Origin: an uncultured Gemmatimonadaceae bacterium
Lineage (GTDB): Bacteria; Gemmatimonadota; Gemmatimonadetes; Gemmatimonadales; Gemmatimonadaceae
Assembly: GCA_963817955.1 (NCBI GenBank)
Contig: CAWFQK010000002.1
Span: 704,001 to 768,000 of the forward strand
Length of the DNA: 64,000 nucleotides
Reading direction: 5' to 3'
Shown here: one piece after another, positions 1 through 64,000 of the stretch
Layout: each line of letters begins with the position of its first letter
Position numbering within the stretch: position 1 is the first letter of the stretch
Position numbers and translations under genes: made by a program
Notes under the pieces: model-generated
The model's input: only the letters and a program-made list of their open reading frames with translations
The model's database searches: none
Told to the model about the DNA's origin: nothing

Positions 1-1461
1 GTCGAACGCGCAGTCGCGCTGGGAGCGATGACCGGGCCCGACGATCTGTTCATCGCGACAGACAAGCAATGGGCGAGCGGGGCGTATGGCGAGATGAGCA
101 ACGACAGCCTCGCGCTGCTCGTGGGAGATCCACGGCTTGGCAAGAACCGTTTCTACGTTGAGCACAACGTGGGGCCGACTGGCCAGGGCTGGATCGATCG
201 CGCGTATCGAGAGGCGCTCTCCGTCACCGACCGATTCTGCCATGGCCAGCATGGCCGCACGCCGCGGGACCAGATGATCGCGTCGGGTGGCTTCCGAACC
301 ATCACTCGTCAGGCCTTTCAAGGCGCGGTCTACGACTGGAAGCGGAAGACGGTGACCCTCAATGTTCCTGATCTCTCTGACACCGCTCCGGCGGTTCAGG
401 CCTACCGATGCGCAGTGCGGTATGCGGAGAACCTGTTGCGGAAAGAGCGCAACTTCCCCGCGAAGTTGCGCGGCGTCACGGTCGACGCAGGCCTAGCCCG
501 GGCGCTCGATGCGCACTTCGCCACGTTCCTCCGCGCCACGCGGCCGCGTGCGAGGGTGACGATCGACCTGTCCAAGGCACAGAATCTCGCCCGAGAGTCT
601 GCGGATGTGCGAGCGCGGTTGCTCAAGGGTGTCGAGGTTGCTGAAGACGTGGGACCGTTGCCGATCGCCGCCCGGCCGTCGCCCGACATGTCTCGTACGA
701 CATCGACGGGGCGTACGAAGTCCGGCGAACCAGTGGCCGATGGAGACATACCTGCCGAGCACATCGCCGCAGGCCTGCTGACGGATCTAGCGGCGGTCCA
801 TGATGTCCTGTCATCGCTCACCGGCCCAGCGCGCGCGCTCGTTGAGGCGCTGGCGGCGCGGGGATGGGAATCCGCCGAGAACGATCCCGACCTCAACGCT
901 GCCACGGCCGGGGCTCTCATTGGTCCGCTCGTTGACGAGATCAACGAACGCGCGGTTCGTGTGCTTGGCGATGTGCTGCTGGTGACCGAGGAGAACACGT
1001 TGGTAGTGCAGGAGGACTTCCGAGACGAGGTCCACTGGGTCCTCAACGGGTCTCTCGATGGCTTCAGCGATCGCCGCGGGTTGCCGGCGCCTGCCAATGC
1101 GTTGCCCGTTTCGCCGAGTGGGCGTGTGCCCACGGCGGCGGACCAGCCGGACACCGATGGCTTTGGGCCGATCGAGCTCCGCGTGCTCGCGATCATTGCG
1201 GTCGGCGGTCCAGGTGTGCCCGCATCGGTCTCCAAGGCAGCCCGCGAGCAGGCCACAACACCGCTACTCCTGGTGGACCGCATCAACGAGGCCGCGCTGG
1301 CCTCACCCTACGGCGACATCCTCGTGGACGCCGGGGCCTCGCCGCTGGTGCTGCTGGAGGACGCGCGCGAGTACGTGGTCGCGCTGCTCGACCGCGTTCG
1401 ATCGATCCTCCAATCGCCGCCGGCGTATCCCGATACGGAAGAAAGCGAGCCTGCCACGTAG
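1..1461 (+). CDS. TerB-N/TerB-C-like domain protein, 5'-partial (frame is open from base 1)
   Basis: Two TerB-C-like motifs (LVDEINERAVRVLGDVLL; LLVDRINEAALASPYGDILVD); lies upstream of a DUF2791-like ATPase and an Lhr-like helicase. Confidence 0.65.
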   Translation, partial: VERAVALGAMTGPDDLFIATDKQWASGAYGEMSNDSLALLVGDPRLGKNRFYVEHNVGPTGQGWIDRAYREALSVTDRFCHGQHGRTPRDQMIASGGFRTITRQAFQGAVYDWKRKTVTLNVPDLSDTAPAVQAYRCAVRYAENLLRKERNFPAKLRGVTVDAGLARALDAHFATFLRATRPRARVTIDLSKAQNLARESADVRARLLKGVEVAEDVGPLPIAARPSPDMSRTTSTGRTKSGEPVADGDIPAEHIAAGLLTDLAAVHDVLSSLTGPARALVEALAARGWESAENDPDLNAATAGALIGPLVDEINERAVRVLGDVLLVTEENTLVVQEDFRDEVHWVLNGSLDGFSDRRGLPAPANALPVSPSGRVPTAADQPDTDGFGPIELRVLAIIAVGGPGVPASVSKAAREQATTPLLLVDRINEAALASPYGDILVDAGASPLVLLEDAREYVVALLDRVRSILQSPPAYPDTEESEPAT

Positions 1462-1616
1462 CGGCGCGGACAGACACGCCCGCCGACGGGCTGTTCCGCG
1501 CGCCCCCGCGCCTCCCGTATACTTGTGGCCACGACCCGAACATCACTGCAGGCCGGCGCGCCGCGCCCCACCCCCTGCGCCGCGATCGCCGACTGCTACC
1601 ATATGGTTCGCTTGAT

Positions 1617-3028
1617 ATGACCCTGCCCGCCTCCCTTGCATCAAATGTCCCCCGCCGAATCCTCACGGCTGTCATGAACTCGGTCGCCGCGGGTGTGACA
1701 CCGCGGACCGGGATCGAACACCTCGCCGTGGGCCGGAAGGAAGAGATTGGGGCCATCGTGACGGATCTCGACAACGTGGGAGAGGGTGGCGCTGCCTTCC
1801 GCGTCATCTCGGGCCCGTTCGGCTCTGGGAAGAGCTTCCTTCTTCAACTGGCGCGCAACTACGCGTTGGAGCGCAACTACGTGGTGATGGACGCCGACCT
1901 GTCGCCAGAGCGGCGCTGGCCGGTGCCCAACGGCAGGGGCTCGCGACCTACCGCGAGCTCACGAAGAATATGGCCACGAAGACGCGGCCGGACGGCGGCG
2001 CGCTGGCAATGATCCTCGAGAAATGGATCTCCGGCGTTCAGGCAGACGTGATGCGCGAGCAAGGGCTCACGGTCACGGACCCGGCGTTTGCGACAGCGGT
2101 CGAGTCGAAGATCGTCGAGACGGTGAACGCGATGGAGGGGCTCGTTCACGGCTTCGACTTCGCGCAGGTGCTCGCCACGTACTGGCGTGGACACGTCGAG
2201 CAGGACGAGACCAAGAAAGCGGCCGCATTGCGCTGGCTCCGCGGTGAGTACGCAACCAAGACGGAGGCGCGCGAAGCGCTCGGTGGGGTCGTGCGCGTGA
2301 TGATTGACGACGACACGTGGTACGACTACGTGAAGCTGCTGGCCACGTTCGTGACCACGATCGGCTACCGTGGGATCGTCGTCATCGTCGACGAGGCCGT
2401 GAACCTGTACAAGATCTCCCACACACAGGCGCGGCTTGCCAACTACGAAATGCTCCTGACGATCCTCAACGACTGTCTGCAAGGGAGGGCACAACACCTT
2501 GGGGTGTTCTTTGGCTCGACCCCACAGATGGTCGAAGACACCCGCCGCGGCCTGTTCTCCTACGACGCCCTTCGCACGCGCCTCCAGGAGAGCCGGTTCG
2601 CCGCCCGTGCAGGACTCCGAGACGTGAGCGGCACCGTCATCAAACTCGAGCCGCTGTCCTTCGAGGAGATCTTCGTTCTGCTCCAGCGCCTGCGACACCT
2701 TCACGCCATGTTCCATGGGTACGCTGAGCGCGTCTCCGACGAGCAGATCAAGGCCTTCATGGAGGAAACGCTGAACCGCCTCGGCGCCGAGCGCTTCACT
2801 ACGCCCCGGGAGATCATCCGAGACTTCATCGCGGTGCTCAATCTGATTCAACAGAACCCCGGCCTCGGGTTCGACTCACTGATCCGTGGCGAGGACTTCC
2901 GGCCGAGCGCGTCCGGGCCGGACACCGATGCCGTCGTGGCCGATACGGAGGAAAACGCTGCCGGGGCGCAGGCGTTTCCCAAGACGGACGGGGGGTTTGA
3001 TGACCACTTCAAGGCGTTCACGCTGTGA
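1617..3028 (+). pseudogene. DUF2791/BrxD-like P-loop ATPase split by a 1-nt frameshift at ~1916 (real lesion or sequencing error)
   Basis: Walker A GPFGSGKS in ORF 1617-2012; Walker B VIVDE in ORF 1970-3028; adding one C after cggcgc (1911-1916) restores SPERRLAGAQRQGLATYRELTKNMATKTRP. Confidence 0.8.
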
Positions 3029-5361
3029 CAAGGTCGCCTATCCCTGATCTGACGCCGTCAACGCATGCGTTCGACCGACTCGCCCCGTTCATCCAAGCAT
3101 TCATCTGGAAGCACGGGTGGGCCGAACTCCGCGAGATCCAAGTGCAGGCAGCCGCGGCGGCGTTTGACACCGATCGGCACCTTCTGCTTGCTGCCGGCAC
3201 CGCGAGTGGTAAGACGGAGGCGGCTTTCCTCCCGATCCTGACCCAACTCCACGAGAATCCGTCGTCGACCGTTGGCGCGCTCTATCTCGGCCCACTCAAG
3301 GCGCTCATCAATGACCAGTTCCTCCGACTCGGTGACTTGTGCATCGAGGCGGAGATTCCCGTGACGGCTTGGCACGGCGATGTAGCAGCGAATCGGAAGC
3401 ACGATCTCCTGAAGCGGCCGAGCGGCATCCTGCAGATCACGCCGGAGGCGCTCGAGGGCCTGCTCCTCAACCGAAGCGCGGACCTGAGTCGGCTCTTCGG
3501 GGATTTGCGCTGGGTGGTCATCGACGAGGTGCACGCCTTCATGGGGTCCGACCGAGGAGGCCAAGTGCTCGCCCTACTCGATCGACTCTCGCGTTACGCA
3601 CTCGATCGGACGCGGCTCCCGCGGCGCATGGGACTCTCCGCGACGCTGGGGGACTACGCCGAGGCGTCGGCCTGGCTGGATGGGACCACGGGCCGCGGCG
3701 TGCAGGTGATTGCCGAGCAGGGCAGCCGAACGGTCTACCTTCTCGTTGACCACTTCACCGTGAAGCCGGAGCGGAAGAGTCGTCCGGACGAACCGAGCCA
3801 TGACGCCGACGAGCGCGAGGGGGCGCCCCGAGGAGCATCCCACACAGAGGCAAGTGGCGAGACCGATGCCTTGATGGCGGACAGGCTGATCGACCGTCAA
3901 GCGGACCTCTTGAGCGCCGCATATCAAGCGACCCGGGATCGGAAGAGCCTCATTTTCACCAACTCGCGGAGTGACGCCGAGGAGATCATCACCGGACTCC
4001 GGGGTCTGGCAGAACGTGAGCACGCCCCGGACATCTACTTCGTGCATCACGGCAGCGTCGCGGCGGCCCTCCGCGAAAGCGCTGAGACCGCACTGCGGGA
4101 TGGGGAGGGGCCTGCCTGCACCGCGGCCACCGTCACGTTGGAGCTGGGTATCGACCTGGGGCGCCTGGACCGAGTGCTTCAACTCGGGCCTACCTTCACG
4201 GTCTCGAGCTTCCTGCAGCGCCTCGGGCGCGTCGGACGCCGCCGCGGTCAGCGCCCTGAGATGTTCTTCCTCTTGCGCGAGGAGGAGCACGACGGCAAAG
4301 CGCACGTCCTCGACAGAATCCCGTGGGAGCTGCTGCAGACCATCGCGATCATCCAGCTCTACGCCGAGGACAAGTGGATAGAGCCGATCGGGCGAGCGCA
4401 GTTCGCCGGGAGCTTGCTGTACCACCAAACGATGAGTGTGGTGGGTGCGTCTGGCGAACTGACGCCGCCACAACTTGCCGAGCGTGTTCTGACGCTCGCG
4501 CCATTCGTGAACATCCCGCAGGACGACTTCCGATCGCTGCTCCGTCACCTCCTCGCGATCGACCATCTCGAACGCACGGAAGAAGGCGGGTTGATGCTCG
4601 GCCTCACAGGCGGGAAGATCGTTCACAACTACAAGTTCCTCGCGACGTTCCAGGATTCCACCGAGTGGGCTGTGAAGGAAGGCACGCGCGACATCGGGAC
4701 GATCGCGAGCCCGGTGCCCCAGGGTGAGCGGTTTGCGCTCGCGGGACGCACATGGGAGGTCGTGGATCTGATCTCGGACCAGCGGGTGCTCGTGGTCAAA
4801 CGGGTGAAGGGCACGCTGAAGACTCACTTCATTGGCGGTCACGGCGGCGATGTCCATGGTCGCATTGTCGAACGGATGCGGCGCGTGCTCGTGGAGGACG
4901 TGGCGTACCCGTATCTGACCGAACGCGCCGCGGCTCGTCTGTCGCAGGCGCGTGTACTCGCATCAGCGAGCGGATTCGCGACCCGCCCTACAGTGGTGCC
5001 GGTCAGTCGAGAAAAGGTGATGCTTCTCCCGTGGGTCGGAAGTCGAGTGCTCCGCACGATGGCGTTTCGCATCGGGCAAGCCGGGTTCGCGACCGTGGCG
5101 CACGACGACTTCTATCTCACGCTGACTGCCAAGGCGGGCGGCTCGGAGACGATCGCCAAGGGCCTCGCCGCGCTCGCGCAGGAGTCGTGGGTCGCAGACT
5201 CCATCGCGGGGGATCTCGATCGGGCCTTTTGCACGACCGGGAAGTACGACGAGTTCTTGCCTGACGAGTTGCTCAAGAAAGCCTTCGCGGCGGATCATTT
5301 GGACGCCGCCGGTGCCGCCGACCGAATGCGGGTGATGTTCCCTGAGGCCCTGGCGACCTGA
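3025..5361 (+). CDS. Lhr-like DEAD/DEAH-box SF2 helicase
   Basis: AGTASGKTEAA, PLKALINDQ, IDEVH, LSAT, TLELGIDLG, QRLGRVGRR; start overlaps ATPase stop (GTGA). Confidence 0.9.
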   Translation: MTRSPIPDLTPSTHAFDRLAPFIQAFIWKHGWAELREIQVQAAAAAFDTDRHLLLAAGTASGKTEAAFLPILTQLHENPSSTVGALYLGPLKALINDQFLRLGDLCIEAEIPVTAWHGDVAANRKHDLLKRPSGILQITPEALEGLLLNRSADLSRLFGDLRWVVIDEVHAFMGSDRGGQVLALLDRLSRYALDRTRLPRRMGLSATLGDYAEASAWLDGTTGRGVQVIAEQGSRTVYLLVDHFTVKPERKSRPDEPSHDADEREGAPRGASHTEASGETDALMADRLIDRQADLLSAAYQATRDRKSLIFTNSRSDAEEIITGLRGLAEREHAPDIYFVHHGSVAAALRESAETALRDGEGPACTAATVTLELGIDLGRLDRVLQLGPTFTVSSFLQRLGRVGRRRGQRPEMFFLLREEEHDGKAHVLDRIPWELLQTIAIIQLYAEDKWIEPIGRAQFAGSLLYHQTMSVVGASGELTPPQLAERVLTLAPFVNIPQDDFRSLLRHLLAIDHLERTEEGGLMLGLTGGKIVHNYKFLATFQDSTEWAVKEGTRDIGTIASPVPQGERFALAGRTWEVVDLISDQRVLVVKRVKGTLKTHFIGGHGGDVHGRIVERMRRVLVEDVAYPYLTERAAARLSQARVLASASGFATRPTVVPVSREKVMLLPWVGSRVLRTMAFRIGQAGFATVAHDDFYLTLTAKAGGSETIAKGLAALAQESWVADSIAGDLDRAFCTTGKYDEFLPDELLKKAFAADHLDAAGAADRMRVMFPEALAT

Positions 5362-5786
5362 AGACGGCCTACGCCCTGCGGATATATGGCTCTGCGGCCG
5401 CCCCGCCGACGCCATCTCGTGCGCCGGAGCGTCCAACGGGGCTAGGAACGGGTGACTCGGATCCGCCGCAACGCGACCCGCCTCCGGAATGCCGCAGGAG
5501 CCAGCGCACTCGGCGGTGCAAAGCCGAACGGCAATCGGGACTTAGGAGCCCGACTGCCGCGCATAAAAAGGGGGCTCGCCGAAGCGGGCGGGTCATTGCC
5601 TTCCTGGACGAAACGGGTCACACGTTTCGAGCCCAGACGTTGTCTTCCCCACGGTCAGCCCGATGCCTTGGCCGGGCAGCGCAGCGGCAGTGCCGAACAT
5701 GACGAGGAGCGGTGCGATGGCGCGGCGTAGCGGTGCAGTCTTCAGTAACCGGTGCAGGTCCCACGGTTCGTCACATCGGCTCGAGA

Positions 5787-6176
5787 TTACTTGAGCGTAT
5801 CCAACGAGACGTTCTTGTCGAATACCGTTTGCTGGTCAGGCCTCAAGATGGCACGCACCGCGTCGACATACTTCGTGCGGACGGCGCTCATCTTCAGGAC
5901 GATCTGCATATCGCCACCGCCGCCTTTGCTCAGCTTCCGCGTTTCCGCCACGTAAGCGCCGCGGAGACTATCGACTCGTTTGCGCTGGTCGGCGTTCAGC
6001 GTGATGGCGGTCGGTTCCGTCAGCCAGCGGTCGATGTCCGACGTCGCAGGCCGCGCCGACGCCTGTTGCTTCGCGGCCGGATGATCCGCGACCTGTGCGC
6101 CAGCGACAGCCGGCCGCCCTGCGGCGGCGAGCAAGATGAGACCAAAGATAGCACTCGTGCGCATACGGGACTCCAT
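5787..6176 (-). CDS. small secreted hypothetical protein (Spy/CpxP-like helical)
   Basis: Signal peptide-like N-terminus; LNADQRKRV and ILRPDQQTVFD motifs. Confidence 0.6.
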   Translation of the reverse strand: MESRMRTSAIFGLILLAAAGRPAVAGAQVADHPAAKQQASARPATSDIDRWLTEPTAITLNADQRKRVDSLRGAYVAETRKLSKGGGGDMQIVLKMSAVRTKYVDAVRAILRPDQQTVFDKNVSLDTLK

Positions 6177-6266
6177 GATGAGAACGATCGTTTGCCGTCT
6201 ACCGGGAGTGGTGGTGCGGCATCATAGACATCCTACTCCCACACTTTTCTTAGCAGAGCATCCTGA

Positions 6267-6376
6267 GCGTCGTCGGATACGTGTAATTGCCCGCGCGTCG
6301 TTGAGGGAGTATAATCGACTGAGCGTCGTTGGAGGAGTATAATCGACTGAGCGTCGTTGACTGAGTGTAATCGACA
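6267..6376. repeat. four tandem 28-bp units directly upstream of the permease ATG; two contain TATAAT
   Basis: gcgtcgtcggatacgtgtaattgcccgc / gcgtcgttgagggagtataatcgactga / gcgtcgttggaggagtataatcgactga / gcgtcgttgactgagtgtaatcgaca. Confidence 0.85.
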
Positions 6377-8848
6377 ATGGTGTTCTTTCCTGACGTGACG
6401 TTTGCGCTACGCGCGCTGAGGAAACGGCCCGGCATCGTCGCCGCCGTCGTCGTGACGCTGGCCCTGGGCATCGGTGCGAACACGGCAGTGTTCAGCCTGA
6501 TGGATGCGGTACTGCTTCACCCGCTTGCCGTCGGTGATCCCAGCCGCCTCGTCACCGTGTACGAGGCTACCCGAGAGACGCCGTATGGCACCAGCGCGCT
6601 GAGCACCTATCGTGAGTTGTCGGCACGCGCCCGCACGGTTGCGGGGATGGCCGCATCATTTACCACCACACTTCCCCTCGGCGACGAGAATCCGCTCGAC
6701 GTGCAGGTCGCGTTCGTCACGGACACATATTTCACGACGTTGGGGGTGCGTGCGGCGCGCGGACGTGTGCTCACACCCGGTGAATCACGCGACGGATCGC
6801 CGCTCACCGTCGTGCTGAGCGGCGCGCTCTGGCGCACACGCTTCGGCGCCGATCCGGGGATCGTCGGCCGGCACGTTCGTCTCCGCGGCCGAGTGTTTAC
6901 CGTCATCGGCGTGGCACCCGACAATTTTCTCGGAACCAATCTGTCGGCCATTCCCGACGCATGGGTCGCGGTCCCGGCGATCGGCACGCTTGGAATCGAC
7001 ATGCTGTCACGCGGCGGCGAGGCGAACCCCGACGTGCCCGTGTTCACGATGATCGCGCGTCTCGCGCCTGGCGTCACCCGTGAGCAAGCCGCCGCCGATC
7101 TCGACTTGCTCGTGCGGCAGGCCGATGCCGCGGGCCGTTCGTCGCTCTACGTGCAACACCCGCGCGCCGGAATGCCCGTGGTATCCGTCGTGCCGATCGT
7201 CGAGAGCGCGACGTCAATGTCCGATCGCGCCTCGCTGCTGCAATTCATGCGTCTCCTCTTTGGCGTCGTCGCGCTGACGCTGTTGTTGGCGTGCATGAAC
7301 GTGGCGAACCTGCTCATCGTGCGCGCAGGCGAGCGCGCCACGGAGTTGGGCATACGGACCGCGCTCGGCGCCAACGCAGGACGCATCGCGCGACAGGTCT
7401 TGACGGAGAATGCGTTGCTCGGCCTCGCCGGCGGCGGCGCCGGGATCGCCGTCGCGTTCGTCACGCTTCGCCTGTTCTCCACGTTCACCCTTCCCGGCCG
7501 CATTTCGGTCGATCACCTCTCGCTCGCGCTCAACGCGCGGGTCCTGCTCTTCACCACCGTGATCTCGTTGGCCACCGCGCTCGCCGTGGGTATCGTGCCG
7601 GCGCTGCAAGCGACGCGTACGAACATCATCGACGTGCTGCGCCGTCAGGAAGGGCAGCGGCAATCGCTTCGCACGCGTGGAGCGCTGATCGCCGCGCAGG
7701 TCGCCATCGCGCTCATCCTCCTGGTGGGCGCCGGACTGTTTCTGCGCAGCATGCGCGCTGGGCTGAGCACCGACCTCGGCTTCGATCCGCGGCCGATCGC
7801 CGCAGTGAGCATCACGCCAAAATTCGAGGGCCGGCACGCCGACAACGTACGTCCCTACCTCGAGATCGTGTCGCAAATGCAGAAGAGAGCCGGAGTGACG
7901 GCAGCAGCGGCGGCGACACACGTGCCGATCGGCGGCGCGGCGATGCGGACCGTCGAGATCGGACCGGAAACCGGCGCGCCAGCAGCCGACCAACGGTCCG
8001 TCATGGCCGGCATCGGTAACGTTACCGACGACTACTTCAAGACCATCGGAGTACCCCTCGTCGCTGGCCGCACGTTCAACAGCGCCGATGTCGTCACGGC
8101 GCCCCACGTGATGGTGCTGAACGAATCGGCCGCACGTGCGCTCTGGCCGCACGAATCCCCGCTCGGCAAGCTCGTTCACTCGCGCGGTTTCACCTATACC
8201 GTGATTGGCGTCGCACGCGACACGAAGTACATAACACTGCAGGACCGAACGGTGCCGTTCGCCTACGTGTCGATTGTGCAGGAGGATTTCTACGCCTCGG
8301 TGAGTTTTCTCGCGCGCAGCGCGGAGCCGCGGGCCGCGCTGGACGTACTTCGGCAGACCGTGCATACGGTTGCGCCGGATCTCAAGACTCCCGACTTCGC
8401 CCGGCTACGCCCGCGCCTCGTCTCCGAGCAGGTCGACATGATCCTCGCGCCCCAGCGTTTTGGCGCGGAGCTGCTCGCAGCGTTCGCGCTCGTCGCGCTG
8501 TGTGTCTCCGCGGTTGGGATCTACGGTACTGTTGCCTATGCCGTCGGGCAGCGCACGACGGAGATCGGAGTTCGCATGGCACTCGGCGCGCAAGCCTCGA
8601 GCATTCTGTCATTGGTGCTGACCGAAACGGGAATTGCCGTGGCGTCCGGCCTGCTCATCGGGGTCGCGGGGACACTGGTCAGCAGCCGACTGCTGGCGCA
8701 CTCCTTTTCCGGGATCGGCGCGGTCGACTGGCTTGCGTTCGCGGGCGGGGCGTGCGCCGTTCTCGTCGTCGCGGCGAGCGCATCATGGATTCCGGCCCGG
8801 CGCGCAATGCAGATCGACCCCGCGAGAGCGATGCGGGGATTGCAATGA
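6377..8848 (+). CDS. duplicated orphan ABC permease (ADOP / MacB-FtsX type)
   Basis: TLALGIGANTAVFS, LACMNVANL, ELGIRTALGA, EIGVRMALGA, IPARRAMQIDP; no ATPase gene adjacent. Confidence 0.9.
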   Translation: MVFFPDVTFALRALRKRPGIVAAVVVTLALGIGANTAVFSLMDAVLLHPLAVGDPSRLVTVYEATRETPYGTSALSTYRELSARARTVAGMAASFTTTLPLGDENPLDVQVAFVTDTYFTTLGVRAARGRVLTPGESRDGSPLTVVLSGALWRTRFGADPGIVGRHVRLRGRVFTVIGVAPDNFLGTNLSAIPDAWVAVPAIGTLGIDMLSRGGEANPDVPVFTMIARLAPGVTREQAAADLDLLVRQADAAGRSSLYVQHPRAGMPVVSVVPIVESATSMSDRASLLQFMRLLFGVVALTLLLACMNVANLLIVRAGERATELGIRTALGANAGRIARQVLTENALLGLAGGGAGIAVAFVTLRLFSTFTLPGRISVDHLSLALNARVLLFTTVISLATALAVGIVPALQATRTNIIDVLRRQEGQRQSLRTRGALIAAQVAIALILLVGAGLFLRSMRAGLSTDLGFDPRPIAAVSITPKFEGRHADNVRPYLEIVSQMQKRAGVTAAAAATHVPIGGAAMRTVEIGPETGAPAADQRSVMAGIGNVTDDYFKTIGVPLVAGRTFNSADVVTAPHVMVLNESAARALWPHESPLGKLVHSRGFTYTVIGVARDTKYITLQDRTVPFAYVSIVQEDFYASVSFLARSAEPRAALDVLRQTVHTVAPDLKTPDFARLRPRLVSEQVDMILAPQRFGAELLAAFALVALCVSAVGIYGTVAYAVGQRTTEIGVRMALGAQASSILSLVLTETGIAVASGLLIGVAGTLVSSRLLAHSFSGIGAVDWLAFAGGACAVLVVAASASWIPARRAMQIDPARAMRGLQ

Positions 8849-8908
8849 CTCAGAACGGGCGAACCAGTCGCCACATGCGACCACAGTTTATTTTGACCGA
8901 ACTGACAC

Positions 8909-9280
8909 GTGTCCATACTACATGACGTTCCGCAGCGTCGGGAACCACCGCAGCTCTTCGAGCTGATCGCCCAGTGGGCAAGGCGCGCATCCGACGGCGT
9001 GCTTGCACTCTCCGCGGGCGTCGGTGCGGTCGGAAGTTGTGCATTGTTCATTGCGCGACCGGCGTGGTGGGCTTACGCACTCCCTGTCGTGGCTCTCGGC
9101 GCGGTCGGCTTCTGGGGAATTGCAGAGCGAGAACTCACGTCCGACAGTCGTGCCGTGAATGACTCGCGCCGTCGCCTTTTACGACTCGCGCAGATGGTCG
9201 CCGTCACAATCGGGTCTGCGGCTGCGGCAGTTTCAGGGCTCGCCGTCTGCCGTCTCGCGATTGGAACCTGGATTTCGTAG
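8909..9280 (+). CDS. hypothetical membrane protein
   Basis: About three hydrophobic segments; follows the permease. Confidence 0.55.
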   Translation: MSILHDVPQRREPPQLFELIAQWARRASDGVLALSAGVGAVGSCALFIARPAWWAYALPVVALGAVGFWGIAERELTSDSRAVNDSRRRLLRLAQMVAVTIGSAAAAVSGLAVCRLAIGTWIS

Positions 9281-9343
9281 CCGAGGTGGCCCGACCTCCG
9301 GCCATGGCTGCGCGACGTGATCCGGTCGAAACGTTAGAACGCC

Positions 9344-10165
9344 TTAGCGACCCGGATGAAGCTGGCGCAGCCAACGTGGGTCTAATCGCGTATCCACGCG
9401 GATGGTCGCTGGGTGCCGGATCCCAGCACGGATGCTCCACGGCAGGATGTAGGAGGCAAGCAGGATGCTGTCGAGCCGTTGGCTGAGCACATAGATCCGC
9501 TCGCCGTTGCCTGCCACTCGAAGTGCGCGATGTGGGAGCACCAACGTCTGCAGGTAGGCTCCGCTTTCAGCGTAGAGGTCCACCATGCGGTCCGCGCCCG
9601 CGGTGTGACCGGCAAACAAGACGGCCACTCCACCGGGATAGCTCGTCGCGTCGCGCGTGTACACTGGAGCGCTATGCCTGATTCGGTACCAGATGGATCG
9701 ATACCATGGTTCCTGAATGACGGGTTCGACAAATGGGCCCAGCGGACGGACGGCCGAGTCGGTAACGATCATCACGGTGCTCATGCGCGGCGCCCACATC
9801 AGGCACGGGCCGCCCAACGACCCACCGAAGTGGACCTCCGGCCACCTCACGGCGAGACCGTCCACGTACCCACGCGGAATGCGCAGCGCCCGCACGTGAG
9901 CCGGCGGCGATAGGGGCTGCACAAACACGGTCTCCGGGTGGGCGTTCTCGATGAATGCGATCGCTCTCCCGTCGATGACGCACCCCACGCGCGGCGCACC
10001 AGCGGAGTCCAGCGTCGCCTCGATCTTGCTCGTGGCCGATACGGTACGGCTCACCACCCGCCCTGAGGCCGAATCGAGATACCATGTGATGCCGTCAGGG
10101 GTGACGCCGCAGGCGAGCTTCCCACTCCAGATCTCCGACCCCGCCAACGCGAATGACGGCGGCAC
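9344..10165 (-). CDS. hypothetical protein, possibly beta-propeller-like; start uncertain
   Basis: 273-aa ORF with RMVDLYAESGAYLQTLVLP-type C-terminal motif. Confidence 0.45.
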   Translation of the reverse strand: MPPSFALAGSEIWSGKLACGVTPDGITWYLDSASGRVVSRTVSATSKIEATLDSAGAPRVGCVIDGRAIAFIENAHPETVFVQPLSPPAHVRALRIPRGYVDGLAVRWPEVHFGGSLGGPCLMWAPRMSTVMIVTDSAVRPLGPFVEPVIQEPWYRSIWYRIRHSAPVYTRDATSYPGGVAVLFAGHTAGADRMVDLYAESGAYLQTLVLPHRALRVAGNGERIYVLSQRLDSILLASYILPWSIRAGIRHPATIRVDTRLDPRWLRQLHPGR

Positions 10166-10328
10166 CTGTACCGGCTACGCGATTGTCCGCGCTCGGCGAA
10201 CAACTGACCAGCGCCAGTGCCCCTATATAATAGATGTAACACGACGATCGAGCAGCGAAGGAAGCCATCAGCAGATTCTAAGGCTTCACGTTGAGCGAAG
10301 CAAACATCATCATACTGACGTTCGGCCA

Positions 10329-12011
10329 CTACCGCTGAACGCGGCTCGCAGCCGAGCGCTCGCGAGCACGCGCGCGGGGGCAGGTTTCGTGCTGCACCGC
10401 CAGTAACGCCATCGCGTTCGCGTTGACGACGCGCATGGCGTCGACGCGCTCGGCGTTCCACCAACGCCATGGTGCATCCTCGTTTTGGCGACGCACGGCG
10501 GCAGAGGATGGGCCCCACTGCCGCAGCAGATGCCGGGCGGCGTCACAGCGCTGCATATCGAGACTGGAATCCGCCTCGGTGCCGGGGATCAGCATCGCGT
10601 TGGGCGGCGAGAGCGTCGCCTGCGTCGCGACGGACGCGGCCTCGCCACCCAAGGTCGCCAGATACCGGATGTCCAGCGGGTGAGCGGCTGACGTCGAGAG
10701 CGATTTGGCGCGCTGCACGTTGATCCGGGCGACGAGCGCGTCGGGCGGGACGAGGTTGAGCACCGCCAACGTAACCAGGCCCGACACGACCAATCCAGCC
10801 ACGAACGGCTGCCCGCGATCCCGAAGCACCGTACGCGCGAGCCATACCAACACGAATGCCAACCACCCCATGGCGATGAGGGGGTAGAGGCGATCGGTCG
10901 TCAAACCGAAGTAGAACATGTAGAGTCGCAGGCGCAGCACCGCCGAGACGATCATCACTCCGAGCAGTACAATGATGGGCAGCGCGAGACGAGTATGCCG
11001 ACGCCGCAACGCAGCTCCGGCGAGTGGATCGAGCGCGGCACGCGTCGCGACCAGCACCGGCACGACGAGCGCGACCACCCACATCACCTGAAAGAATCCC
11101 TGTCGTGCGTACTCCGCGGCAGTGAGCCCCGTGCGCTCCTGCAGGAACCGCTCGCCGCCAAACAGCCAGCCGAACTGCACGGCCACAAAGGCACCAAACA
11201 GGACGAGGAGCGTGCCGAGTGCGCTGGTCACCTCGGGTACGCCGATTCGGATGAGCGGCGCTGCGGGGGCTCGATCCGGAACCTCCCTCGACATCAGTGC
11301 GCCGCGTGCCCAACCGGCGGTCGTCGCGGTGAAGAAGCCTACGAGAAAGACATGCGACACAAGGGTCAACATGTCGAATTCCGGCAGGCGAATGAGGCTG
11401 GCGAAAATCGGGTCAGCCGATCGCAGCAGCGCACCGAATACGAGCAGCAACGCACCAGACAGCGCGACGGCGCGTAGCGCGGTGGGAAACACGCGCGCCG
11501 CGTTTCGCCTGCTCTGCCCACCAGCCACATCTCGCAACGCAAGCGGGATCAACCCAACGATGATCTCACCAACGAGCGATGCGACACCCCATACGGTGTC
11601 GCGCAATCGCTCGGCGAAAAGTGCCGCGCGCGGGCGGGCCAGTGCGACGCCGGCCAGCGTCACGGCGCCGACGGCGGCGATGAAGTCGAAGAACACCAGC
11701 GTTGCGGAATCGCGCCACGCAATCGCGGCGGCGAACAGCAGGGCGGTGGCAAGCCAGGCGCTCGCTTCAACGGGCAGCGCGCGTCTCGCCCGCCACGTCA
11801 TCGCGATCGCGGACAGGACAGCGAGTGCAATCCAGAGCGGGAAGCCGAGTCCATCCGGACCGCCCCGGAGCAGCGCATCGCCGGCGATGCCGAGGAGGAG
11901 CGCGTGCACAAGCACGCGTCTGGCGAATTCGGGGCGAGTCATATCGCCCACGCGCTCGTGTATCGAATGGACCGTTGCGATCGCGTCTGGGTCCGGCGTC
12001 AGGGTCGTCAT
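10329..12011 (-). CDS. DUF4173/DUF4153-like multi-pass membrane protein
   Basis: FGALLRSADPIF, EYARQGFFQ, RLRLYMFYFGLTTDRLY, DIRYLATLG. Confidence 0.85.
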   Translation of the reverse strand: MTTLTPDPDAIATVHSIHERVGDMTRPEFARRVLVHALLLGIAGDALLRGGPDGLGFPLWIALAVLSAIAMTWRARRALPVEASAWLATALLFAAAIAWRDSATLVFFDFIAAVGAVTLAGVALARPRAALFAERLRDTVWGVASLVGEIIVGLIPLALRDVAGGQSRRNAARVFPTALRAVALSGALLLVFGALLRSADPIFASLIRLPEFDMLTLVSHVFLVGFFTATTAGWARGALMSREVPDRAPAAPLIRIGVPEVTSALGTLLVLFGAFVAVQFGWLFGGERFLQERTGLTAAEYARQGFFQVMWVVALVVPVLVATRAALDPLAGAALRRRHTRLALPIIVLLGVMIVSAVLRLRLYMFYFGLTTDRLYPLIAMGWLAFVLVWLARTVLRDRGQPFVAGLVVSGLVTLAVLNLVPPDALVARINVQRAKSLSTSAAHPLDIRYLATLGGEAASVATQATLSPPNAMLIPGTEADSSLDMQRCDAARHLLRQWGPSSAAVRRQNEDAPWRWWNAERVDAMRVVNANAMALLAVQHETCPRARARERSAASRVQR

Positions 12012-12019
12012 GCAGAGTA

Positions 12020-12034
12020 CTTTATGATGTAAAG
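12020..12034. promoter_or_regulatory. palindromic operator-like site just upstream of the DUF4173 start
   Basis: CTTTA-tgatg-TAAAG, AT-rich in a GC-rich context. Confidence 0.35.
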
Positions 12035-12123
12035 CCTGCAGGCGCAAGAGGCCCTGGAATTGAATCGAACAGACGCGACTATACATCGAATAGATGGTGC
12101 TGCAGGCCGAATCGACGGTAGGA

Positions 12124-12157
12124 ACGCGAACGGCCGCCCTCGGGCGGCCGTTCGCGT
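12124..12157. terminator. 16-bp-stem hairpin, probable terminator of the 12191-12949 gene
   Basis: acgcgaacggccgccc-tc-gggcggccgttcgcgt; U-tract weak. Confidence 0.6.
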
Positions 12158-12190
12158 GTACTGCGGATTGTGACCTGCTGGTGCGACGAA

Positions 12191-12949
12191 CTACGCGGCC
12201 GACACCTCACTTGCCGACGGAGGAGTTACCAGTGGCGTGGCGACGGGTGATGTGGTGACCGGTGGGGTGGAGACCGGCAACGGCGTCGTCGCAGTCGTCG
12301 ACCCGATCTTGATGCCTGGTTTGCGCTGGATGCGTTTGGCGGTCTGCCAGGCGGCGAGCAAGGCCTGGTCGGCGCCGATGAGCGGCAGGAGTTGCGAATC
12401 GAGCAGCTTGATCATGTTGCGTCCGCGCTGCTCCTCGATCGACAGTCCTGCCGTGGCGCCGCGTCGACGGACGCCGAATGTTGCTCGACCATCGAGCGAT
12501 TCCTTCATCGTCTCCGCCGCTGCCTCGAGGCGTGCGATGAAATCGGTCGACAGCCCGCCGTCGATCAGCACGGCCTCGTGCCGCCGCGACGCCTCGGCCA
12601 TGGCCGCCGCCGAAGCGAGCAACGGCTCCGTCGAGACCTTGGCCCGCGGCATCGTCAGCGAGCTGAAGTCCGGGACTGCCTTGAGCCGGATCTTCGCGAC
12701 CGCCGCGATGCCCTGCATGTGATGCGTGCGGAGTGCGACCCGGAGCGTCTGCTGGCGCGACGTCTCGCCCCGACTCGCGCGACTGCCGTCCTCTTGCGCC
12801 GCTGCATGCGCCGTGAGTTGCGCGATCGTGTCCCTGAGCTCCCGTATCGTCGTCGAGCCGGTCAGTGCGATGAACGGGCCGGGATTCGCTGCGATGAATG
12901 CGTCGCTGCGGCGGAGCGTCTCCAAGGTACTGCCTTCACTGTATTTCAT
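12191..12949 (-). CDS. alpha-helical hypothetical protein with Pro/Thr-rich tail
   Basis: ATG at 12949 preceded by GGAGG; MKYSEGSTLETLRR...; normal composition. Confidence 0.75.
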   Translation of the reverse strand: MKYSEGSTLETLRRSDAFIAANPGPFIALTGSTTIRELRDTIAQLTAHAAAQEDGSRASRGETSRQQTLRVALRTHHMQGIAAVAKIRLKAVPDFSSLTMPRAKVSTEPLLASAAAMAEASRRHEAVLIDGGLSTDFIARLEAAAETMKESLDGRATFGVRRRGATAGLSIEEQRGRNMIKLLDSQLLPLIGADQALLAAWQTAKRIQRKPGIKIGSTTATTPLPVSTPPVTTSPVATPLVTPPSASEVSAA

Positions 12950-13046
12950 ATGGCCTCCAAGTGGCCATGGGGGCGCCAAAAGAAAACTGCACGCCGGCGG
13001 GCGCCCGACGCGCCGGCGTGAAGAGAGAGCAACAGACGTGAGACGT

Positions 13047-13214
13047 GTCGCGATCGCCGTCGGGAGTGACGGAATGGTCGCCGAGAGAGACGGACTCGTC
13101 GTCGGGAATGACGGAATGGTCGCCGGATCCGACCGAGTCGCCTTCGGAAGAGTTGGAGTCGCGTTCGGAAGAATCGGAGCCTCGTTCAGACCGGTCGGAG
13201 TCAGCGTGAGAAGC
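13047..13214. repeat. degenerate 21-bp tandem repeat, block 1
   Basis: From 13068: gacggaatggtcgccgagaga / gacggactcgtcgtcgggaat / gacggaatggtcgccggatcc / gaccgagtcgccttcggaaga / gttggagtcgcgttcggaaga / atcggagcctcgttcagaccg. Confidence 0.8.
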
Positions 13215-13333
13215 GGTGGTCTTGCCTGTTCGGTGCGGAGTCCGTCCTCGACGCGAGCGCCTGCGAGCTTCACGACCGGGCGTGGCGCCTGCGCACGAGA
13301 CGATTCCATCGGCTGCATCAGCCATCCCTGCTG

Positions 13334-14236
13334 TTACGCCAGCCATCCCAGCTGAACGCGAGCGACTGGGTCGTACACGCCGATCCATTGGCTGTGGACA
13401 CGAACCCATTCCACGTTGACACGGATGAGTCCCTCGTGACATCGCGCGAGAGAGGTCTCAACGGCCGAGAGTCCGATGTTGACGGCGAGGACTCCTGGCG
13501 TGACGCCGGTCGATCCCTCCGGCACGGCGTGCAGTGGGTGGTGCACACGCGGGCATTCGAGCTGAACGAGCCGGAAAGCCTCCTGGACGGCCGCGAGTCC
13601 GATGTTGACTGCGAGCCGTTCGTGCTTACACGCGAGCTGTTCGTGCTTGCGCGCGAGGAGTTCGTGCTTGACCGCGCGCCGTGCCCTCTCACCACCGGCG
13701 AGTCACCCCTCGACGCGCGTGGGTTCCCTCTCAACCGGAAGGACTCCGCCCTGACCGAGACGCACTCTCAGGTGGACGTCAGGGCATCCCAGCGAACGAA
13801 GCGAGGATTGTGGGTGGACGCGCGTGAGATGGGCGTGAATGCGCGGGAGAGGCGTGTTGGCGAGAGACGGTCCGGTGTGGCGTGAGCGGCATCGGGGCTC
13901 GACACCGGTGTATTCCCTCTTGACCGGAATGACTCCGCCCTGAGCAGTGGCTGGTGCGAGCTGGATGCGCCGGAGTGCCTGCTCGATCGCCGCTCATTCG
14001 GTCTCGACCGCGAGGACTCCCACCTGCACACGCGTCAATTCGGTCGAGACCGCGAGGGATTCCACCTGCACACGCGTGAATTCGATCGAGACAGCGAAGG
14101 ATTCCCTATGAGCAGGCGTCGATTCCGTCTGAACACGCGTGCATCCCCTCTGCACGCCGACCGATTCCTTCTCGGCACGGTCGCATCCCCTCGGGCCGCC
14201 AATCGATTCCTTGTCACCGCCCGTTCGTCCCGCCAT
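13334..14236 (-). repeat. degenerate 21-bp-periodic region, block 2; reads as a decayed heptad ORF with 2 in-frame TGA
   Basis: Repeated words recur at offsets 21, 42, 126 and 189 bp; minus frame gives E-L-x-x-V-x-x-like heptads; TGA at 13994-13996 and 13703-13705. Confidence 0.75.
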
Positions 14237-14673
14237 GATCGTAGTCCTATATATTAGTTCCGAAAACAGGGGGTCAGCGCAAGGGCCAATATGTCCGATT
14301 GACCAAAACCGACATGTTTTGACGATTTCGGCGTTAGTACTAGTAGAGAGACACGTCAGTCGCGATGCCGCTGACCCGTGTGGTGTGTCCCCTCAACCTT
14401 CGCGCAGGTCATTGGTTCTCATTCACAGAGCGGTGCCGGCGCGCCGTCACTGCCGCTTGAATGCGTACACGCCGAATAGGCCGCCGGCGTAAACGCGATC
14501 CGTGTCGATCGACGGCGCGGTGACTCAATATGCTGGTGCGTCGCCGTGCACCAAGTCACCGCCGAATGGTCTTGGGGTGCGAGCGCCAGGCGCGCTTGAA
14601 CAGGCCGCATAGCGGGCCAATGAGCGTCATGCTCGAGACGCCCCCGCGCGTCTCGAGCAGATCGAATTCCGAC

Positions 14674-14702
14674 TTGCCCCCGCATGCTGAATTCGGCATA
14701 TT
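14674..14702 (+). promoter_or_regulatory. putative sigma70 promoter of the TA operon with overlapping palindrome
   Basis: TTGCCC-N17-CATATT; near-palindrome atgctgaattcggcat at 14684-14699. Confidence 0.45.
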
Positions 14703-14708
14703 CCACGT

Positions 14709-14940
14709 GTGAACACCGAGACGGGATCCCTCAAACCAACTGAGTGGATGGGCTCCGCGCTCGACGATCTCCGGGCGCTGCCTGACGAGTCCCGACGCGT
14801 TTTTCGGGTACGCCCTTCACCTGGCGCAACTCGGCCAACACCACCGCCTGGCGAAACGGATGAAAGGCGAATTTGCCGGCCTCATCGAGGTCGTCGATGA
14901 TTTCGATCGCGATACCTACCGCGCGATCTACACGGAAATT
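14709..14940 (+). pseudogene. RelE/ParE-superfamily (Gp49/DUF891-like) toxin, frameshifted and 3'-truncated
   Basis: WMGSALDDLRALP..., extra T in the T-run at ~14800, then GYALHLAQLG...AKRMKG...LIEVVDDFDRDTYRAIYT; the usual C-terminal VLHAFQKK-type segment is absent. Confidence 0.75.
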
Positions 14941-14944
14941 GATC

Positions 14945-15325
14945 ATGACCAAGCGAGTCGCAGGAAAGGGCAGCAAAGCGAGCAAGTCGCGCCACGACAT
15001 CGACGACATCCCCGTCACGCGTGGGAGCGGAAATGTGTACGCGGATCTCGGTTTTGCGAACCCGGCTGAGGAGATGGCCAAAGCCGAGCTCGCGATCATG
15101 ATTGACCAGGTGATCCGGGAGCGTCGGCTGACGCAGCAAGCGGCGGCCACGCTCATGGGCATCGATCAGCCCAAGGTGTCGCACATGTTGCACGGCCGGC
15201 TCGGCGGTTTTTCTACGCAACGGCTCATGGAGTTTCTGACCGCGCTCGGCCGCGATGTCGAGATTGTCGTGCGCGCCGCGCCGCGGTCGCGGAAGCGTGG
15301 CCGGCTGCACGTCGCTGCCGCCTGA
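14945..15325 (+). CDS. XRE/HigA-like HTH antitoxin
   Basis: GSGNVYADLGF, LTQQAAATLMGIDQPKVS, FSTQRLMEFLTALGRDVEIVV. Confidence 0.9.
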   Translation: MTKRVAGKGSKASKSRHDIDDIPVTRGSGNVYADLGFANPAEEMAKAELAIMIDQVIRERRLTQQAAATLMGIDQPKVSHMLHGRLGGFSTQRLMEFLTALGRDVEIVVRAAPRSRKRGRLHVAAA

Positions 15326-15483
15326 ATCTGCGGCGCGGACGGCCGAGCGCGTCCGCGCGTTTGGCTTCGCCTCGCGGGACGAGTATTCTGAGTAGCAGAG
15401 GCCGATGCTTCGCCCTACCCATTTAGGTATCGGACAACCAGCCCGCCATACCCTATTGTTCTGACACCCCACGTCGCACGCCA

Positions 15484-16059
15484 ATCACGTCTCCACGAGA
15501 TCCGAACCCTGACTTCGAATCCGTCGTTGCCGAGGCACGGGCGTTACAGGCGCAGCTTCCGTGGCTTCGCCTGATCTGCGTCGGTGGCACTGCGGCGGCG
15601 CTGCACGCCCGACATCGCTTCAGCTGGGTGCCCACGCCGGAAGAGACTTTACGCATCAAGGCGTGGATGGTGGCGGATCGTGGCGCCACACGTGATTACC
15701 TCGACGTCGCGGCGCTCGGCGACCTACTCGGGGAGGCACGCGCCACCCAAGCGCTCGCGCCCCTCAGCCAGTTGTACGAGAACCTTGGAACTGAGACGGC
15801 GACCATGCGGTTCGCTCAGGCCGCTATGAACCGGCCGGTTGATGCGGACGAGGTGGACCTTCGGGCATATCGCGGTCTCGCCGCGCCGTATCAGGACCTG
15901 GAGTACATATTGCGCCGCGTGCGCGAATGGGCGGTGCCTGCACTCGAGCGGGAGCTCGGCACGGCACATGAGTCACCGATTGCCGGGCGGGAGCCGGAAC
16001 AGCCCCCTTCGTCAGGGCAACAGCCACGTCACGACGGGTCCGGATCGAGGAAACCACTA
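15484..16059 (+). pseudogene. AbiEii-like nucleotidyltransferase remnant (no clear start, apparent internal deletion)
   Basis: VGGTAAALHARHRFS joined directly to VPTPEETLRIKA...RGATRDYLDV; the catalytic DxD expected after HRxS is missing. Confidence 0.6.
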
Positions 16060-16374
16060 ATGAAGCAGCGGCGAGAACATCTGGCCGACGAGTTGGCGGA
16101 ATCGCCCATTCGGAGCCGCCCGGGGCGTGTCACGGCTCAGGAGAGTTTCCTCGATCTCGTTGACGATCTTGCTCAGGGCGACTTGGAGACGTGGCGACGC
16201 ATCTACGCAGCCGCGCTCCACGACCAGACGGTCCGCGCGGCCGTGGAGCGCGCGACTCGTTTAGTTGACCAGGACTTCGCGAGTGCTGGAGCGCTCTGGC
16301 AGGCGCTCATCGAGCGGATGCCGCCAGCCGTGGCCCGTGGCCCGTGTCCCCCGCCCGTCAGCCGAAGATCCTGA
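16060..16374 (+). CDS. small hypothetical protein, possible TA partner; currently in frame with the upstream remnant
   Basis: ATG within TAATG at 16058-16062; DDLAQGDLETWRRIY motif. Confidence 0.4.
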   Translation: MKQRREHLADELAESPIRSRPGRVTAQESFLDLVDDLAQGDLETWRRIYAAALHDQTVRAAVERATRLVDQDFASAGALWQALIERMPPAVARGPCPPPVSRRS

Positions 16375-16477
16375 CGAACTTCATCAGGATCAACACCAAC
16401 ATGCCGATCAGGTAGATACGCAGCGCCAGCAGCGCGACGCGAACGGTTCTCGTTGTCTGAATGCGTGGCATGGGACT

Positions 16478-17728
16478 CTACTTCACGATGTCCTTGTAGT
16501 GGATGACGCCGAGCAGCTGATTCGCGTCGTCCACCACGGGCAACATACGATAACGATACTTCTCGAACATATCCGACAGTTCGTTCTCGAGCAGATGCTG
16601 ATCGGCGGAGACGACGGGCGTCGCCATCAGGTTGCCCAACGTTTCAGCTTCGTCGGCAAGCACCGCCTCCCGCAGGTCGACGACTCCCACCAGCAGGTTC
16701 GTGGGCGGCTGAATCACGTAGATGTAGTACACGAACCGCGGGGCCAGATTCGACTGATGGATGCTCGCCAGCGCCTCGCCCGCCGTCGTGGTCGGCGGCA
16801 GCGCGACAAATTCGGATGACATCAACGAATGCGCGTCCGCGTCGTGCCGCTCCAGGAGCGCCTGCGCGCGTGCTGCCCGATCCTTGGACAGCAGCAGCAT
16901 CAACTCGTTGCGGTCCTCGTGCGGCAGTGACTCCAGCAGATCGGCGATCTGCGGTACGGACATCTCAGCGAGAATTTCCCTCGCGCGGTCCGGCGACAGA
17001 TCGGCCACGATCTGTCGTTGTGCGCGCGGCTCCGCGTCCATCAACGTCTCGGCGGCCTTCTCGGAATCGAGCACGGAGAACACCGCTTCCTGCTCTTCCC
17101 CGGACAGCTCCTCGAGTGCATCGGCCAGATCCTCGCTGGGCAGCTCGAGCATCTGCTCGCGAATGACCGACAACGAGAGCCGCTTGCCGGGCGCAGCATC
17201 CTCGATGGACAGTGGCTGCACACTGCGCCAGGGAATGAGCTCGTCCTTCTGCCACGATAGCCAACCCAGATGCCACTTGCGGAGGAACCCGTTGAAGGAC
17301 GTGTCGACGTGGACGAGAATTCCGCGGCCGCGGCTCACGAGAAGATGCACGTCGTTCACGATTGCGACTCGACGGTCTTCCATGTCCAGCACCTCTTTGC
17401 CCATGAGGTGCTCGTTCAGGAGAATCCAGCCCGGCTGGTCCACGAACGGCGGGTAGGTGTCTCCGATCTCGGGGGGCTGGACGAAGATGGTCCCACCCTC
17501 GATCCGCGTCACCCGCTCCCACGGAATGAACTCGGTGGGATTCCCCCAACCGTGGCTGATGAATACTCCCACCGCGTCCGGGTACGGCTCGCTGAGCCGG
17601 AACACGAGGTCCGTGAGCTTTCCGATGCGGAAGGATGCACGTGTCTCGCTCACCTGGTGTCCCAGGAGGTCCGAGAAGAAGAACAGCGTGTACTCGGTCG
17701 CGGAATTCGCGGATGTGGGCGCGGTCAT
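16478..17728 (-). CDS. MgtE intracellular N-domain + CBS pair protein with N-terminal PRC-barrel-like region, no membrane domain
   Basis: DLADALEEL, YYIYV...LVGVVDLRE, KYRYRMLPVVD. Confidence 0.85.
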   Translation of the reverse strand: MTAPTSANSATEYTLFFFSDLLGHQVSETRASFRIGKLTDLVFRLSEPYPDAVGVFISHGWGNPTEFIPWERVTRIEGGTIFVQPPEIGDTYPPFVDQPGWILLNEHLMGKEVLDMEDRRVAIVNDVHLLVSRGRGILVHVDTSFNGFLRKWHLGWLSWQKDELIPWRSVQPLSIEDAAPGKRLSLSVIREQMLELPSEDLADALEELSGEEQEAVFSVLDSEKAAETLMDAEPRAQRQIVADLSPDRAREILAEMSVPQIADLLESLPHEDRNELMLLLSKDRAARAQALLERHDADAHSLMSSEFVALPPTTTAGEALASIHQSNLAPRFVYYIYVIQPPTNLLVGVVDLREAVLADEAETLGNLMATPVVSADQHLLENELSDMFEKYRYRMLPVVDDANQLLGVIHYKDIVK

Positions 17729-17737
17729 TGTCAGGCG

Positions 17738-19078
17738 CTACTTACCGAACGACTCGAATAGCTTGGGGAACATGACTGAGAGGCCAAAGACAGATGAGAC
17801 CAGGATCACGAACGCCGTGATGGACCAGTTGGCGATGTTCTGCGACCGCGTGTTGGTGTGTTCGCCCATCAGCGGCTTGTCATTCAACAACAGGATGAGG
17901 AAGACGAGCGCGGCCGGTAGCAAGGTCACGGCCACCACCTGCACGAAAATGGTGATCGCGTCCTGTGCTTGCGTGCTCGACACCAGCGACACGACGCCCG
18001 CCGAGAGCAGCGTGAGCAGATAGGCCACGTAGAACCACGGCGCCTCGCGCACGCTCCGGTTCAGCGAGTGTGCCCAGCCAAACACCTCACCCAACGCCCA
18101 GCTCGACGACAATGATATGCAGAGCGCCCCGAGCAGCCCGGCATCGAACAGGCCCACGGCAAACAGCGTCTTCGCCCACTGCCCCAGGTGCCCCTGCATG
18201 ACCTCCGGCATCTTCGCCGCCGTCTCCGCGGCAGACTCGACAGAGATCGGTCCACCGGGATGATAGTAGAAGACTCCGGCAGCAGCGATGATGATGAACG
18301 CCGCCACCGTGCAGGTGAGGATCGAGCCAAACAGCGTGTCGATCTTTCCGAACTTCACGTCCTTGATGTCCAGCCCCTTGTCCACCACCGCCGACTGTTG
18401 GAAGAAGATCTGCCAGGGTGTGATGGTGGTGCCGATGTTCGCCATGACGAGCGTGATCAGCGCGACGGCGCCAAACTGCGGCCCGAGCTTGAAATGCGGG
18501 GCGTAGAATCCGCGACCGACCTCACCCCAGCCGCCGCTCACGTTGCCGGTCTTCATCGCCCAGATCGCCGCGGGGATATACACAAAGTTGAACAGACAGA
18601 ACAGGAGCGTGAGCTTCTCGAACGTCCAGTACCGGCCGGTGATCACGATCGCCATGAGAAGCATCGTGACGCCGATGAACGTGATCCACGGAGGTATGTT
18701 GAACAGCGCCATCGCCTGCGTCATGCCGATGTATTCGGTGACGAGGGTGAGCCAGTTGATCACGGCGAGATCGAACACCGAGAACCAGCCCCACACCGGA
18801 CCGAAGGCGTCGAAGATCGCCTCCGCGTGGCCACGCTTGGTGACGGCGCCGAGGCGGACGGTCATCTCCTGGACGTAGTACGCCATCGGCACCAGGATGA
18901 TGAACGCCCACAGCATGTTGAAGCCTGTCTTGGCGCCCGTCTGTGCGTACGTGGAGATCCCGCCGGCGTCGTTGTCGGCAACCATGGTAATGACGCCAGG
19001 GCCGAGTACCGCGAGAAGAATGACCCAGCGGCGCTTCAGACGGGATAGTTGATGTAGGAGCCTGCTGATCCAATACAC
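17738..19078 (-). CDS. NRAMP-family divalent cation transporter (NrmT-like)
   Basis: GPGVITMVADNDAGGISTY, QEMTVRLG, IGTTITPWQIFFQQS. Confidence 0.9.
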   Translation of the reverse strand: MYWISRLLHQLSRLKRRWVILLAVLGPGVITMVADNDAGGISTYAQTGAKTGFNMLWAFIILVPMAYYVQEMTVRLGAVTKRGHAEAIFDAFGPVWGWFSVFDLAVINWLTLVTEYIGMTQAMALFNIPPWITFIGVTMLLMAIVITGRYWTFEKLTLLFCLFNFVYIPAAIWAMKTGNVSGGWGEVGRGFYAPHFKLGPQFGAVALITLVMANIGTTITPWQIFFQQSAVVDKGLDIKDVKFGKIDTLFGSILTCTVAAFIIIAAAGVFYYHPGGPISVESAAETAAKMPEVMQGHLGQWAKTLFAVGLFDAGLLGALCISLSSSWALGEVFGWAHSLNRSVREAPWFYVAYLLTLLSAGVVSLVSSTQAQDAITIFVQVVAVTLLPAALVFLILLLNDKPLMGEHTNTRSQNIANWSITAFVILVSSVFGLSVMFPKLFESFGK

Positions 19079-19261
19079 GCGCCGAGGGCTCCCATCATTT
19101 TAGGTAGCTTTACACCAGATCCACGAGCTGTTCGGTGGCCTCGGCCTGTTCGGACTCGGGATCAACTGCGGGGTCGACCACATGATAACGCATTTGGTCG
19201 CCGAACGGGTCGCCACGAGCCCATTTGATCACGCCAGGCCACCACGGTCGCCGGCGGACGG

Positions 19262-20167
19262 TCAGTTGGACGCCACCAGCCGCACTTGCGTTCCCCAGGG
19301 ATCGCGTGCTGTCAGGTCCCTCCCATCGCGGTCCGCGATGAAGCCCTGGCTTTGCAGGCTCGCCGCGGCCGCATTGATCGCCATCTGATTGGGTACGACG
19401 AGTTCCCACTCGAGCAGCCGCGCGTCCTCGCTCGTAGCAACGGGCGCATTGGCCGCCCAGGTATTCGTTCCGAGGTGGTGATGGTATCCGCCGGCGGACA
19501 TGAACAGTGCACCCGGATACTCCCAGACGATCTTGTCAAAACCGAGCGCCTGGTGGTAGAAACGTTCGCCATGGTCCAGATCGCGCACGGAGAGGTGCAC
19601 ATGTCCAATCACCGTGCCAGACGGTGCGCCCGTCCATGGCTCGCCCCCAGCCGCCGCGACGAGATTCGGGACGTCGAGCGGAGTCGTGGTCATGATGATC
19701 TGTCTGTTATCGAACCGCCATTGGCTACGCGGGCGGTCGGCATACACCTCGATCCCGATTCCATCAGGATCCTGGAGATATACCGCCTCGCTGACGAGGT
19801 GGTCGGACATGCCGGCATGTACCCCGAGCGACGCGAGATGCGTGACGAACCGCCCGAGCGCGGCGCGATCAGGCAACAGGATGGCGAAGTGGTACAAGCC
19901 AAGATGCCCGCGACGTGAAACGGCACGGACGCCCGGCTTTTCGTGCAGCTCGACGAGCACGCGCTGATCGCCCCGCGCACCAAGCATCGCAACGTCGCCC
20001 GATCGCTGGATCACGCGCAGGCCAATCACGCTCTCGTAGTAGCCAACCGAGCGTTCGAGATCGGCAATCTGCAACCGCACGCGGCCGATGTGCGTCGCGT
20101 CTGGTAAACGAAAGCCGGGCGGCGCAATGCCATACTGGAGCATCTGGTGTCCTGCGGTATCGCTCAT
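19262..20167 (-). CDS. VOC-family catechol 2,3-dioxygenase-like protein (CatE-like)
   Basis: GLYHFAILLP, DHLVSEAVYLQDPDGIGIEVYADRP, GHVHL, AGGYHHHLGTNTW. Confidence 0.9.
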   Translation of the reverse strand: MSDTAGHQMLQYGIAPPGFRLPDATHIGRVRLQIADLERSVGYYESVIGLRVIQRSGDVAMLGARGDQRVLVELHEKPGVRAVSRRGHLGLYHFAILLPDRAALGRFVTHLASLGVHAGMSDHLVSEAVYLQDPDGIGIEVYADRPRSQWRFDNRQIIMTTTPLDVPNLVAAAGGEPWTGAPSGTVIGHVHLSVRDLDHGERFYHQALGFDKIVWEYPGALFMSAGGYHHHLGTNTWAANAPVATSEDARLLEWELVVPNQMAINAAAASLQSQGFIADRDGRDLTARDPWGTQVRLVASN

Positions 20168-20196
20168 TGGAACCTCACGGGTTCCTGTGGATCACA

Positions 20197-20646
20197 TCAC
20201 CGGCGCAACGTGGGTTGCACCGCGGCATCGGCGCGCCGTCCAGCAAGGATGGCGTCGACCGAGTACCCACCTGGCCCGGCGAGCATCAGCGCAATGCTCG
20301 TCCCGAGCAGCGTAAACGGGAACTCGTAGCCAGTCGGCAGAAAGAAGCCGTTCTTGAAATGGACGAACAGGATGGCGCCGATCATGTCGGCGGCAATGCA
20401 GAGCGTGGCGAGCCGCGTGAACAGGCCGATGATCAGCGCAATACCGGCCAGGAATTCCACGACGCCAATGAACGGCCCGATGATGCCAGGCAGCGGAATG
20501 CCCATGTGCGTGAACGCGGCGGCAGTGCCGGACAACCCGTAGACGAATAGCTTTTGCCCACCGTGCATGACGAAGACGCAACCGAGTATCACCCGAAGCA
20601 GGAACAGGGCGCCGTCGATGCGGTTGGAAGCAGTACGCGAGGCCAT
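20197..20646 (-). CDS. DoxX-family membrane protein (CatD-like)
   Basis: LRVILG...HGGQKLF, GLFTRLA, GYEF, GPGGYSVD. Confidence 0.9.
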   Translation of the reverse strand: MASRTASNRIDGALFLLRVILGCVFVMHGGQKLFVYGLSGTAAAFTHMGIPLPGIIGPFIGVVEFLAGIALIIGLFTRLATLCIAADMIGAILFVHFKNGFFLPTGYEFPFTLLGTSIALMLAGPGGYSVDAILAGRRADAAVQPTLRR

Positions 20647-20684
20647 CGGGTGAATTCTCTTGGTTGAGGGACGAACCGCGGCAA

Positions 20685-22802
20685 TTACCGGTCTCCCGGC
20701 TCCGGGTTCAATCCGCGCTGCACGAGCAACGGTTCGACGCTCGGCGCCCGTCCGCGGAATTTACGATAGAGCGCCGCCACGTCCTGCGTGCCGCCGCGCG
20801 ATAGAATCTCGTCGCGGAACGTCTGGCCATTCTGACGCGTGAGACCGCCACGTTCGGTAAACCAAGCGTATGCGTCGTGATCGAGCACTTCGGCCCAGAG
20901 ATAAGCATAGTACCCCGCCTCATAGCCGCCATGCCAGATGTGCGCGAAGTACGTCGTTCGATAACGCGGCGGCACTTCGTGAAGGCTCACCTGGTAACGC
21001 GCCAAGGCTTCGGCTTCGTAGACGTCTACATCCTGTATGGGCGCACCTGGTGGGAGTGTGTGCCAGCCCATGTCGAGCAGCGCCGCCGAAATGTACTCGG
21101 TGAGGGCGAACCCCTGATTGAACGTGCGCGACGTCTTCATCTTGTCCACCAATGCTTGCGGCATCGGCGTGCCAGTCTGATGGTGCTTGGCGTAGTGCGC
21201 GAAGACCACCGGGTGCGTGGCCCAGTGCTCGTTGAACTGCGACGGAAACTCGACAAAGTCGCGTGGGACGTTCGTACCGGACAGCATGGGGTACTGCACA
21301 GACGAGAACATGGCGTGCAACGCGTGGCCGAACTCGTGAAACAACGTCGTCACGTCGTCGAAGCTGAGCAACGCGGGCTGACCCGGCGCCGGCCTCGAGA
21401 AGTTCGCAATATTATAGACGACGGGCCGCGTGCCGAGGAGCGTCGATTGACCGACGAATTCGTCCATCCACGCGCCGCCACTCTTGTTGTCACGCTTGAG
21501 GAAATCACCGTAGAAGAGCGCCAGCGGCGAACCATCCGTGTCGAGCACCTCGAAGACGCGCACCTCGGGATGATAGACGGGAAGATCCTCGCGCTCCCTG
21601 AACGTGATGCCGTATAACTGGTGCGCGGCAAAGAACACCCCGTCGTGTAATACACGATCGAGCTCGAAGTACGGCTTGATCTGCGATTCATCGAGATCGT
21701 ATTCCGCCCTGCGCACCTGCTCCGCATAGTACTGCCAGTCCCACGGCTGCAGGGCGAACCCACCCTGCTGGCTGTCGATCAGCGCCTGCATCTTCGCCGC
21801 TTCCGTGCGTGCCTTGGCGGCAGCCGGCGCGCCGATCTCGGTGAGCAGCTTGATCGCGGCCTCCGGCGTCTTGGCCATCTGATCATCGAGGACATAGGCT
21901 GCCGCGGTCGGGAAACCCAGCAGATGAGCGCGGTCGGCGCGCAGTTGCGCGAGTCGCTGCATGATGGCGCGCGTGTCCATGCTGTCGCCGCGATCGGCGC
22001 GATGGATGGATGCCTCGAACAACCGCTGCCGCGTGGCGCGGCGTCGCAATGTTTCCTGAGATGGCTGCTGCGTCGTGTTCTGGAGCGGGAGGACCCACCT
22101 GCCGGCAAGCTGGCGCTCCTTCGCCGCCTCGGCGGCGGCTTCGACATCCACAGGACTGAGCCCCTCGAGCTCCTCCGCGTCGTTCACGATGAGCGCGCCA
22201 GCCTTCGTCGCAGCGAGCAGACGGTTCTGCAATTCGGTGGTGAGCGTGGACTCTTCCTGATTCAACGCGCGGAGCCGGGTCTTATTCGCCTCGTTCAGAC
22301 GCGCGCCGGCGCGCACGAAGTCCAGATAGTAGCGCTCAACCAACTGCACCTGCTCTGGCGTGAGCCCCGAGTCCTCACGCTGATCGTGCAACGAGCAGAG
22401 GCGCTGAAACAGTCTGTCATTGAGAAAAATTGCATCGCTGTGCGCCGCAAGCTTCGGGGCGACTACGCCTTGCACGGCCTGCAGCACGTCATTGGTGTTC
22501 GCCGCGGTAATGCCGTTGAACACCTTGAGCACACGCGTCAGCAGTTCGCCCGAGCATTCGAGCGGAACGATCGTGTTCTCGAACGTCGGCGCGACACTCG
22601 CGTTCGCGATCGTCTCCACCTCCGCCAGATGTTGCCGCATGCCTTCTTCAATTGCCGGCTGAAAATCGGCGTCGTGTATCCGATCGAACGGAGGCGCCTG
22701 AAACGGCAGCTCGCTTGCTCGGGCGAACGGATTGTCGTGAGGAAGGGCCGATGGCGTCGGTGGGGTCACGGCCGGGGCAGAGGGACGCACGGTCGAGCTC
22801 AC
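20685..22802 (-). CDS. dcp: M3-family peptidyl-dipeptidase Dcp
   Basis: HEFGHALH zinc motif, KSGGAWM, PRDFVEFPSQ, AGYYAYLWAEVLD; GTG start at 22802 is inferred. Confidence 0.88.
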   Translation of the reverse strand: MSSTVRPSAPAVTPPTPSALPHDNPFARASELPFQAPPFDRIHDADFQPAIEEGMRQHLAEVETIANASVAPTFENTIVPLECSGELLTRVLKVFNGITAANTNDVLQAVQGVVAPKLAAHSDAIFLNDRLFQRLCSLHDQREDSGLTPEQVQLVERYYLDFVRAGARLNEANKTRLRALNQEESTLTTELQNRLLAATKAGALIVNDAEELEGLSPVDVEAAAEAAKERQLAGRWVLPLQNTTQQPSQETLRRRATRQRLFEASIHRADRGDSMDTRAIMQRLAQLRADRAHLLGFPTAAAYVLDDQMAKTPEAAIKLLTEIGAPAAAKARTEAAKMQALIDSQQGGFALQPWDWQYYAEQVRRAEYDLDESQIKPYFELDRVLHDGVFFAAHQLYGITFREREDLPVYHPEVRVFEVLDTDGSPLALFYGDFLKRDNKSGGAWMDEFVGQSTLLGTRPVVYNIANFSRPAPGQPALLSFDDVTTLFHEFGHALHAMFSSVQYPMLSGTNVPRDFVEFPSQFNEHWATHPVVFAHYAKHHQTGTPMPQALVDKMKTSRTFNQGFALTEYISAALLDMGWHTLPPGAPIQDVDVYEAEALARYQVSLHEVPPRYRTTYFAHIWHGGYEAGYYAYLWAEVLDHDAYAWFTERGGLTRQNGQTFRDEILSRGGTQDVAALYRKFRGRAPSVEPLLVQRGLNPEPGDR

Positions 22803-22812
22803 GACCGATCCC

Positions 22813-23058
22813 TCACACGCGCCGCGCCCCACCGCCCCCACCGATGTACGTGAGCTGCTTACCGACCGCGACGTGCACGGCGACGATTGCAATGACGACG
22901 AGTCCAGTCGAGATCCAGGTGACGACCGACATCACCGGCGTCATACCCCCGGTTGTCGTGGAGCGGCTGAGGTACGCCACATACAGGTATGCGGCAACGT
23001 AGGCCACGCTCAATGCATACATGGCGAGCCCGGCCAGACGAGCAAGTTTGGGAGGCAT
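22813..23058 (-). CDS. small two-TM membrane protein
   Basis: MPPKLARLAGLAMYALSV...; RBS-like GAGGA upstream; two hydrophobic segments. Confidence 0.6.
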   Translation of the reverse strand: MPPKLARLAGLAMYALSVAYVAAYLYVAYLSRSTTTGGMTPVMSVVTWISTGLVVIAIVAVHVAVGKQLTYIGGGGGARRV

Positions 23059-23117
23059 CGTTTCCTCGTGACCGCGAAGTGAATACGTAAGTTCTTCGCG
23101 TACGCGACAGTACGCAA

Positions 23118-24449
23118 CTAAAAGACCAGGGCCTCGACGCCGGCCCGCGTGACGCGGTGCGAAACGAGCGGGAGCGGCGGATCGCATTCGTCCGACACAC
23201 CAATCGCGGCGAGCAACGCCTGGCGTCCTTTGTCGATCCCCGAGTGATTGTGCGCGAAGATCGTCGCCAGCGGCTCGCCGGCCTCGACCCAATTACCGGG
23301 GCACGCCGTGATGACGAACCCGACACTGGGATCGACGATGCCGTCGACCCTCGTACGCCCCCCCCCCATCTCGATGATGCCGCGTCCAATGGCGCGCGGC
23401 TCGATGCCGGAAACGAATCCACGTCGCGGCGAGTGGAATACCTCGGACTCAGCGGCCTGCGGTAGGACAGCGGGGTCATCGACAACACTCGGATTCCCTC
23501 CCTGCGCTTCGATGATCTGCTGGAACTGGCGCGCAGCACGGCCGTCGGCGATCGCAGCGGACATGTCCCGTCGTGCGGATGCCTGATCCGGCGAATGGCC
23601 GGCGAGCATCAACATTTCGGCGCCAAGCGCATACGTCACTTCCATGAGATCCGCTGGACCCTCGCCCTTGAGGGCGGCAATCGACTCTTCGACTTCGAGC
23701 GCATTGCCGCAAGCCCGTCCGAGTGGCCGATCCATGGCCGTGAGCAACGCTACTACCGGACATCCATGATCCGCGCCAAGTGCAATCATGATCTCCGCTA
23801 ACGCCAGTCCGCGCTCGAGTTCAGGAAGGAACGCGCCGCTGCCGCGCTTGATGTCGAGAACGAGACCGGTCAACCCCTCCGCGAGCTTCTTGCTCATGAT
23901 GCTCGCGGCAATGAGCGGAATGGATTCGACGGTCGCCGTGGCGTCGCGTAGCGCGTACAGCTTGCGGTCGGCGGGCGCGATCTCTGGCGTCTGTCCAATC
24001 AGCGCACAGTTGATCTGCTCGATCTGCGCGCGCGCCTCAGCGAGCGAAAGGTCGGTGCGGAAGCCGGGAATCGATTCGAGCTTGTCGAGGGTACCGCCGG
24101 TATGCCCGAGCGAGCGCCCGGACATCATCGGCACAGCAACGCCGAGGGAGGCGACGAGCGGCGCGAGCACGAGCGACACTTTGTCACCGACGCCACCGGT
24201 GGAGTGTTTGTCGATGCGCGGGCGACCGAGATCCGACAGATCGAGCCGGTCGCCACTCGCGAGCATGGCATCCGTTAGAGCCGCCGTTTCGCCGCGATCG
24301 AGTCCGCGGAGATAGCAGGCCATTAATAGGGCCGCCATCTGATATTCCGGCACATGGTCTCCGGCATACGCCGACAGCAGCGCACGCCATTCCCCTGACT
24401 CGATCCGTCCTCCATCACGCTTTCGCTCGATCAGACGATGTGCGAGCAT
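23118..24449 (-). CDS. pdp: pyrimidine-nucleoside/thymidine phosphorylase
   Basis: DKHSTGGVGDK, SGRSLGHTGGTLDKLESIPG, SIMSKKLAEG. Confidence 0.93.
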   Translation of the reverse strand: MLAHRLIERKRDGGRIESGEWRALLSAYAGDHVPEYQMAALLMACYLRGLDRGETAALTDAMLASGDRLDLSDLGRPRIDKHSTGGVGDKVSLVLAPLVASLGVAVPMMSGRSLGHTGGTLDKLESIPGFRTDLSLAEARAQIEQINCALIGQTPEIAPADRKLYALRDATATVESIPLIAASIMSKKLAEGLTGLVLDIKRGSGAFLPELERGLALAEIMIALGADHGCPVVALLTAMDRPLGRACGNALEVEESIAALKGEGPADLMEVTYALGAEMLMLAGHSPDQASARRDMSAAIADGRAARQFQQIIEAQGGNPSVVDDPAVLPQAAESEVFHSPRRGFVSGIEPRAIGRGIIEMGGGRTRVDGIVDPSVGFVITACPGNWVEAGEPLATIFAHNHSGIDKGRQALLAAIGVSDECDPPLPLVSHRVTRAGVEALVF

Positions 24450-24500
24450 TGAGCCGGATTAGGGGTGCTGTCCACTGATCTCGTTCCTACGGAGTTGGTC

Positions 24501-25178
24501 ATGAAACTTCATGTGGCTTGTGCCGTCGGTGGGCTGGTAGTCGGCCATGCGCTGGGCGCGCAGACCGGCGCGGATTCGAACAGCTACGCCTGGCTCGTGA
24601 AAGCCGCGTCGGCAGCAGTGGATTCCGGCGAGTTCAACACGAATGTCGAGCAACGCACGGCACAGTACAGAAGGGCAGAACAGTACGCGCGTCGCGCCGT
24701 TGCGGCAAACCCCGGCGATGCCGAGGGACATTTCGAACTGGCAAAGGCAATCGGTCGGAATGCGCTCACCATGGGCACACGGGACAAGATCAAGTTCGCG
24801 GGCGAGGTGCACGAGCAGGCGATGGATGCGCTGAAACTCAGCCCGAAGCATGGCGGTGCGCTGCACGTCATGGGCGTTTGGAACGCCGAGATCATGCGGC
24901 TGAACGGGTTCTCGCGCATGATCGCGAAGAACTTCCTCGGCGGCAAGATCTTTGGCGAAGCAAGCTGGGACAACGCCGAGAAGTACCTCCAAGAGGCAGT
25001 GGCGGCCGAGCCAAACCGCATCACGCACCACCTCGACCTTGGCGCCGTCTATGCCGATCGGAACGACAAAGCGCGGGCGATCGAACAATACGAGTGGGTC
25101 GAGCGCGCGCCGGCCACGGAGTTCAATGACCGGCATTACAAGGATGAAGCCGCGCGCCGTCTGAAGGACCTACGCTGA
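24501..25178 (+). CDS. secreted TPR-like protein
   Basis: Signal peptide; helical repeats such as AVAANPGDAEGHFELA. Confidence 0.75.
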   Translation: MKLHVACAVGGLVVGHALGAQTGADSNSYAWLVKAASAAVDSGEFNTNVEQRTAQYRRAEQYARRAVAANPGDAEGHFELAKAIGRNALTMGTRDKIKFAGEVHEQAMDALKLSPKHGGALHVMGVWNAEIMRLNGFSRMIAKNFLGGKIFGEASWDNAEKYLQEAVAAEPNRITHHLDLGAVYADRNDKARAIEQYEWVERAPATEFNDRHYKDEAARRLKDLR

Positions 25179-25179
25179 T

Positions 25180-25485
25180 CTAGTCGATCATGCCGGCAAA
25201 CGCGCCGGCATGATCACGGCGATGCTGCCTTGCCCGTTGCCGGCGCCGAACTGCACGCCTGATTTCGTCGCGCAGGTCGTCCCACGCGTCGTGACCTTTC
25301 CGGGTGAGCCGGCGTCCCGTTCGGCGGAGTGAATGCCGCGTGTCCTCGCCCGCTTGCGGCGCAAAGAGCAAGGCTCCAGCGACGCCGAGCGCCGCGCCGA
25401 GCGCAACCCCAGCGGCAAAGCCAAACGCCCCGGAGCCGTCATGCCTGGAGAATAGGGATTTCGCAGTCCCGGGCCGGACGCTCAT
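25180..25485 (-). CDS. YtxH-domain protein
   Basis: FAAGVALGAALGVAGALLFAPQAGEDTR. Confidence 0.8.
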   Translation of the reverse strand: MSVRPGTAKSLFSRHDGSGAFGFAAGVALGAALGVAGALLFAPQAGEDTRHSLRRTGRRLTRKGHDAWDDLRDEIRRAVRRRQRARQHRRDHAGAFAGMID

Positions 25486-25769
25486 GGGCCGACTCGCCGC
25501 GGGTCGCGGAAAGTGTACAAGGTCTGGGGCGCGTCTTCCGCGCGAAACAGGGCCGGCGTACGACATGTGTGGGGGTCTCCGTGATCCATGGTAAGGAAAT
25601 TGCGACAAACCGGCCTTAACGAGATATTTCCCGGCGCCGCGTGCTGGAACGAGATATTCTGTGCATCGCACCCTGCCGCCACCTAATATCCTGCCGTGAA
25701 ACTCAAACCTGCTCTGCACCGCGACGCTGGACATGCTGCAGGTTCACCATCGACGGTGTGAGGACTCGC

Positions 25770-26165
25770 ATGGCCACGAACGGAAAAAGGGTTCTTCTCG
25801 TCGAGGACAACGAGGACAACCGCATCGTCTATTCCACCATTCTTCGCCATTTCGGCTATACGGTCTCCGAGGCGCTGAATGGAGAGGAAGGGATCGCCAA
25901 GGCGCGGTCGGAGAAGCCCGATCTGATTCTGATGGATATTTCGATCCCCGTCATCGACGGGTGGGAAGCGACGCAGGTGCTCAAGCACGATCCGCAGACC
26001 CGAGAGATCCCGATTATCGCGCTCACAGCCCATGCACTGGCCTCCGATCGAGAGAAGGCGATGGAGGTGGGTTGCGATGGCTATCTCGCCAAGCCATGTG
26101 AGCCGAGGGTGGTCGTTGCCGAAGTCCAACGATTCCTCGGAAAGAGCGATGGAAGCCCCGCGTGA
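25770..26165 (+). CDS. single-domain response regulator, DivK-like
   Basis: VLLVEDNEDN, PDLILMD, IPIIALTAHA, GCDGYLAKP. Confidence 0.9.
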   Translation: MATNGKRVLLVEDNEDNRIVYSTILRHFGYTVSEALNGEEGIAKARSEKPDLILMDISIPVIDGWEATQVLKHDPQTREIPIIALTAHALASDREKAMEVGCDGYLAKPCEPRVVVAEVQRFLGKSDGSPA

Positions 26166-27133
26166 GACCGCCCCTGCGCGCATCCTGATCGTCGACGATC
26201 ACGAAGACAATATCGAGCTACTACGCGCGCGACTCGAGTCGTGGGGCTACACCACGGAAAGCGCCGCTGACGGAGAGGAAGCACTCTTCAAAGTCGAAGC
26301 GTCACCGCCGGACCTGATCCTGCTCGACGTCATGTTGCCGAAGATCGACGGCATCGAGGTCGCGCGCCGCGTCAAGGGCGACAGCATGCTGCCGTTCATA
26401 CCGATCATCATGCAGACGGCGCTGGACGCGACGGAGAACAAGGTCGAAGGCCTCGAGGCGGGTGCCGACGACTACATCACCAAACCCATCGACTTCGCCG
26501 AGCTCAAGGCGCGGCTCAACTCCATGCTGCGCATCAAGCGCCTGCAGGAGGAGCTCGAGGAGCGCGAGCGCCAGTTACTGGAAGCCAATGAACGTCTGCG
26601 ATACATGTCACAGACGGACAGCCTCACGGGACTCGATAATAGACGGCATCTCGAGGAACGCCTGGAGGAGATGTTCGAGCACGCCAGCCGGCTTGCCGAA
26701 CCGTTCTCCTGCGTCATGTGCGATCTCGATCGTTTCAAGAGTGTGAACGACACGTATGGGCACCAGGCGGGTGACGCGGTGCTCAAGCAGTTCGCGCGCA
26801 TCCTCCGCAACGAGGTGCGCGAGATCGACCGCGTCGGCCGGTACGGTGGCGAGGAGTTCATGCTGCTCCTGCCCGGCGCGGTGCTCGACTCGGCGGCGAC
26901 GTTCGCGGAAAGGGTGCGAAAACAGGTCGAGGCACATACATTCACGTTCGACGGCGCCCCGATCCAACGCACGGCGAGCTTCGGGGTGTCTGCTTGGCCA
27001 CACCCGCGCGTCGAGAACTGCGACGCATTGATGCGCGCCGCCGATGACGCGCTGTACGTCGCGAAGGAGACCGGCCGCAATCGGGTCGTTCGCTTCGACA
27101 GCGACGAATTCAACGAGCACATCGCGGCGGAAG

Positions 27134-27147
<14 letters not shown>
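26149..27147 (+). CDS. REC-GGDEF diguanylate cyclase
   Basis: REC domain; DSLTGL; DLDRFKSVNDTYGH; RxxD I-site (REID) followed by GGEEF. Confidence 0.92.
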
Positions 27148-29993
<2,846 letters not shown>

Positions 29994-30007
29994 TCAAGGA
30001 GAGCCCG

Positions 30008-30565
30008 ATGGCATCGTCGATCGACCTATCCGGGAATGCGCTCGTCGCCCTGACGCGCGATTCGCTGATCGCATTGCGCAACGGCCTGTTCCGCGACGTC
30101 GGGCCGAACGCGGCGGCCCTGCTCCAAGAGGCGGGATATGCCGGGGGGCCGGCGCTGTTCGATGCGTTCACACGCTGGCTGTCGGCGCGCGGCTTGTCAG
30201 CGCCCGAATCGCTGCCCGCCACGGAGTTTGCGTCGCGCGCATCGGAATTCTTTCGCGACACCGGGTGGGGATCGATCGCCCTCGGCTCCATGGAGTCGGT
30301 CGCCACGGTCGATTCCGCCGACTGGGCGGAAAGCGATCCGGCATATCCGCTCGAGTTTCCAGGATGCTACTACACCGCGGGCGTGATGGCCGATTTCTTT
30401 GGCCGACTCGCCGGCGTACCACTGGCGGCTATGGAAGTAGAATGTCGCTCGATGGGTGCCGAACGCTGCCGGTTCCTGGTGGGCGGACCGGAGACCATGC
30501 AGCGCGTCTACGATGCGATGGCCGACGGTACGACGTACGATCAAGCGGTGGCGGCGTCGGTGTAG
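30008..30565 (+). CDS. V4R-domain protein
   Basis: TGWG, GCYYTAG, EVECRSMGAERCRF. Confidence 0.85.
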   Translation: MASSIDLSGNALVALTRDSLIALRNGLFRDVGPNAAALLQEAGYAGGPALFDAFTRWLSARGLSAPESLPATEFASRASEFFRDTGWGSIALGSMESVATVDSADWAESDPAYPLEFPGCYYTAGVMADFFGRLAGVPLAAMEVECRSMGAERCRFLVGGPETMQRVYDAMADGTTYDQAVAASV

Positions 30566-30576
30566 CGCCGCCGAGT

Positions 30577-31110
30577 TCACGGTCCCGCTTTCAACGCCTC
30601 GGCGTACAGGGGATTGGGCACGAGGTCGCCGTCGATCAGCACTTCGCGATCCCAAGGCAGAATGATGGTGCTTTCCGTCGCGAGCGCGTGATAGTCCGGC
30701 GTGTAGGGGCCGGTCTGAAAGGCAACGGCGGTGCGCACGTCGGCGGCCCCTGCATTCACTATCGCCGCAACGGCGAGGCGGATCGTGTCGCCCGTGTCGC
30801 ACGTTTCGTCCACCACGAGCACGCGCCGGCCGCGAGCCGACGGCGGCGCGGCACTGAGGACGGCGGGCGTTTCGCGTACGGCTTCGGCGCCAAACCGACG
30901 GCTGACGATCATGGAGTGGAACTCACGTCCGAGAATCGCGGCAATCACGGCGCCCGGTACGACTCCGGCGGCGGCGATCCCTACCACCAGCTCGGGGTCG
31001 TAGCTGCGGGCCACCTTGAGTGCGAGTCCACGAGAGAGCTCGCCAAACAACGGCCACTCCACCTCGAAAACCCCCCGGGACTGCTCGATCATCGATCGGC
31101 GTGGCGACAT
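30577..31110 (-). CDS. type I phosphoribosyltransferase-family protein
   Basis: PRPP loop VLVVDETCDTGDT; ILPWD. Confidence 0.85.
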   Translation of the reverse strand: MSPRRSMIEQSRGVFEVEWPLFGELSRGLALKVARSYDPELVVGIAAAGVVPGAVIAAILGREFHSMIVSRRFGAEAVRETPAVLSAAPPSARGRRVLVVDETCDTGDTIRLAVAAIVNAGAADVRTAVAFQTGPYTPDYHALATESTIILPWDREVLIDGDLVPNPLYAEALKAGP

Positions 31111-31292
31111 GCTGGTAATCTACCGTTGCGTCGAGTGGCGTGGATGCACGTTTGACGCCGCGCACGGCGGGTTTTCATAGGGACATCGTGGTTGATCCTG
31201 TTACTTTCAACCGATACCTTTGCCGCACGCCATGTCATTCCTCTGGCAGCCCTGATGCGGCTGTTTTGTTGTCCCAAACATTATCGAATCGC

Positions 31293-31745
31293 ATGTCCTG
31301 GTGGAGTCGCCTGATCGGCGGGAAATCTGGTGGCGACCTCAAGCCTCAACGCCTGGATTATTTGAGCGAGGCGATGGCGCTGGAGCGTCAGGGAGATTAC
31401 GACGCTGCCCTGACGTCGTACCGCCTGGCACTGCGCGACCGGCCGAACGACACGAAGATTCTGCAGAACATGGCGATCGCCTTCACGAAGACGACTCGCC
31501 CCGAGGAAGCCATTCGGTGCTATCGGGCCGCACTCGACCACAATCCGCAGCTCTCCGGGGCACATTACGGGCTCGCCTTTTTGCTCATGAAGCGTGGCGA
31601 TCGCGACGGCGCCATCAAACACCTTGACGCGTTTCTCGCTCAGACGCCGTCTGGACCGGAATCGGCACGCTGGGTCCGGCATGCAGAGGAGACATTGGAG
31701 ACGCTCCGAGCGAGCGAACCCGTCTCCGACGACTCCGAGCACTAG
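31293..31745 (+). CDS. TPR protein
   Basis: GDYDAALTSYRLAL, EEAIRCYRAAL, AHYGLAFLL. Confidence 0.85.
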   Translation: MSWWSRLIGGKSGGDLKPQRLDYLSEAMALERQGDYDAALTSYRLALRDRPNDTKILQNMAIAFTKTTRPEEAIRCYRAALDHNPQLSGAHYGLAFLLMKRGDRDGAIKHLDAFLAQTPSGPESARWVRHAEETLETLRASEPVSDDSEH

Positions 31746-31746
31746 C

Positions 31747-32514
31747 GTGGGCCAGACTCTCGCGATTGTGAGCCAGAAGGGCGGCGTCGGAAAAACGACG
31801 ACAGCCATCAACATCGCGGCGGCCTTGGCGCGCCGGGGCAGGAAGACGCTCCTGATCGACGCCGATCCCCAGGGATCAGTCCGCTTCGGGCTTGGACTCA
31901 GCGCTGCAGCGACCCGCGTCGGCCTGTCGGACTACCTCGCCGGCACGCATGAAATGCATGAAGTCGTTCGGCCGACCAGCCTGCCGTGGCTGCGCGTCGT
32001 GTCCGCGGGCAGCGTCACGGAGAACCCGCTTCACGACGTGTATCAGCACCAACTCGCCGAGTCGTCGCGAACGCAGGAGTTGTTCGACCGCGCACGGGAG
32101 CGCGGATATACCGTGATCGTCGACACGCCGCCCGGCCTAGGGCCGGTTGTCCATCGCGTCCTCGCTTGCAGCCAGCATGTGCTCGTGCCGTTGCAGTGCG
32201 AACCCCTGGCGTTACAGACAACCACACAGATCCTGCGCGGCATTCGCGCCGCACTTGCGGAGAATCCCGGACTGACGCTCGACGGCATTCTTCTCACTAT
32301 GTTCGAGCCGGGTAATCCGTCCTCGGAGCGCGTAGCCGCCTACGTGCGGGAACAGCTTCCGCGTGGGCTGGTATTGGATATGTCAGTACCGCGAACGCTG
32401 GCGTCTGTCGATGCGTTCGCCGCGGGCCAGCCGGTGGTTCTGCGCTCGCCGGAGGATCCGGCTGCGCAGGTGTATCGCGCAGTGGCCGACTATCTCGCAG
32501 GACGACTCGAGTGA
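31747..32514 (+). CDS. ParA/Soj-family ATPase (no adjacent parB)
   Basis: QKGGVGKTTT, IDADPQG, VDTPP, VPLQCEPLA. Confidence 0.9.
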   Translation: MGQTLAIVSQKGGVGKTTTAINIAAALARRGRKTLLIDADPQGSVRFGLGLSAAATRVGLSDYLAGTHEMHEVVRPTSLPWLRVVSAGSVTENPLHDVYQHQLAESSRTQELFDRARERGYTVIVDTPPGLGPVVHRVLACSQHVLVPLQCEPLALQTTTQILRGIRAALAENPGLTLDGILLTMFEPGNPSSERVAAYVREQLPRGLVLDMSVPRTLASVDAFAAGQPVVLRSPEDPAAQVYRAVADYLAGRLE

Positions 32515-33305
32515 TGCATCGGTTTGCCAGACCTGTGATGATCGCAGGCGCCGTCATTGGCGCGGCGTGCGTGGACATGTCCGCGCCGAAGGGACCGGCA
32601 TCCATCTCGCTGCTGCAGCTTCCGTCGCCGTCGGTCGTAGTGGGCGACGTCATGCGCGACAGCACCGGTGCACCAGCTCCCCTGTCGGTCATCGCGTACG
32701 ACGCGAAGAGCACCCCGCTCACGAACGTGACGCCCGTGTTCTTCATTACGGATTCGGTCAACGCCGCGCACCTCACCGCCACGAATCAGTTGCAGGGCGA
32801 CAAGATCGGCGTGGTGCACGTACTCGGGCAGATCGGATCGCTGCAGACGCCAGTCGCCACGGTTCTCGTGACATTCGCACCCGCGGTGCTCCAGCTCGCG
32901 GCCCCCGTGGACACGCTGCAGCCGCCAATCGGCGCCGACTCGGCGAGTTCGGTCGGCAGCGCCTCGATTGCCGTGACGCTGCTCTCGGCCAATGACTCGG
33001 CGTCGCAGGGTTTCATTGTGCGCTATGCGTTGACGAGTGCGCCAGCGACGATTTCGAGTTCGAAATCGCCCGCCGTGTACCTCGCCGATAAACTGGGGAA
33101 TATCTCAGGGATCGACACGACTGGCGCCACCGGTTCGTCGCGGCAGCTGATCGTGAACACGAAGTTTCTTGCGGATCAGGCGCTGCAGGCCGGCACGAAG
33201 GTAGACAGCGCAGTCGTCGTGGTAACCACGTCGTACAAGGGCGCGCTGGTGCCGGGCGCGCCGCTCCGGATTGTCGTTCCGATCAGACCCAAGCTGCCGT
33301 TCTGA
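32511..33305 (+). CDS. putative lipoprotein, beta-rich
   Basis: Lipobox-like GAAC after a hydrophobic N-terminus. Confidence 0.7.
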   Translation: MMHRFARPVMIAGAVIGAACVDMSAPKGPASISLLQLPSPSVVVGDVMRDSTGAPAPLSVIAYDAKSTPLTNVTPVFFITDSVNAAHLTATNQLQGDKIGVVHVLGQIGSLQTPVATVLVTFAPAVLQLAAPVDTLQPPIGADSASSVGSASIAVTLLSANDSASQGFIVRYALTSAPATISSSKSPAVYLADKLGNISGIDTTGATGSSRQLIVNTKFLADQALQAGTKVDSAVVVVTTSYKGALVPGAPLRIVVPIRPKLPF

Positions 33306-33392
33306 GTAGCCGTGCGCGGCGGCGCCGAGCGTTCGTCGCCCGTCACGTCACGGTGTACTGGGGCCTTACAGCTCCTGAACGAGAGGACGTCG

Positions 33393-35237
33393 ATGATCAC
33401 GACCGGTGGACCACGCAATTCCGCCCCGGGCACGTTGAATCAGCTCTTTTTCGACGCGGTGGCGACCTATCGTAAGCCCGATGCGCTGCAGGTGAAGCGC
33501 AATGGGCGGTACGAACCGATCTCGCACGACACCTATGCGGAACGCGTACGGCGTACTGCGCTCGGGCTATCAGAAGTAGGCGTGCGTCCCGGGGACCGCG
33601 TCGCGATCTTGTCGGAGAACCGGCCCGAATGGGCGATCGCCGACTACGCGTGCCTCATGCTGGGCGTGACGGACGTGCCCATCTATCCCAACCTGCCGGC
33701 CGATCAGGTCGCGTACATTCTGCGCGACTCGGGCGCCGTGGCCGCCTTCGTCTCGAATCCCGAGCAGGCCGCGAAGATCGCCAGTACACGCGGGGAGTGC
33801 CCGGCGCTCCGACAAGTGATCACGTTCGCGAACACCAACGCCGGCGTGGATCTCACCCTCGCGTCGGTCGAGCAGTCGGGCGCTGCAGTGGACACTGACG
33901 CGCGACAGGCCGAGTATCGTGCGCACGCGCTGTCCGTGCGGCCAGATGATCTCGCGACCATCATCTACACGTCGGGCACCACGGGCGAGCCAAAGGGTGT
34001 GATGCTGTCCCACGACAACATCTACTCGAATGTGTTCGCGGCCAAAGTCGCCATTCCGTTCAGCGGCCACGACACGTGCCTGAGCTTCCTGCCACTGTCC
34101 CATATTCTCGAACGCATGGCGGGACACTATCTCATGCTTGCCATGGGCTGCAGCATTGCGTACGCCGAATCGGTGGACACGGTGCCGACGAACATGGTGG
34201 AGGTACGCCCGACCCTGCTCATCTCCGTGCCGCGGCTGTACGAGAAGATGTACGCACGCGTCCTGGAGAACGCGCTGTCCGGGGGCGGGGTGAAGAAGCA
34301 GATCTTCTTCTGGGCCCGCGGTGTGGCCGACCGGTGGGCCGACGTGAAGCTCGCCGGCGGCACGCCGCAGGGGCTGCTGGCGCTGCAGTACTCGATCGCA
34401 CAGAAGTTGGTGTTTTCCAAACTCGCGGCGCGTACTGGCGGGCGGCTCCGGTACTTCGTGTCGGGCGGCGCCCCGCTGGCACCGGAAATCAACAAATTCT
34501 TCTACGCCGCCGGGCTGGTGATTCTCGAGGGTTATGGCCTCACCGAGACTTCCCCGGTCATCGCCGTGAACACACCGGAGAACTTCCGCATCGGCACCGT
34601 CGGTAAGCCGGTCGCCGGCGTGGAGGTGACGATCGCGGCCGACGGCGAGATCCTCACCCGCGGGCCACACGTGATGAAGGGCTACTTCGGCAAGCCGGCG
34701 GCAACCGCTGAGTCGATCGATGCGGCCGGCTGGTTTCACACCGGCGACATCGGCGATCTGCGCGATGGGTTCCTGGCCATCACCGATCGCAAGAAGGACA
34801 TCATCGTTACCGCGGGCGGAAAGAACATTGCGCCGCAGCCAATCGAAAACAAAATCAAGACGAACAAGTACGTGAGCCAGGCAGTGATGATCGGCGACAA
34901 GCGCAAATTCCCGATCGTGCTCGTCGTGCCAAATTGGGATTCGCTCGAGAAGTGGGCCAAGCTTCACAACATCCTGTGGACCGACCGCGCGCAGCTCCTG
35001 CACATGCCTACGATACGCGCCAAGATGGAGAAGGAGGTGCAGCGCGAAGTCGAGGGTCTGGCGCGCTTCGAGATGCCAAAGAAGATCGGCCTGCTCGAGA
35101 ACGACTTCTCCGTGGAGCGCGGCGAGCTGACACCAACGCTCAAGGTCAAACGGCGCGTGGTCGATCGCACGTACAAGCCGATGATCGACGAGCTATACAG
35201 CGCGGGCGAGCCGGAAGTCGAACCGGTGCACTCGTAG
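33393..35237 (+). CDS. fadD: long-chain fatty acid--CoA ligase
   Basis: YTSGTTGEPKG, EGYGLTE, WFHTGDIG, DRKKD, ELTPTLKVKR. Confidence 0.92.
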   Translation: MITTGGPRNSAPGTLNQLFFDAVATYRKPDALQVKRNGRYEPISHDTYAERVRRTALGLSEVGVRPGDRVAILSENRPEWAIADYACLMLGVTDVPIYPNLPADQVAYILRDSGAVAAFVSNPEQAAKIASTRGECPALRQVITFANTNAGVDLTLASVEQSGAAVDTDARQAEYRAHALSVRPDDLATIIYTSGTTGEPKGVMLSHDNIYSNVFAAKVAIPFSGHDTCLSFLPLSHILERMAGHYLMLAMGCSIAYAESVDTVPTNMVEVRPTLLISVPRLYEKMYARVLENALSGGGVKKQIFFWARGVADRWADVKLAGGTPQGLLALQYSIAQKLVFSKLAARTGGRLRYFVSGGAPLAPEINKFFYAAGLVILEGYGLTETSPVIAVNTPENFRIGTVGKPVAGVEVTIAADGEILTRGPHVMKGYFGKPAATAESIDAAGWFHTGDIGDLRDGFLAITDRKKDIIVTAGGKNIAPQPIENKIKTNKYVSQAVMIGDKRKFPIVLVVPNWDSLEKWAKLHNILWTDRAQLLHMPTIRAKMEKEVQREVEGLARFEMPKKIGLLENDFSVERGELTPTLKVKRRVVDRTYKPMIDELYSAGEPEVEPVHS

Positions 35238-35260
35238 CGAACCGGCACAGCGCGCCGGCC

Positions 35261-35650
35261 TGTCATCCTGAGCGAAGCTTGTCATCCTGAGCGAAGCGAA
35301 GGATCTCGGTGACCGACAGAACAGCTTTTGAACGCAGAGGTCGCAGAGAACTGCAAGAGAGAACTGCAGAGGACTGCAAAAGAGAACTGCAAAAGAAGAC
35401 TGGAAAAGGGAACTGCAAGAGAGAACTGCAAGCGTACGGAAGAGGGAAGCGCGTATCGGTGGAATGAACTGTGATTGCCGAGTCCACAATCATTCCGCCT
35501 ATATCGTTGATGATCCCGACCTGGGCGATACCATCGGAGCGTCACGGCATCATCCACGACTTCCTGGCGAGACAATCCTTCACGGTCCTCTGCAGTTCTC
35601 TCTTTGCAGTTCTCTGCGACCTCTGCGTTCAAAGGCTGTTCTGTCGGTCA
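35261..35650. mobile_element. palindromic GxxExxY-derived element, copy A (internally deleted)
   Basis: REP-like tgtcatcctgagcgaagc x2, arm aacgcagaggtcgcagagaactgc, gagaactgc repeats, leader plus ~20 GxxExxY codons on minus, inverted arm ending at 35650. Confidence 0.8.
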
Positions 35651-36286
35651 GTTCGACAGTCCCTTGGGCCGGCGCGCGAGCGGTACGGGTCGGCTGATCA
35701 CCCCGGCGGGGGCCTCGGCTACCCAGACATCGTTGTCGCGGGCGATCTCCATGAGATCGGCGGGCACGGGCATAGCCGTAGGTCCAAGCATACGGCCGCC
35801 CGGCTTGAGACTCGCACGCAACGACGCGATCATGGCGCTATCCGCCGCTGCGTCAACGGCAACGCCGTCCGCAGTGCCCGGCGCCACCGGCAAGCTATGT
35901 GATAAGACGATGGACACACCGTCGCCACTCACGACGCCGTCAGGCGGGTTGATCAGCAGCAGCTGGGCCGGCGACAGCCCACGCATGATCGGCGCTTGCA
36001 CGCCCCACGCTCCATGCAGCACGGCAGTCATGCGCGCCTCCGTGAGACCGAGCGCTGCGGCCAGGCGCATCGCGTCTGCCTCGGACGGATCGCTCCACGG
36101 AGCCCGGGGCACCGCCGGTGCGAATTCGACGATGCCGTGGTGAATCGGGTATTCGGCGAGACACGTGGGGCACCCGAGCGTACCCTCCTGAATGTCGCGA
36201 TCCTCGATGCGGTCCATCGACGCGACGAGCCATGTTTCCTCATGCACATTGAGACAACGAAGGAGGTCGACGAGCGGAATGAACAC
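35648..36286 (-). CDS. Trm112-like N-domain fused to a degenerate methyltransferase-like domain
   Basis: LVDLLRC...EGTLGCPTCLAEYPIHHGI; C-terminal LKPGGRML. Confidence 0.65.
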   Translation of the reverse strand: MFIPLVDLLRCLNVHEETWLVASMDRIEDRDIQEGTLGCPTCLAEYPIHHGIVEFAPAVPRAPWSDPSEADAMRLAAALGLTEARMTAVLHGAWGVQAPIMRGLSPAQLLLINPPDGVVSGDGVSIVLSHSLPVAPGTADGVAVDAAADSAMIASLRASLKPGGRMLGPTAMPVPADLMEIARDNDVWVAEAPAGVISRPVPLARRPKGLSN

Positions 36287-36294
36287 GGTTCGGC

Positions 36295-37017
36295 TCAGCT
36301 GTGGGAAAGGCGAAGCTCGTCGACGTTCACGTCGTCCGGCTGCATGACCACGTAGCGGACGGCCGCGCCGACCGCCTCGGGCGAGAGCATCTGGCGCCGG
36401 GGCGTGAAGCCCGGTCGGACATCCGGATCGAACGCGTCCCAGAGCGCCGTGTCCACCGGCCCGGGCGAGACCAGCGTGGCACGCACGCCGCTGCCTCGCA
36501 GCTCGGCGCGCAGCACCTCGTGCAATGCCCGCACGCCGAACTTGCTCGCGGCATACGCGCCGTTCTCCGGAAACGTGGTGCGGTCGGCGACCGAACCGAT
36601 CGTGATCACGTGCCCGCTCTTGCGTGCTCGCATCTCGCTCAGAAACTCGTGAACGAGCAGAAAGGGCGCCACGAGATTCACATCGAGCGCGCCTCGCAAC
36701 GCGTCGGCAGATGTCTGTTCTACCGTGGCGAGCACAAAGCGCCCGGCATTGTTGACCAGTACATCCGGCGCGCCGCTGCACATGACGCGAATATCAGCGG
36801 CGGCGCGGTGCACCTCGCGTTCATCGGCGACGTCGCACGGGAGCGGCACGGCGCTCGCGCCGAGCGCGTTGGCGTGCGCGCGCAACGCGTCGCGGGAGCG
36901 TGCCAGCATGATCACGCGCAGTCCGGCGTCGACGAGCGCGCGCGCGATCTCGAGGCCGATGCCGCGCGATGCGCCGGTCACCACGGCCGTGCGGCTCGTG
37001 GGAAGGGGTGTCGTCAT
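36295..37017 (-). CDS. SDR oxidoreductase
   Basis: TGASRGIG, NNAG, YAASK, VSPGPVDT. Confidence 0.92.
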   Translation of the reverse strand: MTTPLPTSRTAVVTGASRGIGLEIARALVDAGLRVIMLARSRDALRAHANALGASAVPLPCDVADEREVHRAAADIRVMCSGAPDVLVNNAGRFVLATVEQTSADALRGALDVNLVAPFLLVHEFLSEMRARKSGHVITIGSVADRTTFPENGAYAASKFGVRALHEVLRAELRGSGVRATLVSPGPVDTALWDAFDPDVRPGFTPRRQMLSPEAVGAAVRYVVMQPDDVNVDELRLSHS

Positions 37018-37427
37018 CGACCGTCGTATTCCGCGTAGTTGTTCGGCGTCTCCCACAACACGAGACGGGTGAGCCGCGCGGGTCCGATGGCGGGCTCGAG
37101 CACGCGCCACATCGCGACGACGATGTTTTCCGTCGTTGGAATGACGTTGCGCATGAAATCGACTTCAAGGTTGAAGTTCTTGTGGTCCACCTTGTCGACC
37201 ACTTCGCGCTCGATGATCGCTTTCAACGCGCGCAGATCGATGACGTAGCCGGTCTTCTCGTCGACCGGTCCCGTGATCGACACGTCGAGCATGTAGTTGT
37301 GCCCGTGCCAGTTCGGGTTGTTGCACTTTCCGAATAGCGCCGCGTTCTCCGCATCGGACAGCGCGGGGTTGTGGACGCGGTGCGCCGCGTTGAAGAGCAT
37401 GCGCTTGGTGATCGTGACGTTCGGCAT
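37014..37427 (-). CDS. 6-pyruvoyl-tetrahydropterin synthase family (CX5HGH, PTPS-II type)
   Basis: FNAAHR, GKCNNPNWHGHNY, DHKNFN, PTTEN, LWETPNN. Confidence 0.9.
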   Translation of the reverse strand: MPNVTITKRMLFNAAHRVHNPALSDAENAALFGKCNNPNWHGHNYMLDVSITGPVDEKTGYVIDLRALKAIIEREVVDKVDHKNFNLEVDFMRNVIPTTENIVVAMWRVLEPAIGPARLTRLVLWETPNNYAEYDGR

Positions 37428-37465
37428 GCGCGGTCGACGGTTCAGGGATTACCGGAACGAAAGAA

Positions 37466-37495
37466 CGAGCCCCGTGGGGTTAACCACGGGGCTCG
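37466..37495 (-). terminator. Rho-independent terminator-like hairpin
   Basis: Minus strand cgagccccgtgg-ttaacc-ccacggggctcg followed by ttcttt. Confidence 0.7.
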
Positions 37496-37500
37496 AAAAT

Positions 37501-37676
37501 TCGGTCCGGAGAGGGTTTTGTGAAGCCCAGTCGAATAATGAGGCCCTCACCATCAACCTTCCGCCTTCCCCCGCACTGGGGGCATGACGTCGGTGATAGA
37601 TTATCGAACCCACCCGGTGGACTTGTTGGCTCAAAAACGGTTTTCTCCGTCCCGAGTAGCTTGCTTCTGTCGTCCT
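37501..37676 (-). ncRNA. long imperfect hairpin RNA, 6S RNA-like (alternatively a structured leader)
   Basis: Hand pairing on minus: cggaga/tctccg, gtttttgagcc/ggcttcacaaaac, ctatca/tgatgg, cccc/gggg apex; flanked by a promoter and a terminator. Confidence 0.55.
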
Positions 37677-37683
37677 GAAACGC

Positions 37684-37712
37684 AACTTATAGCCCAACAA
37701 AGGACAGGTCAA
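37684..37712 (-). promoter_or_regulatory. sigma70-type promoter
   Basis: Minus strand TTGACC-N17-TAAGTT. Confidence 0.55.
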
Positions 37713-37715
37713 TAA

Positions 37716-37883
37716 ATGGATATCGGCTTGCTCGTAGGCATTGCGCTGGTGGTGATTTGGGGAATTGGCGCCTTGCTATTTAATGGTCCCGGGTGGATAC
37801 ATCTGCTGCTCACCGCAGGCGTGTTCATCATCATCTGGCGAATCGTCGTGCGCGGCGACCGCCGACATCCGGCGTCCAAGTAG
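37716..37883 (+). CDS. 55-aa membrane protein (lmo0937/DUF5670-like), absent from the ORF track
   Basis: MDIGLLVGIALVVIWGIGALLFNGPGWIHLLLTAGVFIIIWRIVVRGDRRHPASK. Confidence 0.7.
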   Translation: MDIGLLVGIALVVIWGIGALLFNGPGWIHLLLTAGVFIIIWRIVVRGDRRHPASK

Positions 37884-37902
37884 CCTCTGCGCCGTGCGCC
37901 GC

Positions 37903-39135
37903 TCAGCGCACGACGAGAATGAGTGTCATGATACCCCAGAGTAGAGTCAGGAGTGTCACCGGCACTCCCGCCTTGAGATAGTCGCCGAAGCTCATCCGTT
38001 CACCGCGCGCCTCCGCTCGCTCGGCGACGATCAAGTTCGCCATCGACCCGAGCAGCGTGAGATTGCCGGCGAATGTCGAACTCATCGCCATCACGAGCCA
38101 GACGAATGTCGGCGCCGCGACTTTCGGCACCACCGGAAGCCAGAGAATCACCGCCGGCACATTCGACACGATATTGGAGAGCGCTACCATCGCGGTCGAC
38201 GTCACGATCGCGTCGTGCACCGCCGCACCATGCAATTGCGCACCGGCGGCCGAGGTGAGCGACGCGACGACCGGCAGATCCCGCGCGCCGCGCATCACCA
38301 CGAACAACGCGCCAAAGAAGAGGAGCAACGACCACTCCACCTTCGCGAACGCTTCCGCCGGATCGCGTTGGGCAATTGCCACGAGGATTGCCGCCGCCGT
38401 GATCGCCACCAGCGGGAGCGATAAGCCGGCGAGCCAGCAGACGAGCGCGCCCGTGAACACGGCCAGCGACCGCATGACGAGTGTCCGATCGAATGGCGCA
38501 TCCGGCACGATCGCATGCTTGGGTAATGACACGCGCAGCGCGTCGCGATGCAGCCACGCCAGTACGCCAAACACGATCGCCAATCCGCCGAGCGACGGCA
38601 GCGCCAGCGACACGACGAAACGCGCGAACTGAATTCCGCTCGCCACGCCGATCAGCATGTTCTGCGGATTGCCCATTGGCGTCATGGCGCTGCCCACATT
38701 TGAACCCAGCGCAATCGCCAACAAGAATGGAAGCGGTCGAACGCCAAGCGGCCGCAGCACCGCCAGGATCAACGGCGTGAAGATCAGGCAAATCGTATCG
38801 TTCACGAAGAACGCCGACAACAGTCCGCTCGCGAATACGACGGCGGCGAGCAACGTGCGCGCCGATCCCGCACGCACGACGATATGCCGGGCCGCCCACT
38901 CGAAAAAGCCGCCGGCTTCGAGGAAGCCGGTCATCAGGAGCACACCGAGCAGGAACACCATGACGTCGAGGTCGATCGCCGCGTATGCATCGTGCAGCGG
39001 CAACCCGCCAAGCGTCACCATCGCCACCGCACCGAGCAATGCGGCGGCCGGTCGGTTCAGACGGAGAAACGGCACCTGCTGGATGGCGATCAGCAGGTAC
39101 GTGACGACGAGAATGACGAGTCGTGTGGTCGCCAA
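37903..39135 (-). CDS. ArsB/NhaD/SLC13-type anion permease
   Basis: LSAFFVNDT, SNVGSAMTPMGNPQN, SNIVSNVPA, AGNLTLLGSMANLIV. Confidence 0.9.
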   Translation of the reverse strand: MATTRLVILVVTYLLIAIQQVPFLRLNRPAAALLGAVAMVTLGGLPLHDAYAAIDLDVMVFLLGVLLMTGFLEAGGFFEWAARHIVVRAGSARTLLAAVVFASGLLSAFFVNDTICLIFTPLILAVLRPLGVRPLPFLLAIALGSNVGSAMTPMGNPQNMLIGVASGIQFARFVVSLALPSLGGLAIVFGVLAWLHRDALRVSLPKHAIVPDAPFDRTLVMRSLAVFTGALVCWLAGLSLPLVAITAAAILVAIAQRDPAEAFAKVEWSLLLFFGALFVVMRGARDLPVVASLTSAAGAQLHGAAVHDAIVTSTAMVALSNIVSNVPAVILWLPVVPKVAAPTFVWLVMAMSSTFAGNLTLLGSMANLIVAERAEARGERMSFGDYLKAGVPVTLLTLLWGIMTLILVVR

Positions 39136-39198
39136 CTGGTGCTAATGGCCTTCGCGAAGGTTCGGTGACACGGGGGACACGGGTTACATGGGGGATGG

Positions 39199-39773
39199 GA
39201 CACGAGACACGCGAAGCGCTGTCATCCTGAGCGAAGCGAAGGATCTCTGGGAACGATAGACCAGCTTCTGAACGCAGAGGTCGCAGAGAACTGCAGGAGA
39301 ACTGCAAGAGAGAACTGCAAGAGAGAACTGCAAGAGCGAACTGCAAGAGCGAACTGCAAGAGCGAACTGCAAGAGAACTGGAAAAGGGAACGGCAAAGAC
39401 AACTGTAAGCGTACGGAGGACGGAAGCGCGTATCAGTGGAATGAACCGTGAATGCCAAGTCCACAATCATTCCGCCTGCAGCGTCAATGATCCCGACCTG
39501 GGCGATACCATCGGAGCGTCACGACGACATCAGCCCAGTCTTCCAGGCGAGACAATCCTTCGCAGTCCTCTGCAGTTCTCTTGCAGTTCTCTTCTCTGCG
39601 ACCTCTGCGTTCAAAAGCTGGTCTATCGTTCCCAGAGATCCTTCGCTTCGCTCAGGATGACAAGCTTCGCTCAGGATGACAAGCTTCGCTCTGGATGACA
39701 AGCTTCGCTCTGGATGACAGCGCTTCGCTCCGGATGACAGCGCTTCTCGTGTCTCGTGTCTCGTGTCTCGTGT
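39199..39773. mobile_element. palindromic GxxExxY-derived element, copy B (internally deleted)
   Basis: Nested inverted arms; about five 19-bp gcttcgctcaggatgacaa-like units and (ctcgtgt)n on the right; GxxExxY stub on minus at ~39438-39492. Confidence 0.8.
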
Positions 39774-40166
39774 TCAGGGCGGATCGCGAACGAACGCGCT
39801 GCTCTGATTCATTACCTGGGCGATTCTGAACTCGACGACCTGCCCGGGGTCAACGGTCAACCCGGACGTGACGGCGTTGCCGCGTCCACCGATGGGTGTC
39901 GCGACGATCACGACCTGCTGACCGTATACCAGCGACCAGGGCACCGAAAAACTGCCGGTCGAGTTTCCGTTGACCGAACCAAGCCGCCGCGACATGCTGC
40001 TCGCCACGAATGACAGATTCATGGCCAGAAAATTTTCGTTCTTTACATGCACGGTGATCGGTTCCGGGAGCGGCTCCTCATCCACACCCGGCTGATGCCG
40101 CGAACAGGCCGCAAGCGCCACGATCATGGCGATCGCCAACCGCCGAGGCGTGCGCCGCCGCATCAT
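39774..40166 (-). CDS. putative lipoprotein
   Basis: Lipobox LAAC; beta-rich mature part. Confidence 0.7.
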   Translation of the reverse strand: MMRRRTPRRLAIAMIVALAACSRHQPGVDEEPLPEPITVHVKNENFLAMNLSFVASSMSRRLGSVNGNSTGSFSVPWSLVYGQQVVIVATPIGGRGNAVTSGLTVDPGQVVEFRIAQVMNQSSAFVRDPP

Positions 40167-40167
40167 G

Positions 40168-41139
40168 TCAGATCTCCCAATTGGACAACACGAGCCCATG
40201 GTCCGGCCGCTGCTCTTCGAAGCCGCCGTACGACATGCGCAAATCCGTCCATCGGACATGCCCGCCGAGCGCCACCATGCGCTGGTACACGAATGGGAAT
40301 TCACCTTGCACGCGGACCGCGACTCGCCGCGTCCCGCTGCGCCGCGCGAAGTCGGCCACGGCGCGCAGCAGCGCGTCGAACCGCGACTCAGCGTCGACGA
40401 CCAGCTTCAGGACGCGCAGTTCCTCCCGAATGCGTCCCTCGACCAGCGGCGTCGTATGCGCCAGGGCAAACCCAGCGATGCGATCTCCGTCATAGAGCAA
40501 CACGGTGTCGCCCAGTGAAAGCTCGCTGGTCAGGTTGAGCTCCCGCGTATAGTCGTATCCCGAAAGCAACTGCTGCGCGAGAGCGTGACACTGGGCGATC
40601 GCGTCAGCCCTGGCTTGGGGCGATAAGCGGGAGAGCACCTTCGCGGGCATGTCGTCATACGCCGACTCCACGGTCACGGTGATCGTCAACCGCCCAGGAA
40701 GAAAGCCGAGGCGCGAATAGAAACCGATGTTGTCCATCGTGCGCGGCATCGTTTCCAGACCGATGACCGCTGCGCCATGCGCACGTAGCCACTCGACGCC
40801 GTGCTTCACGATCTCCTTCCCCGTTCCGCTGCCCTGGTACTCCGTGCGCACCGCCAGTGGTCCCATCCAGCCTTCGGTGCCCGAACGGTGCACCATGTTG
40901 AATGCGACAATGTGACCACGCTCATCGCGCCAGAGCATGGCCCCTTCGTCAGCGTCCTCGATGGCGTACCGCCAGATGGCCGGATTCAGGAAGGGAACGC
41001 GGACGCCCACCATGCCGTCGCGGCGATACCGCTCGGTGAATGAATCGCTGAAGACCTGATTCAGCTCGCCGATATTGTCGATCTGCGCGCGGAACGGTCC
41101 ATCCACCGTCTGTTGCCGCCAGGAACGTGAAGTCGCCAT
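40168..41139 (-). CDS. GNAT-family acetyltransferase
   Basis: GPLAVRTEYQGSGTGK, NIGFYSRLGF. Confidence 0.85.
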   Translation of the reverse strand: MATSRSWRQQTVDGPFRAQIDNIGELNQVFSDSFTERYRRDGMVGVRVPFLNPAIWRYAIEDADEGAMLWRDERGHIVAFNMVHRSGTEGWMGPLAVRTEYQGSGTGKEIVKHGVEWLRAHGAAVIGLETMPRTMDNIGFYSRLGFLPGRLTITVTVESAYDDMPAKVLSRLSPQARADAIAQCHALAQQLLSGYDYTRELNLTSELSLGDTVLLYDGDRIAGFALAHTTPLVEGRIREELRVLKLVVDAESRFDALLRAVADFARRSGTRRVAVRVQGEFPFVYQRMVALGGHVRWTDLRMSYGGFEEQRPDHGLVLSNWEI

Positions 41140-43583
41140 CAGTCAGCCGCTCCCGCTTGAAGATCCAGCGCCACGCCACGCGCCGCGCTGTCCGTCTCGA
41201 CGCGCGAGACGCCCAACTCCTCGTTGTACTGCATCGATACCACGCGATCCAGACCTTCACGTACCGACTCGATATGCGTGATCAGAATGACCTGCTCGAA
41301 GCGGTCCTGCAGCCGGCGCAACAGATCCACGACGTTGTGCCGCCGCGTCTCGTCGAGCGAGCCGAAGACCTCGTCCAGAATGAGAAGCGAGAACGCCTGC
41401 CCCGCACGTTCCGCAATCATCTCTGAGATTGCAAGGCGGAGCACCAGGTTCGCCAGGTCCTCTTCGCCGCCGGAGATCACCGGCTTGGGAATCGCGTCCT
41501 CCACCATCGTCACATTGTACTGCTCGTCCAGCTCGATGCCACTGTACCGGCCGTCGGTGAGATCGCGGATGTATTGGCTGGCGCGATCGCAGATTTCCGG
41601 GCGCAGCTCCTGATTGAGGTCGGTGCGCAGGTCGCCGAAGGCGCGATCGAGCTCGTCGTGCAGCCGACGGTCGCGATCGAGCACCGCGAGCCGCTCCAAC
41701 CCACGCGCCAGATCCGCGCTCGCCTGGTTGGCGCTCTCGAGCGCCGCCCGGGCCGACGCCAACTCCGCTTCGGAGCTCACGGCCGCGAGTTCGGAGGTGC
41801 GCAGCTCCGCCGCGGCCGCCTCGTACAGGTCGCGCATCTGCCCGAAGCTCTGTTCGGAGAACGTCAGCAGCTGCCGTCGTTCGCCGAGTGCGGTGATACG
41901 CGCCGTCGCCTGCTCCAACGCGGTGCGAACGCGCTCCCGATCAGCAAGCAGCTGCGGCTCGCGCTCGAGTTGCCCGTTGAGACGCGCGCTGAGGTTTGCC
42001 AACGGCACCAATCGCTCGACCAGCGCTCTCACCTCAGCGTGCCTCGTGGCGTCGTATACGACGGAGATGCTCGCGAGCTCGCGTGCCAATGCCGTGTGGC
42101 GCTCCTCCTTCGTCACGATGTCACGAGTGATCGATGCGAGCTCCTGCACCGCCGTCTGTACCCTGACCAGACGGCGCTCCATCTTCGACGCGTTCTCAAA
42201 GGCCAAACGCCGCCGCTCGCCGAGCGCCTTGATCTCTGGCGGCATCTCCTGGAGCTGCTCGATACGGGCGCGATAGTACTTGCCATCCACAGTAATCGTG
42301 TCGATCTGGCTCTCGAACAGCTCGAGCACGGTGCGGAAGTGCGTCCCGAGCGGCCGCGCGCAGATGGGACAGATCCCGTTTTCGCCGAGGTCGATCACGT
42401 GATTGCGATTCTGTTCGGCCTCGCGGAGCTGATCGAGCAGAGCCTGCCGCTTGGTCTCGGCTTCCTGCTTGTCACGAATCCAATCGTTCTGTGCGGTTTC
42501 CAGGTCCCCCTGCACCTGAAACAGCTCGGCGCGCGCCTGCTCGAGGGCCGTCGCGGCGTCTGCCTCCAGCGTCGGGGCACTCTCGATCTTCGCGCGCCGC
42601 TCGCGAATCCGGTCGAGCTCTTCACACAAGGAGGCATCCATCTCGGCCAAGGTGCGGCGCCGCGAGTCCTCGTTGCAGCTCCGCTCGAGCTCTCGCAGCG
42701 CAGCCTGCAGTTGGGGTAGAGGGGCGAGATCCACCGACAGCCTCGCCAGCTCAGTGCGTGCCGCCGCGGTCTCGGTGAGCTCTCGCTCGATCCGGGACAG
42801 ATCGCGGTGAGTGGAGGCTCGCTCCGCCTCCGCGAGGCGGATCTCCGCGAGCAGCTGCTGCATGGCATCACGCGCGCGCTGGATCGTCTCCCATTGCGGA
42901 GTAAGCGCATCGAGTGCCTGGCGAGCGATGCCTCGCCGTGCCGTCATTGCCTCGGCGGCCGCGTGGGCTACCGTCAGACGCGTCGTGGCACCGGCGACCG
43001 CTCGCTTTACCATCTCGGCGTCGGGCATCGCGACCCGTACACCCGACGACTCCGCGATGATCGCCTTCTTTCGATCACGCACAAGCGTTTGCGCCGTCCG
43101 GAGCCGCTCGTAGCCGAGCACGCGCGACAGGAATTGCGCGCGCTCCGCCGGCCCCATCGCGGCCATGATGCTCAGTTCTTTCTGGCCGGTAAAGTACGTG
43201 TTGAAGAATTCCTGCTGCGTCATGCCGAGCCGGCGCCGCAGGAAGTCCGTCACGCCCGTGATGGAATTCGCGACCGGGGCCGAACCGCCGTCGAGATAGA
43301 CTTCGGCGCTCGTCAATCCACGCGCAACGAAATACCGGTGGCCGCCGAGCTCGAAATCGAGCTCCACCTTGACCTGCGCACGAGCCGGCGCGCGGTACGC
43401 GCGAATGGACTCGCGCGTGCCGCGCGCGGCGGACGTGCCATACAGCGCCCAGGCGATTGCTTCGAGGATCGTAGACTTTCCCGCGCCATTCGGCCCGATG
43501 ATGCCCGTAATGCCAACGTCGAACTCGATCCGGGTATCGAGGTGCTGCCGAAAGTTGCAGAGCCGCAAACTGATGAGGCGCAT
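41139..43583 (-). CDS. sbcC: Rad50/SbcC SMC-type ATPase
   Basis: GPNGAGKST, CPIC zinc hook mid coiled-coil, ISGGE, LILDEVFGSLD, ITH. Confidence 0.92.
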   Translation of the reverse strand: MRLISLRLCNFRQHLDTRIEFDVGITGIIGPNGAGKSTILEAIAWALYGTSAARGTRESIRAYRAPARAQVKVELDFELGGHRYFVARGLTSAEVYLDGGSAPVANSITGVTDFLRRRLGMTQQEFFNTYFTGQKELSIMAAMGPAERAQFLSRVLGYERLRTAQTLVRDRKKAIIAESSGVRVAMPDAEMVKRAVAGATTRLTVAHAAAEAMTARRGIARQALDALTPQWETIQRARDAMQQLLAEIRLAEAERASTHRDLSRIERELTETAAARTELARLSVDLAPLPQLQAALRELERSCNEDSRRRTLAEMDASLCEELDRIRERRAKIESAPTLEADAATALEQARAELFQVQGDLETAQNDWIRDKQEAETKRQALLDQLREAEQNRNHVIDLGENGICPICARPLGTHFRTVLELFESQIDTITVDGKYYRARIEQLQEMPPEIKALGERRRLAFENASKMERRLVRVQTAVQELASITRDIVTKEERHTALARELASISVVYDATRHAEVRALVERLVPLANLSARLNGQLEREPQLLADRERVRTALEQATARITALGERRQLLTFSEQSFGQMRDLYEAAAAELRTSELAAVSSEAELASARAALESANQASADLARGLERLAVLDRDRRLHDELDRAFGDLRTDLNQELRPEICDRASQYIRDLTDGRYSGIELDEQYNVTMVEDAIPKPVISGGEEDLANLVLRLAISEMIAERAGQAFSLLILDEVFGSLDETRRHNVVDLLRRLQDRFEQVILITHIESVREGLDRVVSMQYNEELGVSRVETDSAARGVALDLQAGAAD

Positions 43584-44774
43584 TCAGCTATCGATGGCGG
43601 CGGGGGCGAGCTCGACCGCCTGCGCCTGCTCGATGTAGGCGATGGCGCGTTCGACGAATGCGGCGCGATCGATGTCGGCGTCGAGCGGACGCCCGGCGAG
43701 CTTCTCCCGCACGACGTCCTTCAGATCGAGCAGATACCGCTTGCCCGGTGCACCAGCCACACTGGGCCGCCGCTCCGGCGGACGCAGATCCAGATTGAAA
43801 TTGAGCGCGCGGCGCTTGTAGTCGCGGATGGACTTGTGATCGAGCTCGCGCACGATCGAGCGTGGAATCTCGCGAATCATCACGCGCACGATCTTGTCGT
43901 CAATGCCGCCGTCGCACGATTCGATCGTCGACCGGAGACGGTCGTCCACCTCGCCCGCCGTCAGCCCTCGCGCATTGATGGGAGGAAGATCGACGAGCGC
44001 GCGCGCGGCGGGGATGTGGTGGAATACGTGCTCGCCCGTGTCGAGGTCGCGCTCCACGAACCCTTTACCAGGCAGGCCGGCAACGCGCTCCTCGTACAAT
44101 TCGCCCCACGGATTCGTGCTCGTGTAGTCGATCGAGCCGGCGTAGTATGCGTTCGGCGTGATTTCGCGCTGGACGTGATAGTGCCCGAGCGCGATGTAGT
44201 CCCAGTCGGCCACGTGGAGATCTTCCTGCGAGATCTCGACGGCGGCGCGTTCGCTCGCGGCGATGGCCGCGGGCAGTACTCCCTGCACCTCACCGTGCAG
44301 CACCAACACGTTGTAGCGGGCTTTGGAATCCGGAGTCAGCGCCGGACGTACGAGCCCCAACACGTCGGGCACGGCGAGAATCGACAATTCCCGCTCGGGA
44401 AACGACAGTCGTTGCGCATCACGATCGACGACCGTTATGCCGAGCTGCGCAAAGAGCTGGAGTATGCCACCGGTCTCCGCCGACCGGGGCGTATCATGGT
44501 TTCCGGCGACCAGCACCGTGACAGCATTTGGCAGGGACCTTACCAGACGGGACAGCTGCAGAAATGCATGCAGGATCGCCTGGTTCGTTGGCCGTACTGA
44601 ATGAAAGACGTCGCCGGCAACAACGACGACATCGGGCGCCAGCGAAATCACCCGATCGATGACCGCGCGAAACGTCGCGGCGACGTCCGCCTCCCGCTGG
44701 TTGACCCCGCCGGGAGTGAGCCGCTGATACTGCCGGTAACCGAGATGTAGATCGGAGAGATGGACCAGGCGCAT
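43584..44774 (-). CDS. sbcD: Mre11/SbcD nuclease
   Basis: HLSDLHLG, AGDVF, GNHD, LHG, YIALGHYH. Confidence 0.92.
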   Translation of the reverse strand: MRLVHLSDLHLGYRQYQRLTPGGVNQREADVAATFRAVIDRVISLAPDVVVVAGDVFHSVRPTNQAILHAFLQLSRLVRSLPNAVTVLVAGNHDTPRSAETGGILQLFAQLGITVVDRDAQRLSFPERELSILAVPDVLGLVRPALTPDSKARYNVLVLHGEVQGVLPAAIAASERAAVEISQEDLHVADWDYIALGHYHVQREITPNAYYAGSIDYTSTNPWGELYEERVAGLPGKGFVERDLDTGEHVFHHIPAARALVDLPPINARGLTAGEVDDRLRSTIESCDGGIDDKIVRVMIREIPRSIVRELDHKSIRDYKRRALNFNLDLRPPERRPSVAGAPGKRYLLDLKDVVREKLAGRPLDADIDRAAFVERAIAYIEQAQAVELAPAAIDS

Positions 44775-44806
44775 GCGGCGTTGTGGCTTCGCCGTAATGT
44801 AACGCG

Positions 44807-45640
44807 CTATCGCCGCTCGAGGGTGTGCATGTGCTGCGTGATGCGCATCTGCATGTGCATCGACGTCACGCCCGCGCCGGCCGGCGGCGTGACTGTGGAG
44901 GTCACCAGAATACTGAACCACGATTCGGTGAGCCATCCGCGGCGTTGATCGACCAGCATGGTGCCGTTCACGAATCCCTTCTCGAGCACCGCTCCCAACG
45001 CGGCCCCCGGACCGGTGGCCGGTTGCATTTCGCCGCGCATGGACACGAACGCCCAATCCCCGCCGTGCGTGAGCGAGTCGAGCCGGAAAGTGACATGCAG
45101 CCGGGCGGTGATCTGCGCGCCGAGCTGACCGCTCGTTGGCAGGGGCATCTCGCGGATCCAGCTTTCGCCAACCTTGATCCGTGCTTTGGGAAATGCCGCT
45201 GGCATGAGCGAAACCACTTGCGCCACCTCGCTCGGCGCGCCGTCTTCCGCGCCGCTCATGCCGACCATGCCGTCAGGCGCCACACGGAAGCGCACGCGCT
45301 GACCGCGCATCTGCTCGGCTGCGGCCGACGCCGCCGCTCGGGTTCGATCGTCCGTCGTGAACAACAGCACGGAGTCCGTTACCGCCAACAGCGTCGTGCT
45401 CTTCTCGGTTGCCGCCTCCACGATGGCGCGAGAGAACATCTTCATGCTGTTCACCATCATCGCGGCAGCTTCACCGTTCGGGGTGCGCTTCACGCCCGTC
45501 ATTTCGCTCTGCTGATCGAGACGCATGCGCAGCGTATCGCCGACGTGCGGCTTGATCTGCAACATCACGCTCTGGCCCCAGGCGCGTCCAGCGGCAAAGA
45601 CCAGCAAACCGGCGATGCGGCCGAGTCGTGCACGACGCAT
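44807..45640 (-). CDS. secreted beta-rich hypothetical protein
   Basis: Signal peptide ending AWG; IKVGESW motif. Confidence 0.65.
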   Translation of the reverse strand: MRRARLGRIAGLLVFAAGRAWGQSVMLQIKPHVGDTLRMRLDQQSEMTGVKRTPNGEAAAMMVNSMKMFSRAIVEAATEKSTTLLAVTDSVLLFTTDDRTRAAASAAAEQMRGQRVRFRVAPDGMVGMSGAEDGAPSEVAQVVSLMPAAFPKARIKVGESWIREMPLPTSGQLGAQITARLHVTFRLDSLTHGGDWAFVSMRGEMQPATGPGAALGAVLEKGFVNGTMLVDQRRGWLTESWFSILVTSTVTPPAGAGVTSMHMQMRITQHMHTLERR

Positions 45641-45646
45641 ACGGTA

Positions 45647-47653
45647 TCAGAACCCGTACGGGTCGTCTACCGGAGCCGAGCGAACGGGAGCCACCACGGG
45701 TGGTGTAACGGTCTGCGCCGCAACCATGGGGCGGAGCTGCGACAAGAAGAACTTCCGTACATCGGCCGGGCGCTCGCGCACCGTCGCGTTGCGCGCACGT
45801 ACGATTTCGTCTTCCTCGCGGATCCCGATCGTGGCCTGCACCCAGCCAAGGGTAATGGTCGGATCGAGCGCGCGCAGACTACGCACGACCGCCGCCTCGA
45901 GATCGATGTCTACCGCTTGTGGGTACTGCTCCGCGCCATCGCGCCCGCGCATGATCGCCGGCCGCGGAAAACGCACGAAGATCGGCTGCGTGAAATGTGG
46001 ATGTCGCACCATGAGCTGGCCTTTCCCCAGCGTCGCGAGTTTCGTCTTCACGGCCGGACTCAGCACCGCGTACCCCGGCGTGGCCAACTCGTCGCCGTCC
46101 ATGCGACCGTAGAGCGCCGTGCCCGAGTTCCCAACGACGCGCCGATGGACCTGCGAGCGAAATTGCTGCGCACTGAACAGCACGAGTCCGAGATACCGGC
46201 CCCGCTCGGCAAGGTCGAGCAGCATCTTTCGGACGTAGGTGTCCTGCCCATCGTTCGGCGCATACTTGTTCAGCTCGTCAACGAAGACCACGACGTGATT
46301 CACGCCGAGATCGCGCTTCTCGAGGTGTTCGCGAAGTTTGGTGACGACACGCGCAAAGATCAGATCTTGCGCGGCCTCCTCGAGCGAGGCGACGTCGATG
46401 ACGTACACCGTGCGGTCCTGAAAGCTCCCGAATGGTAGATCGCTCACCGCTCCGTCATCGGTAACCAGCCCGGCACACCGAGTCGAGATGTTCGAGAGGC
46501 GGTTCCGCACCTTTCGGATCGTGGCCACGTGGTGCGTACGCCAGCCTTCGTTGCCTTTGTTCTCCATGGCGGAGAGCACATCGCGGAACCATTCCTCGAG
46601 GTCGGCAAACGAGCGAACGAGGTACCGCTTGTTGCCCAGGAGTTGGTCGCTGAAATCACGATCGACGACACGCTCGCGAATGAAGTCGATGAGCGCGTCG
46701 GCCTTGGCGTCCACGTCATCCTTGTTGAGCAGCACTTCCGCGTACTGCAGCACCTCGCGCAGCCCCCAGGTGAGCGACGACACGTTGTGCAACAGCGCGT
46801 CATTGGAGCGCAAGGTGTTCAACGAGAAGCCGTCGGCCTTGTACGGCGCAAAATATTGAACGTTCTCGAACGGCCCGGCGGGAACACCACATTGCTCGTA
46901 CAGCTCTCGGTCCTCCACACCGATCTCACCTGGTTGATCGAGAAAGCAGAGGTCCGGCCCCTTCACATTGAAGCACACGGCAGCGACGGATCCCTTCTGC
47001 TCTGGAAAGTGGGCGAAGATCGATGACAGGATCCACTCGATGGCACTCGTCTTCGTGGCGAGACCGGAAACACCCGTGATGTTCAGGTGGGCCGCCTCGG
47101 GACCGAGCAGAAAATCCGCGTCGAGGTAGATCGGAGCGTCCGTGCCCCCTGCGCGATACACACCGACCGGAATTCCCGTCCGCGACTCTTCCTTCAGATA
47201 ACTGTCCATTCGCAGCGCAACGGCAACGTCGTCGGTTGTCGCGAGAAACACCTGACCCATTGGCACCGGCTGTAGGGGCTCTTCCGGCAATTGCCGGAGG
47301 ACGGCCGCCGAGTACAGACGGATCTCGGCGCGCTGCGTGGCGGCGAGCGACGCACGGGCCGGCGTGCCGTCGTGGCCCAGGACGTCGTGCAGTGGGGTCT
47401 GAAGATCCGTGTAGCTGAACCCTTCCACCACGATGCCGAAGATCTGCGGGATTTGCCCACTCACGGGCTGCGAGCCCTCTACGCGCACGATCGTCCCGAT
47501 TCCAACCGGCGAATCGAGCGCTGTCCAAAAATGGAATTCGTGCGGCGTATTCGGCTTGCGCTCGGTGGCAACGACACGCCCAAGGGGAGTGGCGACTGGC
47601 GCGTCTTCAGCAATGCCCATTGGCTCTCTCACCTCGGATGTCCGTTCGTCCAT
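45647..47653 (-). CDS. herA: HerA-like ATPase (HAS barrel + FtsK/HerA)
   Basis: HLNITGVSGLATKT (variant Walker A), FNVKG, VFVDELNKYAP, ERGRYLG, AQQ. Confidence 0.8.
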   Translation of the reverse strand: MDERTSEVREPMGIAEDAPVATPLGRVVATERKPNTPHEFHFWTALDSPVGIGTIVRVEGSQPVSGQIPQIFGIVVEGFSYTDLQTPLHDVLGHDGTPARASLAATQRAEIRLYSAAVLRQLPEEPLQPVPMGQVFLATTDDVAVALRMDSYLKEESRTGIPVGVYRAGGTDAPIYLDADFLLGPEAAHLNITGVSGLATKTSAIEWILSSIFAHFPEQKGSVAAVCFNVKGPDLCFLDQPGEIGVEDRELYEQCGVPAGPFENVQYFAPYKADGFSLNTLRSNDALLHNVSSLTWGLREVLQYAEVLLNKDDVDAKADALIDFIRERVVDRDFSDQLLGNKRYLVRSFADLEEWFRDVLSAMENKGNEGWRTHHVATIRKVRNRLSNISTRCAGLVTDDGAVSDLPFGSFQDRTVYVIDVASLEEAAQDLIFARVVTKLREHLEKRDLGVNHVVVFVDELNKYAPNDGQDTYVRKMLLDLAERGRYLGLVLFSAQQFRSQVHRRVVGNSGTALYGRMDGDELATPGYAVLSPAVKTKLATLGKGQLMVRHPHFTQPIFVRFPRPAIMRGRDGAEQYPQAVDIDLEAAVVRSLRALDPTITLGWVQATIGIREEDEIVRARNATVRERPADVRKFFLSQLRPMVAAQTVTPPVVAPVRSAPVDDPYGF

Positions 47654-47656
47654 CGT

Positions 47657-48679
47657 TCACATCACCGCTCTCAAGAACTCCTCACAATCACGAATTCCAT
47701 AAACCATCTTGTCCCAGCGCGAATCAGGGAGAGCGTTCGGAGCGGATTCGGCGAGAATCCAGCGCGTCACCTCTTCGGCCCGTGCCGCGATATTCCGCTC
47801 GTTCAGCTCAGGCGGACTGGCAACTTCCACGCGCACCAGCCCCCACATCGGATCGTGTCCCGCCGGATCGCGTAGTCGCATGTACCAGCTGGCGACCGGC
47901 GTACGCTTGGGCGACGTAATCTGAAACACGCTCGTCCGCTCGCCCGCGCGCAGCCGAAAGACCACCTGCAATCCCTCCCCCTCGGCATAGAGCGTACGAT
48001 GGCTCTTCACGACACCGACGACACAGCGCTCGGTAGCCACGCGGTCGTTGGCGCTTATGCCACCGTCAATGAACAGCGGCTCTCCCACAGTGCTGCACCA
48101 TTCTTCAGCCAACCGATGCTCGGCGCGCTCCCGGTCCTCCTGCACTTTGTGAATCGCGGCGTCGCGCACGGCAAACGGATGTTCGGCGGCCGCGGCCGAT
48201 GTGGTAGCGGCGCTGGTGTCGACGATCCCGGCGCCGAGCGCGTCGAGCGCCGAGTTCCACTGATCGGATAGCAGCTGGCGTGGCGCATACACCCGCATCG
48301 ACACTTCGTGCCGCCAGGTCGTCATGCGCCGGGCTTTTCGCACACGCACGACGGCTGCGACCTTTCCGACGATGAGCGGCAACCCGTTGGCGTACTGCAG
48401 GACGCGACTTTCCTGGGTGCCATCCAGAAAAGCGCAGAACCCGGTAGTTTCGCCGGCCTCTTGCGGCTCCACAGCCGACGCTCGCAACGCCGATCCCTCG
48501 ATCACTGCGGCGCTGATGAGACGCGCCGGCTCCGTCTGTGTTCTGGCGGCCTCGAGCGAGGGACCGTCCCCAACAGTACCGCTCACGCCCGCGTCGGGCA
48601 GCAGCGTCGCCAACTGACGCTGCAATGCTCGCAGGCTGAGTCCCGGCGTGGATGTGAGTTGGGTGGAAACGACCGACAT
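47657..48679 (-). CDS. nurA: NurA-like RNase H-fold nuclease
   Basis: FLDGTQ, LFIDG, GVVKSH, SWYMRLR; immediately upstream of herA. Confidence 0.7.
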   Translation of the reverse strand: MSVVSTQLTSTPGLSLRALQRQLATLLPDAGVSGTVGDGPSLEAARTQTEPARLISAAVIEGSALRASAVEPQEAGETTGFCAFLDGTQESRVLQYANGLPLIVGKVAAVVRVRKARRMTTWRHEVSMRVYAPRQLLSDQWNSALDALGAGIVDTSAATTSAAAAEHPFAVRDAAIHKVQEDRERAEHRLAEEWCSTVGEPLFIDGGISANDRVATERCVVGVVKSHRTLYAEGEGLQVVFRLRAGERTSVFQITSPKRTPVASWYMRLRDPAGHDPMWGLVRVEVASPPELNERNIAARAEEVTRWILAESAPNALPDSRWDKMVYGIRDCEEFLRAVM

Positions 48680-48714
48680 TGCGAAGGATGCTAACGTCGG
48701 CGCCGGCCCAAGCG

Positions 48715-48993
48715 CTATTCCACCCCGATGTCCCACGCCTGCTGCAGGTCTTTCCTGGAGTACGCGCGGAATGCGGTGAGCGTCTGGGTGCGTTGAATGC
48801 CGGGAACGGTGGGGAAAACCTCCGTCACCACATGCGCGATCTGATCGTACTGCGGCACCCGCACGATGGCGACGAGATCCCAATCGCCCGACACGGAGTA
48901 CACCTCAGCCACCCCCTCGACGCCGGCGAGCATGTTCGCGGCGGAGGGAATGAGCGTCGGGTCGACACGAATGAGCACGATGGTTGTGATCAC
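48715..48993 (-). CDS. Lrp/AsnC ligand-binding-domain protein
   Basis: GVAEVYSVSGDWDLVAIV, GIQRTQTLTAF. Confidence 0.85.
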   Translation of the reverse strand: MITTIVLIRVDPTLIPSAANMLAGVEGVAEVYSVSGDWDLVAIVRVPQYDQIAHVVTEVFPTVPGIQRTQTLTAFRAYSRKDLQQAWDIGVE

Positions 48994-49084
48994 GACTCAG
49001 TGAGACTAGAGGGAACGTTGAGCAGCCACAGACCTGAAACCTGGCTCATCTCATCTACATGGAGAAGCAGACCGCGGGCAAGCG

Positions 49085-50275
49085 CTAAGATATATGGGCA
49101 GCAATGATCCGCCGCACCCCCTCATTCACTTGTTCCTCGGGGGCGGCGTAGGACACGCGAATCCACTCCGGCGACCGGAAGGCGACCCCAGGCACGACGG
49201 CGACTGCGTGGTCGTCGAGGAGTCGCCGAGCGAAAGTCGTTCCGGGCTCGGCGTTCTCCGCCGTTACATCGCCAACACGGATGTACAAGTAGAACGCGCC
49301 CTGCGGTTGGATGACTTCCATCCCCGCCTGCCGGAGACAGGCGAGCGCGGAATCACGCCGCTGCTTGAATTCGGTCACCATCCGCTGCGTCGAGACGCTC
49401 GCCTCGGTTTCTGAGGAAAGCGCGGCCAACACTGCGTGTTGCGACAATGTTGCTGCATTGGACGTCGTGTGCGACTGTAACGCCGTCATGGCGCGAGACA
49501 GCCATACGGGCGCAATAGACCAACCGATTCGCCATCCCGTCATGGCGAACGATTTGGCTACTCCGTCCACCACCACCAACCGGTCCAGGTTCAGCGCAAT
49601 CGACAGCAGCGAGGGCGCTTCGCCATCGTACGAGATGGCCCGGTAGATCTCGTCGCTCACGATCCACCAGCCACGCTCTTCCGCGCAGGCGACGATGTCC
49701 CGCAACTCATCGCTCGAATACACGGCGCCCGTCGGATTGCACGGGGAGTTCAGCATGATCCCGCGCGTTCTCGGTGTGGCCGCCTTCACCAGATCTGTTG
49801 GCGAAACCTTCAATTGGCGCGCGCGCGAGCCGCGCACGATCACCGGAACCGCGCGGGCGAGGGCGATCATCTCGTAGTAGCTCGTCCATGCGGGCGTCGG
49901 CACGAGCACCTCGTCGCCCCCCGCGAACAGCGAGAAGCAGGCGTTGAACAGTGCCTGCTTGGTGCCGGCGGTCACGACCACCTGATCCGCCACGATCGGT
50001 GGCCCTGAGTGGAGGGCCGTGGCGCGTTCGGCGATACGCTGACGCAGCGGAAGAATGCCTTCCACCTGCGTGTAGCGCGTCGCCCCGGCATCCAGGGCGC
50101 GCTGAGCTGCCTCCATGACGAAAGGAGGCGTCGGAAAATCCGGTTCGCCGGCGCCAAGGTCGATCACGGAACGACCGGACGCGCGCATCGCCTTGGCCCG
50201 AGCGGACACGGCGATCGTCGCCGATTCGCGCAGGTCGGCGACGTTCGCGGAGAGTTTGTCTTGTTTGGTAGCCAT
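49085..50275 (-). CDS. class I/II PLP aminotransferase (AspC-like)
   Basis: GEPDF, NSPCNPTG, SDEIY, AKSFAMTGWRIG. Confidence 0.92.
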   Translation of the reverse strand: MATKQDKLSANVADLRESATIAVSARAKAMRASGRSVIDLGAGEPDFPTPPFVMEAAQRALDAGATRYTQVEGILPLRQRIAERATALHSGPPIVADQVVVTAGTKQALFNACFSLFAGGDEVLVPTPAWTSYYEMIALARAVPVIVRGSRARQLKVSPTDLVKAATPRTRGIMLNSPCNPTGAVYSSDELRDIVACAEERGWWIVSDEIYRAISYDGEAPSLLSIALNLDRLVVVDGVAKSFAMTGWRIGWSIAPVWLSRAMTALQSHTTSNAATLSQHAVLAALSSETEASVSTQRMVTEFKQRRDSALACLRQAGMEVIQPQGAFYLYIRVGDVTAENAEPGTTFARRLLDDHAVAVVPGVAFRSPEWIRVSYAAPEEQVNEGVRRIIAAHIS

Positions 50276-50356
50276 TATTGGGACCGGGAACGGCAGCGGA
50301 CTATACTTCACGGCGGTCTCGCCAATCATAACGAGAGGCTATGGGGCCACGCCACA

Positions 50357-51940
50357 ATGACGGGGATGGGGGTGCTGGTGGAACAGGAAGGACGTGAAAT
50401 CGCAGGAGTATCTCGGGGTCAGAACGCGGTCTATGTGATGCCGCACGACTGGGCATCGATGTCCCAGTTCCTTTCTCCGTTGGTCGAACGAATCGACGAG
50501 CAGACGCACGCCGTGCAGCTCCTCGTGCTCACCCCCGACTCGGAGGTCGCCACCGCGGTGACGGCCGCCGCGGTGCGGCTCACCGAAGGACGCGACGTCG
50601 GCATTCTCGCCGCCACATCCACGCGACGTTCGGCGCGTCTGGTTCGGTTACGTCCGCCGCATGTCATTGCGGGTCCTGCTGACATCATTCTCGAGCTCGT
50701 CCGCGCCGCTGCCATCAAGCTCGACACGGTTCGCATGCTTTGCATTGCCTGGGCCGACGAGCTCATGACCCAGGCGACGCCGGAGTCGCTGGAAGCGCTG
50801 ATGACCGAGCTTCCGAAGGACGGAGCGCGCATCGTCGTCACGTCGGAGCTCACGCCGGCCGTCGAGGCCCTCATCGAGCGGTACGCACGCCGCGGCCGCC
50901 GAGTCGGGCTGCCGATCAGCGAAGCGGATCAGCCGACGCCCGTCGGCTACGTCACCGTGTCGCCACAATCGCGCCTGTCAGCGCTACGGCGTCTGCTCGA
51001 TGAAGTCGATCCTGCGTCGGCGCTGGTATTCGTGCGGGACAGCGTCAGTGCGTCGGAAGTCGGCAATCTGCTGCGCGCTTTGGGCTACAGTGGGAGCGAC
51101 GCGCCGATTCGAGTCGGGCTCACTGCCACGCCGGGCATGGACCTCGTCGTGCTGTTCGACCTGCCAGCGTCCCGCGAGGAACTCCGCGGAGCTGTCGGCG
51201 CTGCTCCGCGCAGCATTGCACTCATTCAGCCACGCCAATTGGCCAGTTTGCGAGCGCTGGCAGCTGGTGGAACCGTTTCCTCGTTCACGTTATCCGAATC
51301 GGGAACCCGGGTTCGGGAGCGCGAAGCTCGCATGCGCGCCGAACTGCGCGATGCGCTGGCGCAGGGACAGTACGGTCGCGAGCTCCTCGCGCTCGAGCCA
51401 TTGCTCGAGGAATACGACGGCATCGAGATCGCCGCCGCCGCGCTGCAGTTGCGCGATCGCGATCGCGCAACGCATGCCGCGGCCGCACAAAGCGCGGCGC
51501 CGGCTCCGCGCGAGCGGAGTACAGAGCGGAGCGCCGAACGGGGCAACGACCGTGATTCGGCCGGTATGGTGCGCCTGTTTGTGAGTGTGGGCTCCCGCGA
51601 CAATGTACGTCCGGGCGATCTTGTTGGCGCGATCGCGAATCAGGGCGGCGTAACGAGCGCTGAAGTCGGGAAGATCGACGTGCGCGAATCGCACTCGATC
51701 GTCGAAGTCGCGTCGAGTGTCGCCGATTCAGTGATCGAGCGGGTCACGGGCGTTTCGATCAAAGGCCGGCGCGCGGTACTCCGCCGCGACGAGGAGCGCC
51801 CGCCGCGCTCCGGACCGTCCCGCAGTAGCGATCGCGCCGGCGGCGCTCGGCCGCGAGGCGCACGATCGGATTCGACTCGCGAGTCGCGCCCGAGAAGTGG
51901 ACCGCCCCGGGGCCGGCCGCGGCGCGGAGATGGCGAGTGA
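50357..51940 (+). CDS. degenerate DEAD-box helicase-like protein with DbpA-type RNA-binding domain
   Basis: LVLTP and [14 protein letters not shown] in place of the DEAD motif; [23 protein letters not shown]...VGKID; Arg-rich tail. Confidence 0.75.
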
Positions 51941-52557
51941 TCTCCGACGGCTACTTCTCGGGAGGAGCCGCTGGTTGGATCGAGGTGATCTGCGGCGTGA
52001 TGTTCAGCGGCAAGAGCGAAGAGCTCATTCGCCGCGTACGCCGCGCGATCATCGCGAAGAGAAAAGTGCAAGTGTTCAAGTCCCATCTCGACGAGCGGTA
52101 CGCCGGTATCTATCACATCTCCAGCCACGATGGGCGCTCGGTGGAGGCGGTGCCAATCGACACACCTGAGCAGATCGGACAGCTCATCGAGTCCGACACG
52201 CAGGTGGTGGCGATTGACGAGGCGCAATTCCTCGACGCCACGATCGTAGATCTGGTGACGTCGCTCGCGAACCGAGGTGTCCGCGTCATCGTCGCCGGCA
52301 CGGACAATGACTTTCGCGGGGAGCCATTCGGCCCCATGCCACAGCTCCTCGCTATCGCGGAGGTCGTAGACAAGCTCCATGCGATTTGCGTGATCTGTGG
52401 CAATCCGGCCAGCCGCAACCAGCGCCTCATTGCCGGGAAACCGGCACGGTACGATTCGCCGACCATCATGGTGGGCAGCACCGAGTCATACGAAGCCCGG
52501 TGTCGCGCCTGCCATTCGGTGCCGCGACGCGACGAAGACCAGGTCCGGCTGCTCTGA
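51937..52557 (+). CDS. tdk: thymidine kinase
   Basis: [30 protein letters not shown]...YEARCRAC. Confidence 0.95.
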
Positions 52558-52590
52558 CACGAGACACGGGATGCCCGTCGCCCCGAGCGA

Positions 52591-53052
52591 TGTCTGTCAT
52601 CCTGAGCGAAGCGTGTCATCCTGCGCGAAGCCTGTCATCCTGAGCGAAGCGAAGGATCTCTGCGACCAAAAGAACAGCATTTACCACAGAGCGGCCCAAC
52701 AGCTTTTAACGCAGAGGTCGCAGAGAACTGCAGAGAACCGCAGAGGACCGTGAAGGATTGTCTCGCCTGGAAGTCTTGGATGATGCCGTCGTGATGCTCC
52801 GATGGTATCGCCCAGGTCGGGATCATTTAACGATATGGCGGAATGATTGTGGACTCTGCAATCACGGTTCATTCCACCAATACGAGCTTCCCTCTTCCGT
52901 ACGCTTGCAGTTCTCTATTGCAGTTCTCTTCTGCAGTTCTCTTGCAGTTCTCCTGCAGTTCTCTGCGACCTCTGCGTTCAAAAGCTGTTCTGCCGGCCAC
53001 AGAGATCCTTCGCTTCGCTCAGGATGACAGGCTTCGCGCAGGATGACAGACA
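52591..53052. mobile_element. palindromic GxxExxY-derived element, copy C (deleted; opposite orientation)
   Basis: Three REP-like units left, two right; stub atgattgtggactctgcaatcacggttcattcc on plus; ~25-nt insertion in the left arm. Confidence 0.8.
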
Positions 53053-53106
53053 CCTCGTGTCTCGTATCGCAGGCCGGTGACCGCTACGGAGCAGTTGTAA
53101 CAGGCG

Positions 53107-55059
53107 TCAGGAATTGGGCGTCAGACTCCGATACAACTGCCGTACGTTGAAACGAACCGGATCCAGCTCGTAGTAGCGATTGTCCTGGAAGCGGCCCGTC
53201 GTCGGGAAGTACGGCGGTGGATTCACCACCGCGCACCGATCGTAGCTGTATCGCTTGACGTAGCCGGTGCCTGTCGACGTGCCCACTGCGCCTCGCGTAT
53301 TCTGAATGAGCCCGCCAGTCAGGTACAGGCAGCCACGCCCGTCGGTCGAGCCCTGGCACCCGATTGCGTTCGTCGGACCGGTGCTGTAACCCTGCACGCC
53401 GAACGAAGTCCCGAGCGCCATGATGACCGCGTGGATGTACATGTCCGGGGTGTCGTCCAGGCTACGGACGATCTGGGGACTGCTGGTCTTCACGTATTGC
53501 GGCGAATTCAGGTCGTTGTCAGCGACGACCGTGTTCGCCCCCGATATGAGCCCCAGAATGTCCACGCATACTCCACGCGACGGATCGTTCGCGTACCGCA
53601 AGTCGTCGAGAATGACGATGGTATTCGGCGAGTACAGCGTGACGTCGCCGCGCAACACACCACTCACACCCACCGTACCGGCCACGTACATCACACCTTT
53701 GGTACTGGTGTTGTACCCCCGATAGAGCGGATAGAGATATTTGGCGTCCCACGTTCGGGCCGCCGCGACCGTGCCGTTCGGCGTATTCGAATAGAGACGC
53801 CACGATCCGAGCGAATCGGCGGGCGTAAACGTGGTGTCGGTGCCTCCGATGTGCATCTGGGCGGCCGTGTAGCCGTGTCCCGCATCGCGCATCACCGCCG
53901 CAAGATGTGGATCGCCGCCAAGGTAGCAGCGCGCGCCGGAATGCTGCATGATGGTCGTCACGCTCGAGGCGCCTTCGGTATGTGCGGCCGAGATGTTTGC
54001 CGTGGTCGCTCCCCCAGCCATGCCGCGTGCAGTCACTGTGTCGAACCAGCGCTGTGTGTGCACGGCGCCCGGGAAGAACTTCGACACACCCGTCGCATCG
54101 TTGTGCCAGTCGCCGCAGTTGAGCAATTGCGCGGATGTCGGCAGGGATGAGGCACTACCAGGCCAGTCCGCACGCAGCCAGGCGGTCTTGTTCGCGTTCG
54201 CCGTATACACCCGGAAGAATCCTTCGTTCGTGCCGAGCGAGTCGCCATTGAGATCGATGTCCGCCGCCACGAACTCGATGCGCGTGCGGACGGTGGTTTC
54301 GTCTCCGGTGGTCGGTGCCGTGAAGCTCATGCCTCCGGTGGCCGCCAGCGCACTGAGGCCGCTGAGCGACGACAGCGACGGCAGCGTGATCGCCCGCTGA
54401 TGCGTCTGAAAGCCGCGGCTGAAGCTACCGTACTGCGACCCCGTGATCGTTCCGGCCGTGCCGACCTGATCATGAAATGTCGCACCGCTCGACAGAATGT
54501 CGATGTCGTCGTTCGACCAGACCGGCCCCCACAATTGGTCTCCCCCACCGAACGAGATGTTCGTGCCCTCGCTGTTCGTCCAGTACGCGAACTTGGCGAA
54601 GCTCTCCTGCGTCAATTCGAGGCGCCTCACGAAGCCGGTCCCATTGGCATCGCGCGCCTCGGCAACGATGCTGGCGAAGCGCCCGAATTGGCCGCTCGTC
54701 GACCCGGTGGGACCCACGTAGAGATTCACCGTGATACCCTTGAGCGCCTGATAGTCGGCCGACACCAGGGTCTTTTGCGTCATCAGCGCCACGTAGCTCG
54801 TATTTGGCAGCGTCGCGGGATTGAAGTTGAGCTCCGCCTTGCCGATGGCGAGCGCCGCTTCGGACGTGTACTTGAGATCATCTTCTTTCTCGTATGCCTT
54901 GCCGAGAAGCGTGGCATTCGCGGTGAGAAAGATCGCCGACAGGGCGAGCGCACCGACGCCGGCCACAAAGAATATTGCAACGAAGAGCGCAATGCCGCGG
55001 CGCGCACGCGCCGCCCCAGCGGCGCCGAATGTGTGGCGCCGACAACGTGTAGTAGTCAT
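53107..55059 (-). CDS. large PilX-like minor pilin/adhesin
   Basis: RRG|IALFVAIFF class III signal without E5; long C-terminal domain ending YSYDR...PPYFP. Confidence 0.7.
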   Translation of the reverse strand: MTTTRCRRHTFGAAGAARARRGIALFVAIFFVAGVGALALSAIFLTANATLLGKAYEKEDDLKYTSEAALAIGKAELNFNPATLPNTSYVALMTQKTLVSADYQALKGITVNLYVGPTGSTSGQFGRFASIVAEARDANGTGFVRRLELTQESFAKFAYWTNSEGTNISFGGGDQLWGPVWSNDDIDILSSGATFHDQVGTAGTITGSQYGSFSRGFQTHQRAITLPSLSSLSGLSALAATGGMSFTAPTTGDETTVRTRIEFVAADIDLNGDSLGTNEGFFRVYTANANKTAWLRADWPGSASSLPTSAQLLNCGDWHNDATGVSKFFPGAVHTQRWFDTVTARGMAGGATTANISAAHTEGASSVTTIMQHSGARCYLGGDPHLAAVMRDAGHGYTAAQMHIGGTDTTFTPADSLGSWRLYSNTPNGTVAAARTWDAKYLYPLYRGYNTSTKGVMYVAGTVGVSGVLRGDVTLYSPNTIVILDDLRYANDPSRGVCVDILGLISGANTVVADNDLNSPQYVKTSSPQIVRSLDDTPDMYIHAVIMALGTSFGVQGYSTGPTNAIGCQGSTDGRGCLYLTGGLIQNTRGAVGTSTGTGYVKRYSYDRCAVVNPPPYFPTTGRFQDNRYYELDPVRFNVRQLYRSLTPNS

Positions 55060-55067
55060 GTTGGTCC

Positions 55068-56237
55068 TCACGGAATGGAGACCGATGATGTGTTGCCGAC
55101 CGGTGAGCTTGCGGGCGTGCAATCCTGCGCCGCCACGCCGTATACCCACACCTGCCCGCTCGTCACATCGGTGTCCTGGAACGAATACGTGGCTGAGCCG
55201 GCAGGCACGCTGGCGAACGGTTGGTCGAACGAAGCCACGCTCTGCAGGCGACGGTAGATCGCGTACCGTTCCACGTCCTTTTCCCCTGCACCGTCGTCCA
55301 CACTCGCGGTCCACGAAATCGTGACGAACGTCTGCGGCACGCTACTGCCGTTGGCCGCCGTGACGGTTGCGGCGGGTGTGACGCCAATTGGCGCTGCACC
55401 ACATGTGGTATGGTGAATGAGACCGGCGTTCATCAGCCGGATCGTCGTCTGCATTCGGCGATAGGTATCGCTGTTCGTGCGCTTGTCATGATACACGCTC
55501 GTGAACTGCACCTTCACCTGACGAATGCTGTCGACGAGCGCAGCTCGGCCCGTATCCGCCTGGGCGCCGTGAATGGGCGCCGAGTGCACGAGCGGCAGCA
55601 GCGATGACGGGATAGCGGTGAGCGCGCCCGTAGTGTCGCTCTTGAAGTACTGGAAGATCGTATCGCCTGTGTTGTAGATGATGCCGCGCGCCACGACCTT
55701 CGCCGGACGCGCGTTCAACCGGCGGAACAGGATGTACTCGTTGCTCCGCGAACTCGTGGAATCGTGTGACAGCCAGTACGAGATCGTCTCGGCATTGCTC
55801 GGTACGCCGACGTTCTGCAGGTAGGTGGTATCGGGGTACTGTCTCGCCATGCCGGGCAGTGTGATCTTGTTCGAGGTGCGCATCACGCTCACGCCGGCGG
55901 AGTCGGCATCGGGATTGATGTAGACGGCGCCAAGATCGCCCGTGTCGAGCGCCACGAGGTCCGCGTTGAACGTCAACGCCACCGCACCCGCTTGAACGAG
56001 CAGGGGCTGGACGTCGGCCACGCCCACACCGGCCACGCGCAGCTCGCGGTCGAGCATCGACAGCGCAAACCGGGAATTCGACTGTGCGTCGAGCCGTCCC
56101 GCCTGCGTAGAAACGGAACTGGACTGTTTCTGAAAGAGCTGCACGCTCAGGCCGACGAGCGTGAGCATCAAGGACATGGCGAGCACCATTTCGGCCAGGG
56201 TGAAGCCGCGGCGCACGCGAAGCGAGGATGGCTGCAC
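55068..56237 (-). CDS. PilW-like prepilin with C-terminal FN3-like domain
   Basis: RRG|FTLAEM; RELRVAG; ISWTAS...YAIYR...YGVAAQD. Confidence 0.75.
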   Translation of the reverse strand: MQPSSLRVRRGFTLAEMVLAMSLMLTLVGLSVQLFQKQSSSVSTQAGRLDAQSNSRFALSMLDRELRVAGVGVADVQPLLVQAGAVALTFNADLVALDTGDLGAVYINPDADSAGVSVMRTSNKITLPGMARQYPDTTYLQNVGVPSNAETISYWLSHDSTSSRSNEYILFRRLNARPAKVVARGIIYNTGDTIFQYFKSDTTGALTAIPSSLLPLVHSAPIHGAQADTGRAALVDSIRQVKVQFTSVYHDKRTNSDTYRRMQTTIRLMNAGLIHHTTCGAAPIGVTPAATVTAANGSSVPQTFVTISWTASVDDGAGEKDVERYAIYRRLQSVASFDQPFASVPAGSATYSFQDTDVTSGQVWVYGVAAQDCTPASSPVGNTSSVSIP

Positions 56238-56247
56238 GAGGTCTCCG

Positions 56248-56637
56248 TCAGTAGGGTGCGATGACGGTGGTCTTTCGCACGGGCCCCGCCAATTGACTGT
56301 TCGTGACCTGCACGGTGACGATCTTGTAGTCAATCGTGTCGGTGACTTGCCCTCCGACGTGTGTCACCCATGTCTGGCGCGAATAGTGGGGGTATCCGGT
56401 CAGCGTCGCCTCGGTGGCCACGTACAGGCTTTCGATTGCCGAATAGCGCGGCGACGCTTTCACGACCTCGAGCCGTTCTGCCGTGAGCTGCGCTGCCGTG
56501 ACGCGCATGCGCGACGATGTGGTCTGCTGCGACAATCGCACGGAGAACAGGCCCAGGCCGAGCATCACACTGCCGAGGATCGATAGCGCGACAATGACTT
56601 CGACGAGTGTCAAACCGCTGCGCGCGGCGCGCATCAT
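56248..56637 (-). CDS. PilV-like prepilin
   Basis: RSG|LTLVEVIVAL. Confidence 0.8.
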   Translation of the reverse strand: MMRAARSGLTLVEVIVALSILGSVMLGLGLFSVRLSQQTTSSRMRVTAAQLTAERLEVVKASPRYSAIESLYVATEATLTGYPHYSRQTWVTHVGGQVTDTIDYKIVTVQVTNSQLAGPVRKTTVIAPY

Positions 56638-57233
56638 TGATTGGCGAGAACCCATTGTCCGGTGCCTGCGTTGAGGCGGTACCAGTCGACGCGCCCCGTC
56701 GCCTGCGTCAGCGTGATGGCGCGATACCAGGGCGGCCCGTGGGCCGCCACCTTGATGTAGATCTCGGCGTCAGAACTCGCCGATCCGTCGCGGTGGAACG
56801 TGACCGTGGGATAGCCGTTCAGCGTGGCGATAGCAGATCCGGTCACCGGAAGGTGGATCGCCGTGCCCGAGACGCCGTGAACCGCTGGATCGGTGAAGAG
56901 AATGCCGACATCCAGCCCTCGCCACGTCAGGTGCTCGGTGGTCGTGGGGAGTCCATCGTTGTTCGCGTCCCAGAACGTACGAATTCGTTCGCCCGTCGTG
57001 TCGAAGCTCACGACCATGTCGTGCTGGCGCGTGATCGCCTGGCGCTGGGCGTACTGCAGTGTGGTACGCACGATCTGCGCGACGGCGTCTGCCCTATACT
57101 TCGTCGTGTCGATGCGCGGAATGGCCAGCGCCAGCGTGATGCCGGTAATGACCAATACGGTCATCGTTTCGATGAGCGTGAATGCGGATCGTGCTGTTCG
57201 GCCGTCGTTTGGGTGCGTGACGATCTGTCTCAT
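56634..57233 (-). CDS. FimT/GspH-like prepilin
   Basis: RSA|FTLIETMTVL; LQYAQRQAI; VTFHRDG. Confidence 0.8.
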   Translation of the reverse strand: MRQIVTHPNDGRTARSAFTLIETMTVLVITGITLALAIPRIDTTKYRADAVAQIVRTTLQYAQRQAITRQHDMVVSFDTTGERIRTFWDANNDGLPTTTEHLTWRGLDVGILFTDPAVHGVSGTAIHLPVTGSAIATLNGYPTVTFHRDGSASSDAEIYIKVAAHGPPWYRAITLTQATGRVDWYRLNAGTGQWVLANQ

Positions 57234-57428
57234 GACGAATTCCAGTAAGCGCTCACATCCAGGACGACAGGATTGCCTGAGAGGCTATCCGGGCCTGTGA
57301 TGGAGATCGTCATGACAGCGGCATGAATCGTCATATTCTGTGGCCTCTCGCCTTGCAAGTAATGCCCGTTTGGGCCTAACCTCTCTTTCACGTATCGCCA
57401 CGCTCCGTCTTTTCGCCGGGCAACTGAC

Positions 57429-58250
57429 ATGGGTGTAATCGCCACGCTGCTCCCGAACGCGACACAATTGCAGCGCCTCCGAACCGCCATTCGCGACCGC
57501 CATCAGTTGGTGGCGTGCGATGACTGGGCAGAACTGCTGCAAGTGTGCGAACGACAACCGGTTCGACTCGCCGTGGTCGACCTATTCGCCGGTGGCAATG
57601 CGAGCTTCGAACGTGTGCGCCACATGAAGCAGCGTCTGCCCCGGCTCACGCTGATTGCGTACGTCACCTTTACGGCAGATCGCGCGCACGAATTGTTCGA
57701 TGCGGGACGCCAGGGAATGGACGGGCTGATCATCGCCGATCAGGACGATGCACCACGCGCGCTGCTCGCCCTCGTCGAGCACGCCGAGTCCAAGAGCCTT
57801 GGCGCGGTTGTCCGGCAATCGCTCGATGACGTCGAACCGACGATTCGCGATGCGGTGCTGCTCGCGGTCACTCGTGCGCATGAGCGTCTATCACCCGAGG
57901 GCCTGGCGCGCCTCCTGGCCCTGCCCCGCCGAACCGTCTCACAACGGCTCTCCGCGGCCGGATACCCGCCGCCACAGCGACTGCTCACGTGGGGTCGATT
58001 GATCGTCGCGGCACATCTCCTCGAAGACCGCCACCGCAGCGCCGACCGCATCGCGCTCGCGCTCGAATTTCCCTCGGGGAGCGCCTTTCGTAACACCTGC
58101 CAGCGGTACCTGCACGCGACACCCCACGACATTCGCGCGCGTGGCGGCGCGGCGTACGTCATCCGCAGTCTGCTCCGGCAAGTCGGTCCCGCCGAGCGAG
58201 CGCATCCCAGCGGGCGCCCCGGAAAACGCACGCTGGCCCTCGCTGTCTGA
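57429..58250 (+). CDS. receiver-like + AraC-like HTH regulator
   Basis: RLAVVD N-domain; LARLLALPRRTVSQRL and IALALEFPSGSAFRN. Confidence 0.7.
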   Translation: MGVIATLLPNATQLQRLRTAIRDRHQLVACDDWAELLQVCERQPVRLAVVDLFAGGNASFERVRHMKQRLPRLTLIAYVTFTADRAHELFDAGRQGMDGLIIADQDDAPRALLALVEHAESKSLGAVVRQSLDDVEPTIRDAVLLAVTRAHERLSPEGLARLLALPRRTVSQRLSAAGYPPPQRLLTWGRLIVAAHLLEDRHRSADRIALALEFPSGSAFRNTCQRYLHATPHDIRARGGAAYVIRSLLRQVGPAERAHPSGRPGKRTLALAV

Positions 58251-58325
58251 CCCAGTTCGTTCCTCCCGCGGCCACCGACATCGGTTACCGCGCGCGTGCT
58301 TCACCTTCTCCCGAGGTCCAATATC

Positions 58326-58886
58326 ATGATGCGACGCCGCTTCACTCCCCTCGCTATACTGCTGTTCATCGGCGCGTGCAGCCTGTCCGATTCCACGGCG
58401 CCGGCGCGTGCAACCGGCACGGCGAATCGGGCGATCAGCGGAGACGACGAACACGATGGCCGTGTGATCCCCGGCTCGATTGGCAAGGCCGGCAGCGCGT
58501 CTGCCAACGGCCAGGACCAGCGTCTCGCCTGCAACGTCCCGGCTCAGCTTTCCGGGTCGGCGATCGTCGGGCCTTCCGGCGGCGAGCTGGACATCGGACC
58601 ACACCGGCTCATCATTCCCCCTGGAGCATTGACGCGGGACACTTTGATTTCCGGCACCGTGCCCCAAGGAGCCAGCATCGAGATCCACCTGGAACCACAC
58701 GGCCTGCGTTTCAACAAGCCGGCTGGGCTCATTCTCGACGTATCGAGCTGCGGCAAGGTGCCGGACATCATCTACATCGATGAGCAGGGCACCATCTCAC
58801 AGCGGATTCGCGCCGTATTCAGCACCTGGTGGCATACAATTGCTGCGCCCATTGACCACTTCTCCATTTACGCGCTGGACGTCTGA
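58326..58886 (+). CDS. putative lipoprotein (ZU5-like)
   Basis: Lipobox IGAC; VGPSGGEL, LIIPPGAL, LEPHGLRFNKP, IDHFSIYA. Confidence 0.7.
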   Translation: MMRRRFTPLAILLFIGACSLSDSTAPARATGTANRAISGDDEHDGRVIPGSIGKAGSASANGQDQRLACNVPAQLSGSAIVGPSGGELDIGPHRLIIPPGALTRDTLISGTVPQGASIEIHLEPHGLRFNKPAGLILDVSSCGKVPDIIYIDEQGTISQRIRAVFSTWWHTIAAPIDHFSIYALDV

Positions 58887-58901
58887 CATTTCAGCGCGGC
58901 G

Positions 58902-59885
58902 ATGAGCGGAATCGACGCGATAAAGACTGGAGAGGCATCAGAGCTCGCGGGCGAATTTCTCGATGCCTCTGCAGCGTATCAATCGGCGCTCACCGACGCC
59001 GATCCACTCGTCGTCGCCGATGCACGCTTTCACCTCGGGCGGGTCAGCTGGCGCCAGGGCCGATACGACGAAGCGGTGACGCACTATGACGCCGCGCGCA
59101 TCGTCACCATGCAGTTGGGCGCGAACAACCTTCGCGCGCGTGTGGAGAACGGACTCGGGGTGGTCCACCACGCGCGCGGTGCGTATGCGCAGGCACGCGC
59201 CAGCTACGCGGTAGCGCTGGACATGACCAGCGACCCGGTACAGCGCGGACGCGTCATGCTCAACCTGGGCGCCATCGCCAACATTGAAGGCGACCTCGAG
59301 AGCGCGCGGCTTCACTACGCGAGGAGTCGCGCGCTCTTTCAAGAGTCCGGATACCGCCGCGGGGAGGCACTTGCCCTGCACAATATCGGTATGCTGCACG
59401 CCGACCAGCAGTCGTGGGACGAAGCCGAAGAAGCCTATCGCCGCTGCCTCGAGCTGCTCGAGCAGGAGGGCGACCGGCAAATGATCGCCAACGTGCTGCT
59501 CAACCGCTCGGAGGTGAGCTGTGCACGAACGCGGTACGACGAGGCGATCGCAAACTGCGATCTCGCGCTATCGATCTACTCCGAGATCGGCGATGAGGTG
59601 GGCCGCGGCGAGGCGCTCCGATGGAAGGGCCATGCGCTTTGGCACCTACCGCGGTTCGAAGAGGCCGACCGAGCGATATCCGATGCCATCCGGATCGCGC
59701 ATCGGACGCAGGTCAAGCTGCTCGAAGCGGAAGCGTCCCGCGACCTCGGCGCCAGCCGCGCGGCGCAACGGAATTGGTCGGGTGCCCGCAAGGCGCTCAC
59801 GCGCGCGCTGGTACTGTTCGAGGAGCTCGGCGCGCAGCGCGAAGTCGCGGACGTGCGGGCCGAGTTGGGGCAGCTTGGCTCCTGA
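58902..59885 (+). CDS. TPR-repeat protein
   Basis: Repeated NLG/NIG ... EA..Y..AL units. Confidence 0.85.
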   Translation: MSGIDAIKTGEASELAGEFLDASAAYQSALTDADPLVVADARFHLGRVSWRQGRYDEAVTHYDAARIVTMQLGANNLRARVENGLGVVHHARGAYAQARASYAVALDMTSDPVQRGRVMLNLGAIANIEGDLESARLHYARSRALFQESGYRRGEALALHNIGMLHADQQSWDEAEEAYRRCLELLEQEGDRQMIANVLLNRSEVSCARTRYDEAIANCDLALSIYSEIGDEVGRGEALRWKGHALWHLPRFEEADRAISDAIRIAHRTQVKLLEAEASRDLGASRAAQRNWSGARKALTRALVLFEELGAQREVADVRAELGQLGS

Positions 59886-60591
59886 GAGAAGCGAAGGATC
59901 TCGATGAACGGCGCAACAGCTTTTGAACGCAGAGGTCGCAGAGAACTGCAGGAGAACTGCAGAGAACTGAAAAAGAGAGCTGAAGGGGGAAGTGTGGGGG
60001 GGCGCTAGAGGCGATTCGCCACGCGGATGATCCCATCTTTCAGTTGCGCAACGTGGAAGTTGATCAACAGGCCAACCTGCCGATTGCTCAGTTTGAGTTG
60101 GGACAGCAATTGGGCTTTGTGGACCAGCAGGATCTTCGCGGCCGCCTTGACCTCGACGATGACACATTCCTCGACCAGCAGATCTATCCGATAGGCCAGG
60201 TCGAGTTCCACGCCGTCGTACACGAGGGGCATGGGAACCTCGCTGCGAACGTTCAGCCCGCGTTTCCGTAGCTCGTGCGCGAGGCAGACGTGGTATGCGC
60301 GCTCCAGCAACCCGGGGCCCAGCGCGGAATGAACCTTGATTGCCGAGTCCACAATCATTCCGCTCACCTCGTTGATGGTCACGACACGAGCGATACCATC
60401 CGAGCGTCACGAGAGCGTCATCCAAGAATTCCAGGCGATACAATCCTTCACGGTCCTTTGCAGTTCTCTGCAGTTCTCCTGCAGTTCTCTGCGACCTCTG
60501 CGTTAAAAAGCTGTCGCGCCGTTCATCGAGATCCTTCGCTCCGCTCAGGATGACAGGCCTCGGAGATCCTTCGCTTCGCTCAGGATGACAG
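59880..60591. mobile_element. complete palindromic element, copy D, with ~90-bp inverted arms enclosing GxxExxY
   Basis: 59880-59969 is a near-perfect reverse complement of 60461-60550; extra REP half at 60563-60591. Confidence 0.8.
60005..60382 (-). CDS. GxxExxY protein (PD-(D/E)XK nuclease superfamily)
   Basis: LGPGLLERAY; YRIDLLVEECVIVEVKA; GLLINF. Confidence 0.93.
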   Translation of the reverse strand: MTINEVSGMIVDSAIKVHSALGPGLLERAYHVCLAHELRKRGLNVRSEVPMPLVYDGVELDLAYRIDLLVEECVIVEVKAAAKILLVHKAQLLSQLKLSNRQVGLLINFHVAQLKDGIIRVANRL

Positions 60592-60669
60592 GCATCATGT
60601 GTCCCGTGTCGCCCTGCGGAGCATGCCCTCGAGCTTGTGACTCCTGTCCAGCACTATTTCAACAGGCTG

Positions 60670-61335
60670 CTAACCGCGCGTCGTATACGCCAGGGTGAGG
60701 AATTCCTCTCGCGTACGCGGATCGGAGCGGAAGAGGCCCCGTAGCGCGCTCGTGATGGTCTTGGAGCTCTGCTTCTCCACGCCGCGCATCATCATGCACA
60801 GGTGGTAGGCCTCGATCACCACGCCCACACCCATGGGGTTGAGCACGTCCTGGATTGCCGTGGCGACCTGCTCGGTGAGTCGCTCCTGCACCTGAAGTCG
60901 CCGGGCGAACACTTCGATCAGCCGCGGAATCTTGCTCAGGCCGACGATCTTGCCGTTCGGGATGTAGGCAATGTGCGCGCGGCCGTAAAATGGCAGCATG
61001 TGGTGCTCGCAGAGGCTGTACAGCTCAATGTCGCGCACCATGACCATGTTGCTCGCGCCATCCGCGTCGAACAGCGCTCCATCGACGATATGAGCGACGT
61101 CCATCTCGTAGCCCCGCGTGAGCCACGCCAGCGACGTCGCGACACGGTCTGGCGTGCGCAACAACCCCTCGCGGTCGGGATCCTCGCCAAGTAGCTCGAG
61201 CTGGCGCCGCACCAGATCGCGAAACTCGTGGTTCGAGGACCCACTCTCAATGAACTCCTCGGGGGAAGCGGTCACGGAATCTCCGGTGAGGGGCATTGAA
61301 TCTTGCATGGTTTCTCGAGGGACGTGGCTGCTCAT
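60670..61335 (-). CDS. folE: GTP cyclohydrolase I
   Basis: [46 protein letters not shown]. Confidence 0.96.
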
Positions 61336-61433
61336 AAACAGTTGTGGTCGCTATAGCGTTGACGGCTTCTCAATGAGACCCTACCTTGGGCCGCCGGGTC
61401 CAGCCGATATGCGTCGCCAACGAGGAAAATGTC

Positions 61434-62063
61434 ATGCTCTTGGTAGGACTCACCGGTAACATCGGCAGTGGCAAGTCGACCGTGGCGCAGCTGCTATCTG
61501 AGCGCGGCGCAACGATAATCGATGCCGACGTGCTGGCCCGCCGCGCCATGGAATGCGGGACAGCCGGATACGATAAGATCGTCGCCCGTTGGGGAGAGGC
61601 GGTGCTGGCGCCGGACGGTCATATTGACCGGCCCGCGTTGCGGCGCATCGTCTTCGCCGACCAGGAGCAACTCGAAGAACTTAATCAGATCGTTCATCCT
61701 GAGGTCGAGCGCCTCCGGGCGCGTCTCGTGGAGCAGGCGCGGAAGCGCGGCGATCGAATCGTCATTTGCGATATTCCACTGCTCTTTGAACGGCACATTA
61801 CGGACCGCTTCGATCGCATCATCCTCGTGGATGCTCACCGTGCCGTTCGGCTCGAGCGTCTGGTGAAGCATCGCGGGCTACGAGAAACGGAAGCAATGGA
61901 CATGATCGCCGCCCAGATGCCGGCGGAGCTGAAGCGCGCCCGCGCCGACTTCGTCATTGAGAACGGCGGCACGTTGACGCAGCTCCAACGGCGCGTCCAG
62001 GACGTATGGGCGGCGCTGAATAACGAGCTCTCCTCGCCAAGGAACGCGGCGATCGTTCCTTGA
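61434..62063 (+). CDS. coaE: dephospho-CoA kinase
   Basis: GLTGNIGSGKST, IIDAD, IVHP, DIPLLFE. Confidence 0.95.
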   Translation: MLLVGLTGNIGSGKSTVAQLLSERGATIIDADVLARRAMECGTAGYDKIVARWGEAVLAPDGHIDRPALRRIVFADQEQLEELNQIVHPEVERLRARLVEQARKRGDRIVICDIPLLFERHITDRFDRIILVDAHRAVRLERLVKHRGLRETEAMDMIAAQMPAELKRARADFVIENGGTLTQLQRRVQDVWAALNNELSSPRNAAIVP

Positions 62064-62130
62064 CAGTGTTTTTGAAGACGGATAGACTCCGCCGCGCACC
62101 TCCATTCTGTCACTGACTACGGAGCGCGTC

Positions 62131-62532
62131 GTGTCCGAGATCCCGAAGGACCTGCTGTATACCGAAGATCACGAATACGTGACGCCGGCAGACGACAAGA
62201 ACGTCGTCGCGATCGGCATCACAGAGTTTGCGCAGGGCGAGCTCGGCGACATCGTCTACATCGAGCTGCCAAAGGTGGGCGCCACGTTCGGCAAGCACGA
62301 TGTCTTCGGTACCGTCGAAGCCGTGAAGGCCGTGTCGGAGCTCTACACCCCGCTGGCCGGCGAAGTCGTCGCGGTCAACGACCGCCTCGACAAGGAACCG
62401 GCCCTCGTGAACTCGTCGCCATACGGCGACGGCTGGATGATCAAGCTGAAGGTAAAGAATGCGTCGGAGAAGAGCGCGCTGATGAACGCCGACGCCTATG
62501 CGTTGCATCTGGGCACCAGCAGTCATCACTAG
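62131..62532 (+). CDS. gcvH: glycine cleavage H protein
   Basis: YTEDHEY, GITEFAQGELGD, VEAVKAVSE, NSSPYGDGW. Confidence 0.96.
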   Translation: MSEIPKDLLYTEDHEYVTPADDKNVVAIGITEFAQGELGDIVYIELPKVGATFGKHDVFGTVEAVKAVSELYTPLAGEVVAVNDRLDKEPALVNSSPYGDGWMIKLKVKNASEKSALMNADAYALHLGTSSHH

Positions 62533-62580
62533 GCGAACAAGAAGGCGCTGGACAAACAACTAGACGGTGAACGCCAGTAG

Positions 62581-62629
62581 ATCAGGAAAAGGGCGGTGCG
62601 ACACAGAGTCGCACCGCCCTTTTCCTGAT
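62581..62629. terminator. bidirectional Rho-independent terminator
   Basis: atcaggaaaagggcggtgcgac-acaga-gtcgcaccgcccttttcctgat between convergent gcvH and gcvP. Confidence 0.85.
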
Positions 62630-62658
62630 TCATCGAGCCTCTAGCGCCTGATGAGCCG

Positions 62659-64000
62659 CTATTTCACCACGTCCACCCCGATCTCCGCATACGTATCAAC
62701 GGGCGGGCAGGAGCAGATCAGGTTGCGATCGCCGTACGCGCTCTCCACGCGGCCCACCATCGGCCAGAACTTGTGCGCGCGTGTCCAGTACGTCGGGAAG
62801 ACTGCCCGCTCGCGGCTGTAAGCGTGCTCCCAGTTATCCGATATGACACGGCTCATGGGGAATGGCGCGTGTTTGAGCACATTGTCCGCACGATCGGCGA
62901 GCCCCAGTTCGATCTCTCGGATCTCCTCACGGATGGCGATCAGCGCGTCACAGAACCGGTCGAGCTCTGCCTTCGATTCGCTCTCCGTTGGCTCGATCAT
63001 CAACGTGCCGGCCACAGGGAACGAAAGTGTGGGCGCGTGGAAGCCGTAGTCCATCAGGCGCTTGGAAATGTCCTCCGCCTCGACACCGGATGACGTCTTC
63101 ACCGGGCGTGGGTCCACGATGCACTCGTGAGCCACCGTCCCGTTCGTCCCCTTGTAGAGCACAGGGTAATGAGGATCCAGCCGCTTGGCGACGTAATTGG
63201 CATTCAGGATCGCCACCTTCGTCGCCAGTGTCAGCCCCTCGCTGCCCAACATGTCGATGTACATCATCGAGATCGGCAGAATGCTCGCGCTTCCCCAGGG
63301 TGCCGCCGATACAACGCCCGCGCTCTGCTTGCCGCCCACCGCCACCACCGGGTTCGTCGGCAGATGATCGACGAGATGTTTGGCCACGCCAATCGGCCCC
63401 ACACCCGGGCCACCACCACCATGCGGAATGGCGAAGGTCTTGTGCAAGTTCAGGTGGCAGACGTCGGCGCCAATGTCACCCGGGCGCGCCAGACCAACCA
63501 TCGCGTTCATGTTCGCGCCATCGAGATAGACCTGGCCGCCATACCGATGCACGATGCGGCAGATATCGGTGATCGCTTCCTCGAATACGCCATGCGTCGA
63601 GGGATATGTCACCATCAGCGCCGCCAACTTGTCGGCGTTGGCTTTCGCCTTCGCCTCGAGATCGGCGACGTCGATGTTGCCATGCTCGTCAGTCTCGACC
63701 ACCACCACCGTCATGCCCGCCATCACCGCGCTCGCCGGATTCGTACCGTGCGCCGAATGCGGGATGAGGCAGACATCGCGATGCGCATCGTCGTGGCACT
63801 CGTGATACTTGCGAATCACCAGCAGCCCGGTGTACTCGCCTTGCGATCCGGCGTTCGGCTGCAGCGATACCGCAGCGAAACCGGTGATTTCCGCCAGCGC
63901 GGTCTCGAGCCGCTTGAATAGCTCGTGATATCCCTTCGCCTGATCGACCGGCGCGAACGGATGAAGCTTGCCGAATTCCGGCCAGGACACCGGAAACATC
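62659..64000 (-). CDS. gcvP: glycine dehydrogenase P protein, C-terminal part (runs off the window)
   Basis: [53 protein letters not shown]. Confidence 0.96.

Follow-up and report, generated by a model that had tools for sequence, protein, structure and literature searches.

The 14-mer studied here is the most variable part of the mirror-image arms of a putative selfish cassette that carries a nuclease gene. Four loci (A, B, C and D) in the analysed window, a 64,000-nt stretch of an uncultured Gemmatimonadaceae genome (G000:C2:704001-768000; other loci are named by contig and position), are copies of this palindromic cassette around a gene for a 125-aa PD-(D/E)XK 'GxxExxY' nuclease. The two arms of one copy are alike, and we put at about even odds (a probability near 0.5) the reading that they became so by DNA-level copying onto each other.

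Re-reading of the sequence reproduced the coordinates and letters that the preliminary description had given for all four loci. In each locus a constant GGATCTC is followed by 14 variable bases, by CAGC, by a T-rich linker and by arrays of CGCAGAG, a 7-base word spaced 9-13 nt, and the whole order is mirrored 240-600 nt away. The block pattern gave nine matches in the window compared with 2.36 expected (0/100 shuffles). Locus B (39186..39773) is a gene-less palindromic insertion with outer repeat layers, recognised by its inverted repeats and hairpin fold. There, GGATCTC-TGGGAACGATAGAC-CAGC lies at 39241-39265 (+) and at 39617-39641 (-), and the two 14-mers agree at 14/14 positions. The left arm of B (39220..39290, +) comprises the outer module, the 14-mer (39248-39261), the CAGC linker and the first heptamers; the right arm (39592..39662, -) carries its 14-mer at 39621-39634, and these 71-nt arms are 99% complementary. 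The interior (39395..39560, -) aligns to the 5' end of intact genes and represents the first codons of a GxxExxY gene since lost, with the region upstream of them, and tandem 19-20-nt units of the GCTTCGCTCAGGATGACAA type (39645..39741) stand outside the right arm. Tandem 13-nt units of the AGAGCGAACTGCA type were also found within the arms of B (39283-39380), in a number that varies between arms.

Locus A (35258..35650) is a gene-less copy with GGTGACCGACAGAA in its left arm (35308-35321), while its right arm retains TGACCGACAGAA (12/12) and then departs from the repeat, truncated at the TGA of an ORF at 35648..36781 (-). In locus C (52600..53050), likewise gene-less, TGCGACCAAAAGAA (52661-52674) faces TGTGGCCGGCAGAA (52988-53001) with 9/14 matches, and transitions make up four of the five mismatches; the arms of C are out of register because the left one has an additional 26-nt unit. 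Locus D (59880..60669) bears the gene, its 14-mers GATGAACGGCGCAA (59903-59916) and GATGAACGGCGCGA (60514-60527) agree at 13/14 positions, and its right side extends to a terminal repeat (60657-60669) abutting the stop codon of GTP cyclohydrolase I. Pairwise comparison of the 14-mers of A, B and D gave 5, 5 and 8 differences, within the range of 5-8 claimed before. The TGA that opens the retained right-arm 12-mer of A (35648-35650) is the stop of the ORF at 35648..36781 (-), and the TGA in CCTGAG of the left outer module of D (59883-59885) is that of a TPR gene at 58902..59885 (+); in both loci an arm is truncated exactly at the TGA stop of the neighbouring gene.

The orthologous site of B, flanked by a gene for a CitMHS-family transporter and by a small ORF upstream, held element blocks in 0/9 stretches of same-genus genomes (flanking genes ~75-79% identical), and the spacing there was 280-620 nt shorter. 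Judged from these alignments, B is a real insertion. Across the whole genome, the 19-nt arm core occurred 100 times (<=3 mismatches), giving 44 paired loci and 12 unpaired arms. In the full form the gene lies between inverted arms of CGCAGAG heptamers, the T-rich CAGC linker and the outer repeat layers; two copies are intact (D included) and ~42 are gene-less. A 166-nt internal remnant, comprising the gene upstream region and first codons, was present in 38/44 loci at ~80-90% identity to B, which points to descent from one multiplied deletion derivative. By this alignment a single deletion, common to the ~42 copies, appears to have removed the gene, with A, B and C among the gene-less derivatives. 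The tree of the internal region (32 rows) was star-like, with one starred branch out of 29, and owing to this shape it is silent on a repeated origin of the symmetric loci, the pair C4 1412995/C2 676282 aside.

The block stood on both arms in 10 of the 44 paired loci and was absent from one or both arms in the other 34; an 11th regular-expression match was dropped as false. Of 33 orientable loci, 16 had the outer module solely on the arm upstream of the gene and 4 solely on the downstream one; 9 had it on both arms, and 4 lacked it altogether. An asymmetric subfamily, S1, occupied 3-4 sites or more with a 14-mer that faces unrelated sequence (6/14), and its spread means that a paired 14-mer is not required for spread.

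The intact gene in D (60005..60382, -) encodes 125 aa. Its product matched TIGR04256 'GxxExxY protein' with 134.1 bits over residues 6-120 (cut-off 35) and PF13366 PDDEXK_3 with 129.7 bits (cut-off 22), and the GxxExxY motif reads GLLERAY at residues 24-30. The catalytic D ... E-x-K signature of PD-(D/E)XK enzymes was present, and G22, P23, E27, D67, E77 and K79 were invariant among 30 aligned relatives. The predicted structure (pLDDT 95.5) showed a restriction-endonuclease-like alpha/beta core, with Cas4 SSO0001 as the best structural neighbour (Foldseek E 2.1e-3; VIA Z 7.9, rmsd 3.5, 100 aligned), followed by BpuSI, BglII and Hjc (Z 7.8, 7.0 and 6.6); the best neighbours were all PD-(D/E)XK nucleases. 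On this model the protein is a plain PD-(D/E)XK nuclease core. We rejected assignment to one subfamily, such as the junction resolvases, with Z values of 5.5-7.9 distributed among Cas4, restriction enzymes, Hjc and further proteins. A sequence search of the PDB with the D protein gave no match. By tblastn, the genome has two intact GxxExxY genes, 96% identical to each other, in D and at C2 315678-316052.

Small genes of the GxxExxY (PF13366) type occur commonly in a range of bacterial phyla, and the function of PF13366 is entered as 'Unknown' in PMC3424549. Our search of the literature on GxxExxY and PDDEXK_3/PF13366 found no account of a palindromic cassette. All 31 genus genomes searched had GxxExxY genes, and inverted heptamer arrays flanked the gene in 14 of the 16 gene-bearing loci aligned, with one type of word (CGCAGAG, CACAGAG or CGCAAAG) per locus. 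The words in loci L041-L054 of the genus, CGCAGAG, CACAGAG, CGCAAAG and CGCGGAG, went with cassette lineage and were identical on both arms. A word shared by both arms and differing among lineages suggests that the heptamer co-evolves with the enclosed protein.

The 14-mer itself is composite. The outer module GAGCGAAGCGAAGGATCTC (<=2 errors) occurred 112 times in the genome, followed by many unrelated sequences that usually start TGTGACCGG..., and the initial ~5 bases of the 14-mer (TGTGA, GGTGA) continue this generic module, which also exists without the cassette. The final 8-9 bases (CGATAGAA, CGGCGCAA, CGGCCCAA, CGACAGAA) precede CAGC also in arms that lack GGATCTC, where they follow another CGCAGA word within a 26-nt unit present 0-3 times. 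The 14-mer is therefore a junction zone and no unit: from the pattern of these recurrences, it would be the meeting point of the generic module (...GTCATCCTGAGCGAAGCGAAGGATCTC-TGTGA) and the variable end of the cassette (CGNNNNAA-CAGC). Differences between loci are visible only here because this is the least constrained stretch.

This composition bears on the suggestion that the 14-mer is a locus-specific tag, which did not survive. Alleles recur: TGTGACCGATAGAC was found on 6 arms, TGTGACCGATAGAA on 4 and GGTGAACGGCGCAA on 3, and the allele of A occurs again at C2 838622. Symmetry is confined to 10/44 paired loci, two of which break the rule, and only B, C2 827294 and D have alleles private to one locus. 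An inverted 'target duplication' was considered and rejected, the private 14-mers being found nowhere else in the genome; we know of no insertion chemistry that yields inverted target copies. A spacer- or guide-like role was likewise set aside after the genome search, which gave no second copy outside the arms.

Outward of the module follow tandem 19-nt units and then GACACGA-type repeats; a terminal repeat, present at about a dozen loci, forms the outermost layer. In the S1 copies, homology ends at CAGACTGTTGAA... on both sides, and their 19-nt GCCTGTCATCCTGAGCGAC unit is present in 2 to 6 copies (C4 1348099-1348300). The terminal inverted repeat CAGACTGTTGAA(A/C) has 29 sites genome-wide that bound about a dozen composite elements, among them 60657-60669 of the window, C2 676139/676718, C2 511878/512713 and C4 1672104, where a ~110-nt 'empty' version of the shell occurs. 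YTRR (TTAG, CTAA, TTAA) precedes nearly every copy, and the repeat often abuts the true stop codon of a neighbouring gene, e.g. that of GTP cyclohydrolase I at 60670. The flanks of the repeat showed an identical TTAG at 2 loci and differed in at least one of four bases at 4 others, and none of the 6 DDE_Tnp_1 genes in the genome was linked to it. The outermost shell looks like a MITE with the cassette as cargo, presumably affiliated with the IS5 family, which prefers YTAR targets. A second abundant short repeat, containing GGATGTCGCTGGCTGCTCCGTA, has 110 sites (e.g. C4 396273 and C1 420642), has no ORF of its own and often stands immediately after the outer GGATCTC module. A literature search for a 20-nt piece of the outer module gave no paper.

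The central claim of the preliminary description, that the 14-mer is unlike between loci and alike within them, was borne out genome-wide: over 10 symmetric loci, identity was 0.907 within and 0.615 between loci (0/20000 shuffles), so the comparison named beforehand as a possible refutation came out with within-locus identity the higher. Over a 71-nt segment the partner was the nearest of ~54 arms for 11 of 20 arms, and uniquely so for 9. There were exceptions, namely C6 84701/85005 (8/14), C4 753060 (11/14) and C (9/14). Likeness is not peculiar to the 14-mer: over their whole length the two arms of a symmetric locus differed at ~3-13% of positions, with from 3 to 18 mismatches in 104-152 aligned bases. 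The outer 27 nt were 0.756 identical within and 0.654 between loci (p 0.037), and the inner 45 nt 0.767 and 0.704 (p 0.07); this small excess in the constant blocks arises because they scarcely vary between loci. The 9-nt linker adjoining the 14-mer was unlike between the arms in 9/10 symmetric loci.

The same pattern appeared in an alignment of 10 gene-oriented loci with 69 arm pairs and 682 cells. Results showed that 95.3% of the cells pair, a figure that fell to <=45% when the partner was slid by 1-3 columns, and that 15/69 arm pairs had changed on both sides, 11 of them in 14-mer columns, compared with 8.3 +/- 1.4 in shuffles (0/500). Related rows may beat shuffles even without any structure, and since kinship can inflate covariation, these figures indicate concerted arms and not a selected fold. 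Derived states shared by both arms exceed what independent evolution would give, so that the arms were either selected for pairing or copied mutually. To that extent the earlier inference holds; its further element, that the arms physically pair, does not follow, since the fold speaks for capability. As a single strand, B (39186-39773) gave a fold of -183.3 kcal/mol (z -16.6) that is one long hairpin, which shows that arm pairing is possible and no more.

Selection for base pairing would account for such data if transposition through a single-stranded DNA intermediate, or a cassette-spanning RNA, required a stem, with compensatory mutations following. The high proportion of paired cells, the 15 pairs changed on both sides and the long hairpin are in its favour, and it has a precedent in the REPIN spacers, which remain able to form hairpins and in which compensatory changes on either side are common (PMC3116915). 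Sense-strand G-U-type mismatches, 51 compared with 27 antisense among 32 oriented loci that are not independent (~47 and 27 once two sister copies were left out), speak for it as well, and this excess could reflect either a constraint on an RNA or mutation with a strand bias. We nevertheless regard pairing selection as rather unlikely. The G-U excess was not replicated in a sister family of cassettes, whose copies could hardly be oriented (2 sense, 5 antisense and 8 transversions; with only 3 gene-bearing among 34 loci orientable, too few to weigh). Arm mismatches in the 32 oriented loci comprised 62 transversions and 78 transitions, and with transversions at 62/140 they look unselected, unlike those of a stem under pairing selection. 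The absence of the both-arm block from 34/44 paired loci and the presence of S1, with its 6/14 facing, at 3-4 sites also tell against a required stem. Rfam gave no match at gathering score across the whole 64-kb window, which is a further point against an RNA stem and leaves room for an undescribed RNA.

The evidence that carries the copying reading lies in rare changes found on both arms of one copy. At C2 806778 an extra A in the heptamer array (GAGAAACTGC) was present on both arms and absent from the other 98 arms, and at C4 1412995 both arms had a 15-nt version of the segment (TGTGGGCGTATAGAC and GAGCGCAAGCG) together with a base inserted in the outer module. Such private 1-base insertions mirrored on both arms are poorly explained by stepwise compensation. 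Read as events, ~7-8 rare variants were mirrored compared with ~13 on one arm only; the raw column counts (11 versus 83) are inflated by register shifts and by the extra unit of C. A patch replacement was also seen. In the arm lineage marked by the linker CAGCATTT, three of the four loci (C6 85005, C4 1328845 and C2 1069804) have GGTGAACGGCGCAA or TGTGAACGGCGCAA, while C6 111495, of the same lineage, has TGCGACCGACAGAC between identical flanks, with 8 clustered differences and a 13/14 match to its own partner; eight clustered changes in a single patch fit poorly with selection for pairing. Mosaic copies occur in addition. The interior of C4 1412995 is S1-type and near-identical to the asymmetric C2 676282 (its sister, support 100/95), and both its arms are of a type found on one arm of C2 931283; C4 1352903 combines an S1-type left arm (95%) with an inverted interior segment that is only ~81% alike. 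In the left arm of C4 1412995, a 40-nt tandem duplication (C4 1412932-1413011) covers the outer module, 14-mer and CAGC, with a CTGAGCG/CAGCTG microhomology at its junction.

Mirrored indels, the patch and the mosaics favour DNA-level copying over stepwise compensatory mutation, and together with known template switching they led us to rank copying first. In a single step, template switching between the arms of inverted repeats can produce several matched changes, bulges copied from one arm to the other and spacer inversions (PMC8794818), and it is also described as a source of simultaneous matched changes in PMC8604942. From the inverted repeats, the co-variation, the mirrored private substitutions and insertions, the patch and the mosaics, all of which are observed, we infer how copying works, that the arms pair physically and whatever part the nuclease may play. 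The likely routes would be template switching or gene conversion between inverted repeats ~300 nt apart, which a hairpin or cruciform, or a break cut by the nuclease of the element itself, might promote. Each new arm variant would then be either erased or mirrored, and recombination anchored in the constant blocks would also shuffle modules between copies. Template switching at replication, RecA-type conversion or repair of nuclease-made breaks may each be the route taken.

Several observations weigh against copying. No conversion event could be polarised with certainty; the patch of C6 111495 possibly came from another locus, C2 144819 having the identical 14-mer; and the mosaic C4 1412995 can equally be an internal replacement within an old symmetric shell. 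Unlike 14-mers persist in C6 84701/85005 (8/14), linkers differ in 9/10 loci, the within-locus excess of likeness outside the 14-mer is weak, and the sense G-U excess points the same way.

The mirrored variants would be older than the cassette, and later copying between arms unnecessary, if the outer module had been a prior hairpin repeat with halves already matched and the cassette had landed in, or homed to, its centre. The 112 copies of the module beside many unrelated sequences fit such nested insertion, as does its presence in same-genus genomes without this cassette type. Solo hairpins have stems prolonged beyond GGATCTC by locus-specific complements (e.g. GATCGC...GCGATC and TTTCTG...CAGAAA), and C6 84701 and C6 111191, two sister cassettes, have unlike shells around them that are each symmetric for private variants of their own. 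Cassette orientation is variable inside one shell type, and insertion sequences that target REP hairpins are reported in PMC1525189. Against this, a 14-mer-like sequence was found in 0/8 distinct solo hairpins (exact-match scan, 31 genomes), and the 3' 8-9 bases of the 14-mer must be part of the cassette, as they are also found in arms that lack the outer module. A mirrored private variant lies within the cassette's own heptamer array (C2 806778), and GACGAAA stands on both arms of C8 63213/63476, a locus without the outer module. The B site was empty of the shell as well in 9/9 relatives, whose flanks (only ~75-79% identical) are too distant for the order of shell and cassette insertion at B to be read. 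We give nested insertion on its own a low probability; it may well have acted together with copying.

Homogenisation of the arms by an assembler or polisher, or a handful of subfamilies each descended from a symmetric master copy, could in principle imitate the effect, and two allele classes, GACCGAYAGAM and GAACGGCGCAA, do cover much of the difference between loci. This is the least probable of the explanations considered, and we think it very improbable. The arms are not uniformly perfect, with 3 to 18 mismatches per 104-152 bases, unlike the outcome of a blanket homogenisation; the genome resolves into 9 contigs of 4.5 Mb in total despite >100 copies of several repeat families, which suggests long-read assembly; private alleles on both arms of B, C2 827294 and D are left unexplained by two common classes; and the effect recurs in five other assemblies.

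This recurrence was seen in the sister family, which has the linker GAACTACTCAACGCAGAGG and is present in 16/31 genus genomes. The sample was 34 paired loci, taken as plus/minus pairs <600 nt apart among the matches listed. In the 30 nt outside the linker, edit distance was 12.97 within and 15.74 between loci (0/20000 shuffles), and when shuffling was restricted to within genomes (29 loci, 5 genomes) the values were 12.45 and 14.22, reached by 27/20000. Private variants were mirrored in L103, L109, L113 and L123, and many sister-family loci are asymmetric too. The concerted-arm effect thus recurs in a second family, which supports arm-to-arm copying. At L112, L115, L118, L129 and L133, the segment outside the linker often consists of tandem 6-base units (CAACTG, CAACGG, CAACCG) and not of unique sequence.

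Among known systems, the closest precedent for the 14-mer is the REPIN spacer (PMC3116915). REPINs likewise have conserved inverted ends around a less conserved, pairing-capable stretch with matched changes, a predicted long hairpin, a location outside genes and higher-order mosaic arrangements, and many gene-less copies exist alongside one or two repeat-flanked enzyme genes. The cassette differs in its enzyme, a 125-aa protein of the PD-(D/E)XK fold and not an HUH/Y1 transposase. Y1_Tnp (PF01797) had no match in this genome (94% complete), the control giving matches in 6 of 14 genomes, and a cassette in a genome without a Y1 transposase is therefore not a REPIN-RAYT system. In the cassette the palindrome also encloses the gene, 7-base words spaced 9, 13 and 26 nt apart make up the arms, and the putative mobile units measure 240-600 nt compared with ~100 nt for a REPIN.

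Quasipalindrome template switching, as described in PMC8794818, PMC8604942 and PMC7202029, resembles the cassette data in its clustered changes, copied bulges and 'instant' compensation; arms of imperfect inverted repeats become matched, with spacer inversion as a by-product. The cases reported there concern mostly short stems and loops, whereas the cassette arms are 70-130 nt long and ~250-500 nt apart, a distance at which RecA-type gene conversion is equally plausible. BIMEs, mosaic intergenic repeats and MITEs share with the cassette modular short repeats, a variable number of tandem units and intergenic location, and the outermost layer may also resemble them in its terminal inverted repeats with putative short target duplications (TTAG, two loci). 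The inner unit of the cassette, unlike theirs, derives from and coexists with a nuclease gene and not a known transposase. What is new is the concerted evolution of arms with tract-like events; REPIN spacer compensation and inverted-repeat homogenisation are its known kin.

A more far-reaching interpretation, which we consider quite improbable, is that the variable segment is a self-recognition code. With ~50 near-identical copies per chromosome, and a segment that adjoins the putative nuclease-binding arrays, a private self-complementary stretch might see to it that each end pairs with its counterpart in that copy and not with an end elsewhere in the chromosome. Pairing could take the form of a hairpin or cruciform, with the PD-(D/E)XK nuclease cutting alongside and triggering copying that renews the code. 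If this were true, each copy would have a bar code that is inherited, repairs itself and keeps harmful rearrangements between copies in check.

The concerted evolution of the arms is a handle on the behaviour of GxxExxY elements and points to an interaction of the arms at the DNA level. Paired arms, or a hairpin or cruciform carrying the heptamer arrays, are suggested as substrates for the protein in vitro. The case is also a caution for covariation-based RNA discovery: a strong signal here probably comes from DNA copying and not from a selected RNA.

Follow-up and report, generated by a model that had tools for sequence, protein, structure and literature searches.

A hairpin-bounded DNA family with two amplified deletion lineages around a GxxExxY PD-(D/E)XK nuclease gene in a Gemmatimonadaceae genome

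Between a TPR-like gene and folE in the 64,000-nt stretch of Gemmatimonadaceae DNA analyzed here (the window, G000:C2:704001-768000) lies a full-length element, copy D (59880-60596, minus strand), made up of an arm, a leader, an ORF for a GxxExxY protein, and a second arm, plus a second unit of an outer repeat. The original prediction of an intact GxxExxY ORF between inverted arms of about 90 bp holds for this copy, with the arm length and complementarity given in Table 1. Read from the outside in on the ORF strand, the 5′ arm begins with the outer repeat and continues through about 12 variable nucleotides and the box AACAGCTTTTTAAC into repeats of GCAGAGG / GCAGAGAACT. The outer end of the 3′ arm contributes the TGA stop codon (59883-59885) of the upstream TPR-like gene, and the folE stop codon makes up the last 3 bases of a further repeat module, every true copy of which in the genome adjoins a family member at its 3′ end. 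For the ORF, a GAGGTGA stretch resembling a Shine-Dalgarno site accompanies an internal ATG at 60358, an alternative start that would give a protein of 117 aa. A consensus scan of 59700-60800 returned no promoter or terminator, Rfam gave no match at gathering scores across the 64-kb window and none at E <= 1 in 59800-60700, and no rRNA match falls within the window.

Table 1. Positions, within the window, of the parts of copy D and of the deleted copies
Feature	Position	Strand	Description
Copy A	35261-35650	-	type-1 deletion derivative, junction between 35460 and 35461
Copy B	39199-39773	-	type-1 deletion derivative, junction between 39437 and 39438
Copy C	52591-53052	+	type-1 deletion derivative, junction between 52875 and 52876; inverted vs A, B, D
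3′ arm of copy D	59880-59976	-	reverse complement of 5′ arm, 97 nt
GxxExxY ORF	60005-60382	-	125 aa, GTG start
Leader, 5′ arm to ORF	60383-60453	-	retained in type-1 copies, partly in type-2 copies
5′ arm of copy D (relative to ORF)	60454-60550	-	inverted repeat, 97 nt, 94% complementary to 3′ arm
Second tandem unit of outer repeat (GAGATCCTTCGCTTCGCTCAGGATGAC..)	60563-60596	.	direct repeat; separate small palindromic element family
Further repeat module (..GCATGCCCTCGAGCTTGTGACTCCTGTCCAGCACTATTTCAACAGGCTGCTA)	60597-60672	.	between copy D and folE

The copy D ORF matches PF13366 (PDDEXK_3) at E 8.8e-38 (129.7 bits against a cut-off of 22) and the NCBIfam family TIGR04256, GxxExxY, at E 2.7e-39 (134.1 bits against a cut-off of 35). 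The GxxExxY motif and residues D67, E77, and K79 of the PD-(D/E)XK core are intact in its protein, and G24, E27, Y30, D67, E77, and K79 are invariant in an alignment of 38 homologs. A structure model of the protein (pLDDT 92) has a minimal PD-(D/E)XK fold, in agreement with the family matches and with the fold that had been assigned to GxxExxY proteins. The solved structures nearest to the model are restriction-endonuclease-like proteins, Cas4, and Hjc, at Z 7-8.5, and such matches to a predicted structure indicate a nuclease fold and nothing beyond it; a PDB sequence search with the protein gave nothing below E = 1. Its closest named homologs, among the matches listed, come from Gemmatimonadaceae assemblies. 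PF13366 / TIGR04256 is a very large family, with at least 7994 sequences at E <= 1e-5, and its function is given as unknown (PMC3424549).

A second intact copy, 87% identical to copy D, lies at G000:C2:315558-316243, and these 2 are the only full copies in the genome. They also hold its only PF13366 genes, exactly 2, each within a full element. Between the 2 genes, 22 of 378 bases differ, 16 of them at third codon positions, with a dN/dS of 0.088 and a dS of 0.21, while the leaders are about 85% identical, near the neutral rate set by that dS. By these sequence measures both genes have been under purifying selection, and the predicted catalytic residues of the protein are intact.

Copies A, B, and C carry an identical internal deletion, with a break after GTTCATTCC that runs into a common filler, and they retain both arms, the leader, and codons 1 to 19 of the ORF. 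The original prediction had described this common break and filler, the shared ends with about 20 codons, and the inverted orientation of copy C, all of which the sequence bears out; its count of 1 intact and 3 deleted copies was real but understated, being 4 of about 54 family members. The outer repeats of copy B stand in tandem at both sides. Folded as single-stranded DNA, copy A forms one long hairpin (-110.7 kcal/mol, z -12).

Across the source genome of the window (4.53 Mb in 9 contigs, 94% complete), the family comprises 2 intact members, 42 copies with the junction seen in copies A to C (junction 1), and 10 with another (junction 2). The first count comes from a pattern with up to 3 mismatches, which gave 43 genome matches, 42 true and 1 spurious, and the second was judged by reading 49 pattern matches. 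Repetition of junction 1 lies far beyond chance. All 42 + 10 deleted copies have arms and only remnants of the ORF, and they share both ends with the gene-carrying element. A BLAST search with copy D gave 102 clusters in the genome, none containing a complete gene except GxxExxY; since the longest spans 717 nt, arms of the copy D type flank no other gene.

The 2 deletions are independent of each other. Type 1 joins two TTCC microhomologies, whereas type 2 fuses the leader (..GACGCTCGGA) with the final ~15 codons. The type-1 filler is the 3′ untranslated tail, the stretch TTCCACC..RCGCG..CTCTT also following the stop codon in type-2 copies, and because of this homology we derive both lineages from a full-length ancestor other than copy D. 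This is a real multi-copy family, transposase-free, with two amplified deletion lineages. The lack of a RAYT motif, first noted for the window, extends to the whole genome (94% complete), where PF01797, the RAYT family with Y1 HUH chemistry, has 0 matches; a control search found this family in 6 of 14 known genomes. A RAYT or IS200 driver is rejected on this result, and the strand bias of IS200/IS605-type elements is absent as well, the ORF strand being the G-rich strand by GC skew in 28 of 53 copies. Elsewhere in the genome, an IS3-family element sits inside one family copy; its ends are unrelated to those of the hairpin family.

The 38 complete type-1 cores form a star-like tree, with a mean pairwise distance of 9.9% (range 0.6-16.9%) and a mean distance to the consensus of 5.7%, and conservation is even along the core, at 0.93-0.96. 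Judged by this divergence, the type-1 copies arose in a star-like burst and have since decayed neutrally. Only one pair, at 0.6% distance, departs from the general picture of a family that is not young. Every oriented copy (53/53) is intergenic on our own crude gene map (87% coding), and neighboring genes are convergent at 22 sites, tandem at 27, and divergent at 4; where they are tandem, 12 copies are co-oriented and 15 anti-oriented, without orientation bias. The copies are clustered, with 20 gaps shorter than 20 kb against 11.4 expected (P ~0.001).

Leader and inner arm were found in this genome alone among 41, of which 24 belong to the same genus, and in 0 of the 40 relatives. Empty orthologous sites, which the original prediction had proposed to look for, exist for both copies compared. 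The D site, bounded by the TPR-like gene and folE, spans 784 nt here; of 30 relatives searched, 3 retain the gene pair, and in all of these (3/3) the two genes stand 12, ~1, and ~50 nt apart without an element. At the C site, the spacer is 549 nt here against 0-99 nt in 14/14 syntenic relatives; one of the relatives (G002) has an outer-repeat hairpin alone at the same place, and the 3′ end of the gene at 51937-52557 carries different repeat-rich inserts in several species. A composite transposon, with the inverted copies C and D bounding 53053-59879, was rejected, as relatives carry the TPR-folE gene pair and the neighbor gene pair of the 51937-52557 region without elements. In public reads, the stretch appears in only two DNA runs, with shares of 0.08 and 0.07, and in no listed RNA run, and none of the resulting contigs (~150-240 nt) bridges an element; read joints at 52656-53002 with other letters inside were read as outer-repeat hairpins from elsewhere rather than as empty alleles. 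The shared junctions, the star-like tree, the empty sites, and the absence from 40 relatives argue that the deleted copies spread after the deletion, in a MITE-like manner. With intergenic dispersal and restriction to 1 genome of 41 added, they support the original proposal that one deletion arose once and that the deleted form then multiplied.

Target duplication, which was also to be sought at the insertion sites, was not found: none exceeds chance at 59 cross-phylum loci, with a mean of 0.64 against 0.87 for shuffled flanks. Nested repeats make up the flanks in this genome and keep the element ends from being read cleanly, and a palindromic TA or TTAA duplication would hide inside the inverted repeat. 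The 30-nt outer repeat, unrelated to the element, stands at the 5′ side of 33/45 copies and the 3′ side of 15/45, and part of the spread could have ridden on it; it occurs alone, as short hairpins, in 19 of the 40 related genomes. Co-variation of the ~18 variable nucleotides between the 2 arms of one copy held only weakly (own-arm score 14.84 vs 14.07 for other copies, P ~0.03), and in this variable segment the own arm is the best partner in 9/45 copies.

A wider comparison covered 80 GxxExxY loci from named genomes, 71 of them with enough flank, in Gemmatimonadota, Acidobacteriota, Chloroflexota, Bacteroidota, Planctomycetota, Cyanobacteria, Pseudomonadota, Desulfobacterota, Verrucomicrobiota, Synergistota, and Methanosarcinales. 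Inverted repeats closely flank the gene in 60/71 of these loci, across many phyla and in archaea, and the arms have a common motif, C[GA]C[AG][GA]AG (CRCRRAG), usually after a T-rich ..ACC or ..AAC. Per 150 nt upstream of the gene, the motif is counted 2.37 times on the sense and 0.44 times on the antisense strand; downstream the picture is mirrored, with 2.20 as the reverse complement and 0.47 in the other orientation. Both arms of 46/70 loci have 2 or more motif copies, with a polarity that copy D shares with these loci from other phyla, and the reversed polarity is found in 3/70. Loci of the PF05635 family (n=17) have 0-1 motif copies. The persistence of this gene with its end motif in hosts so diverse is what would be expected of an enzyme and its sites. 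The co-occurrence of arms and GxxExxY genes that the original prediction had proposed to examine also speaks in its favor: doublets of the CAGAG type are enriched in 16/29 genomes with PF13366 and in 1/12 without it, counts that are not independent because the genomes are related. In another species (G011), the cassette (L016) has different arms; no fewer than 9 arm pairs without a gene occur in the same genome, and these arms have no match in 2 of the 4 other genomes tested (G017 and G009).

If these observations are put together, copy D would belong, as one of its two intact members, to a family of selfish, hairpin-bounded DNA whose sole gene encodes a small GxxExxY PD-(D/E)XK nuclease. Two internal deletions would each have arisen once in a full-length copy, type 1 by joining codon 19 to the 3′ tail at the TTCC microhomology and type 2 by joining the leader to the last ~15 codons, and each deleted form would then have been copied to new intergenic sites, 42 for one and 10 for the other. 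Since forms without the gene were copied to new sites, propagation would have been in trans and would have needed the ends only, making the deleted copies non-autonomous, MITE-like derivatives. A mobile DNA family with such derivatives is well supported by the pattern of shared sequence. The GxxExxY nuclease most likely recognizes its own arms, in which a T-rich box is followed by phased CRCRRAG repeats from the outside in at each side, and nicks or cuts there, and the new copy would be made by host replication or repair, without target duplication. Of the readings considered, movement of the family by its own nuclease ranks first, and we hold it with middling confidence; both the identity of the mover and the way in which it acts are inferred. 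Against it speak the lack of target duplication, the age of the family, the outer repeat beside many copies, a mosaic pair of copies, and hairpins of like build that multiply where PF13366 was not found. In addition, PD-(D/E)XK enzymes are hydrolytic nucleases with no known strand-transfer activity.

More tentatively, GxxExxY proteins at large may be the end-recognizing nucleases of a new superfamily of hairpin-bounded elements without target duplication. If this is true, then two independent gene-less deletion derivatives at 42 and 10 sites, which is to say propagation in trans, would make this genome the source of the genetic proof. A literature search, with subscription journals outside its reach, returned no paper describing GxxExxY cassettes as mobile, and the window contributes copies in which coding remnants of the gene and common junctions persist.

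Less likely, but the most serious of the alternatives, the gene may be a passenger: phased-repeat hairpins would be moved by a host replication or repair route or by another enzyme, with GxxExxY, like the four-helix-bundle gene of PF05635, as loop cargo, perhaps an addiction, defense, or processing gene, and the deleted copies would have spread because the arms spread. Hairpin cassettes without the nuclease do occur. This genome has 5 PF05635 four-helix-bundle genes, 4 of them between long inverted arms of other tandem units, and inverted heptamer arms flank 9/12 PF05635 loci among relatives. PF05635 is present in 39/41 genomes, including 7/8 of one family (f3) in which PF13366 is found in 0/8, and the arms of one PF05635 cassette from this family have many gene-less copies in three of its genomes. 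Hairpins of such build can thus multiply without GxxExxY, and a second test of this kind, in G027, gave few copies. In one further genome (G036; 340 contigs, 90% complete), CAGAGG doublets number 52, compared with 3 in the control, in arrays at ~35 places, and PF13366 has no match. The different repeat-rich inserts at the end of the 51937-52557 gene and the lack of target duplication would also suit a passenger. What counts against it is that arm motif and polarity travel with GxxExxY across phyla (46/70) and are lacking around PF05635 genes, a linkage from cyanobacteria to Methanosarcinales that is hard to explain by machinery supplied by the host. In addition, the arms of this family flank GxxExxY or its remnants alone, and motif enrichment across genomes follows PF13366.

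It is also conceivable, but improbable, that only the core moves: the gene or its deleted form would be copied by recombination into pre-existing arm hairpins, in a homing-like process for which the arms provide the homology and which cutting of empty hairpins by the nuclease may trigger. TnpB, a nuclease that maintains its own element by cutting vacant sites (PMC10690162), would be a model for this. The closest pair of copies is a mosaic in which the central ~215 nt have 2 differences while the arms are ~10% different and the outer flanks are unrelated, so recombination between copies also shapes the family. As the sole process, it has to contend with 3 observations. Neither an empty palindromic target (box halves within 60 nt) nor a core-less arm hairpin of the copy D type was found in this genome; the arm family occurs in 0/40 relatives, so the sites had to be created too; and 9/45 copies stand in flanks without any other repeat.

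Hardly credible is a host function, with REP-like structural or regulatory hairpins (RNA processing, mRNA stabilizers, 3′ terminators) under selection and coding remnants incidental: the bias to 3′ ends (22 convergent vs 4 divergent sites), the very stable hairpins, and one orthologous locus in six species, where arms vary from species to species but agree with each other in 4 of the 5 species that keep both, would fit it, but the core decays evenly with no conserved part, arm mismatches (19 G:U-type, 29 A:C-type, 56 other) have no G:U bias of the RNA type, orientation to neighboring genes is unbiased (12 vs 15), orthologous sites are empty with the family found in this species alone, and there is neither an Rfam match nor a terminator-like site.

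GxxExxY proteins number many thousands of small proteins of unknown function in many bacterial phyla and some archaea. If their genes drive their own hairpins, then this would account together for a whole class of small "hypothetical" genes and for their surrounding repeats, the list of folds that drive transposition would gain a nuclease fold for which such a role on its own is not known so far, and annotators could recognize thousands of intergenic hairpins as GxxExxY element debris. If the gene is instead cargo, the question becomes how hairpins of phased repeats are copied in bacteria, and by what. This genome is a good test bed, with its two intact, selected genes and two marked deletion lineages as a substrate for trans-mobilization.

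Several known systems share parts of this arrangement. In Tn7, the transposon ends are cut by TnsA, an endonuclease of the PD-(D/E)XK type, and the joining is done by its partner, the DDE transposase TnsB. In the role proposed for it by analogy, the GxxExxY protein would likewise be a restriction-enzyme-fold nuclease at the ends of a mobile element, but the element encodes no joining partner such as TnsB. In the intervening sequence (IVS) of the Coxiella burnetii 23S rRNA, an S23p ORF lies within a long inverted-repeat stem, a unit regarded as a selfish insert (PMC4990558). Copy D also has a small ORF in the loop of a long inverted-repeat stem, and 5 PF05635 cassettes occur in the same genome. 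Unlike the IVS, which is placed in helix 25 or 45 of 23S rRNA and has a PF05635 ORF, copy D lies between protein-coding genes, its ORF belongs to PF13366, and the family has arms with their own motif and amplified deletion derivatives.

REP and REPIN elements depend on RAYT, a Y1 HUH transposase. They resemble the present family in being palindromic intergenic repeats in tens of copies, with only one or two gene copies flanked by the same repeats. They differ from it in that the gene-less copies here keep coding remnants of the gene, as REPINs do not, and in the fold of the enzyme, no Y1 transposase being encoded. The original prediction had the deleted form spreading as MITEs and REPINs do; because no RAYT gene is present, the REPIN half of this stands as an analogy only, while the MITE half is upheld by the shared ends, the junctions, and the dispersal. 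MITEs derive from insertion sequences by internal deletion, as in Correia-type or IS630-derived elements. The parent here departs from theirs, its sole gene encoding a 125-aa PD-(D/E)XK nuclease and not a DDE, HUH, or serine/tyrosine recombinase, and its ends being ~100-nt arms of phased short repeats, without target duplication, in place of simple terminal repeats. Like MITEs, however, the short copies lack an intact gene and have the two ends of a parent that carries one, many dispersed intergenic copies related by a star-like tree have one deletion junction in common, and these copies are absent from the orthologous sites of relatives.

The outer repeat of the arms (..GTCATCCTGAGCGAAGCGAAGGATCT..) is a small palindromic element in its own right, found in 19 of 40 relatives as hairpins of 80-110 nt whose loops vary. 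In one of these genomes, G002, a single such hairpin, without the inner element, occupies the site orthologous to that of copy C, the deleted copy that is inverted relative to the full element, copy D. A further layer of nesting may be represented by a module of about 75 nt that ends in ..TTTCAACAGTCTGTTA, which occurs only where it adjoins the 3' end of family members, and by its inverted partner (TAACAGACTGTTGAACTACGAG..), which is found at the opposite side of those members and often shares bases with the adjacent gene's stop codon; together these may constitute another nested element with TA-type ends. The elements are also flanked by short arrays of the heptamer CACGGGA or CACGAGA, usually in inverted orientation and in direct orientation at G000:C8:63080-63609 in the genome under study (G000).

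Locations of the repeats and cassette genes
Feature	Window positions	Other locations
Outer repeat	35261-35300, 39219-39250, 39636-39740, 52596-52660, 60528-60596	L002-L012, L201
CACGGGA/CACGAGA arrays	39170-39215, 39745-39775, 52556-52575, 53050-53075, 60600-60615	
Module of about 75 nt	60597-60672	nine other places in the genome
PF05635 genes (L069-L073)		G000:C4:1054669, C4:1553199, C1:472315, C2:824631, C4:1616850
Distant GxxExxY loci		L140, L163 (Methanosarcinales assemblies); L148, L154, L167 (Nostocales)

Copies C and D, mutually inverted, bound the block that separates the gene at 51937-52557 from folE in G000 (window 52558-60669). A several-kb block also lies between these genes in 14 related species, and in 13 others the two are directly adjacent and convergent, with 8-581 nt between them. 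Elsewhere in G000, at G000:C8:4700-6260, a type-1 copy (codon 19 joined to the 3' tail) is interrupted by an IS3-family insertion sequence of about 1.45 kb. The insertion sequence, whose ends read TGTATTGG.. and ..CAATACA, has two frames that overlap, with an A-run, as well as an rve-type DDE region, and is accompanied by a 3-bp GGG duplication.

Five genes in G000 encode four-helix-bundle (PF05635) proteins, four of them enclosed by inverted arms, 48-167 nt long, that consist of other tandem units, and these units also occur as gene-less repeats adjoining several GxxExxY-derived copies. In the related genome G036, about 35 dispersed ACAGAGG arrays are present and the GxxExxY gene (PF13366) is not detectable; either the arrays are relics that outlasted the gene, or they spread without it, or its absence reflects an assembly gap.

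Archaeal and cyanobacterial assemblies encode GxxExxY proteins 54-59% identical to that of the window and carry the same arm motif, and this shared combination of protein and arm motif suggests that whole cassettes have been transferred from one domain to another.
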